64,000 nt of DNA. Source: Bugula neritina. Lineage: Eukaryota; Animalia; Bryozoa. This document shows positions 1 to 64,000 of the stretch, piece after piece. The DNA is taken from assembly GCA_964035545.1 (NCBI GenBank), contig OZ037773.1, positions 3,997,751 to 4,061,750 on the forward strand, given 5' to 3'. Both the position numbers and the translations under genes were made by a program. The notes under the pieces were generated by a model. It was not told the DNA's origin. It did no database searches and saw only the letters and a list, made by a program, of their open reading frames with translations. Numbering within the stretch: position 1 is the first letter of the stretch; each line of letters starts with the position of its first letter.

Positions 1-101
1 TTTTTCATTGATTCAATATAACCAAATTTTCTATACATGGTAACGTTAATTAGGGATTTGGTTGAAACTTTAATAAAGCCCCGGAAGTTTTAGCCAATTA
101 A

Positions 102-321
102 ACTCACTCACTCACGCAAGTTTAGAGTCGCTATTCCTGTGAGAAACCGCTGATGGAAAGATTTTTTGTTAGAACAGGCTAAGGACTTGTTCAAATGAGG
201 CACAGGAGCAATTATGACTGGATGCTCTTCCTAACATCACCAGTGGCCTTTGTCTGGGTTTGAACCCATGACTTTGTGTTCACAAAGCAAACGCTCTAAC
301 CCCTAGACCACGGCTGCTCCC
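102..321 (-). mobile_element. tRNA-derived SINE
   Basis: The minus strand reads GGGAGCAGCCGTGGTCTAGGGGTTAGAGCG...GGGTTCAAACCC (A-box and B-box like), then a core GTGATGTTAGGAAGAGCATCCAGTC and a (GAGT)n-like tail. Diverged copies occur at ~27410-27610, ~37405-37625 and ~46028-46260, with a fragment at ~25925-25995. Confidence 0.7.
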
Positions 322-427
322 TGGAATTTTTAGCCAATACTTTTTATTCAATTTAATAGTGGAGCTGTTTTTGTTAATGTCTGCATGACTGAAGCTCCCT
401 GATATAATGCAAGTCTGTTTCCTGTAG

Positions 428-3400
428 AAGAGAAGATACCAATCAAGAGTATTGATGTTATCACATTGCATCAGGGGAGGATGACTACTGGTCGAAGGTC
501 TAGCCCAGTACCTCAGCTCATGTATAAAGGCAGTACATCGCTGCAACATTACACCCCTTCCACTGTCCAGTGTTACAACAGAGGGCATGATGGTTATGAT
601 ATACAAGTAAGGAACGAGTACTTGTGGTTCTTTAAAGATTTTATTAAAAAATTAAATTGCTGACCATATAAAATCAATTTTTGTTGAATTGTTGGAGTTG
701 TGTTCCTAATTTTTATTTCAAACATAAAATAATAGAGTTCTATAAGGGCAGGCTATAGATTTGACCTGTCTTGTGATTTCCTGTGTACATACTTGTGGAA
801 TGTATATGTATAATATATCTACTTATATATATAAACCTTGTGATTTTGCAGTGGGAATGTGTAGCTGAGTTAGACCCTCAGGTGAAGTTTGGTCAACTCA
901 ACGTCCAGTGCGAGGGGTATGATTACCCAGACGACCCTAATATACTGAGAGGTTCTTGCGGGGTAAGTTTAGCGTTTGTTGTCAACTCTGCAATGAGTCA
1001 CTATAAATCTCATAATTCACATGCTATTTACCCACTATTTATTGTAATTTGAAACTATAAATTATCCAGAAATCTTAAACCGGCTATTTTTTAATATACT
1101 ATACTTTTGTAGCATTTAGTTAAAAGGAAGACAACTCCTTGTTCTATGTCCTAAAAGTAGTCTCTGCAATTATGAATATATTTTCAGCACAATTGGTTTT
1201 TGATGTTGAGTAGATCATTTCAACTATTTATTTTCAGTTGGAATACACCCTGGAATATACAGGTTCAGGAGGACATAATTCTCACAGTAGTCAGTGGAAC
1301 TCCCACCAATATAACTCCAAGTAAGTTGATTCCACTATATTTTGCAGCTCTCGGGTTAACTACCCTGTTACTGAAAACTGTGACCCAGTAAATATATAAC
1401 AAGGAGAAGATCGGGTGCCAGTGTGCTTATGAAAATATGTACAATTATAATGAGAATTGTTGGTGGACAGTAAATGCTTGGAGCTGCAAGTGTGTGAATT
1501 TATACTATAGGATGGCAGAAATAAAGTTTCTCACATGTTATTGATTAGGCCATATAGTATTCTTACATCTACGTGGTTAATAGTTAATAAATCAAGATGA
1601 AAGGTTTTCTCTCCTATCTCAACCAGCAAATGTTTTCTCCTGAAGCTCTTCGCATGAGTTTGTAAACTGGACTAGATAATAGTGGAGCTGGTGATTTGTT
1701 GTAGACACTCTAAACAGGACAGCTCTGTATCACACTACTTCGTGCTCTTTTGTATTGGAGGACTGATTTATCTCGTCTACACTAAAGTCTTGTCTCCGTC
1801 TCGCACCCCTCCTCCTGCTGAAGGTGACGGACCAGCATCTGCCCGACAGAGGAACAGGTTAGTTTTCAGACTATGTTCTCTAGAACCTAGTCTACAAACT
1901 TTAACAGCTCACTGAATACCGCTTTGCGAAACATTTAGAATGAGTGAGTAGTGACTTTGGTCATTGTGAATTGGTTATGTGTGTTTATTCATTATTATTG
2001 GATCATACATCTAGTTTTATCTCCTACTCAGTTAAATTGTTGCTATCAACATTAGGTTTTTTATTTGTTTATGTCATGTAACTGGATGTGAATCTGTTTG
2101 CTTTCCTGTATCTTATAACCATCTGTACTGGTGGATCCACTTTTGTAGGTTGTACCCTGATATTCCTCCCCCTCCTTATCCAGGCACAGAACCATCCGCT
2201 CCTGAAGCACCCCCTGCATATGGCTGGGCTGATAACGTAATGCCAGGTATTTATAGGCTATTACCTAATAATCATCATAATAATACATCACAATGACTAG
2301 TGTTACACTATTCTATATTATAGTAGCTATATTACTGCATTACTAGAACATGCTATTGTTATATTTTTATAGTTATTCTTTTACACCAGTAATTCAACAC
2401 AATCTTACTTTTACTGAAAGCACTTTGTTCTGTTTTTCTGTAACTTTTTTGGTTAAAATTCTCAAACACTTGACTGTAGCTGTATGATAGTTTTAATCAT
2501 TCTATAAGTTAGGTAGATGAAGATGAGTTCTCCATAGTTCTACTCTCTACTATTAAAACCCTAGTCAATGTTTTATACTTTGACTCTCGCTCTACATTCT
2601 GCACTATTGTAAGCTGTCACAGCCCTGTAAATTATTTATATGTTTTCAATAAACATGAGCACCAGTTAACTCATGGCTCTATGGATCATTCAACTGGTTT
2701 TATTTTGTAGGATCTGGAAAATCTTATTCTACGAGTCGAAACCAAGCACCACCCACTAGTCACACATTCAGCCAATCGCAAGCAAGAACAGAAACACACA
2801 CTGGTAACAACCAATCAGGTCCTGGGTTTTGGGGAGGCGCCGCATTGGGCGGTATAGCAGGATATTTGTTTGGTAATAGGAATAGAGGCTACGGCCATCA
2901 TCACAGGGTAAGAAATGTGACTTTACTAGAATAGGATTGTTCTAGTTGTCACTAAGTGTTTGGTGATACCAATGGTGACCTGTTCAGTAAGAGAATTTAA
3001 AACTTGTATTCCTTCAATCATACTGACCAGTTACTATATAATAATGAGTAAGCTGTCACTGTGTGCGTGTATTCTATAAATATCATAGGTGTGTTGTGTC
3101 ACTAAGTATATGCTTTTGTAGCCTTATGGAGGTGGCTGGGGATCTGGCTGGGGCTCAGGTTGGGGCTCAGGCTGGGGATCTGGCTGGGGTTCTAGAGGGT
3201 CAAACTGGGGGTCAGGTTGGGGCTCGGGGTATTCCTCCCGACCTCACACAAGCGGCTGGGGAAGCAGTTGGTCAAGTGGAAGTAGTCGGCCATCAGCTTC
3301 AACAGGAAGTGGATCTAGCAGAAGGACGTCAGGTAAATGGATTTTACTTACCATCCCATTCTAGTGAGAAGAGCTATATAGTGATGCTATTCAATCTTAT

Positions 3401-3823
3401 AGAATTGACATTGTGAATTCTTTCAAATGAAATTCATAAGTAATTGACTTTTTTGAGAATGAATTTGTCTAAGAGACACGCAGAAGTGTCGTATTTCCTG
3501 AACTTGAATCCTTACTTTTGTTGCTGCTAAACCTTGTTATAATGACTGCAATGCACTGGTTATACAAAACATCGCGTTTTCTTATTCAATTTTTTAATGT
3601 GCCAAGTATTTCATTCTAACTAGTATTATGTCCTTTAAAGGCCAAGACTTTCTTACAAAGCTATATACTACACATCAGTGTACAGTAATACAAACTCTCT
3701 AATGGTGGTCATGTCGCAATAATAAAGTTAGTCTATAGATTGATTTCATACAAGTAGAACATAATCCTAGTATGACTATATCTGTAATTTATTGAAGGTT
3801 TCGCTGGTACAAGTCGAAGGTAG
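428..3823 (+). CDS. SARAF: Store-operated calcium entry-associated regulatory factor (SARAF/TMEM66), 5'-partial (signal-peptide exon lies upstream of the window)
   Basis: GT-AG exons 428-606, 852-962, 1238-1320, 1705-1857, 2149-2246, 2711-2907, 3122-3332 and 3798-3823 join in frame. Family motifs: TTGRRSSPVPQL, VQCYNRGHDGYDIQWEC, CEGYDYPDDPNILRGSCGLEYTL, a TM segment (YFVLFCIGGLIYLVY), GPGFWGGAALGGIAGYLFG and C-terminal SGFAGTSRR*. Confidence 0.95.
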
Positions 3824-4663
3824 TAAACAGACAGGAAGTCAATAAGCTCATCACCATGGTTACCAAGTTTTACCTGCAAACAGAGTTCAGTTTTAAAACC
3901 AAACTCCACGTTTCATATTGATTGTAGTCTAATTATAAATTGTTGATAATATAAATATATTATATTTTATTAGTGTGTATAATTTTTATGTTTGGCTTTT
4001 CCTGACAAATGTATTTATGTACTATATTTTTAGTTGTTGGCTTGATTTGCGTTCAACTCATTATATTTCAACTGCACCAATCCTTTTCAATGGGTACTTT
4101 TTCAATATGTTCCTGTCATATTGTATAATTATTATTGTCTATTTAAACTTATTGATGTTCTACTGTAATAATTATGAAGATTATAAAACTTGAATTTTAC
4201 AGTTGGCAAATGTCATTTCATTTTCAAAATCTCAATATTTAATATAGTATATTTTACTATAATAATAATATGATTACAATAATGTAATATATTTTTTAAA
4301 GACAATAAATAATCAAGACTTAATAAATATCAGAGAGATAAGGCTTAAGTATATTCAAGTGAGCAAAAGTAATTGTGTGTATTAAAAGAAGTGGGACAGG
4401 TGAAGAAAACAGAAATAACAAAATTCCTTTCAATATGAACACATCTAAAACACAATTATAGCAAATTTGAGGTACAGGAAGTTCAAATAATTCAATGAAT
4501 GTCTGGTAACTAATACATATTTAAATTAATCTGCATAACAAATAAAATATGAGAGCAGTGGATGGTGCGATAACTTCAGTTAGTAGAGTTGTCATCCCAT
4601 GGAGCACTCCTACACAAATTAGTGATTTCTGCTGCAACACAACACCTCTGTGTTCTGGTAGAA

Positions 4664-6903
4664 TTACATGTCAGAACATGGAGCCATGTCTTCTTCAGAA
4701 CCACCCGAGTCAATATGCTCTTGAAGGTCACAGAGTTGGCGCAGGAAACCACGGTTTGGGCATATTTCTCTTTTTTCTCTAACGTGACAATATTTCAATA
4801 GATATGAGCAAATAACCTGATGCGAAAGTGCGGGATAAATAAGGCTTTCATTTTTAAATCGCACTTGCTTTTAATAAAACGCAATTTACTGGAATATAGC
4901 ACTAAAATAAAAGAATTGGACTCGTTAATTAACTACCAGCCAATTAGGTGACGACGACAGAGACGATTCGCACTTGCGTTCAGAATGCTGAGCGACAAGT
5001 GCGAATGTTTTCTCAACGCATACAGTGGACACCTTTGCTACTTGTGGTTTCAATTTTCGCATGCGAAAATACGCACAGTGTGGCCCTAGGCTTAGTGGAA
5101 GCATAAATTCACAACATAAATATGCAGCATGGTGTTCAACTTCCAATAAATATGTGATTGTATGTAGCCTGCATCTGTGAACATAATGTAATTATGCTGC
5201 AACCAAACACGCCAACAGATTGCGAATGCCCTGTGTAACAGAACTCTACACTGTTGATGCTGTAAGAGTTCAACCCCTTCCCTGAAAGTATGTCATCTTC
5301 ACCACTTATTCCACTAACATCAAACTAAACTTGGATAAATTCATCAGAAGATCAGGCACAGATTTAGCAAAGAACCCTAATGCATCTATTACCTCACAAT
5401 TCGGGTGGCTTCCATGACAGACTTGTTTTCTTTCATCATGAGATACGCTAGGACTATAGTAGCAGAGCGACTGGCTCCCGACCTGCAGTGTACCAGTATT
5501 TTACCACCTAAATCAGAATAGTCATATTTTATTCATTCTACTAATCACGGAGATAAAAATGTAAAGGTTGCTTTAACATATAAAAATAGATGCTTGTCAC
5601 TGGAATTTAATTATCATTAATTAATATTTCATTGACTATAAGAAAATAAATGGAGTGGCTGTGAGTGAGCCAAAAACTCTAACTGAGAGATCACAGACTG
5701 TTTCCTGTGAAGACCGTAGTTACCATCCACCTTTTACATGCTCTGGTAATGTACTCAGAGTGCTTAGTGCATATCTACACAGCGTATACAGTCGATAACC
5801 TACATAAAGTGGGAGCAAACTTATTTATGTTATCATAAACACTATAAGACTATGCCAATAAAAGAAATTAAAGAAAATACAGTTTTACATCAAATTTCAA
5901 GTAATTTATTTTATAAAAATTAAACTTGTTTGAATTCAAAATTAATCAGGCTTTATTTGTGGACTGATTATTTGAAATAGTTTTTAGTATGACATTGAGT
6001 GCAAACTTGTGAGTTTAAAGCATTCTTCCATTGAATGAACATAATAGATGATTTAGTTTGCCACTAGAAAGTAATCAACATACCAGGTGTTTTCAAAGCT
6101 TCATGTATATAGGCTGAGGTTTTCGAGAAAAAAGGTTGAAGATTGAATGTGGGTGAATCTTCTGCAGTAATGCCTAGAATTAAGGAAATAGTAATGAATA
6201 CTTTTGAATGTAGAGGTAAAGGAAAAGTATAATAATATCAATAATGTCAATAGATATATAATGCATATATATATTGCATATAGAATGCATATATATAACT
6301 GTAGATTTCTACTGACTCACCCATGAAGCTGATGCCAACCTTGGAATACATTTCAGAGTTGGTTTCAGAGTAATATCTCCCTTTACCATGTGCAGCATTG
6401 AGTACGTGAGTAAAACCTTTCTCTTTTAGGTTTAGAATGTCAACAGCTGCATCACTGAAATTGGAAGTTACAAGAGTCATTTAGCATGGAGCTAGGCTGC
6501 TTGGATGTAGACTTGGTATACAATAATCACCATAAAGAGCAGCTAACTCCAGACATTGAAAAATTTACTTTAATCTCGTATAGTTAAACAAACTCAAAGG
6601 CAACAATTAAAACACTACAATAGACACATTTAAATGTCTATACAGCAAGAGGGAAGTTATGAAACTAATCTGCTTGAATAGGAATATTATAGTAGTTGAA
6701 AATTCAAGTCACACAAAAGAGTCAAGTCATACAAAAATTCAAGTCACACAGAAAGATCAAGGAAAGTTGTAGACTTACTGCTCGCCGATATAAATCTCGG
6801 AGTAGACTTTGTCCATGGCTCTGCTAGGCATTTGCATAATTCCATGCTCTCCACTCAGGATTTGCTCAAGATCAGAAACACTCACTGACTTGTTCTCTTC
6901 CAT
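4664..6903 (-). CDS. DUSP3: DUSP3/VHR-like atypical dual-specificity phosphatase, copy 1 (~192 aa from MEENK)
   Basis: Exons 6903-6779, 6454-6321, 6173-6084, 5507-5393 and 4778-4664 are in frame. Motifs: [25 protein letters not shown] (general acid), active site [19 protein letters not shown], and [13 protein letters not shown]. Confidence 0.88.
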
Positions 6904-7335
6904 CGAGGGTTTGAGATGTTTGGATCCAAAGCTTGACGGTATCACACTGACATAGACAAGGCAAAATGGAGGTCAGAAAATAGTCTTGGAAAGCTAAATA
7001 TTTACTCAAACTCACTGAACATGATGATAAAACGGGGCTTTATGAATGAAAAACCTGAATCTTTTGGGCACAAAAAGAATTAAAACAGCTCAATTGCTGA
7101 CATTGAAAAACCTTTACTTTACCTAAAAACATGGCAACAAGATAACTATAACAGTCTTAACTTTAAAGCATAAGATAGTACACATTGAAGACAAGATAGT
7201 TATGCTCTGTGTATATCAAACAGCCCACCTGCAACCAAAATGGTGAGTCTGTTTAAAGCAACACTAGAAGGATTGAGTTATAGATTATTTTATCATACTA
7301 GAGATAACTTATAAGTTATAACTAGAAAACATAAA

Positions 7336-7340
<5 letters not shown>

Positions 7341-7402
<62 letters not shown>
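7341..7402. repeat. (TA)n microsatellite
   Basis: Perfect TA run of about 30 units; absent from the paralogous intron in unit 2. Confidence 0.95.
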
Positions 7403-7404
<2 letters not shown>

Positions 7405-7503
7405 AAATGTTTTCCATGCACAGTTTGTGAATAAAAGCCATTATTTATTTATCCATGCTTAAACCAAACAAGGACAATGTAAAACCTGTTTTACCTCAAA
7501 CAA

Positions 7504-8430
7504 CTAGCTGTCGACGTTGTTGTGAGAGTCTCGGAATTCCTTAGGCACGTTGATGCCAACACAAGAGCCAGATTTCTCAGAATGCTTAATACAGCAGGAG
7601 TACATTCGCTGTAAGACCTGTACGCACTTAACTTCCTGGTAGTTGTTAGCTGCACAAAGACGGTTTAGTAACTCATTGAAATTTCACTTGAATAGTTGAA
7701 TAGGGAATGACTGAACTAATTGAATCAGGGAAATGTGCAACAACATGAGCCAAAATAATGACTTCATCTGATTTCTTAGCAAATTTCATGAAACGATTTA
7801 GCTCTATGTATATATAAAAGCATGGTCATGGAAATTTGTGAACTATAAAAATATAGGCACAATAGAAATATGTGCAACACAAGAGTGTTATTAACTTGAA
7901 ACAAATTGCTGAATAAATCTAAAAACAGCCACATTTTTTCTGTGAAGATAAAGTCAATCACATTTTAAGTCATCCAGACACAGTAGCAAACCTGTAGCAC
8001 TTATACTCTATTATTGTCATACAAATTAACTGGCAGTAATGGTTATATGAATCAATGATTTGCTGTTAAATTCAAAGTTAATAATTTTAAAATACTTTTA
8101 GTTCCGTATTAAGAAAAAAAAGTAAAGAACCTGCTACTATATAGTAAATAAAAACTAAAAATTTTTACGTTGAAATCTAAAGTACATTACATACCCTGGC
8201 CTACTCTCAACCTGTGCATAATTATAAACACAATCATGTTGCAACATTTAAATGGCAATATAAAGCAATATTTGGATATATTAATACTGGCCATTGAATT
8301 TATATATCATAAACAAAATTAAATGTTTGAAATGAAACTATAAAAAACTAAATCAATTATCTTATATAGTCTGAAGAACTCTACCTACTAACCATGCAGA
8401 CATTTCTATATATCACAATGGGTCTTTCAT
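7504..8430 (-). pseudogene. CMC4: CMC4 copy 1, disrupted
   Basis: Exon 8430-8393 has a 14-bp deletion (GTCAGTCGTATGCT) relative to copy 2, giving MKDPL*, and also a CAG>TAG change. The exon 2 segment 7649-7504 still reads NNYQEVKCVQVLQRMYSCCIKHSEKSGSCVGINVPKEFRDSHNNVDS*. Confidence 0.88.
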
Positions 8431-8754
8431 CTATTAATCGGTCAAATCATCCTGAAAAGACTTACGTATTTATTTTATTTCATTTAGTAATTAGCAACCT
8501 TTGATAAAAGAAGCATATTCATGGCAATATTAAACAACATGACTCAACAGAAAACAAGACAAGTGTTTCATTCCAACTAGTATTATGTCCTTTAAGGGCC
8601 AAGACTTTTTTAAAAAGCTATTTACTACACATCAGTGTACAGTAATACAAACTCTCTAATGGTGGTCATGCTGCAATAATAAAATTAGTCTATAGATTGA
8701 TTTCATACAAGTAGAACATAATCCTAGTATGATTATATCTGTATATTATTGAAG

Positions 8755-8780
8755 GTTTCGCTGGTACAAGCCGAAGGTAG
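8755..8780 (+). other. SARAF: Duplicated SARAF terminal coding exon, followed by a copy of its 3'UTR
   Basis: gaag|GTTTCGCTGGTACAAGCCGAAGGTAG encodes (G)FAGTSRR* with one synonymous change versus 3798-3823; the acceptor is intact. Confidence 0.8.
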
Positions 8781-9659
8781 TAAACACACCGGAAGTCAAT
8801 ATGCTCATCATCATGGTTACCAAGTTTTACCTGCAAATAGAGTTCAGTTTTAAAACCAAACTCCACGTTTCATATTGATTGTAGTCTAATAAAAAATTGT
8901 TGATAATATAAATATATTATATTTTTATTAGTCTGTATAATTATTATGTTTGGCTTTTCCTGACAAATGTATTTATGTACTATATTTTTAGTTGTTGGCT
9001 TGATTTGCGTTCAACTCATTATATTTCAACTGCACCAATCCTTTTCAATGGGTACCTTTCCAGTATGTCCCTGTCATAGTGTACAATTCTTATTGTCTAT
9101 TTAAACTTACTGATGTTCTACTGTAATACGAAGATTATAAAACTTGAATTTTGCAGTTGACAATTTCATTTCATTTTCAAAATCTCATTATTTATTATAG
9201 TATATTTTACAATAATAATATTATGATTATAATAATGTAATATATTTTTACAGAAACAATAAATATTCAAGATTTAAAAAATATCAGAGAGGTAAGGCTA
9301 AGGATGTTGGTCAATCATCCAAGTGAGCAAAAGTACTGGTGCGTATAAAAATTTAGTTCAGTGCATCGAGAGGTGGGACGGGTCAAGAAAACAGAAATTA
9401 CAAAATTCTTTTGAAATATGAACACATCTAAAACACAATTATAACAAATTCGAGGTACAGGAAGTCAAAATAATTCAAGAAATATCAGGTAAATAATACA
9501 TCTTTATATTAATTCGAATGACAAATAAAATATAGGAGTGCAGCGGGTGGTGTGATAACTCCAATTAGTAGAGTTGTCCTCTCATGGAATACTTCTACAC
9601 AGACTAGTGATTTCTATTGCAACACAACACCTCTGTTTGTGTTCTGGTAGAATCACATG

Positions 9660-12600
9660 TCAGACTATGGAGCACGTCCTCTCCTTCTTCAGATCCCCGG
9701 AGTCAATACGCTCTTGAAGGTTGCAGAGTTGGCGCAGGAAACCACGATTTGGACTTATTTCTCTCTTTTCTCTAAAGTGACAATAATTTAATAGATATTA
9801 GCAAATAAGCTGATATGAACGTATATAGCTTGACAAGAATTTTAATTTAATGTGAATTAACTTTAGTCATTCACTGCGTTTCCATCATTATGGATTTTTC
9901 ATTTGCCTAATGTAAACAGTTATATTGAATGAAACCACAACCATAAGTTAATACAAACTGAAACCACAAATTAATCAGTAAGGACAGCCACATACATAAT
10001 GCGCAGTCATGGAGATGCAGAGTATGCTTACAAATAATACTGAACTATATAAAACTTGGTGCTAATTTATATTTTATGGCTATTTTAAACCTTTCCTTGT
10101 TACTTAGTAAAACTTATTTAAAGTCTCTATCTCAGAAAAAGCCGAAGGCCTAGCTTCGTTTCTCGACATCACCAATGGCTCGGCCTGAACTTGCGCCACT
10201 GATCTAAGTTCAACCACTAGTTGCTTCCTTATCATATAACATGATATTATCTAGAACTACACATGCCGTGCCATCTAAGTATACAGCATGGTGTTCATCT
10301 TCCAATAGATATGTGATGGTGTGTAGCTATTTGTGAACAAATAATGTAGTTGTGCAGCAACCAAACACGCCAACAAATTGTGAATGGCCTGCGTAACATA
10401 AACTTAGCACTCTACACTGTTGATGTTGTTAGGGTTCAATCCCCTCCCTGAAAGCGTATCATCTTTACCATATATTGCATTAATGTGAGACTAGACTTGT
10501 ATAAATTCATCAGAAGATCAGGCACAGATCTAGTGAAGAACCCTAATGTATATATTACCTCACAATTCGGGTGGCTTCCATGACAGACTGGTTTTCTTTC
10601 ATCATGAGATACGCTAGGACTATAGTAGCAGAACGGCTAGCTCCCGACCTGCAGTGTACCAGTATTTTACCACCTAAATCAGAATAGTCATATTATATTC
10701 ATCAATTTAGTCACAGTGATGAAAATGTAAAGATTGCTATAACATATGCAACTAGACGCTTGTCACTGGAATTTAATTATCATTAATTAATATTACATCA
10801 ACTATAAGAAAATAAATGGAGTGGCTGTGAGTGATCACAGACTGCTTCCTGTAAAGACGGTAGTTACCAATCTCCTTTTATATGCTCTGGTAATGTACTC
10901 AGAGTGATTAGTGCATATCTACAGTGTATACAGTCAATAAACTATATGAAGAAGGAACAAACTTGTTTATGCTATCATCAACCAGTGGTTCCCAACCTGG
11001 GGGAATTCCTCTGGGGGGGGGGGGGGGGGGGAATTTGGACATTTTAGGGGGGGGGAATTTATATTTTGTAAAATCCGCAATTTGTTGAAGGCTTTCGAGC
11101 TCTTGCAAGTTACATGTACATTATGTATATCTATAAATCTTCATCTTAGTTCATCTACTTAACCAAACTATATTCTGCAACCTCTACATGAATGTGTTTA
11201 TAAATTACTCTAACCTAACTGTTCTCTGTGCTATTTTGAATGGAGGTCAAAAAATTTGCAAAACCAACAGGCCAACTTTTAGCAGCCATGTAAGTCAATC
11301 TCAATAACATGTGTACTACATACCCAGTGAATGTATTTGCTGCACTGAATAATCTGAACCTAAAAATGCAGGAGTGCAGTCATCACATCATTGCTTTTCA
11401 TAGCAGCGGCAATGTTTTTAAAGTCACACTAAAGTGGGGGCATCTCAATCAAAAACCGTGGTGTCTTTCCCCACACTTAATTAACTTTTATAGGAGAAGA
11501 ACCTGTTCCGATTTTAAGTTAAATTGTACTCTAGTGTTAAATTTTCCCAAACTCAAACCTCCAAGCCCCCCTCCCTCCTGAACGCCTAACCCCCAACTCT
11601 AATCTTCAATCCTAATATTGAAATAAAGCTATTTTTACCTAATTTTCCATATTACCTGTGCCATTTTACCCGTGCTATTTTTACCTTTGCCATTTTTACC
11701 GGACACCACCTGTTCCAGATAATTTTTCAAAAAAGCTCCCAGGCATCTTTCTGAACTTTAATGGAGTTTTAACGGTATTTCTCTGAGTTACCTCCCGAAA
11801 GAGCTAGATTCCTAACTTTACATTTGACCCATTGCAACGTTTTGTTGAAAAGTTTTTAGAGGAACTACAGGAGGATTTCATTGAGTTGGTTCACAATTCA
11901 GCAATGAAGGGCGATTTGAAACTTTTTCCAATTGATGTATTGTGGTTGGTAATAATGGCACAAGATTGGGGGTTTGGGGTTTGGAAAAATTTAACATCAG
12001 TGTGCCATTTTTACCTACTTCTCCATTTGCACCATTATTACCTGTGCCTTTTTTACATGTGCCAGTTTTACCTACTTCTCCATTTGCACCATTATTACCT
12101 GTGCCTTTTTTACATGTGCCAGTTTTACCTACTTCTCCATTTGCACCATTATTACCTGTGCCTTTTTTACATGTGCCAGTTTTACCTACTTCTCCATTTG
12201 CACCATTATTACCTGTGCCTTTTTTACATGTGCCAGTTTTACCTACTTCTCCATTTGCACCATTATTACCTGTGCCATTTTTACATGTGCCAGTTTTACC
12301 TAAAATCATTCTGGGTTTCAACAAGCAAACTCTTCCTACACATGGCTGACAAAGCAGAGTTGTGGTGCCATCCAGCACCAGCTATCCGTGTGAGGTAGCA
12401 TTCTCATCAATTCAAAGAGAAAAGAAACTGCCTTAACTTAAAATGGGCCTGATCAAAAACAGAGCCAGGCTTAAGCAAGCTGGCACAAAAGCATCAACTG
12501 AAGCCATAACGTTAATAATTGAACTGCTCTGTGTTTTATAGCATAAAAATAACGATAGTATTACTATTATGATAATTATATTACATGCAAATATAACAGA

Positions 12601-14238
12601 ACAAAATATATTGCATTATATCATATATTCACATTCAGTAAGTCGCAAAATCTTTCGGTCGTTGAAAGGGAGAGTGGAAATTAATATTCAACATTTATGA
12701 AAGGGGGGAATAGTACGAAAAAGGTTGGGAACCACTGTCCTAAACACTACAAAACGATGCCAATAGAGGAAACTAAAGAAAATACAATTTTACATAAAAT
12801 TTTAAGTAATTTTTTTTTATAAAAATTAAATTTGTTTGTATTCAAAATTCATCAGGTTTTATTTGTGGACCGATTATTTGAAATAGTTTTTAGTATGACA
12901 TCGAGTGCAAACTTGCGAGTTTAAAGGATTCTCCTATAGAATAAACACACTAAAGGATTCAGTGTGTCATTAGAAAGTAATCAACATACCAGGTGTTTTC
13001 AAAGCTTTACGTATATAAGCTGAGGTTTTCGAGAAAAAAGGTTGAAGATTGAATGTGGGTGAATCTTCTGCAGTAATGCCTAGAATTATGGAAATAGTAA
13101 TGAATATCTTTGAATGTAGAGGTACCGTAAAGGAAAAGTATAATAATGTCAATATATATATAATGCATATATATATTGCATATATAATGCATATATATAA
13201 CTGTAGATTTCTACTGACTCACCCATGAAGCTGATGCCAACCTTGGAATACATTTCAGAGTTGGTTTCAGAGTAATATCTCCCTTTACCATGTGCAGCAT
13301 TGAGTACGTGACTAAAACCGTTCTCTTTCAGGTTTAGAATGTTAACAGCTGCACCACTGAAATTGGAAGTAATTTTGATCTCAATTTCAGAGCTTTGGTG
13401 GGTTTGTTACAAAAGTTAAGGCCTGGCCACACGATCGTGAGAATCACACAAAATCATCTATTTGACACGAAAAATTATTCGTACGAGAAAATTTGAGGGA
13501 ATTCAAACAAAACCATCATCGTTGGGTGTACACAGCGATGACGATGGACGAAAAATCACAATCGACGATAAGTATCATTTGATTGGTCAATAGAATTTTA
13601 GCAACAGTAATTATTTCATTTCTACCACGTTTCTCTATTTGACAATTTTCTGCTGTTTGTATCTCATGCAAGACTCATTCACGGACTATTTATTATGTGT
13701 TTCGTCCGACGAGTGTGTGGCTAGTCAAAACAAAAGGATAACTCACGAAAATCGTCACACGATTTTGTGTGATTCTCACGATTGTGAGACCAGGCCTTTA
13801 CACAGGAGTCATTTAGCATGGAACTGGGTTTGTTTCATGCAGGTGTACTTGATATACAATAACTATAACAATGAGTAACTAATTCGATACAATGAAAAGG
13901 CAATAATTAAAACACTACAATATACACATTTAAATGTCTATACAGCAAGAGGGAAATTACACAACTAATTTGCTTGAATAGGAATATATTAGTTGAAAAG
14001 TCAAATAACACCGAAGAGTCAAGTCACACAGAAGTTCAAGTCACACAGAAATTCAAGCGAAGTTGTAGACTTACTGCTCGCCGATATAAATCCCGGGATA
14101 AACTTCGTCCATGGCTCTGCTAGGCATTTGCATAATTCCATGCTCTCCACTCAGGATTAGCTCCAGATCAGAAACACTCACTGACTTGTTTTCTTCCATC
14201 CAGGGTTTGGGATGTTTAGATCCAAGGTTTGATGGCAT
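9660..14238 (-). CDS. DUSP3: DUSP3/VHR-like dual-specificity phosphatase, copy 2 (~204 aa, C-terminal CSIV)
   Basis: Exons 14238-14075, 13356-13223, 13079-12990, 10673-10559 and 9771-9660. Reads MPSNLGSK...SVSDLELIL...[10 protein letters not shown]...HVLNAAHG...[19 protein letters not shown]...[14 protein letters not shown]...KKERTCSIV*. Confidence 0.92.
10983..12737 (+). mobile_element. Non-autonomous hAT (Charlie/Buster-like) DNA transposon
   Basis: 16-bp TIRs CAGTGGTTCCCAACCT / AGGTTGGGAACCACTG. The degenerate 8-bp TSD (tcatcaac/tcctaaac) corresponds to the empty site tcataaac at ~5833-5840 in unit 1. A remnant [16 protein letters not shown] (~12363-12410) resembles the hAT C-terminal dimerization motif. 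Confidence 0.88.
11999..12300. repeat. 60-bp minisatellite (~5 copies) inside the hAT element
   Basis: Unit gtgccagttttacctacttctccatttgcaccattattacctgtgccttttttacat...; only one unit is present in the sister element (~52500-52570). Confidence 0.9.
13419..13797. mobile_element. MITE, PIF/Harbinger-like
   Basis: ~37-bp TIRs AGGCCTGGCCACACGATCGTGAGAATCACACAAAATC / GATTTTGTGTGATTCTCACGATTGTGAGACCAGGCCT, flanked by TTA on both sides; absent from unit 1. Confidence 0.85.
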
Positions 14239-14843
14239 TACACTGACATAGACAAGGCAAAATGGAGGTCAGAAAATAGTCTTGGAAAGCTAAATATTTA
14301 CTCAAACTCACTGAACATGATGATAAACACTTTAAAGAGAAGCTTGATGGTACACGAAGATAAGTTTTACTGTGACTGCACAATAAATAGTAACATTTTA
14401 AGTTGTACCATCTAACTGGCTCAAACATGATGCTAAAACAGGGCTTTATGAATGAAAAACCTGAATAATATTTTGGGCACATAAGAATCAAAACAGCTCA
14501 ATTGCTGACGTTGAAAAACCTTTAACTTACCAAAAAAACATGGCAATAAGATATCTATAACAGTCTAAACTCTAAATTGTAAAATAGTACACATTGAAAG
14601 CAAGATAGTTATGCTATGTGTATATCAAAAACACTACATCAAAGAACTAAGCTACGGTAATTATAATTAAAGCAACAATAGGTAGAGTAACATATAGTCA
14701 TACATAGAGATAACATATAATTAAAAAACAGAACTAACAAATATAAAAATTTTTCTATCCATTTTAATCGCATAAAACCATTATTTATTTATCCATGCTT
14801 AAACTAAACAAGGACAATGTGAAACCCATTTTACCTCAAAAAA

Positions 14844-15969
14844 CTAGCTGTTGACTTTGTTGTGAGAGTCTCGGAATTCCTTAGGCACTTTGATGCCAAC
14901 ACAAGAGCCAGACTTCTCTGAATGCTTAATACAGCAGGAGTACATTCGCTGTAAGACCTGTTCGCACTTAACTTCCTGGTAGTTGTTAGCTGCAAAAAAG
15001 GGTTTAATAACTCATTGAAATTTCACTTGAATAGGAAATGAAAAAACTAGTTGAATCAGAGAAATAAGCAACAGTATTATGAGCCAAAAGACTTTATCTG
15101 ATTTCTTAGCAAATTTCATGAAAGGATTTAACTCTATGTATATATAAAAGCATGGTCATGGAAATTTGTGAACTATAGAAATATAGGCACAATGAAAATC
15201 TGTGCAACACACGAATGTTATCAACTTGAAGCAGATTGCTGAATAAATCTAAAAACAGTCATTACTTTCTTTTCTGTGCAGATTTTTCTTCACTTGTCGA
15301 ACACAAACAAGATACATTTTAGTAATATTGTTTCAATAAATTTAAATTTTGGCTAGTCTCAAAAATATAATATAAATTTCAAAGTAATCAAATCCAGCAA
15401 ATAATATAATTAGTGTCTGTTCTGCAAACTGTCCGTCCAGTTTTGTAGTTAGGGATGCTTTGAGTTAGATGCGCAACATTATGCTACCGATTAGATTTAG
15501 GAGTTGTTCTCTTACATTCTATTATTGTCGTACAAATTAACTGGCAGTAATGGTTATATGAATCAATGATTTGCCGTTAAATTCAAAGTAAATAATTCTA
15601 AAACACTTGTAATTCCATATTAAGAAAAAGATCACAAAGTAGAAAAAGTAAAGAACTGCTACTATATAGAAAATGAGAACTAAAAATTTTTACTTTGGAA
15701 TCTAAAGTAGGTACATTACATACTCTGGTCTACTCTCAACCTGTGATAATTATAAACACAATCATGTTGCGACATTTAAATGACAATATAAATCAAAACT
15801 TATATATATTTATACTGGCCATTAATTATATATATAACCAAAATTACATGCCTGGGGCGAAACCATAAAAAATTAAATTATTTAAATCTTTTAACCTGAA
15901 TAACTCTACCTACTAACCTTGCAAGCATTTCTGTATATCACAAGCATACGACTGACATGGGTCTTTCAT
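14844..15969 (-). CDS. CMC4: Cx9C motif-containing protein 4 (CMC4/p8-MTCP1-like), 65 aa, copy 2 (intact)
   Basis: Exons 15969-15918 and 14989-14844 give MKDPCQSYACDIQKCLQANNYQEVKCEQVLQRMYSCCIKHSEKSGSCVGIKVPKEFRDSHNKVNS*. It has twin Cx9C motifs and matches the recalled human CMC4 pattern (KDPCQKQACEIQKCLQANSYMESKC...CC). It is absent from the supplied ORF track because both exons are short. Confidence 0.93.
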
Positions 15970-16839
15970 CTATTAATCGTTCAAATCAACCTGAAAAGAC
16001 TTACGTATTTATTTTAATCAATTTATTAATTAGCAACATTTAATGAAAGAAGCATCTGCTATATTCATGGCAATATCAAAAACCATGACTAAACGAAAGA
16101 AACATTAACATTAACAACTAGTAGTAATAATAAAAAGGATTCTCAATAGCATAATTATTAATTGTTGAGCCTATAACTTATATCAATATCAACATGTGTA
16201 TTGTGATAATTATAATCAACTACGATTATGATGAACTCAACATAAAAATGATTGGCACCATTATAATTTTCACTATTACAGTGTGATTGTTACTGTTAGT
16301 CAGTAAGTTAGTGCCACTGACAAACACAATGAGCATGAGCTATGGCACTGTATTTTTCGTTAAGTAATTACCACCATGCCTGACTCACAGTAACTGAGAG
16401 TGACTGCCCGGTCATCTTCATCTCCGTCCCGTCATGGGCACCGGTTCATGAAACTGAGTGGTACTTGCATTGAATCAGATTAGTTTTTTTATTTTAAAAA
16501 AAGTTAAACTAAATTTACCCTTAAAAGTAGAAGTTTAAGTGAAACCTTAACTAGTGAACTTCAACTTGTACTTGTAGTTAATGTTATACTTTTACTTTTA
16601 GTTGTAAATTAAAGTTGTACTCTCGTCCATAAGCTTTAGAAAATGACAGTACAGGTATCAGGTATGACTAATAGTAATAGTAATACTAACAGTGAACTAA
16701 TACTATGAGTATGAGTAGCAGTATCACTATCACACTATGACTATCACTATGAGTATGAGTATTAGGATGACTATGAGCATACTCATACTCATAGTGATAG
16801 TATCACTATTACTATGACTTAGACTATGAGTATGAGTAT

Positions 16840-17192
16840 TGTAGTGAGTCATGCAAAGTACAAATACGGGAATCGCCCTCTCTCCGTTCTTGGAATACTA
16901 AGACCCTTATGTAGCAACCAATTAGCAGCACCGGAAGATATGCTTCCGACTCACGTGACACTTCCCGGGTTATTAACAATTGATCATGTTGTTGTAAGCG
17001 GAGGCTTGAAGTAGAAGCATGTGTTAGTAGTTGACTGATGTATAGGATAATTTGATGTGATTTTTACTTTATGTTTTATTGTGGATAATAAATATAATTA
17101 CTCGACAGCTACCCTAGTAATTGCTAGTAGAATAGCCAACTAAGTATACGCAAGTAGATAACTCACGGACAGTAATTGCACGAATTACTACA
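16840..17192 (+). repeat. 5' LTR
   Basis: Direct repeat of 21854-22206 with 3 mismatches found by eye; TG...CA ends; AATAAA at 17087-17092. Confidence 0.97.
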
Positions 17193-17193
17193 G

Positions 17194-17211
17194 TGGTGGC
17201 AGCGGTGGGAT
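17194..17211 (+). promoter_or_regulatory. Primer binding site, tRNA-Leu type
   Basis: TGGTGGCAGCGGTGGGAT lies 1 nt after the LTR and is complementary to the 3' end (...AUCCCACCGCUGCCACCA) of metazoan tRNA-Leu(AAG/TAG). Confidence 0.85.
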
Positions 17212-17227
17212 CTTGCGTATAGCAGTC

Positions 17228-18178
17228 ATGGCAAAAGACGGCACGGAGCTACCCATTCCACTGAATGAAGGTGAGAGAGATAATGTTGATATACCTGTGG
17301 AACCAGTGGTGTTAGAAGAAGAAGTGAGAATTCCTAGAGAGCATGGTGAAGACAGATACCGGCTGAAGGCACCCACCTTCACGGGCGAAGAAGCAGTGGA
17401 GCAGTTTATCCAAGAATTCCAAGATGTGATGGAAGTTGCACAATGGCCACCAAGGGTGGCGTTGCTCAAGCTTAGGATGGCGCTGACGGACAAGGCTAAG
17501 CCGTACGGAGCGGGACCTGACATAGACGGAATCTTTGCTTCTCTGCGGGCCCGCTTTGGCATCTCCCCCATAGATGCGCGGGCCCGTCTACAAAGGCTGC
17601 GGCGTGATCCTCACACGTCGCTACAAGAGCACGCTGCCACGGTGTACCCACTAGCGCAGATCGCGTTCCGCGATCTGCCTCCAGTACACCGTGAGAGGTA
17701 TACTTATGATGCCTTCGTGCAGTCCATCAACGACTTGGGACTCCACCATCAATTCCAAGCGAGGGGAGTCACCACGGTCGAAGATGCACTGGCGGTGGGA
17801 GAAGCCTACCTCATGGCGACTCATATGCACCGCAACCGCGTGGCCTCCCGCCAGGTGGCCACGGAGCACACTACTGCTCATACAGAACCAAACGCGGAAC
17901 CCTCCGCGGTGGCTAATGTGAACCAGATGTCACTAGCATCAAAAGTCGCGCAGATGACTGACATGCTAGATAAACTGGTCGCCACATTAGCTCCCCCAAG
18001 CCAGGTAGATACCGCCCGTGAGCCTTGCGGGCCGCAGGTACAATCACCAGGCATGGGGCATAACTTCTGCTGGGGATGTGGAAGGCCAGGACATTTCCAG
18101 AAGAACTGCCCTCAACTCCAACAAGGGTTAAACTACCACAGCCCGCAGATGTTCCCACCTCCTGCGGGCCGTCTGTAA
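17228..18178 (+). CDS. gag: Gag (capsid-like region plus CCHC zinc knuckle)
   Basis: ATG at 17228; retrotransposon Gag-like LKAPTFTGEEAVEQFIQEF...W; knuckle CWGCGRPGHFQKNC. Confidence 0.9.
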   Translation: MAKDGTELPIPLNEGERDNVDIPVEPVVLEEEVRIPREHGEDRYRLKAPTFTGEEAVEQFIQEFQDVMEVAQWPPRVALLKLRMALTDKAKPYGAGPDIDGIFASLRARFGISPIDARARLQRLRRDPHTSLQEHAATVYPLAQIAFRDLPPVHRERYTYDAFVQSINDLGLHHQFQARGVTTVEDALAVGEAYLMATHMHRNRVASRQVATEHTTAHTEPNAEPSAVANVNQMSLASKVAQMTDMLDKLVATLAPPSQVDTAREPCGPQVQSPGMGHNFCWGCGRPGHFQKNCPQLQQGLNYHSPQMFPPPAGRL

Positions 18179-20472
18179 ATCACCCAGGGAGGCCCGCGCG
18201 TCTGCCGCCCCGCTGGGCGCCTCGCGGAGATGTTGTGAAGTGGCGACCCCCGCGGCAAGTAGGCTCCAGCCACTCGTCGCCTGGGTCCTCTACGCCACTC
18301 CAACACCAACACGGATCCGGCAGACGGTTGATCTCAGAGCCTGCGAGGGAAACGGTACAGGCGCCGCAAGGCGTACCGCCCCAACCTCGGCAGCTGGTCA
18401 ATAGTCGTCGCCAACCGTGGACCCCTCGACCCACAGCGAGGGAGGTGCAACCATGGCACACACAGCTGCAGCCACACGGAAGTAGCTACTTCCTGCCAGG
18501 AAAGCTAGCCGGCAAGCCTGCCAACTTCCTCCTGGACTCAGGCTGCACCACCAACCTCCTTAGCCGTCAATTCTTTGACACCTTCAGCGCTAAGGTCAAG
18601 GACGGGTTGGCACCGTATGAGGGGGATCATGGCACCCTGGCAGACGGGTCGTGCATTCCCTTCTACGGCATTATTGAGCTGACTGGTTACATCCGTAACC
18701 AGGCCATCCAAGAGACGTTTATCGTCGGGCAGCTCAACGAGGACGCTATCCTCGGGATGCCATTCTTACAACGACACGGATGTCGCATCGATTTCAGTAA
18801 ATCTGCGATGATCATGGGCGACAGGGAGCTCGCTTGTGTCGATAAGTTTGGTCGTCCTCTAGCGGGAGCAGTGCAGGTAGTACGGAGCTGTACTATACCA
18901 AGCCACTCCCGGGCTACCGTCCGCTGCAAAGTAGACGGTGGCCAAACCTCTAAGTTGGGAGTTGTCGAAAGTACGCACTCAAGAATCCAACTTGCCCATA
19001 GCTTTAGCCGGCTTACGGGACAAGGAGAGATCTTAGTGCAGTGCGTCAACCCCTCCTCAGAGACAGTAGACCTATCACCCAGGTCCATGCTGGGCCGCTT
19101 CCATCCTGTCCAGGAGGAAGCCATTGGGCCGTCGTCGGGAGCTACGACGGAAGGTCCTCAGCAGAGCCCGTCTCAAGGGCGGAGGACCGTCCCAACCCAC
19201 GCCTCCCATCCTCTAGGGACGCGTGGCTACACAGGCAACGGGAAGCGCCAGGCTATGGCTAGGTTGCCACATGGGTACAGTGAGGCGCTCCGCCACACAG
19301 ACCGCGACGCCCGCCTAAATAGAGCAGGCCGTCGTGAGGTACCACGGGCGGCGAAGACCGCCCCTGCTCAGCAACTCCAACAGAGGGCTGACACGCCCCC
19401 GGAGGCTGTCCAGAGCCTCCGCGCCAAACCTGTATGGGCTGGTAACGTTAGGGAGCTGCCGAAGCTCCAGGAAAGCCTTCCTGGGGTGGTAGCCGACGTG
19501 TACCGAGCGAAACAGGAAGGGCGACGACCCAGTAGTAAACAACGGCGACAGGGATGCGCCGAGTTACGGCTGTACTGTCAACGTTGGAACTCTCTGCGGG
19601 TCGGGCCAGATGGTCTGCTGACCATGACCTTGGCCGCCAACAGCAGACAGCCAGCCCGGAAGAGGGTCGTCTGCCCAGCTGCCATCCGCCGGGAGTTGAT
19701 ACAAGACACCCACGAGAAGACTCACGGAGGAGTCCAAGGAGTGGTCATCAAGCTACAACTCCGGTGGTACTGGCCCAACATGGAGCGGGATATCCGGCGC
19801 AGAGTGAGACGGTGCGAAGTCTGCCAGACCAACAAGCATAGCCGTCTCCCTGGTAAAGCGGGACGGCAGACGCATTGTGCGAGGAGGTCTTGGCGAGCGG
19901 AGACTGTCGTCCTGGCCGGAAACACCTCCATGCCATCTCAGGAAGACTTGGCGAGGCGAGAAAGGCCACTTCCGTCCTTGAAAGTGCGCCCACCGCCCCC
20001 AACGTCAAGCCTGCCATCACCACCACTTCCGGAACCAGAAACGGGTCCGGAAGTGCAAAAACCCCCCGTGGGAGGGGCTCCGCAAGGAGATACCAACGTA
20101 GGAACAACCGTCACCAACAGGCTGGAAAAACCACCCGTGAGACATAACAATCTACGGGTGAGCACACCGCCTCCCACAGAGACGACGCCTCCAGGACCAC
20201 ACACTAGGCAACTCCCAGCGTGTCTCAGAGACTGTGTACGTGACCGCGGTATAAGCGGCAGTAACGAAAGTCTAGAGAGGCCTCGCATGGGAAAACAGGC
20301 AAAGAGACGTGGGAGTTGTGAACACCACGGAAATCTCAACTTTTGCCTCGGCGGAATCTCACACGAGATTCATCCGCTGGAAGTGAAAAGCCCTAGTCAC
20401 GTTTCACAACCACGCTGTCCGGTCTTTACCTACGTTGATGCAGTCAAGAGTAGACGTGCCACTAAACAGTAA
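18076..20472 (+). CDS. Internally deleted Pol: aspartic protease plus integrase HHCC zinc finger; no RT, RNase H or DDE core
   Basis: FLLDSGCTTNLL and AILGMPFL (retropepsin); H(EKT)H...WYWPNM...CEVC (integrase Zn-binding). No YxDD, no RNase H motifs and no D,D(35)E core are visible in the 798-codon open frame. Confidence 0.85.
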   Translation: MWKARTFPEELPSTPTRVKLPQPADVPTSCGPSVNHPGRPARLPPRWAPRGDVVKWRPPRQVGSSHSSPGSSTPLQHQHGSGRRLISEPARETVQAPQGVPPQPRQLVNSRRQPWTPRPTAREVQPWHTQLQPHGSSYFLPGKLAGKPANFLLDSGCTTNLLSRQFFDTFSAKVKDGLAPYEGDHGTLADGSCIPFYGIIELTGYIRNQAIQETFIVGQLNEDAILGMPFLQRHGCRIDFSKSAMIMGDRELACVDKFGRPLAGAVQVVRSCTIPSHSRATVRCKVDGGQTSKLGVVESTHSRIQLAHSFSRLTGQGEILVQCVNPSSETVDLSPRSMLGRFHPVQEEAIGPSSGATTEGPQQSPSQGRRTVPTHASHPLGTRGYTGNGKRQAMARLPHGYSEALRHTDRDARLNRAGRREVPRAAKTAPAQQLQQRADTPPEAVQSLRAKPVWAGNVRELPKLQESLPGVVADVYRAKQEGRRPSSKQRRQGCAELRLYCQRWNSLRVGPDGLLTMTLAANSRQPARKRVVCPAAIRRELIQDTHEKTHGGVQGVVIKLQLRWYWPNMERDIRRRVRRCEVCQTNKHSRLPGKAGRQTHCARRSWRAETVVLAGNTSMPSQEDLARRERPLPSLKVRPPPPTSSLPSPPLPEPETGPEVQKPPVGGAPQGDTNVGTTVTNRLEKPPVRHNNLRVSTPPPTETTPPGPHTRQLPACLRDCVRDRGISGSNESLERPRMGKQAKRRGSCEHHGNLNFCLGGISHEIHPLEVKSPSHVSQPRCPVFTYVDAVKSRRATKQ
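18127..18192 (+). promoter_or_regulatory. Putative -1 programmed ribosomal frameshift signal
   Basis: In-phase heptamer G_TTA_AAC (18127-18133), a 7-nt spacer and a perfect 8-bp stem GCCCGCAG/CTGCGGGC (18141-18169); ORF2 is in the -1 frame. Confidence 0.7.
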
Positions 20473-20495
20473 TCATTTACCACTCTCATTCCAAA

Positions 20496-21553
20496 ATGTC
20501 TTACTATTCTGGATCGAAGGGTGAGTTAATTATGTTTTTGGTACGATAACTAGACTGCATCAGTCAGCTTTAGCTACACTAGCTAGCGAGCTGGAGATTC
20601 GATAATGATAAACAGTGGTGGGAATATATGTCGACTTTGATTTTAAATAATCTGCCATAGCGAGTGTGTTCTCCATCAACTATTCATTAGCCTGAATCTC
20701 ACGAGTGTAACTGAACAGAGTACCGGTCAGGCTGTACACGCCGACGGTACCTCAGTGTATAATCTTTAACACTGCTACTCTTTCAGATCACACTCGAGTG
20801 ACCACCTCCCGGTCACGGGACCAGCCAACCTCTCTGCCTATGGAAGAAGAACCTGTAATGGAGAACGGCTTACCCGTGGTGCTTCGTCGACGACACCGCT
20901 GGGTGTCACCCACGACGGAAAGGAGAACTGAGGAAGCCTGGGGACCCAGTGGACCCCACCGGACCTGCCAGGTCTGCTTCGAGGAGTGCCCGTCACACCG
21001 CTCCCTGCGTCTGCATGTAGACGCCCATTTTCTACTCCACTTCTGCCCATGCGGGTTCCACGATGTATACCCGTATCCTGTGACAGTCCATAAGCTGAGC
21101 TGCTTCGCCGGAGAGAACCATACTGTTGATGAGGACAGTTTCCCCCAATACCTGGACGCCATCAAGCCAGTCATCAAGAAGGCTATCACCCTGGCCGCAC
21201 TAGCGTCAGGGTTCCAAGTACTGCTGTTATCCGCCCGCCATAAGTCCCCTATAGTTCAGGGCCCGTCTCCTACCCCCGTCAACCCTAGCAACACCCCCGA
21301 ATTAGAAGGAACAACAATACCCTCTCTAACAGAGACTACTACAACCCCGCCAAGGCCTAGCCAGCTGGCTAATGTAGAAGAGCGGCTTGTAAGACTACAA
21401 GCCGAGTTTACGCAACTGGCCCCTGACCTGCTGGATACGACGACAGGTCTATACCAGCTGAAGGACTCAGTGGGGCAACTGAAGAGGCGGCTACGTGCCC
21501 GACAGGCTCGACACAGAGCACGATCGCTACAAGAGTCAGAGTCCACCCAATGA
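20496..21553 (+). CDS. Spliced accessory ORF3 of the LTR element (~263 aa): C2H2 and C2HC zinc fingers plus C-terminal coiled coil and basic tail
   Basis: Exon 1 20496-20520 (caaaATG, MSYYSGSK); intron 20521-20786 (G|GTGAGT ... tttaac...ctactctttcAG); exon 2 20787-21553 in frame. Fingers: CQVC-x12-H-x3-H and CPC-x12-H-x3-C. Confidence 0.75.
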
Positions 21554-21842
21554 GTATGCCTGGGGTAGGCACTTTTCGTTGAGCTGTATTTCGTCTGGAA
21601 AGTGACGAGTGCTCCGACATTGGCCCGCGTGCTGGTAAGCACCCTCTCTCTTTATAGCTGGCTAGATGTGTGTGTTCGATCACCCTGTTTACTTCTGTAT
21701 ATAAATGTTGTCGTACTCAACTATTTCTCTTCTCCCTTTTTGTGGGTTTACTTATGTATGTTTTTCTTTTTGGATTATTGTATTGTTTTTTTCTTTATGT
21801 GTTTTTTTTGTATTGTGTTATCAGAAAGTAGGGCTTTCTGCT

Positions 21843-21853
21843 GGGGGGGGCGG
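21843..21853 (+). promoter_or_regulatory. Polypurine tract
   Basis: GGGGGGGGCGG immediately 5' of the 3' LTR. Confidence 0.75.
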
Positions 21854-22206
21854 TGTAGTGAGTCATGCAAAGTACAAATACGGGAATCGCCCTCTCTCCG
21901 TTCTTGGAATACTAAGACCCTTATGTAGCAAACAATTAGCAGCACCGGAAGATATGCTTCCGACTCACGTGACACTTCCCGGGTTATTAACAATTGATCA
22001 TGTTGTTGTAAGCGGAGGCTTGAAGTAGAAGCATGTGTTAGTAGTTGACTGATGTATAGGATAATTTGATGTGATGTTTACTTTATGTTTTATTGTGGAT
22101 AATAAATATAATTACTCGACAGCTACCCTAGTAATTGCTAGTAGAATAGCCAACTAAGTATACGCAAGTAGATAACTCACGCACAGTAATTGCACGAATT
22201 ACTACA
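21854..22206 (+). repeat. 3' LTR
   Basis: Direct repeat of 16840-17192, followed by TSD GTAT. Confidence 0.97.
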
Positions 22207-25120
22207 GTATGACTATCACTATGAGTATGACTATGAGTATGAGGTACTGGACTCATTTCAACTTTCAATAATAATTGGCAGTTAAAAGCTTTTTAGCGTC
22301 TAAACAGTGCTAACTCTAACTCGTTGGGTCTACTTTAGTAGCTACCACCAAGATATTATAGCTTTTACTTTGCCCAATACCATCTAATTTCGCGTTACTT
22401 TATTTCACCACTGTAAGTATTCCGGGTAGTTCTGGAATTTCCTAGAGTCGAGTGCTCTCACGCGTACGAAGATAGTAAAGTTGCACGTTTTAGCCTCAAA
22501 ATTACGTTCTAGGATACAGGGATGGGGGGTTTAGCCGCGTGAAGCAATTTGTAAACTGAAGGGCTAAAAATTTCATCATCGTTTTTACCGTAAAGCATCG
22601 TGCACTAAAAGTAATTGTTTATCTCACTCATCATGATCATTATTATTATAACCGTAACGCGTGTACTAGTACTGGTACAAGTACAAACTCTTTGGCATGA
22701 ACTAAAGCTAAAGATCATTAAATTGCAAGTTTTTTAAAATTTCTCGCATTTTAGTACTGTATCACCCTATTATTTGTTTGAATTGAGAAGCTCAAGCTGT
22801 AAAAGTTTCATATTAAATTTTAATTTAAAATAGTTAATTTTTCAAGTTGCAAAACTGTTGCCGTTGGTGTTAACTCAACTGTTAACTGTAAAGTCATAGT
22901 GTTGCTGTTAGTGTTTACACTTACTGTAAGTGTAACTCAAACTGTTAGTGACAGTGTTAGTGTTACGTTTGGCTTTTTAGTTTTACTTTTACTTTTAGAT
23001 TTGATTATAGTTTTTCTTGATTCACCAATTAATACTCGGTAATACTAATAGTAATAGTAATACTAATAGTAATACTTAAGTTATAGTAATACTAATAGTA
23101 ATAGTAATACTTATACTAAAACTAAAAGTCCAAAACTCTCGGTATTACTATGTTATTGTTCATAATCATTGTTAATCATAATGTTACACTAACTCTAATA
23201 CATAGTGATAGTCACTTAGTGATAGTGATGGTCTTATATTAATATTTATTGTATTTTAGTTTGTTGATTTTAGTTTTTCTTTTAGTCTTACTCTTAAACC
23301 TTATCTAAGGTAATCACTAAAAGTAAAACTAAATGTAACCGTATTGGTAGTACTAATACTAATAGTAATACTGATACTAATACTAGAAATAATACACTTA
23401 CAGTAACCGTAAGTGAGCAATTCAAATAATTATTATTATTAGTATAGTAATACTAATAGTAACAACTGAAAGCTAAAATCATACTCGTAGTCGTAGTCCT
23501 AGTGATACTGATGGTCATAGTACCTGAGAAACTTTAAGTTTATCAACCAATGGAATTTTTTTTAGTACTTTTGTCACTTCGTATTACCTAGTCTAATGGT
23601 AATCTAAGTCGTTTTAGTTTTACAGTCCTGCATAAGGTTTTCGTTTTCACTATAAATTTGCATTATGATTATGTTGATATTTGTTACATACAACTAATAG
23701 TAATACTAAATTAAAATTAATCTATTAATATTAAATTCAGTATTGGTAACCATTGTCATGTTGTTGAACTTGATAGTGAGTCTCTGCGCATAGAAATGCA
23801 AAAATTGTAAATACTGTTTTAATGTTCAATCTCTTATAAGTTTTAAGCCTAATGATAATGAAGCAGTTGAAAATAGTAAAATTAATAAAATTATTTGGAC
23901 TGTAATTATAGAAACTAAGGAATCCCTAATTTCTATGGCTTTTGTTATCTAGTGATGATAAACTTTTTTTCTCATCCGGCTGTAGTGAGTAATATTGCTG
24001 AAGCTTGCTGTAGAACAATCAGACTGACTGTTAAAGAGTTTTTATTGTTTTTTATTCTTATTCATAGATAATTTAGTAGACAATACGTTTTTAATTTTAG
24101 TTGCACAAACTTTTAATTTTCTTTCGTATTTTAGTAAACTACTAGCAATTTCTTAGATATGCATAACCTGTCTTAATAATTTTACTACTGGACAATACCC
24201 AAAAGTAATAAAATTTAATTAAGGGTCTAAGATGCCAGAAATGATGTGGAAAAAGAACGAGTTAAATAAGTGTGTGTGATGTAGCTTTTGGTGCTTATTA
24301 AGTTGTTTATTTCAGAGTGCATATATTTAACTAAAATCTCAATGTTGTCATCTGAACCAAGACATGCTGATGTCCTGGATGGAGGTGATAGGAGAGGATC
24401 TGGGCCCAGCTGCATTAGCGTCTGGGCCACTAGGTACCGCCAAACTCTCTAATAATCCATCTGGCTCTAATAGGCTTTAACTCCGTCAATCAAACTCAAT
24501 CATTTTGCACAATCGAATACAACTATGACCATTACAGCTTTGCATGCTGGCTATATTTAGTTCCACAATAACGCTGATGTTGGTTGGCCAATGTTTTGGA
24601 TTGTACGCATTCAAGCATGCCCTTATCCACAATGGACTTTTTCGTTTTTCCAAAGATCAATATTCTGGTGATGCAATTGTAGTCTATTTGTACAGTAAAT
24701 CAACTCAATGTCTTAAATCAATGAACAACAACAATACATCAGGATAGTTTTGGCAGCGTTTCAAATTATTGGCACCCAGCAGCAGTATTCTGCATAAAGT
24801 AGCAGCCTAGAGTGGCAGCGTAGAGTAGATTGGCAGCAGTAGTTTGCTCAAAGCTCTTGCTTATTAGACAAGCTAGTAGTGATTTAATGAATTTATATCT
24901 ATTGATTTTATTGACTTAAACCTTTTGTTCTTCACCTTTCTTCTCTTGTATATAAAATGTAAGTGTTGATCAGCTTTGTTTACTGTATGTTGTTTAGTAT
25001 TCAGCTGTTTGTTTCAGTGCTGTATTGGTTGTTATTGTTGATCTGTAGTAAATACTTGAGGACTGCAATACATTTTACCTGTCACCAGTGTTGTACTCAG
25101 CATAACAAGTGTGGCCTGCT

Positions 25121-28100
25121 ATGGGCACTATTGACTTCGTGGCCGGATGCTTTGGAGGTGAGTGAAATGTATGAACAGGAGTTTTCAACCTGTAGAGGTT
25201 TATATTAGTTGTAATGATGCTTTGCACACATTCACTAGGTCTAATTAGCAACTGGACTTGATGATGCACTAGACAGACTGTATAGAAATCTACTGAGTAA
25301 TAATGTGTTTATGAAGTCTTACATCAGTGGTAGTTTAATTTGCACTTGCTTCATGCAAATAAAATTCCTTTTAATGTTAAGTTATAATGACGAGTTGTCC
25401 AATCAGCTGTTAGCTGTCTAACAGGGGTTCTCTTTTGCGCTGCCTGACACTACTGCTGACTCTGTAGCAAGTCAGATATAGTACCCGACTATCATTCATT
25501 AGATGTTCTCACTCATTTTACTCAGGTTTCACACGCTCTATCCGAGGGCGTAATGTAATCACCATGTTATTCAGTCCGTTTTGTTACGTTGTAATGTAAC
25601 TGCGAATTAGTGATTGAGATATCAATCAGTAATCATTTTGATTACGCTCTAAGTAACTTATAATAATCGCTGTAGGAGCTGCAGGAGTCCTTGTGGGTCA
25701 CCCATTTGACACTCTGAAGGTAAGTGATACAGTTAACTTACACTTCACTTACACGTTGATTTATTTACATATATAGTAGGTGTAAGTTGCTTATCTGCTT
25801 GCTTATTGTGATTTTCATGTTCTATATGATTTATTTTCTTTGTTTATTGATGTAGTTGTTACTTTCTATTGAATAATGTTTAATGATCTGCTGGTTAAGC
25901 ATTTTGTTAGCTGAAATTTGATTGGGTTTATAGTGGATCTCCCTGTGAGAAACCCAGCGGAAAGGTTTTTTAAAAACAGGTTAACAACTTATTCTCTATT
26001 GTGGCTGAACTAGTGTTTAATAATAGACTAAGATGGCGGTAGCTTAACTGCCACTTTGCAACCAAAATAGTTTCTCTTCTGTAATCTATGCACTAATGGG
26101 ATAATTAGCCTCAGTGTGGTAAAGTCTGATTGATATTAGTTACTTAATCAGGTAAACCTTACCACAGACCTGTGGGTTTGAAGCTGTAAACATAGCATAT
26201 CCCATAGGTGTGTAACAGGTCACCTTCTAGCCAGTATCAGTCATAGCATTGGCATTTCTCAAGTTGTTGAAGTAGGATCTTATTTTCCATAATTCCTTTT
26301 GGAGTACATTTTGCATTGATTCATTATGTTTAGCAATGGGGATATTATGCGTACTGTGTACATATGTATGTAAGCTATAATATATGCATGCATGTAAGCT
26401 ATAATATATACATGTATGTAAGCTATAATATATACATGTATGTAAGCTATTATATATACATGTATGTAAGCTATAATATATACATGTATGTAAGCTATTA
26501 TATATACATGTATGTAAGCTATAATATATACATGTATGTAAGCTATTATATATACATGTATGTAAGCTATAATATATGCATGTATGTAAGCTATAATATA
26601 TACATGTATGTAAGCTATAATATATGCATGTATGTAAGCTATAATATATACATGTATGTAAGCTATAATATATACATGTATGTAAGCTATAATATATGCA
26701 TGTATGTAGAGATGTAGGCTGTAATATGTGCAGGTATATTTGCATGTTAGTTGTAGTATATACATGGATATATGTATGTAGGCTATAATATATACATGTA
26801 TCATATAATATTTATTATATGCATTTGCACATGTATGCAGGTATAATACATACATGAATGAATACATGAATACATGCATACATGCATACAAACTATAATA
26901 TGTTCATGTTTATGTGTAATGCAGGTGCGCATGCAAGGTTCCAGTGCTGTTTATAAAAGTACACTGGAATGTTTCAATTCCATTGTGAAGAAAGAGAGTG
27001 TCAAGGGGCTATACAAAGGTGAGTTTTATGAAAGGAAGTTTCTGATTGGCTGTTGTTATTGTTTGATTGTCGATGCCTATCCATATTGGGAAATAACTCA
27101 ACAAAGCTTGATAGTTTTAAGTCAGCAAATAAATCTTGTTTTTGTTGTATTGTATTTAAACTGGCAGCTAACCTCTCCCAGGTAGATTCATGGTTGAGCA
27201 AGCAAAATTCACATAACATTTGCATTATTTCCACTTGGTGTACTTGGATATTTGCTCACACACCTGATTGCTCTGGTTAATTTCACTAATATGTTTTAAA
27301 TGATAGCTGTGTTGTCCGTATGAGGTTTGGGTAGTTCAAGCAGCATTTATCACTGCTAGATAAGGAGTTGTCTCCCTTCGTGGCGCAACTGGGTGGCCTT
27401 AATATAAAAACTCACCCAAGTTTACACTCACTATCTCTGCGCGGAAAACCCTGGTGGAAAGGGTTTTTTAAGTGATCTAAGGACTTGTTCATATGTGACA
27501 CAGAAGCAATATGACTGGATGCTCTTCCTAACATCACCAATGGTCTTTATTGGAGATCGAGCCCATGACTTTGGCTTTACTAAGCAAACGCTCTAACCTA
27601 ATATCATGCTGACAAAATTATATGGCTAAAGTTTTTTGTGTCACAAGTTCAAACTTCTGCCCTGGTCGAGGGGTAGAGGTTGGGACTCGCCAGGGCAGCT
27701 TTTTTGTTTAACGTCTTTCTGCTTTTCGATGAGTATTCTGCCCTACTCTATTATGATGTTTGAAATTGTGTTTTTGATTTTAGGAGTTACTTCCCCTCTG
27801 TACTCGCTGGCGGCAATCAACGCCATCATATTTGGTGTCCAGGGAAACCTGTTGAGGCGAATGAAGAACCCGGATGCCTTGTCCTCACATTTCATGGCAG
27901 GTGCTACAGCAGGTGAGTTGTCAGCTACATCTCTCAGTGCAATGCAAGTCAACTATCTCCTGTCTTTGAGACTTTGTGAACTGGATTAGCTAGAAAATTT
28001 TGTCAACTATGATATCATTGGTCTAGATTTTGAACTGTTCTCTTATGATTAGGTAAAATTTTCATTTCGGCTCCACGTTGCATCTACGGCCCTAAGTTAA

Positions 28101-31100
28101 TGCCACCTGTACTAAAACTTGTGGCTATGTTTGATTTGTGATATGCAGGTTTCACCTATACACAGCGAGAAGTAGCGTGGACATGCTTGACTAGATACCA
28201 GTTTCATGCGACTCACATGTTGGATGATCACAAATGCCGAAACCAAATTATTTGCTAACCTACTATTTTAATTTTTTGTTACAAGCTAGGCGAGATAGCT
28301 GTTGTTTTTATCTGCAGATAATAGATAAAGATGTCAACTTCAAGATTTTCATTTTGAAGAAAGTGAATTTTTGCTGTCCTTTTCAGCTCCTTGGGTTTTG
28401 AAAATACATTTGTTTATCAATGCCAGGGTTCCTACAATGCGGGATATGTGGTCCGATGGAACTAGCTAAGATAAAGCTACAGGTTCAGGGGGAAGGTCTA
28501 AAGTACGGCAGCGTAAAGAGCATCGACTATACCGGCAGCATCGAATGTCTCGGGAAGATTTACAATATGGCGGGCTTTCGTGGAGTTTCCAGAGGTCTGT
28601 TTCTTTTTGTTCCAGTGTCTTTCCTCGTTCTCTTGTAAGAGTATTGTCAACAGAGACTGAACTGTTCAGAGAAATTTTAGTCAATTTTTTTAACCCAATT
28701 GCAAATAAGCTTGTATAATTTCTCTGCTAAATCTCTATTAGAATTACTAAAAGATATTATGTGATAATATAGCCCGAAATTTAATTCACACCTATGATTG
28801 GTTTACCTATTTGTTGTCGTCTATGTATGTTATGTTGAGTGTTATATTTAGCATTTACCTCTGGCAGGTATGATAGCAACTATATTAAGAGAGGTGCCAG
28901 CCTTTGGGACTTACTTTCTGACATATGAGTGGATCTGCCGTAAGATGACAAAGGATGTAAGTTCTAAGTCTATTCAAGCCTGTAAATACTTGCTGCTCTT
29001 TGTTGATGTGCTGGTAAACATGGATTGAGATGAAACCAAACTTTTGTTTTTAAATTACCAAGTGATTTCTAGCATTTTAAAACGTGCTTCTCTTACACTC
29101 TGAGAATTCAATTCTCTTAGATCAGTTTTTAACTGTTCACCTGTCTATCAACAGCTTTCCAAAAACTACCATTTTAATGAGTGTGCTGATTCCCTCTCAG
29201 TTTCCTGTCTGCTGATTCTCTCTCAGTTTCCTGTCTGCTGATTCCCTCTCAGTTTCCTGTCTGCTGATTCTCTCTCAGTTTCCTGTCTGCTGATTCCCTC
29301 TCAGTTTCCTGTCTGCTGATTCTCTCTCAGTTTCTTGTCTGCTGATTCCCTCTCAGTTTCCTGTCTGCTGATTTCTTCTCAGTTTCTTGTCTACTTATTT
29401 CTTCTCAGTTTCCTGTCTGCTGATTTCTTCTCAGTTTCCTGTCTGCTGATTTCTTCTCAGTTTCCTGTGTGCTGATTCTCTCTCAGTTTCCTGTCTGCTG
29501 ATTTCTTCTCAGTTTCCTGCCTGCTGATTTCTTCTCAGTTTCCTGTCTGCTGATTCCCTCTCAGTTTCCTGTCTGCTGATTCTCTCTCAGTTTCTTGTCT
29601 GCTGATTCCCTCTCAGTTTCCTGTCTGCTGATTTCTTCTCAGTTTCTTGTCTACTTATTTCTTCTCAGTTTCCTGTCTGCTGATTTCTTCTCAGTTTCCT
29701 GTCTGCTGATTTCTTCTCAGTTTCCTGTGTGCTGATTCTCTCTCAGTTTCCTGTCTGCTGATTTCTTCTCAGTTTCCTGCCTGCTGATTTCTTCTCAGTT
29801 TCCTGTCTGCTGATTTCTTCTCAGTTTCCTATCTGCTGATTCCCTCTCAGTTTCCTGTCTGCTGATTCTCTCTCAGTTTCTTGTCTGCTGATTCCCTCTC
29901 AGTTTCCTGTCTGCTGATTTCTTCTCAGTTTCTTGTCTACTTATTTCTTCTCAGTTTCCTGTCTGCTGATTTCTTCTCAGTTTCCTGTCTGCTGATTTCT
30001 TCTCAGTTTCCTGTGTGCTGATTCTCTCTCAGTTTCCTGTCTGCTGATTTCTTCTCAGTTTCCTGTCTGCTGATTTCTTCTCAGTTTCCTATCTGCTGAT
30101 TCCCTCTCAGTTTCCTGTCTGCTGATTCTCTCTCAGTTTCTTGTCTGCTGATTCCCTCTCAGTTTCCTGTCTGCTGATTTCTTCTCAGTTTCCTGTCTAC
30201 TGATTTCTTCTCAGTTTCCTGTCTGCTGATTTCTTCTCGGTTTCCTGTCTGCTGATTCTCTCTCAGTTTCCTGTCTGCTGATTCCCTCTCACTTTCCTGT
30301 CTACTGATTTCTTCTCAGTTTCCTGTCTACTGATTTCTTCTCAGTTTCCTGTCTGCTGATTCCCTCTCAGTTTCTTGTCTGCTGATTTCTTCTCAGTTTC
30401 CTGTCTGCTGATTCCCTCTCACTTTCCTGTCTACTGATTTCTTCTCAGTTTCCTGTCTACTGATTTCTTCTCAGTTTCCTGTCTGCTGATTCCCTCTCAG
30501 TTTCTTGTCTGCTGATTCTCTCTCAGTTTCCTGTCTGCTGATTCCCTCTCACTTTCCTGTCTACTGATTTCTTCTCAGTTTCCTGTCTACTGATTTCTTC
30601 TCAGTTTCCTGTCTGCTGATTCCCTCTCAGTTTCTTGTCTGCTGATTCCCTCTCAGTTTCCTGTCTGCTGATTCCCTCTCAGTTTCTTGTCTGCTGATTT
30701 CTTCTCAGTTTCCTGTCTGCTGATTTCTTCTCAGTTTCCTGTCTGCTGATTCCCTCTCAGTTTCTTGTCTGCTGATTCCCTCTCAGTTTCTTGTCTGCTG
30801 ATTCCCTTTGAGTTTCCTGTCTGCTGATTCCCTCTCACTTTCCTGTCTACTGATTTCTTCTCAGTTTCCTATCTGCTGATTCCCTCTTAGTTTCTTGTCT
30901 GCTGATTTCTTCTCAGTTTCCTGTCTGCTGATTCCCTCTCAGTTTCCTGTCTACTGATTTCTTCTCAGTTTCCTGTCTGCTGATTTCTTCTCAGTTTCCT
31001 GTCTGCTGATTCCCTCTCAGTTTCCTGTCTGCTGATTTATTCTCACTTTCCTGTCTGCTGATTCCCTCTCAGTTTCTTGTCTGCTGATTCCCTTTGAGTT

Positions 31101-32180
31101 TCCTGTCTGCTGATTCCCTCCCACTTTCCTGTCTACTGATTCCCTTTCAGTTTCTTGTCTGCTGATTCCCTTTGAGTTTGCTGTCTGCTGATTTCCTCTC
31201 AGTTTTCTGTCTGCTGATTTCTTCTCAGTTTCCTATCTGCTGATTTCCTCTCAGTTCCCTGTCTGCTGATTCCCTCTCAGTTTGCTCTTAATAGCGCATG
31301 TTCAACCCAATGAGTTGTATCCTCGTCTGTTTGTTAGTCTGAATTCTATTCTCATCTGTTCGTTAGACTGAGACGGAGTGTTCCACTGGCACCCTTCTTC
31401 TCTCAGGAGGTCTGGCCGGCTGTGCTGCCTGGATCATCACCTACCCTATTGACGTCATCAAAACTAGAATACAAACAGATGGAGCCCTTCGACAAGGTAA
31501 CAGGAAGTAGAAGTGGCTAGGCGGTGCTGATGTACTATTTAGGGTTATATGCACTAATAGTATATAGACTTTTGGCCATAGCTTCCTTGTAATATGTGTC
31601 ATGGCTATTACGTATTTAGGTTTTGTTATTTCAATACATTAAAGTCAGTTTAGGAATTTATCATCAAATGTTGAGCAATATTTTTCAGCTTCAATCTTGT
31701 TTTTTTGAGCATTTCAAACAGTCTGTTGAACTATTCCTTGTATTCTGTAGGGAGACTGGTATACAAATACTCTGGTTATTTAGACTGCATAAGAAAGTCT
31801 ATTTCAGCTGATGGGTACAAAGTGTTTGGTAAAGGTCTGAATGCTACTCTACTCAGGGCGTTTCCTACGAATGCGGCTACTTTCGCTGTAAGCATTTTAT
31901 TCGCAAGATGAGTTACTTTGTATTTTCAACTCACTCTGAGACAAATTTTGGGTCGGCCATTATTTCATCAGCTGTATATTCACTCTTTTATTTTGACTGC
32001 CAACATTTCTCAACTCTTTCTGTGGTGTTCATCTGCATACTTCCTGTATTAACTGTATACTTCTAGCACATCTTGTAGGTTGTTGCATGGATCCTGCGGC
32101 ATATGGCACCGTCGAATTCATCTAATGACAGGAAGTCGTCCATTGAACGAGCTACTTCCTTCGCTCAAATCGATGGATAA
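25121..32180 (+). CDS. SLC25A29: Mitochondrial basic amino acid carrier-like (SLC25A29/45/48 group), copy A (~309 aa)
   Basis: Exons 25121-25157, 25676-25719, 26925-27018, 27784-27912, 28427-28594, 28868-28956, 31367-31496, 31751-31887 and 32079-32180. Three carrier signatures ([24 protein letters not shown]), plus DFVAGC, FGVQGN and LLRAFPTNAATF. Confidence 0.92.
26362..26710. repeat. 24-bp minisatellite (catgtatgtaagctataatatata)
   Basis: About 14 near-identical units in intron 2 of copy A. Confidence 0.92.
29184..31285. repeat. 26-bp minisatellite, ~80 copies (gctgattccctctcagtttcctgtct)
   Basis: Continuous ~2.1-kb array filling intron 6 of copy A. Confidence 0.96.
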
Positions 32181-35100
32181 ATAAACTGAAGAAAACTTCA
32201 GATGCTGTAGTTTCTATTCACCTGAAGTTCTCTACTTGAATCTGCATATTTCGAACTGCGTACTTTCTTATTCAATTAAGTATTCCTTCCATTTAGCCAA
32301 AGTAGTTACACCTTTTGATTATATTTTTGTTACAATCTCTAGCCGGGTATATGTCAAATATTTATTCTAGAAGTAAATTGGAAGAGCTAAGGATTTTCGC
32401 TTTGTTTTTATTAATCCTTGTGTTGGGGTGGTCTCCCACAAAAAACTTTCCCTCTTTTCTGAAGAGAGCATAGTTGAGGACACATTTACTAGTAATGCTG
32501 ATTTAAGATTCAACTACTACCCTGCGAAACCCTCATCATGGCCCAGCACACGGATGTTCTTAAGAAGATTCCGCGCCTTTTTAAGCTCGTCATCCTTACT
32601 CCGTGTAACCTAGATCTTTCATTGGCACCTATTGGCCACACTATTTGTATTTATACATGTATATATAACGCTACCTATGGAATTTTTTATTAAAACACTG
32701 GTTTGTGCATTCTATCTTTATCAGTGTGCTGAAATCATATTCACCTCTAGTTAACTGGGTCTCTCTTGGTTTTGTTTTTCTCAATTTTACAAACATTTTT
32801 GTCGCAAGTTTTTTAATGAGTGAATCTCAACCCATATGAACAGTATTGTAAATACGTAACTATTATGCAGCTTTGTGCACTTTGAAGCAAATATCCGGTG
32901 CCCTCGTTTTCAAAATAAGAAAGTGGTTTTACTAGTAAATGTGGTTTTTAAAGTGAATCTCGTGCTTTAATGATTCTTTTCAATATTGGAGTAATTTGGA
33001 AATTTCCGGTTAATCTACAGTCTCAGCTCTGCAGAGTTAAGTTTGAAAATCTCTGAAAGTTATTCCATAGGTTTTATTATGCTGTAAGGTCAAACCAGAT
33101 CAAAATATAATATTGTAAGAAAACCATTTGAATAACATCAGTGAAGATGTCTACACAGGCACTTTCCCTTTGGAAATTGCCTCTGTAACTTCACAGCAAC
33201 CCTATTCTTATTCTGATTACATTAACATTATATGAATTAGTATTTTCTTTCAAAAAGAGCAACTTTTAATTCGGGTAGTTATTTCTGTCAATTTTACTGC
33301 TTGTGTTATTTTTACTGCTATGGTTATGAAATAAATGAATAATTCAGAAATATCTATATACTTTGATCATAATATATCTATTAAGATATTCAGCAATAAG
33401 TTATTGTTATTATAATCTGCACCTAGTCATGTTAATATCTATTTTGGAATCCTTTTATGCAGATCAATATTCCTGCATTGGCTGTAGTGTAGTGGCTAGT
33501 GCCTCTCGTACCCCAATAAAAAGATTGCGCACACATTGTGAAGCTTTTTACGGCGAGTCTACAATTTGCTACACTTCCTCTGTGTTGCAAATGATCTGCA
33601 TGCACTACTGGCGCTAAAGCTGGTCTAGTTTACACCAGAATACATATTGCTCTTTAGTGTAAACCTGCAGCAACATCTAGTTCTGCACCTTCTCTAGTCC
33701 TACTTGGCTTTAGATAAGATTCCCTTCATAATTTTGCATTTGCATTTATCATAGAAATTAGTAATCAGCTTCTGTCACTCAAAGACAGAGTTCATTCAAA
33801 CTTCCAATTTATCGTAGTTTGTGTTGAAGACCAATGTGTAGGCAACTAATTATGGATGGTAGTATTGCATGCAATATAAATATGGCCACTAGTATCTCAC
33901 CAGAAAGGTTTCCGCATGTTGCTACATGCTGTTGCTATATAACTCCTTACAGTGCCTATAGGCAGCATAATTATAATTGCACATGCAGGTAAAGATTTTC
34001 TATCTAGAATTTTTGTATGATTATAAAACCTGGAACTGCCAGTGAGAAATATGCACATCTAGAAAATAAATTTTAATGCATAACCGGGCTACACCATGCT
34101 ATGCGAGGTACTGCCGGCTCTTTATGGGCATTTATCCCCCCCCCCAACCTGTAAAGTCTTGAAGGTAATTATCAATTAGTTTCTTGTGAATATTACTGAT
34201 TCACAGATAGTCTTGGCAGAGCATAGCGCCAGCTAGCCAAGGAAAGATTCCAGATTCATGTATTAAAATGTGGACACATATGACTAGCTCTCAAGTAACC
34301 ATTCAGAGGTGATGTACAATAGCAACCTACCAGTAAAATTGAAATAAGTAACAAATTCTTATTTTCGGCCTCTAATAATTACTAATTGGAATGGGAGTGA
34401 AAAGGGAATTATCAACTAATTTAGATGTTATTGTGGTAGCCATGAACTTAGAAAGATGGCTTTAGCATAAATTACGGTTTGTAAAATACAAGTTGTACAA
34501 CATTGCATATCAACATGATTTTCTGTACTTACTACAGAAAATGCTCAATTTACAAAACACATACATGTATTTCTATATTTTTTTGTATTTGGCGAGTCTA
34601 ATAAACTCATTTTTTTATTTCAATTTCTTGAGTAAAAGTCCTTGATAACATATGCTAATTTTGCTGCGTTGAACTTTTACTTACAAGTTGGCAATTATCC
34701 AACAATTATTTACATCAATGTTAATATCGACCTGCAAGCTACTGCAGATAGCTGCTATAGTTTAATGCACTATAAAAGAGCAATATAATTACACACCCTC
34801 AGTAGCTATAGGCACAGTGTGTTACATATAGTAGAATACATTACTGCACTATATCTATTATAGTATTAACTCTTCTTTAACCACATTGTTATTTATCTAT
34901 CTTTTATTCTGAAATCATCCTACATATAGGCATCCCTCTCTTTCAAGCTAAAATGGTAGGTATGTGCTATATTATAATATTTCTCTATGTATTATGTTTA
35001 AATACAAACCAAACCAACAAATTAAACTCAATATTTATACTGAAGTATGCTTGTTAGGCAATTCCATCACGCCATATGTACAGGTTGCATTGCGTGCTGG

Positions 35101-35289
35101 TTTAAGCAAGCATAATCGGTAAAGTTATTATACTACTAGTTCGCCCTTTTGAGGAAGTACAGTACATACTTTACAAACCTTCTATAATATATTCCTGGGA
35201 TGCAAGAGCTTTGCAAGATATATGAGCAAACAGTATAATCCAATGATCACTAAATGTATTTTATGCATTATTAATTTATTCGATCTATG

Positions 35290-35565
35290 TATACAAAAAC
35301 TTTTCCTGGTTTTGTGTCAATATATTTACAAAAACTTTTCCTGGTTTTGTGTCAATATATTTACAAAAAATTTTCCTGGTTTTGTGTCAATATATTTACA
35401 AAAACTTTTCCTGGTTTTGTGTCAATATATTTACAAAAACTTTTCCTGGTTTTGTGTCAATATATTTACAAAAACTTTTCCTGGTTTTGTGTCAATATAT
35501 TTACAATAACTTTTCCTGGTTTTGTGTCAATATATTTACAATAACTTTTCCTGGTTTTGTGTCCA
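35290..35565. repeat. 35-bp minisatellite (~8 copies)
   Basis: Unit tatatttacaaaaacttttcctggttttgtgtcaa. Confidence 0.92.
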
Positions 35566-35699
35566 CTTAAGCACAAGACATAGTACCTAGTACCTGCTGA
35601 GTCTTTGCAATGGAAAGGCTAATGGTTTTATCAGAGTTAATTTTTATGATACATATTATAGAAGCTTTCTTCTATATAATATGAAAACCATATTTACCA

Positions 35700-35845
35700 T
35701 CACACACACACACACTCACACACTCACACACTCACACACTCACACACTCACACACTCACACACTCACACACTCACACACACACACTCACACACTCACACA
35801 CTCACACACTCACACACTCACACACTCACACACTCACACACACAC
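35700..35845. repeat. (CA)n/(CACACT)n microsatellite
   Basis: Visible compound repeat. Confidence 0.9.
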
Positions 35846-38538
35846 CTCAATCTGTGGACAGCAGCTATTTCGGGATTTGTCCCCTCATCAGCACAGGACA
35901 GAGTGCCATGGTCCACACCATATACTTATATATATACATAACATAAAGTACATGTAATTTATATTGAGTCTCAAGGTCACATCTGGTGACCTTAAACTAG
36001 AAGTGTCTACTGGTTATCTCTCTTTACCCTAAGTTCAACAGCCACTCTAGTAGTCCATTTAAAAGTTATTAACCCAAATGGTTATTAAACAACTCCATTT
36101 ATTTCAGTATAAGGTGACTAATTATATTATGTTCCAGCTGCTGATTATCTAAATAGCTGCTTTTCGATTGGCTACTTGTGTACTACCTTGAAAGCAAAGA
36201 TCTATTACGTTATCTAGTGACAGCAAATGCAGATGTTAGTCACTCGCCCCGGTATTTGTCCCAGAAAAATAAAAAAGTTGGTCAGGAGTCAGTAAAAGAT
36301 GACTTTTTACCCACTTATGCAAATTACTACACGGAACTAGTGAATTAAAGAGCATGTCTTTTCACTGCATGAACTTAGTCCGGCCAGATTATCAAATTAT
36401 AACTTTGGTAGAATTGATCCAACAGAATCACACAAATTAGTGACAAACTTTGGAAAAATGGCAAAATCTAAAGACTGATTTGTAAAAATAATTGTCATAA
36501 AATTAGTTATCTTTGCTGGTATACTAGTTACCATGGTACTTATACTAAATGGTAATATTTCAGTGGCTAGTTGTATTAGCTAGGAAGGTACATAGTAGCC
36601 TACATGCAGTTTGGTATCCATTAGGCCAATAATGCCAAAAACAATATTTTTACTTTAAACTATTTACTTTCAAGATGAAATGTTGCATGTTGTAACGACA
36701 ATTGAATTCTCCTCTGATATTGAATGGAGCCTATAAGTAGCACCTTAAATTACATTTACCTGCATTGTAAGTCTTGGTGATTATAGACTTATAGCATTTC
36801 TTTCTTTTTACTAAATTAATACAATTTTATTGTGAATACATGACAGTTTTTGTAAATGTTAATAGCATTTGCAAGTTACACTGTTGTATAGTAGCCTAAC
36901 CTATATTCCCTACTTTTATTTCTGCAATAAACTGTATTTAACTTACTAGCTTATTCTGTATTATTCATCTTTACTCATAGAAGTTATCATGATTCATTCA
37001 TTCATTCAGCCCAATTTTACTGTATGCTTGATAATATATTATGTTGGTTATTTACAATAGATAAATAAAGTGCTGCAAGTGTGTTGTGAAACTCTATGGA
37101 CCTTTCACAGATTGGTTAATGGTAAGCATATTTGACCAATTATAGAGAGTAGGAAATTTCCACCATTGACTGAAATGCATACATTTTACCTTAACATGCT
37201 TTTAGTCAGTTTAAAGAGAAACTTCTGTATGAAAGCTTGTATTCTACTAATAACAAGCAAAGAAAGCAAGGGTTAGTAATATATCTTAACATGTAAATTT
37301 ATAAAAGATGTTTAATCACCACTATAATATTTTTATTATTAGTAATATTTTAGACTAATACTAATTGTAAAAGTAATTTATTGCCTCAATTAAAATTATG
37401 TTAACTCATGAGTTTATAGAGACCATCTCTGTAAGAACCTCTGATAAAAAGGGTGCTTTCAATTGGGCTAAGGACTTATTTGCTGTTGTAGTAAGAGAAA
37501 AATTGTGACTGAATGCCCTTCCTATAAACATCACCAAAATCCTTAGCTGTAAGAGATTCAGATTATTGACTTTGTGCTCAATAAGTTTGTGCTCAATAAC
37601 TAGTACTAACAAACCAATGCTGATCACTCAGATTCATATGCTATAGCAGGAACTATTTTTTATTGAAGCTCTTGATTAGTCTCAAATAAAAAAGACGATA
37701 CTTGTAGCTCTATTTATGTAAAAAGTGGAGCTGGTGTAATTTATCGTTCTCATTTTGATCACTCTATGCCCTATGGTGTTGTTAAGTAGACTTTAAATCT
37801 ACCAAAATATGGAAATATAGAATAATCAATAATGTAAAGTATAATAAAAATAAAAATATATAAACTTATATAGTAAAAATTGTATGCTATCCTCAAGCTT
37901 ATTACAATTATATCTTTATATTTTAATACAATTATAATGGTATTGTGTTAGTTTTGCATAAAAAAACCAATAAACTACGCTACGTTAGTTTGAATATTAA
38001 TATGAAGAGTTGAAAGTTACCTCAGCTTTCACCAGTAACAGCAAGTTTTCATATATCTAGCTCAGATAGAAATTCTTGTGCAATACTTTTGGTAGTCATC
38101 CACATTTATTTTTAAATAAGTTTTAGTCATTTACAAAATATTTGTCCTGAAAAAATGGATTATTTTAAAATTATTTCAATTTCCATTTCAAGTATTGGCC
38201 TTGATAAATGTTATTTTCATAATATTATACTTACACGGTGTAGTGTTTAAAATATTTCCAGCATGCAAAGAATTGTTTATTACTACAGCATGAATTGGGT
38301 GATGATCAATAATATGATGTCATGTTTCATATAGGCTATATATGTATAAGATATAGATTGACAAAGAGAAATATAGTCGTAACCTTTTAAAGAATAAAAT
38401 CTTTTCAGCATAAATATGATACCTGTAACTAACACAACATAAAAAACTGTAACAATTATTTCAGGATAATATTTAGATATCTACATTTTTAAAGTCCTTC
38501 AAGTCAGTCTTGAGAATTTGGCTCCAACTATATTTATA

Positions 38539-41500
38539 ATGAGTTTAGTAGACTTTGCATCTGGATGTTTGGGAGGTAAGGTATACCTCTATACTCTATA
38601 CTATACATTTAGGTGCAATAGTGGAGAAATTGAGATAGCCTAAGTTCTTTAAATTTCTTCATAAATTTTGGTTTGGGGTGCAGATTGAAGTTCTTTTGAA
38701 AACATAACTTTTTTTGCTACATTTCTAATCTAGAACACGAGCTTTTCTCAATTTCTCCATTACTGCACCTATGTGCCCCCTCAAAGCTCTGTGTTTGTAA
38801 GGAGGGTAGGAGGTAAGGGTTAATTGCTACACTTCAGTCTTTCTCATGCTGTTCTGAATTTTGAAGAAGCATTCTTTGACAACTTTTATTTTAAGTTTCT
38901 TCACGCAGTCCTTATACCAAACTATATAATTATAGGGCATAGGCAAATCATTGTAACCGTTTATTATAATTAATTATATCCATAAGCTAGCTATGATTCA
39001 AATGCCATCAGAAAGGGCCCTGTTTTAACAATCCTTTGCTGTTTCAAAATCAGTCAACTCCCACCAGGATGTAATATAGAAACAACAGAAAAGTCACTTA
39101 AGTATTGTATCTATTAACTGAGTCTTACAACTTATGTGAGTGTTGTGACAAATGGATATATATGCATAGTAAAACTGCATTTTAAAGTTTAGCTTTATCT
39201 CGCTGTGATAATATAATGTATGTTATACAGTTGAACTAGCTACTCCAACAGGATAGAGTGGTGATAAGTGGGGATATTATGAAAATTGAAATGCATGTGG
39301 CCTTGCTCAAGTTTTAGCTCAGTTCTTAGAGAATTTCTAGTTGCAATTCACCAGCAACTTTGAATGTGAACTGGTACATACATTTGATTTAAACAATTTT
39401 TGAGATAAATTATGAAAAGAAACAAGTTTTCACATAAATATTCATTTGGTACACCTTTGGAGCTTCAACTAAGTTAGACTGCAGTCTGTACGTGTTAGAA
39501 GTATTTCATGTTTTCAAATGTAGATTCATTTACTTGTAGGCGTGGCCAATGTGGTGGTTGGCCATCCATTTGACACAGTAAAGGTAAAGCAGCTAATCCT
39601 GTTTATTTATTTTTCGATACATTCGTCTTTTGTAAATATGCTATTATATGTAGCATAGGTGTATATACGCTTATGCTATGTATAATAGCATATTTATAAA
39701 AGATAATACTACTATCGCTACAGCGACTTCCATACATCCACCCAGTCTTCTATAAAGGACCATTAGGTCTTCCGTTTATTGTTAAATTTCTATTACATTT
39801 AGAAGTACATTATATACTACATTCTACTACAACTTGTAAGAAAACATCTGATTGTGTATAAGGGTTGTGAGCATTGTGTGATGTTACTCAGGTCAGGTTT
39901 CAGCAGTCAAACTCTACCCATAGAAGAACGTTGAGATGCTTTACTTCTATAGTGCAACAGGAGACTGTGAGAGGACTGTACAAAGGTACCGTCTACAATA
40001 TACTCTCCCAATTATTCACCGGCTGCTACTCAAGAAGAATTGATTATTTCAACGTACTATGCATCTTAAAACTCGAAGTAGCAGTATTAGCTTAATTATT
40101 GAAAGCATTAGGGTGTATCTTATAAATTGACAATGCAGCTATTTGCATATGAAGTCAAGGTCATCTTACAGATTGGTAGTAACTTGCAACTAGTATTTAT
40201 ATTAGGCAAAATATTTGCGAAACTTTGATTCCTTTTTTTCAAGTGGAAAGTGCGTTGCCTAATTATTTATAGCAACCACTTTGTTTTCATTACTTTGCAT
40301 TGTGGGAATGACTGATACTGGTACGGATGAATTTGTGGTTGTGGTTGGTGGTTTCATTTAATGCAACTGTTTCCAAACATTAAAAAAAAGTTCATTCACA
40401 TAAATCGAAACATGGAAACGTGGTGAATAAGTAATATAATGATATTTTTATTCTGATGAGTAATTTGATACAATTCAGGAGTTACTTCCCCTCTGTACTC
40501 ACTGGCAGCAATCAATGCCATCTTATTTGGTGTTCAGGGAAACATTCTGAGAAAGATGCATGATCCAAATGCTTTGTCTTCTCACTTCACTGCTGGTGCT
40601 ATGGCTGGTAAGTTGGTATAACCAGCTGTTATTCTATTACTATTTCTATTACTTAGGTCATGTGATCAAGTCATGTGATTGTAAATCAATACCAACTTTA
40701 ACATGCCCTTCCCATTTCCATCAGTGAAGTTGTGTGGGTGAATAGTCACTCCTTTCATGAGAGATTATATTTTAAGGAATCAGAGGCAATATATCAAAGT
40801 GTAGTTAGGGAACAATTAAAAGCATCTATACTCAGTACAGTGGCTATGATCTGCAGCTTTTTCATCTGGACATATTCCCAGAGGCCGTAACAAAAGACCT
40901 CGCTGAGAGCCATTTCAGCCAGCTAATAGCTGCGTGCACTATAGCTGTGAAATGTAGTAGCTGTACTATATAGCTGTGATAGCCTATATTGCTGTAATCT
41001 TATATAGCCACACTATATGGTAGTACTGTATAGAAAGTTGCAATATAGCTGATGTAGCTTGAATTGGAAATTTTCAAAATGAGTAACCCATTTGGAAATT
41101 TCAATAGGAGTAAAAGTTCATTACATCATTCCATGTGCATTTTTAGTAAACAATTAGCACATCAAAATAAAATATTGAGTAAATTGAACTATTTCTATTA
41201 TTCAGTGTTTACAATTTCTTAAAGGATGTAATCTTCACACTCATGAGTTTCTTGTTATTGTTTGTGTACAGCTTTGTCATACAGTACAGTGGTTTCCTAA
41301 TGCGTACAGCATAAAGTCCTTCTACCCTATACCAAGTCCTTCTACTCTATGCTAAGTCTCTCTACTCTATACTAAGTCCCTCTATACTCAATACTAAATC
41401 CCTATAATCTAACCAAGTCCTTCTACTCTATACTAAAATGTTCTACTATGTACTAAGTCCCTCTACTTTATGCTAAGTCCCTCTACTTTATATTAATTTC

Positions 41501-44456
41501 CTCTACCATGCCGCAGGTCACAAAGCTGCTTTTTAACTTGTGATGGTATTTACTGCAACATAGTAAAAAGGTTTTACTAAATTACTTGGGACATCTAACA
41601 ATGTAGAACTACTTTACTTGTGTCAGGGTTCCTACAATGTGGTATAAGCTGTCCTATGGAACTAGCTAAGATAAAGCTGCAGGTTCAGGGGGAAGGTCTA
41701 AAGTACGGCAGCGTAAAAAGCATCGACTATACTGGCAGCATCGAATGTCTCAGAAAGATTTACAATATGGAGGGCTTGCGTGGAGTCTGTAGAGGTTAGT
41801 TTTCATACGATATTTAAAGTATTATAATGAAGTTGGATGTTTATTTATTTGATCGAATTCATTAGTTTAGAAGTAACCTACAATTATTTCTCACTCATTA
41901 CACTCCGAGGGGTAGCACGAATTTTTTTTAGAAATGGAGAGTTTTGAGGGTCCTGATTAATTTGTGAAAACTCTAGAGTGTTCTGTGCACCCAGTTTTAT
42001 CCCCCCCCACCATAAACTCTATTCTTGTAGTACACAGATCCATAAACTGAATAACATAAATATCTCTTCTGCAATCTAATGATATATTGAATCGCTTAAT
42101 GAAGAAATATTTTAAACATTTTGTTGGTCTCCATTATATTTTTGAAGTCTTCAAGAGCTTCAAATCGAGTTGGCGGTCTGTGCTTGCATTTCAGGAAATT
42201 TTAGTGCTTTTAAACACTTTAAAACTATGCTTTGGAAATAAACTATACACATGCAATCATTAAATTAAAGTAAAAGAATTGCATACCTTATCATATCTTT
42301 TGTTTCCTAAAAATCAATATTAAAAGAAACTTATGAAAAATATTATTATAATGCATTAAAAAAAGTTCAGCTTTTACATGTTATTCTATTATAGGCATGG
42401 TTTCCACCATATTGAGAGATGCACCCGCTTTCGGATTTTATTTCCTCACATATGAATATGTTTGCCGGAAAATGGCCAAAGATGTAAGTTTCATCAGGCT
42501 TAGCTGCCATTTGTTCTTTATTGATATGCAGTAACGAAATAGTTCAAACAGCTTAAGTTTTTACTTAACTTAGGTTTGGGGCACTTAATTGTTGAAATTT
42601 TGTATATATGTATGTGTGCAATAATATACACCGTGGCATACATAACGTACACCATGGCACATGTAATATACACTATGATATACGTAATATACACCATGGC
42701 ATAGGTAATATATATCATGACATACATAATATACACCAGGACATACGTAATATATACCATGGCATACGTAATATACACCATGACATACGTAATATACACC
42801 ATGGCATACGTAATATATATTGTGACATACGTAATATACACCAGGACATACGTAATATACACCATGATATACATAATATACACCATGACATACGTAATAT
42901 ATACCATGGCATACATAATATACACCATGACATACGTAATATATACCATGGCATACATAATATACACCATGACATACATAATATACACCAGGATATACAT
43001 AATATACATCAGGATATGCATAATATACACCAGGATATACATAATATACACCATCACATACATAATGTACACCATGGCATACATAATATACACCATGACA
43101 TACATAATATACACCATGACATACGTAATATACACCAGGACATACGTAATATATACCATGACATACGTAATATACACCATGACATACGTAATATACACCA
43201 GGACATACGTAATATATACCATGACATACATAATATACACTATAAACTTGTTATAAAGCAAGAAGGAGAATCTCCCACAAGAACCCTCCTCCTAGCTGGA
43301 GGTCTGGCCGGATGTGTCTCCTGGATAAGTACGTACCCTGCAGACGTTATCAAGACCAGAATGCAGGAAGATGGGGTCATTCAGAAAGGTGAGCACCTTT
43401 ATCATTATTTTCTTGCTTACAAAACAGACAGATGATATTTATATTGATTAAATTAAATGTAAACTGTAGACTTTCATTATCTCATCTGTACAATTATTTT
43501 CTTATAGATCATGTTTATTATTAAGACAGATTAATATAGTCAATCATTTATATCCTGTCTATCTATTGTCTATAAACCATCTTATAGGCTGACTTTGTAT
43601 GCTATTTAAATGTTGTCTAAATATTTTCTATGAAATAGGCAGACTTGCATACAGATTCAATGGCTACTCGGACTGCATAAGAGCTGCGACAATCTCTGAT
43701 GGCTACGGAGTCTATTTTAGAGGCCTCAATGCTACGCTTCTGAGAGCGTTCCCGACAAATGCTGCCACTTTTGCTGTAGGTCCTTACTCTATAAATTTCA
43801 TAATGCTGTTTTCTGTTATTTACATACAGATTAGCGGAGAACATATCCAAGCTGAGTATAAATTACATATCTACTTGCAAAACTTATAAGTTTGAAGCAT
43901 CAAATGTATTCCGTAACAATCAGCATCATGTCTAAAGAATTCCCAAGAACGCTGCGTATTATATATAGTCTATACAACTAAAAATATAGTTTTATTTCAA
44001 AGACAAGGCACACATGAGCAAAATGGATACAAATACTACCAAAAATTCATTCACCTCATTTTGCAGTAGTTGAGCTAAGCATCTTTGTTTCTGTTTTATA
44101 GAAGTTATTTGCAGCAAAAAATATTTACCTGCAAATAGGCAATAAATTAACATTGATTGCATAAAAAGTTAAAAAGAAGCAAAACCTGCACCCTCTGTAT
44201 TGTATAACATGGTTGGAGTAAAACTCCTTTATTGGCTTAATGATTGATTAGATAAAGTTATATGAGCAGAATTCATGTAATAGCATTTGTTTTTACCTAG
44301 CGAGTTTGCCATGGATATATTGTTCCAAATGATTGCTTTCTCACCCCCCCCCTGCATTAGTGTCAGTGTTTATTCCATGACTAATTTAGTTGTCTTCTCT
44401 TTTAGGTTGTAGGGCTGAGCTTGCGATATCTAAACCCTTACTTTACCAAAGAATAG
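38539..44456 (+). CDS. SLC25A29: SLC25A29-like carrier, copy B (~292 aa)
   Basis: Exons 38539-38575, 39540-39583, 39892-39985, 40479-40607, 41627-41794, 42395-42483, 43259-43388, 43639-43775 and 44406-44456. Exons 1-8 match copy A in size; the frame is open and ends ...LRYLNPYFTKE*. Confidence 0.9.
38612..38769. mobile_element. Small MITE with TA flanks (Tc1/mariner-like)
   Basis: ~24-bp TIRs GGTGCAATAGTGGAGAAATTGAGA / TCTCAATTTCTCCATTACTGCACC flanked by TA; absent from the paralogous intron of copy C. Confidence 0.7.
42620..43240. repeat. 21-bp minisatellite (catacgtaatatacaccatga), ~29 copies
   Basis: Located in intron 6 of copy B; a shorter paralogous array lies at ~54570-54760 in copy C. 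Confidence 0.93.
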
Positions 44457-45199
44457 TGACACTAGGAATTTCATTTACATTCTTTGTCTTTGCCATAAGA
44501 TTTTGCCAATTTTATTTTTATATAAAAGTATTTTATAATCTAGACTGTTATTTACTATTATTTTGTTTTAGGGTTTTAGTTTTTCATTTTTAGTTTTGTG
44601 ATAAGTTTCTGTCGGTGATATAATCCCTTTAGTGCCAAAAAGTCTTTAAATTGCAATTTATTTACCTCTAATTTTATTTACTTTTTTGTGCAAAATTTTG
44701 ACTTTCAAGATAACTATATCGTTTTATCGGTTTGTTCAAATGAGAGAAAATTGATTACCACTGAACTAGTAATAATGGAATCAATTATATGAACCTGCTC
44801 TTGGTGGTTATTTTTGATTTAAAAATTAATACATTACTATGTTAGCTGTTTTTAGTTCTCATATTGAAATTTTATTTAGCTTTTAAAAAATTAGACGAAC
44901 TTTTATTCCTGAAAAATCTCAAACTGTTTTCAAGTATATCAACTAAAATTAACAAGTTAAAATACCTAACAAGGTTAACACAACACACACAGAAAGCTAA
45001 TATATAATATAATTGTATAGGCTACAATGGAATTGCATATAATATAAACACTTACAAGACAATATATTATTAAATGTAATATAGTCACATACAGGGCATT
45101 GAAATACATATACCACTGTTTGTTTTGCACTTGCACATGGCAGAGGAAATAAATATATAATGTATTACCATGTAGGGGATGTGTTGTTTATATATAGTT

Positions 45200-45331
<132 letters not shown>

Positions 45332-45393
45332 CCATCTAGGCCTATATATGTGTGTGCGTAACTGAAGCCTTCATCATATTGTAAGCATTTTAG

Positions 45394-45516
45394 GAGTTAC
45401 TTCCCCTCTCTTTTCTCTCACAGCTATCAATGCTGTATTGTTTGGTGTCCAGGGAAACATGCTGAAGACAATGGAGAATCCTGATACTTTATTTTCTCAT
45501 TTCATTGCTGGGGCTA
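45394..45516 (+). pseudogene. Orphan, truncated exon 4 of a copy-D-type carrier gene
   Basis: [41 protein letters not shown], preceded by copy D intron-3 sequence; cut before its donor site. Confidence 0.85.
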
Positions 45517-47165
45517 GTAGCCTATATGCAGTTTGGTATCCATTAGGCCAATAATGCCAAAAACAATATTTTCACTTTAAACCATTTATTTTCAAGGTGA
45601 AATGTTGCATGTTGTAACATCAATTAGAATTCTTCTCAGGTAATGAATAGTGCACTTGATAATAATATGTTAGTTATTTCGATGCATGAATAAAGTGCTG
45701 CAAGGGTGTTTTGAAACTCTATGGGCCTTTCACAGATTGGTTAATGGTAGGCATATTTGACCAATTATAGAGAGTAGGAAATTTCCACCATTGGTTGAAA
45801 TGCATACATTTTACATTAACATGCTTTTAGTCAGTTTATAGAGAAACTTCTGTATGAAAACTTGTATTTTACTAATACCAAGCCAAGAAAACAAGGGTCA
45901 GTAATATATCTTAACATGTAAATTTATAAAATATGTTTAATCATCATTAGCACTTTATTGTTAAAATGTTTTTAAACTAATACTAAATTTTGTAAAAGTA
46001 ATTTTGCCTCAATTAAGCTCATGTTAACTCACATGGGTTTATAGTCACTATCTCTGTGAGAACCCCTAATGAAAAGGATTCTCTGAAGCAGGTTATAAGA
46101 ACTCATTTTCTACTGTGGCAAAAGAGAAGTTTTGACTGAATGCTCTTCCTAGCACCACTAATGGCCTTTACTGGTGTTCAAACCACTGGCCTTGTGTTCA
46201 CTAAGCTGGTGCTCTAACTACTAGTGTCTAGACTCTAGAACCTAGACCATAGCTGATCACTCATATGCTAACAGTAACTACAGAAAGATTGCTTGATTGT
46301 AGGTATTTCTCATGTAAAAATTTGAGCTAGTATAGTTTATCATTTTTATTTTGAGACTCTATGAGTATGGTGTTTTGTATTTGAGCGGAATTTAAATTAA
46401 AATATACCATCCTATGTATAAATATTGAATAATCAACATGGTATATTAATATATGTGAGTTCAAAGTAATAAAAATACAAAAGACATATAAACTTACAGG
46501 GAAAAAATTCATTATGTCCTCAAGCTTGCAAGAATTACCCTCTATTTTTCATTTTATGATAATGTGTTGGTATATTGCATAAAAAGCAAGAAACTCAACT
46601 ACTTCAGTTTGAATAATAATATGAGTAGTTAAAAGTAACCTCAGCTTTCAACAGTAACAATTTGAGCAGGCTTTCCATACATCTCACCGAGATAAAATTT
46701 GAACTGCAACTTTTTGTGCAAATCTTTTGGTAGTCATCCACATTTATTTTTTTAGTAATTTCTTTTCATTTCCAAGACACTTATTTTGAAGAAACAAATT
46801 ATATTGAAATTATTTCAACTTCCATTTCAAATTTTGGCTTTGACAAGCCTTATTTTCACAATAAAATTTACACTGTATAGTGTTTTAAATATTTACAGCA
46901 TGCAATTTAGAGTTTTTTGTTATTGCAGCATGAATCAACAACAATATGATATCATGTTTCATATAGGCTATATATAAGATGTAGATCGCTAAATAGGGAT
47001 ATAGTTTTTGCACTTCACTAAGTAAAGTCTCTTGAGCATGAATATAATACCTGCATCTAACACATACAACACTGTACCTACTGAATATTTCAGGCTGAAA
47101 ATTAAAGATTTACACTTTCAAAGTCTTGGAACTACTCTGAGAACCTGTCACCAACTTTCCTTATA

Positions 47166-57168
<10,003 letters not shown>

Positions 57169-59004
57169 TGACACTAAGAATTTAATTTAAATTCTTTGTC
57201 TTTGCCATAAGATTTTGCCAATTTTATTTTTATATAAAAGTATTTTATAATCTAGACTGTTAATTACCTGTTTTAGGGTTTTAGTCTTGCATTTTTTAGT
57301 TTTGTGATAAGTTTTTGTCGGTGATATAAACTCTTTAGTGCCAAAAAGTATTTCAACTGCAATTTATTTACATCTAATTTTATTTACTTGTTTTATGCAA
57401 CATTTTGACTTTCAAGATAATTACATAATTCTATTGCTTTGTTCAAGCAAGAGCAAATTGATTATCACTGAACAAGTAATTATATGAACAGGTCTGTTCT
57501 TCGTGGTTATTCTTGCTTTAAAAATTAATAGATTACTATGTTAGCTGTTTTTAGTTCTTATATTAAAATTTTATTTAGCTTTTAATAAAATAAACGGACT
57601 TTTATTCTCCAAAAATCTCAAACTGTTTTTAAGTATATCAACTAAAAATAATCATTTATAAATACCTAACAAGGTTAACACAACACACACAGAAAGCTAA
57701 TATATTATATAATTGTATAGGCTACAATGGAATTGCATATAATATAAACACTTACAAGACAGTCATATATCATATTATATTCGCGTACAAGGCATTGAAA
57801 TACATATACCACTGTTTGTTTTGCGCTTGCACATGACAGAGGAAATTAATATATGATGTATATTACCACGTAGGGATGCGTTGTTTATATATGGCTATAT
57901 ATACATGTACTGCAAAGAGCTGTTAGGGAAAAGCTATTGACTGTGCTAATTTTAAACTCAGTACACCATAATATTTAATGTAGCTCAGAATCCTAAGGGT
58001 GTTGGAAAAGTTATAAATTTAGCTCATAATTTTAACATGTTAATAATAGATATACCTATAACCTTTAGCTTACTTTTCATACAAACTATAGTCTATTTCT
58101 TTTGTGTGTTCAACCAGCAGCTCAAGGATAAGTAAATGTGTCCTTGAATTAACATTGTTTACTGACTCAGTGCCTTTTATGCTAGGAAATCACCTAACCA
58201 AACAAACCACCAAAGTTATCTCTAATCTTTTGAAATTGATTAATTTATGTACATTGATACAACATGTAATTATCCTCAAAGTGCATTAAGTAGAGTGAAT
58301 CTAACAGCCACTAGTACACGCGCTGTGCTACTCCCTAGTGAGTGTAACAAGTTTTATATTTACACTCTTTACAAAAACTTGTTATTCCAGGAAAAGCTAT
58401 GACCCACTATTCTACGTGTTGCTTTATGTAAGACTGGGAGAGGCTATCGTAAGTCAAGTACAGTTTAACCTACACTATTTAATTTTTCTGTATTATATGA
58501 GTTGCATACAATGTAATTTTAATGTTAGTGTGGTGTATGATAAATAGAGCATGAGCTACATGCAACATATTCTATTATAACTTACCTGCAGTATAATTAG
58601 AATACCACAATTGAAATGAGCTGCAAAATGAACAACATAATAGCTAGTGTGTAGATCCCACCTCACTCTCTTTTTCCTTTTCTCCACTCCCCCTTTCTCT
58701 TTTTCTCTAAACTCTCTCTCTAACTCCTCTCTCTACTCTCCCTTCTCCACCCGCTTCTCCCTTTCCCTCCTCAACCCTCCCTTCTCCCTTTCCCTAACCA
58801 ATTATTCAACTCTTGCTTCTTTTCCTTCTTTCTTTTAGTTTTATGAGAGTGACATGGAATTGTGCTCATTTTACTTAGGAATATAATAAGCAATCATCAC
58901 AGCTTTGTATATTTTGTACTTTGTTAGGTCTAAATCTGAACCTTGTATTCAATACTTTGTAAAGAGATCTGAGAATCCTGCCACATCCTACAACTTTATT
59001 TATA

Positions 59005-62000
59005 ATGAGTCTAGTGGAGTTTGTAGCAGGATGCTTTGGAGGTAAAATAAGCATACAGTATATACTAAATTATATTAAAATAAGCCTACAGTATATACTA
59101 AATTATCTTAAAATAAGCATTCAGTATATACTAAATTATCTTAAAATAAGCATACAGTATATACTAAATTATATTAAAATAAGCATACAGTATATACTAA
59201 ATTATATTAAAATAAGCATACAGTATATACTAAATTATCTTAAAATAAGCATACAGTATATACTAAATTATATTAAAATAAGCATACAGTATATACTAAA
59301 TTATCTTAAAATAAGCATATACAGTTATATACTAAATTATCTTAAAATAAGCATACAATATATACTAAATTATCTTAAAATAAGCATACAGTATATACTA
59401 AATTATATTAAAATAAGCATTCAGTATATACTAAATTATCTTAAAATAAGCATACAGTTATATACTAAATTACATTAAAATAAGCATACAGTATGTACTA
59501 AATTATCTTAAAATAAGCATACAGTATATACTAAATTATCTTAAAATAAGCATACAGTATATACTAAATTATCTTAAAATAAGCATACAGTATATACTAA
59601 ATTATCTTAAAATAAGCATACAGTATATACTAAATTATTTTAAAATAAGCATACAATATGTACTAAATTATTTTAAAATGAAAGATATAGACAATAATTT
59701 TTTTATACTCATTTACAGCCATTTTTTTTCATTCCTTTGAATATACAGTTTACATAAACTAATTTATTTAAAGAAAAGATAATACAATTTTAATTTTTTA
59801 ATTTACTTTTACACTGTAAATACAATGGCTTCAACAGCTTAGCTGCTTATTAAAAAGAAAGTAGTTGTAGCAGCAATTATTCCATTCTAATACTAATATT
59901 AATAATAATCATTTAAATATTATATATAATTATAAATGTTTATTTATAGTATAATTATGTATGATTTAAAGCAATGCTTTTTATTCTTTATGTAGATTAT
60001 TTTTTAATAAGTTTCATTCTCAAAAATCAAGCCATAGTTTAACTGTGAGAGTCTATTTAGTGATAGTCAATGCAGGAAAATTAACATTTTTAGTTTCAAT
60101 TTCTGCATAAAATTTAGTCTTCCCTAAACAAACAGCTTGGAGTCAGGCAGCGTGCTTGCTGTCAGACAAATCATCATGAAATATTTGTCAATGCACTAAA
60201 CAAATAATATAATTGGCTAAGCAGCCATGGCTCCTAACGGCAACATTATTCTGGATAGTTTTATTTTAGGCATTGCTAACGTAGTGATTGGCCATCCATT
60301 CGACACTGTAAAAGTAAGTGAGTGCACTAAAATAGCGTCTTGCAGTTAAAGTATTACTACAGTGTCTTGTAAGAAAAGCAAGTTTTTAGAATAATTTTAC
60401 CTGTCCCCTTTTAATCTATATGCTTATTTAAAAAATTTTCACATTAACACAACGATAAATTAACGTTTTAAAAGTTTTCCAATTTTTGATTTTTTATTAT
60501 TTTGAGAGAGATGCTTTTTTCCATTTCATATCTGCAAAACAAAGTAAATCAATAATCAATAAATTTAGACTGCATGGTACCTAAAACAGATGCAGCGCAT
60601 GGTATATACAGCTCCTTTAAATGTATTCCATAGACACGATTGCAAAATTCAAGCTATGCTTATAAAGGAACTCTCCAATGTTTCACATCTATTGTGAAAA
60701 AAGAAAGTGTGAAAGGACTATATAAGGGTATGCATCATTTATATATACATTTGTTATGAGTGGGTGTGTATGTGTGTGTGTGCGTATGTGTGTGTGTGTG
60801 TGCGTGCGTATGTGCGTGCGTATGTGTGTGTGTGCATGTGTGCGCACGTGTGTGTGCATGTTATATGTGCGCGTGTGTGTGTGTATGTGTGTGCGTGTGT
60901 GTATGTGTGCATGTATGTGCATGTGTGTACGTGTGTGTGTGCGTGCGTGCGTGCGTACGTGCGTACGTGCGTGCATGCGTATGTGTGTGTGTAACTGTAT
61001 TACTATCACCTGAAGCCTTCTGCGTATTGTAAGCGTTTTAGGAGCTACTTCCCCTCTGTACTCTCTCACAGCTATCAATGCTGTATTATTTGGTGTCCAG
61101 GGAAACATGCTGAAAGTAATGGAAAATCCTGAAACTTCATCTTCTCATTTCATTGCTGGAGCTACAGCTGGTGAGTCTAGTATACAACACCTTGTAGAAA
61201 ATACTACACAATGAGCCAGATATCAGATTTTAGTCACTTTTCAATATATTCTGAAAGCTTGAATATATTATTGTAAATTTTGCATATATCTTCTGATTAT
61301 ACCAATTATTATTGTATGAGCTATGTAATCTTTTTAACTTTAAAAGTTTTAGATCACTAATTATTTTATAGTGAAACATATTTTCAATTTGGGGAAACAA
61401 CTCCCATTGGTGTTTTCAGGGTTTCTGCAATGTGGAATTAGCTGCCCAATGGAGCTTGCTAAGATTAAACTGCAGATTCAAGGAGAAGGCATCAAGTATG
61501 GGACAGTCTATAGCAAGGAGTACAACGGGACTATTAATTGTCTACTGAAAATCTATCAACTGAAAGGGCTGCGAGGACTGTACACAGGTTAGAAATACAG
61601 AATAAAATAAGTTCTACTGCCAGTAGCAAATAACATCCTGCTGAGGGCAACTTATGAACACTTTATACAGACAGAATCTATTTTGCTGAATGATTGTGAA
61701 ATAGTCAACCAAAGAGTTGAAAAGTCAGGAATGCAGCATGGATACAATTTGACTGGTGTCACTTTGCAGTTCAGGAGGGTAATATTGCATGTCATAGTGC
61801 GTTCTGTGATGAACAGCTGTCATTTGTTTTAGGCTTAAAACTTTTAAATAAAACACAGCCAGAGCTATATGTTCGCCCTAGTACTAAAAGTCATTTAGCT
61901 AATCATAGTGTCTCTCAATGAAGTCTGATTGGCTGAACATCAATAAGTTTGCAGTGACTTTGATGCAAGTAAATACAGTGAATCTGTTTTGGAAAAGTAA

Positions 62001-62935
62001 TTTATTTTAAATTCAGTTTATTAGCTTGTGAACTAAACAAAAAGTTCTATGAATAAAGACATTTGCCTAGCTTGGTGCGTGTTTCACTATTCTCACTCAT
62101 AACAAGAGTTTTTACAATAACTCTGTCCAAATACCAACACAAGAATGTTATGCTCCCTCATTCATAACAAGTTTCAGGTCACAAAAAAGTGGCTAACAGC
62201 ACACTTGATAATTTAGTTCTTCTACCAGCTTTTAGACTCAATATGCATTATAATGATCAGTGTTTGTGTTAATGTTGATTATATTCTATAGGGATGGTTT
62301 CAACAATAATGCGAGACTCTCCCGCTCTTGGTGTTTACTTCTTGACGTATGATTGGCTATGTAAGAGATGGAAAAGAAAAGTAAGTCTATCCTCGTACTT
62401 CCTGTGCTGAGTATATAGGTCACATGACTTCCATTTCCTGTGCCAAGTATATAATCGGTCACATGACTCCCACAAATAATTAGGCATTAATTAGTGACAG
62501 TTATGGGTTTGCATTAAACAATAATTGGGTATGCAAATTTTCGTGTTTTAAAAAGCAATTTGTATTTGTTTAGTAGTATTTGTGTGATATGTTGTTCTAA
62601 ATGCACAAAACTAATAACCGCAAAATAAATGTTTCTTTGACTTAGCTAATTTTTGTAATATATTGAAATAGTTTAAAAATAATAATATTTATAGTAAATT
62701 AAATGCACGTCATTTGTTCACGTTTAATTATGCCGCAACAACTGTGCAACATTATACTCTATCCATGTTTGCTTTTTTTACTTGTATGTCTATAAAACCT
62801 TTCAGGACACCAGTCAGTGTTCAACAGGAAGTCAGTTGCTAGCAGGTGGCTTGGCGGGCTGTGCATCATGGTCAGTGAATTATCCCGTAGACGTGGTGAA
62901 GACTAGAATACAAGCAGGGGGAGTTTACAAGGAGG
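59005..62935 (+). CDS. SLC25A29: SLC25A29-like carrier, copy D, 3'-partial (exons 8-9 expected beyond the window)
   Basis: Exons 59005-59041, 60270-60313, 60634-60727, 61042-61170, 61420-61587, 62292-62380 and 62806-62935; signatures [16 protein letters not shown] and PVDVVKTR. Confidence 0.9.
59043..59680. repeat. 33-bp minisatellite (~19 copies)
   Basis: Unit taaaataagcatacagtatatactaaattatct, starting within the donor site of copy D intron 1. Confidence 0.93.
60760..60992. repeat. Degenerate (GT)n/(GTGC)n microsatellite
   Basis: Visible in intron 3 of copy D. Confidence 0.9.
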
Positions 62936-62994
62936 GTGAGAGTTTTATACTCTGTACTAGTTGTAATGTACATAGTTTACTTTGTAGTGTACAG

Positions 62995-63925
62995 CATGTG
63001 TAGTATATAGTGTGTGTAGTATATAGTGTGTGTAGTATATAGTGTGTGTAGTATATAGTGTGTGTAGTGTGTAGTGTATAGTGTGTGTAGTATGTAGTGT
63101 GTGTAGTATATAGTGTGTGTAGTATATAGTGTGTGTAGTATATAGTGTATATAGTATATAGTGTGTGTAGTGTGTAGTGTATATAGTATATAGTGTGTGT
63201 AGTGTGTAGTGTATAGTGTGTGTAGCGTATAGCGTGTGTAGTGTATAGTGTGTGTAGTATATAGTATGTGTAGTATATAGTGTGTGTAGTATATAGTGTG
63301 TGTAGTATATAGTGTGTGTAGTATGTAGTGTGTGTAGTATATAGTGTGTGTAGTATATAGTGTGTGTAGTATATAGTGTATATAGTATATAGTGTGTGTA
63401 GTGTATAGTGTGTGTAGTATATAGTGTATATAGTATATAGTGTGTGTAGTATATAGTGTGTGTAGTATATAGAGTATATAGTATATAGTGTGTGTAGTGT
63501 GTAGTGTATAGTGTGTGTAGTATGTAGTGTGTGTAGTATATAGTGTGTGTAGTATATAGTGTGTGTAGTATATAGTGTATATAGTATATAGTGTGTGTAG
63601 TGTGTAGTGTATATAGTATATAGTGTGTGTAGTGTGTAGTGTATAGTGTGTGTAGCGTATAGCGTGTGTAGTGTATAGTGTGTGTAGTATATAGTGTGTG
63701 TAGTATATAGTGTGTGTAGTATATAGTGTGTGTAGTATATAGTGTGTGTAGTATGTAGTGTGTGTAGTATATAGTGTGTGTAGTATATAGTGTGTGTAGT
63801 ATATAGTGTATATAGTATATAGTGTGTGTAGTGTATAGTGTGTGTAGTGTATAGTGTGTGTAGTATATAGTGTGTGTAGTGTATAGTGTGTGTAGTATAT
63901 AGTGTGTGTAGTATATAGTGTGCAA
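62995..63925. repeat. ~16-bp minisatellite (gtagtatatagtgtgt)
   Basis: Long degenerate array in intron 7 of copy D. Confidence 0.92.
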
Positions 63926-64000
63926 CTGTAATGAGTAGTGCATATAGTGAGTAATGTGAACTGTGTATGGCGGTAGTGTGCAGTGAATTGTATTTAGAGT

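Follow-up and report, generated by a model that had tools for sequence, protein, structure and literature searches.

ORF3, the open reading frame downstream of ORF2 in an LTR retrotransposon of Bugula neritina, is, as judged from its sequence and from those of its homologs, a conserved and spliced accessory gene of a non-autonomous Gypsy-type element. Its product may be a nuclear regulator that is made from spliced RNA, binds the element's own DNA (likely the LTR) and raises or protects its transcription. We favour this reading tentatively, with a confidence somewhat short of even, because of four features described below, namely the kind of zinc finger, the basic helix, the coil and host relatives that resemble transcription factors. 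As in complex retroviruses, such a regulator would be an on-switch made by the element itself. The features of the element within the window (the whole 64,000-nucleotide stretch of DNA that was analysed) are as follows.

16836..16839, no strand: left target-site duplication GTAT (right copy at 22207-22210)
16840..17192, plus strand: 5' LTR of 353 nt with TG...CA ends, AATAAA at 17087 and the palindrome CGGAAG-N5-CTTCCG at 16932
17194..17211, plus strand: primer-binding site (PBS), presumably tRNA-Leu-like; an identical 18-mer is found at the head of two Gypsy elements, L057 and L067
17228..18178, plus strand: 316-aa gag ORF containing a CCHC knuckle (PF00098 at E=0.001, narrowly under the cut-off)
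17228..17270, plus strand: gag leader exon of 14 codons plus 1 nt, with the phase-1 donor AAG/GTGAGA (17271)
18064..20472, plus strand: ORF2, 802 codons open, with protease (LDSG), spacer, integrase H2C2 finger and low-complexity tail
20496..20520, plus strand: 25-nt ATG exon with the phase-1 donor AGG/GTGAGT
20521..20786, plus strand: GT-AG intron of 266 nt, predicted to be highly structured, with a long stem at 20594-20700
20702..20796, plus strand: predicted stem at the acceptor, in which 20702-20719 would pair with 20779-20796, with TTTAAC in an inner hairpin
20787..21553, plus strand: ORF3 main exon (residues 1-254 numbered from 20789)
20867..21244, plus strand: two-finger domain, C2H2 (C60 C63 H76 H80) and C2HC (C86 C88 H101 C105), with flanking helices
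21362..21547, plus strand: long C-terminal helix (predicted helix 192-253), a heptad repeat followed by an Arg-rich tail
21843..21853, plus strand: G-rich polypurine tract (PPT)
21854..22206, plus strand: 3' LTR, with 3 mismatches in 353 nt to the 5' LTR

LTR ends of the form TG...CA, a target-site duplication, a PBS and a PPT are all present, as expected of an LTR element; given the GTAT duplication, the PBS, the PPT and the three LTR mismatches, the insertion is therefore young. Gag (24% identity), protease and the integrase finger match those of L057, whose pol has the Gypsy order. In the present copy, the protease lies ahead of an integrase H2C2 remnant, and the full pol order is unreadable with RT and RNase H missing. 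When ORF2 was compared with four related pols, the protease/spacer and pre-integrase parts matched and nothing between or after them did. Pfam yielded no match to RT, RNase H or the integrase core, ORF2 contains no YxDD motif, and tblastn with the RT, RNase H and integrase-core parts of the four pols found no match anywhere in the 64-kb window. Because an intact RT, RNase H and integrase core are missing, this copy is a non-autonomous Gypsy-type LTR element with an ORF2 that falls short of a full pol. The bins of the element in run X1 have a summed contig depth of 3,000-40,000 compared with ~90 for single flank contigs, which points to a high-copy family, depth being no copy number.

Several other properties of this copy were recorded. 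ORF2 remains open for 802 codons despite the loss of RT/RNase H and the integrase core, and X1 shows a high-depth +1/-1 indel pair at 19533/19545 within it. The strongest folding window of the element (19390-19539, z -7.1, sense strand only) lies near the site of the missing RT and is a candidate cis-acting RNA element. The LTR stretch 16845-16975 contains TGAGTCA, the inverted CGGAAG-N5-CTTCCG and TCACGTGA, which we take to be AP-1-, ETS- and E-box-like, respectively. The flanks (16660-16839 and 22207-22245) consist of an array of AGTATG/ACTATG hexamers that itself has a high depth in X1, and targeting to this array is possible.

The gene structure proposed for ORF3 in the first-pass annotation of this DNA was reproduced at every coordinate. 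ORF2 stops with TAA at 20470-20472, and 23 nt later an ATG at 20496 opens a 25-nt exon that ends in G/GTGAGT (20521). The 266-nt intron ends in ...TCTTTAACACTGCTACTCTTTCAG at 20786 (final bases TTTCAG), and joining the two exons in phase 1 preserves the frame and yields a 263-aa product whose only stop is the terminal one. The intron had also been called AT-rich; this is so by contrast only (41% GC versus 57-59% in ORF2 and exon 2), since its composition is just moderately biased and resembles that of the LTR and the 3' UTR. That the intron is real is borne out by one X1 contig that joins 20520>20787, an exact 266-nt GT..AG skip, with a depth of 843 compared with about 16,000 in the donor bin. 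This joint is represented by a single contig, whose short side of 28 nt was placed at 80% likeness. Whether X1 is DNA or RNA is not recorded, and the run may be related to the source of the window and is not independent of it; its even cover of the intergenic flanks suggests DNA. If X1 is DNA, the contig represents retrotransposed spliced copies, and if it is RNA, splicing is observed directly.

Donor 20521 fits 8 of 9 consensus positions and is one of two such sense-strand sites in the element, a number that is not above chance (shuffle mean 1.3; three on the antisense strand). The other site, overlooked in the first-pass annotation, is 17271 in gag codon 15, which is in phase 1 like both 20521 and the acceptor. 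One homolog, P0015 (one protein on one 5.3-kb contig), starts with a Gag leader that is identical to the Gag of the window at 11 of 14 positions (pairwise E=5e-06) and then passes straight into exon-2 sequence. By its sequence, P0015 is the product expected from a 17270>20787 splice, and the retrovirus-like gag donor (17271) thus appears to be used as well; the corresponding joint is not among the 15 of 45 X1 joints listed. The proposal that the 25-nt ATG exon is the sole first exon is not supported as it stands, because P0015 has the gag leader on the same acceptor, and no homolog in the set starts with MSYYSGSK, the start peptide of the 25-nt exon. Translation from an ATG that lies 3.6 kb away from the LTR would depend on reinitiation or on an internal start, and the mRNA spliced from the gag donor is therefore the more plausible one. 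An AG at 20469, preceded by a weak pyrimidine tract, would create a 51-nt phase-1 cassette exon (20470-20520) that keeps the frame when placed between gag donor and ORF3 acceptor, and the ATG at 20496 could be an internal Met of this exon.

The junction recurs in related copies. Residues upstream of the junction motif are present in 33 of the 135 close proteins (related copies rather than independent ones), 31 of which read S/D, L/D or S/G, as YAG/G requires; the remaining two are P0015 and a misplaced match, P0059. The intron is also kept in divergent copies, as P0002 reads through intron-homologous sequence from 20525. The apparent paradox of a sense-strand intron in a retroelement, which had been emphasized at the outset, is milder than it seemed: spliced env-position ORFs are ordinary in LTR elements according to the available text of two reports (PMC5408684, PMC10309623), and X1 contains an intron-less form.

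All of the protein features noted at first, namely a C2H2 finger, a C2HC finger, a heptad run and an Arg-rich tail, are present in the ORF3 product. We identified 131 homologs among 1902 candidates (50-92% identity among the 120 matches listed) and 88 representatives in a 50%-clustered library, with identities down to 26%. Among the 45 rows of the close-homolog alignment A1 other than the query, each of the eight zinc ligands is kept in 93-100%, and conservation in A1 amounts to 79-83% in the fingers, 49% in the linker and 88% (column mean) in residues 190-246 of the C-terminal helix. The ligands are also present in 36-40 of the 40 rows of the distant-homolog alignment A4, where residues 71 and 74, both in the helix of finger 1, are K/R in 82% and 90% of the rows, respectively. 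Most of the 20 distant full-length homologs end in a heptad helix as judged by eye, and the Arg-rich tail contains 8 K/R in residues 231-254. Alignment A2 gave no usable pattern. The view of ORF3 as a conserved non-Env gene in the env position is supported, and with 131 homologs and near-invariant ligands an artefact or chance ORF was rejected, as was a capture unique to this copy. Given the constrained ligands, neither splice-site loss nor neutral decay of ORF3 in other copies, nor a one-copy capture, any of which had been named as refuting the original proposal, was encountered.

Truncations and frameshifts are frequent among the ORF3 homologs, as expected of copies in decay. In P0094 the ORF2 tail continues into ORF3, and P0151 and P0172 extend beyond ORF3 into 3' UTR and PPT sequence; from these sequences, the close homologs are tied to the element, by the ORF2 tail on one side and by the PPT on the other. 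Searches of metagenome, viral and genome contigs recovered no DNA context for ORF3 homologs, and a search for longer fused forms, which covered 971-2770 aa, detected none. An acidic-hydrophobic motif occurs in 7 of 26 distant N-termini (0.24 expected), the pattern having been picked post hoc and several carriers being related, and fits an activation domain or a nuclear export signal (NES) equally. The ORF3 protein of the window has neither this motif nor the VKxE motifs described below. We agree with the first-pass annotation that the protein is not Env: its N-terminus is polar, and hydropathy averaged over 19 aa peaks at only 1.55, at a site within the predicted finger domain. An Env of the errantivirus type or a retroviral fusogen was therefore rejected on the basis of hydropathy.

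AlphaFold2 modelled residues 21-164 with a deep alignment at pLDDT 91 and pTM 0.83, compared with a poor full-length model (pLDDT 57), so that ORF3 is confidently predicted to carry a compact two-finger domain of ~130 aa with extra helices. Foldseek, which had been suggested as a check, returned nothing at E<=0.001. All structure matches are below Z 4.2 (best 4.1), which represents a common arrangement, and unrelated helical proteins rank equally. The rows of low rmsd are tandem DNA-binding C2H2 pairs (Kaiso, SALL4 and ZBTB38), on which both fingers overlay (Kaiso, Z 3.8, rmsd 3.5, 59 aligned; SALL4, Z 3.5, rmsd 3.0, 51 aligned). The A4 profile matches C2H2 fingers of SALL3 (3.8e-05), HIC2 (5.6e-05) and ZBTB20 (2e-04), and the homologs P0173 and P0168 match PF13894/PF00096, while ORF3 itself has no Pfam match. 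Atlas neighbours are unnamed clusters and C2H2 families at 0.88-0.95 and serve as leads only.

Finger 1 follows the C-x2-C-x12-H-x3-H pattern with a conserved hydrophobic core and is, by pattern and profile, like the Krueppel-type C2H2 fingers of SALL, ZBTB/Kaiso and HIC2, the tandem overlay being weak. In contrast to Krueppel-type arrays, finger 2 is a C2HC finger (C-x-C-x12-H-x3-C), the 5-aa linker is FLLHF rather than TGEKP, and both fingers are part of a predicted 130-aa domain. Finger 2 in the subfamily of the window also has prolines (DVYPYPV) where distant relatives have R-D...R. The low-Z folds, these prolines and the absent TGEKP linker count against a DNA-binding role. C2H2 fingers also bind RNA and protein.

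The species-named homologs (3 of 30 clusters looked up) are all bryozoan gene models. The ORF3 module is carried by Watersipora subatra XP_067940964.1 (two tandem domains) and XP_067944745.1, and by the cluster of Bugula neritina KAF6037488.1 (P0223); in Bugula-type sequences, the module is again a phase-1 terminal exon. KAF6037488.1 and the Logan protein P0221 have in common a 64-aa acidic leader, which is 77% identical between them, contains two VKxE motifs (presumably SUMO motifs) and shows no similarity to the Gag of the window. In P0223 and P0221, this leader is joined to different double-finger terminal exons, and the read-through forms of the two part at S/G and V/G. The shared leader may reflect alternative finger exons within one host gene, or the trapping of element exons by host leaders. 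Bryozoan models with the acidic leader and VKxE motifs have what looks like a transcription-factor-like layout, and the host genes with the ORF3 module may be domesticated. In a midpoint-rooted domain tree of 51 rows, the family of the window forms one well-supported clade with P0138 and P0155, which gives no direction of transfer.

A 328-nt stretch centred on the intron region has a better predicted fold than any of 100 shuffled versions (z -4.2), a value that is not unique, since 16 of 70 sense-strand windows of the element have z<-2.5; none of three 150-nt windows within the intron reaches z<-2.5, and the 3' UTR shows no structure (z 0.24). For the final 10 bases of the intron, the predicted mean unpaired probability is 0.13, a value as low as that of only 2 of 40 random YAG sites, and the branch-like TTTAAC is predicted to lie inside a hairpin. 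In favour of the structure, the majority alleles of X1 at 20627 and 20629 turn predicted U-G pairs into C-G. Five variants, each from a single X1 contig, fall within 20739-20775: the one at 20756 disrupts a predicted pair, another leaves its pair intact as G-U, and the other three affect unpaired positions. The disrupted pair speaks against the structure, as does an 86-nt deletion in X1 (20689>20776, depth 1478) that takes out the branch-like TTTAAC. If the predicted structure forms, a weak and hidden acceptor would be a reasonable explanation for the dominance of unspliced RNA.

L057 and L067 are autonomous Gypsy elements with the same PBS and a double zinc finger after the integrase. In L057 (1125-7628), a dUTPase lies between RNase H and integrase, and a Pol tail of ~650 aa contains the double finger and a terminal helix in frame at the Pol end. 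The finger ORF of L067 (6503-7978) is separate from pol, comprises 492 codons with two C2H2 fingers and is preceded by an acceptor-like sequence just ahead of its ATG; several strong donors are present in the 5' leader of L067. Homology to ORF3 is not significant for either the L057 tail (hhalign probability 5%; domain HMM -3 bits) or L067 (hhalign 12%), and on this sequence evidence the two appear to be layout analogues of the ORF3 element only.

Spliced non-Env ORF3s are already known in CERV and in rotifers. CERV of the Caenorhabditis elegans Gypsy/Ty3 element Cer1 is encoded by an env-position ORF whose spliced mRNA shares the Gag N-terminus, and is needed for export of genomic RNA (PMC10309623). 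It comprises 517 aa in 5 exons with H/M/G domains and a C4-type loop, without obvious homology beyond nematodes in the available text of that report, whereas ORF3 has about 265 aa, a tandem C2H2 and C2HC pair and a terminal coil; the role of CERV was shown by mutants, and ORF3 is known from sequence. In bdelloid rotifers, LTR retrotransposons carry non-envelope ORF3s after pol, typically expressed from spliced messages, of GDSL esterase, DEDDy nuclease, TM or CC type, the last label resembling the coil of ORF3 (PMC5408684); the word 'finger' is absent from the main text of that study as available on rotifer ORF3s. The sORF1 and sORF2 of the Drosophila MDG1 group are accessory non-Env Gypsy genes, and sORF1 gives nuclear staining; unlike ORF3, they lie upstream of gag, are unspliced, encode 70-110 aa and have no zinc fingers described in the part available (bioRxiv 2025.03.14.642691). 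The available text of PMC13524379 contains neither 'zinc' nor 'splic', and 'ORF' and 'zinc' are absent as whole words from that of PMC6238403. Our literature search revealed no Gypsy ORF3 of this kind, with zinc fingers and a coil; its scope did not extend to repeat databases, subscription papers or supplements, which may already annotate this ORF.

If ORF3 is a DNA-binding regulator, its action could be pictured as follows. RNA started in the LTR would be spliced part of the time, the acceptor being hidden, and the unspliced RNA would serve as gag mRNA and genome, thereby keeping the intron in most copies. The spliced RNA would encode a Gag14-ORF3 protein of 269 aa and would now and then be retrotransposed. 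The coiled coil would, as its heptads suggest, dimerise the protein, nuclear entry would depend on the basic tail, and DNA would be contacted through the basic helix of finger 1. An autonomous partner, of which none was found, would have to supply RT and integrase in trans. A bolder picture, which we regard as rather doubtful, is that a Gypsy lineage encodes its own zinc-finger transcription regulator, with a spliced subgenomic RNA, positive feedback on the LTR in the style of complex retroviruses and no envelope, and that the same phase-1 exon module has moved between elements and bryozoan genes, with one acidic leader spliced to different finger exons.

An alternative that ranks closely behind, though it too is rather doubtful, is that ORF3 works in the manner of Rev or CERV, by binding the structured intron RNA, oligomerising and either licensing the export of unspliced RNA or blocking splicing. 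This would explain why the intron is kept in most copies. The gene plan, a Gag N-terminus spliced to an env-position ORF, is that of CERV, as found in P0015 (one sequence only); the Arg-rich tail and the structured RNA inside both introns are consistent with such a function, and an element with strong donors and an acceptor in use must have some way to export its unspliced RNA. However, the profile and structure neighbours of ORF3 are DNA-binding fingers, neither CERV nor Rev is among the matches of the homolog, Foldseek, profile or structure searches of databases, an Rfam search of the element gave no match, and the hidden acceptor could by itself hold splicing low without any protein. A class-1a NES-like string is present in three distant homologs that are related to one another, and 19 of 46 A1 rows have one at residues 138-147, but this pattern is common by chance, is only partly conserved and lies inside a predicted domain helix.

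The remaining explanations concern the origin or the physical role of the module. It seems improbable that the module tethers integration to chromatin or DNA, in the way of a C-terminal add-on of integrase but supplied in this element as a separate protein. The double finger and terminal helix in frame at the Pol end of L057 and the insertion of the present copy in the AGTATG/ACTATG array would fit a tether; however, the L057 tail shows no significant homology to ORF3, the finger ORF of L067 is separate from pol, and the env-position ORF of Cer1 also lies within one long polyprotein frame yet works as CERV, according to the available text (PMC10309623). Capture of a host transcription-factor exon long ago, together with its acceptor and part of an intron, would make ORF3 a passenger or a host-serving sequence that plays no part in the cycle of the element. 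The bryozoan gene models that carry the module, as a phase-1 terminal exon in Bugula-type sequences, and its persistence in an element stripped of RT and integrase are in line with this, but the frame and the ligands are kept across copies of 50-92% identity while the linker drifts, unlike in a passenger, and the gag donor is in phase and used, so that we consider this origin unlikely. The env position and the coiled coil could also suit a structural or transmission protein, either an Env substitute or a particle component; given that the best hydropathy window (1.55) is inside the finger domain, that the N-terminus is polar and that the zinc fingers and basic tail are of an intracellular type, such a role is very improbable.

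Foamy-virus Tas is a small nuclear regulator that is made from spliced RNA near the 3' end and acts on its own element. HIV Rev is another regulator of this kind (PMC10309623, available text). No homology of ORF3 to either was found, and the element of ORF3 is, in contrast, a retrotransposon without env. Most env-position ORFs of LTR retrotransposons are without clear homology or known function, and in the literature surveyed, as far as its available text goes, a role has been tested for CERV alone (PMC10309623). ORF3 provides a second, apparently unrelated candidate regulator, with a predicted fold, junction evidence for two donors and a candidate RNA switch at the acceptor, and it has host relatives in sequenced bryozoans. 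If the proposed LTR binding is true, ORF3 would represent a retrotransposon that encodes its own transcription factor; if RNA export is true, it would be an independent Rev-like invention.

Wider scans were performed for related elements. A PBS scan of metagenomes returned 115 of about 1700 stretches, and ORF3 profiles had no match in these 115. A loose double-finger pattern applied to 117 loci retrieved L057, L067 and a repeat artefact, L069; L030 and L079 stop short of the post-integrase region. Viral scans with RT and protease queries yielded nothing, and other PBS scans yielded 0 and 2 loci, the two being devoid of a finger ORF. In many elements that share this PBS (L013, L059, L001 and other WLWD01 loci), the integrase precedes RT and there is no double finger, an order that in L013, L059 and L001 we take to be Gmr1-like. 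Elsewhere in the window, a tandem array with a 26-nt period and about 80 copies is located at ~29050-31400.
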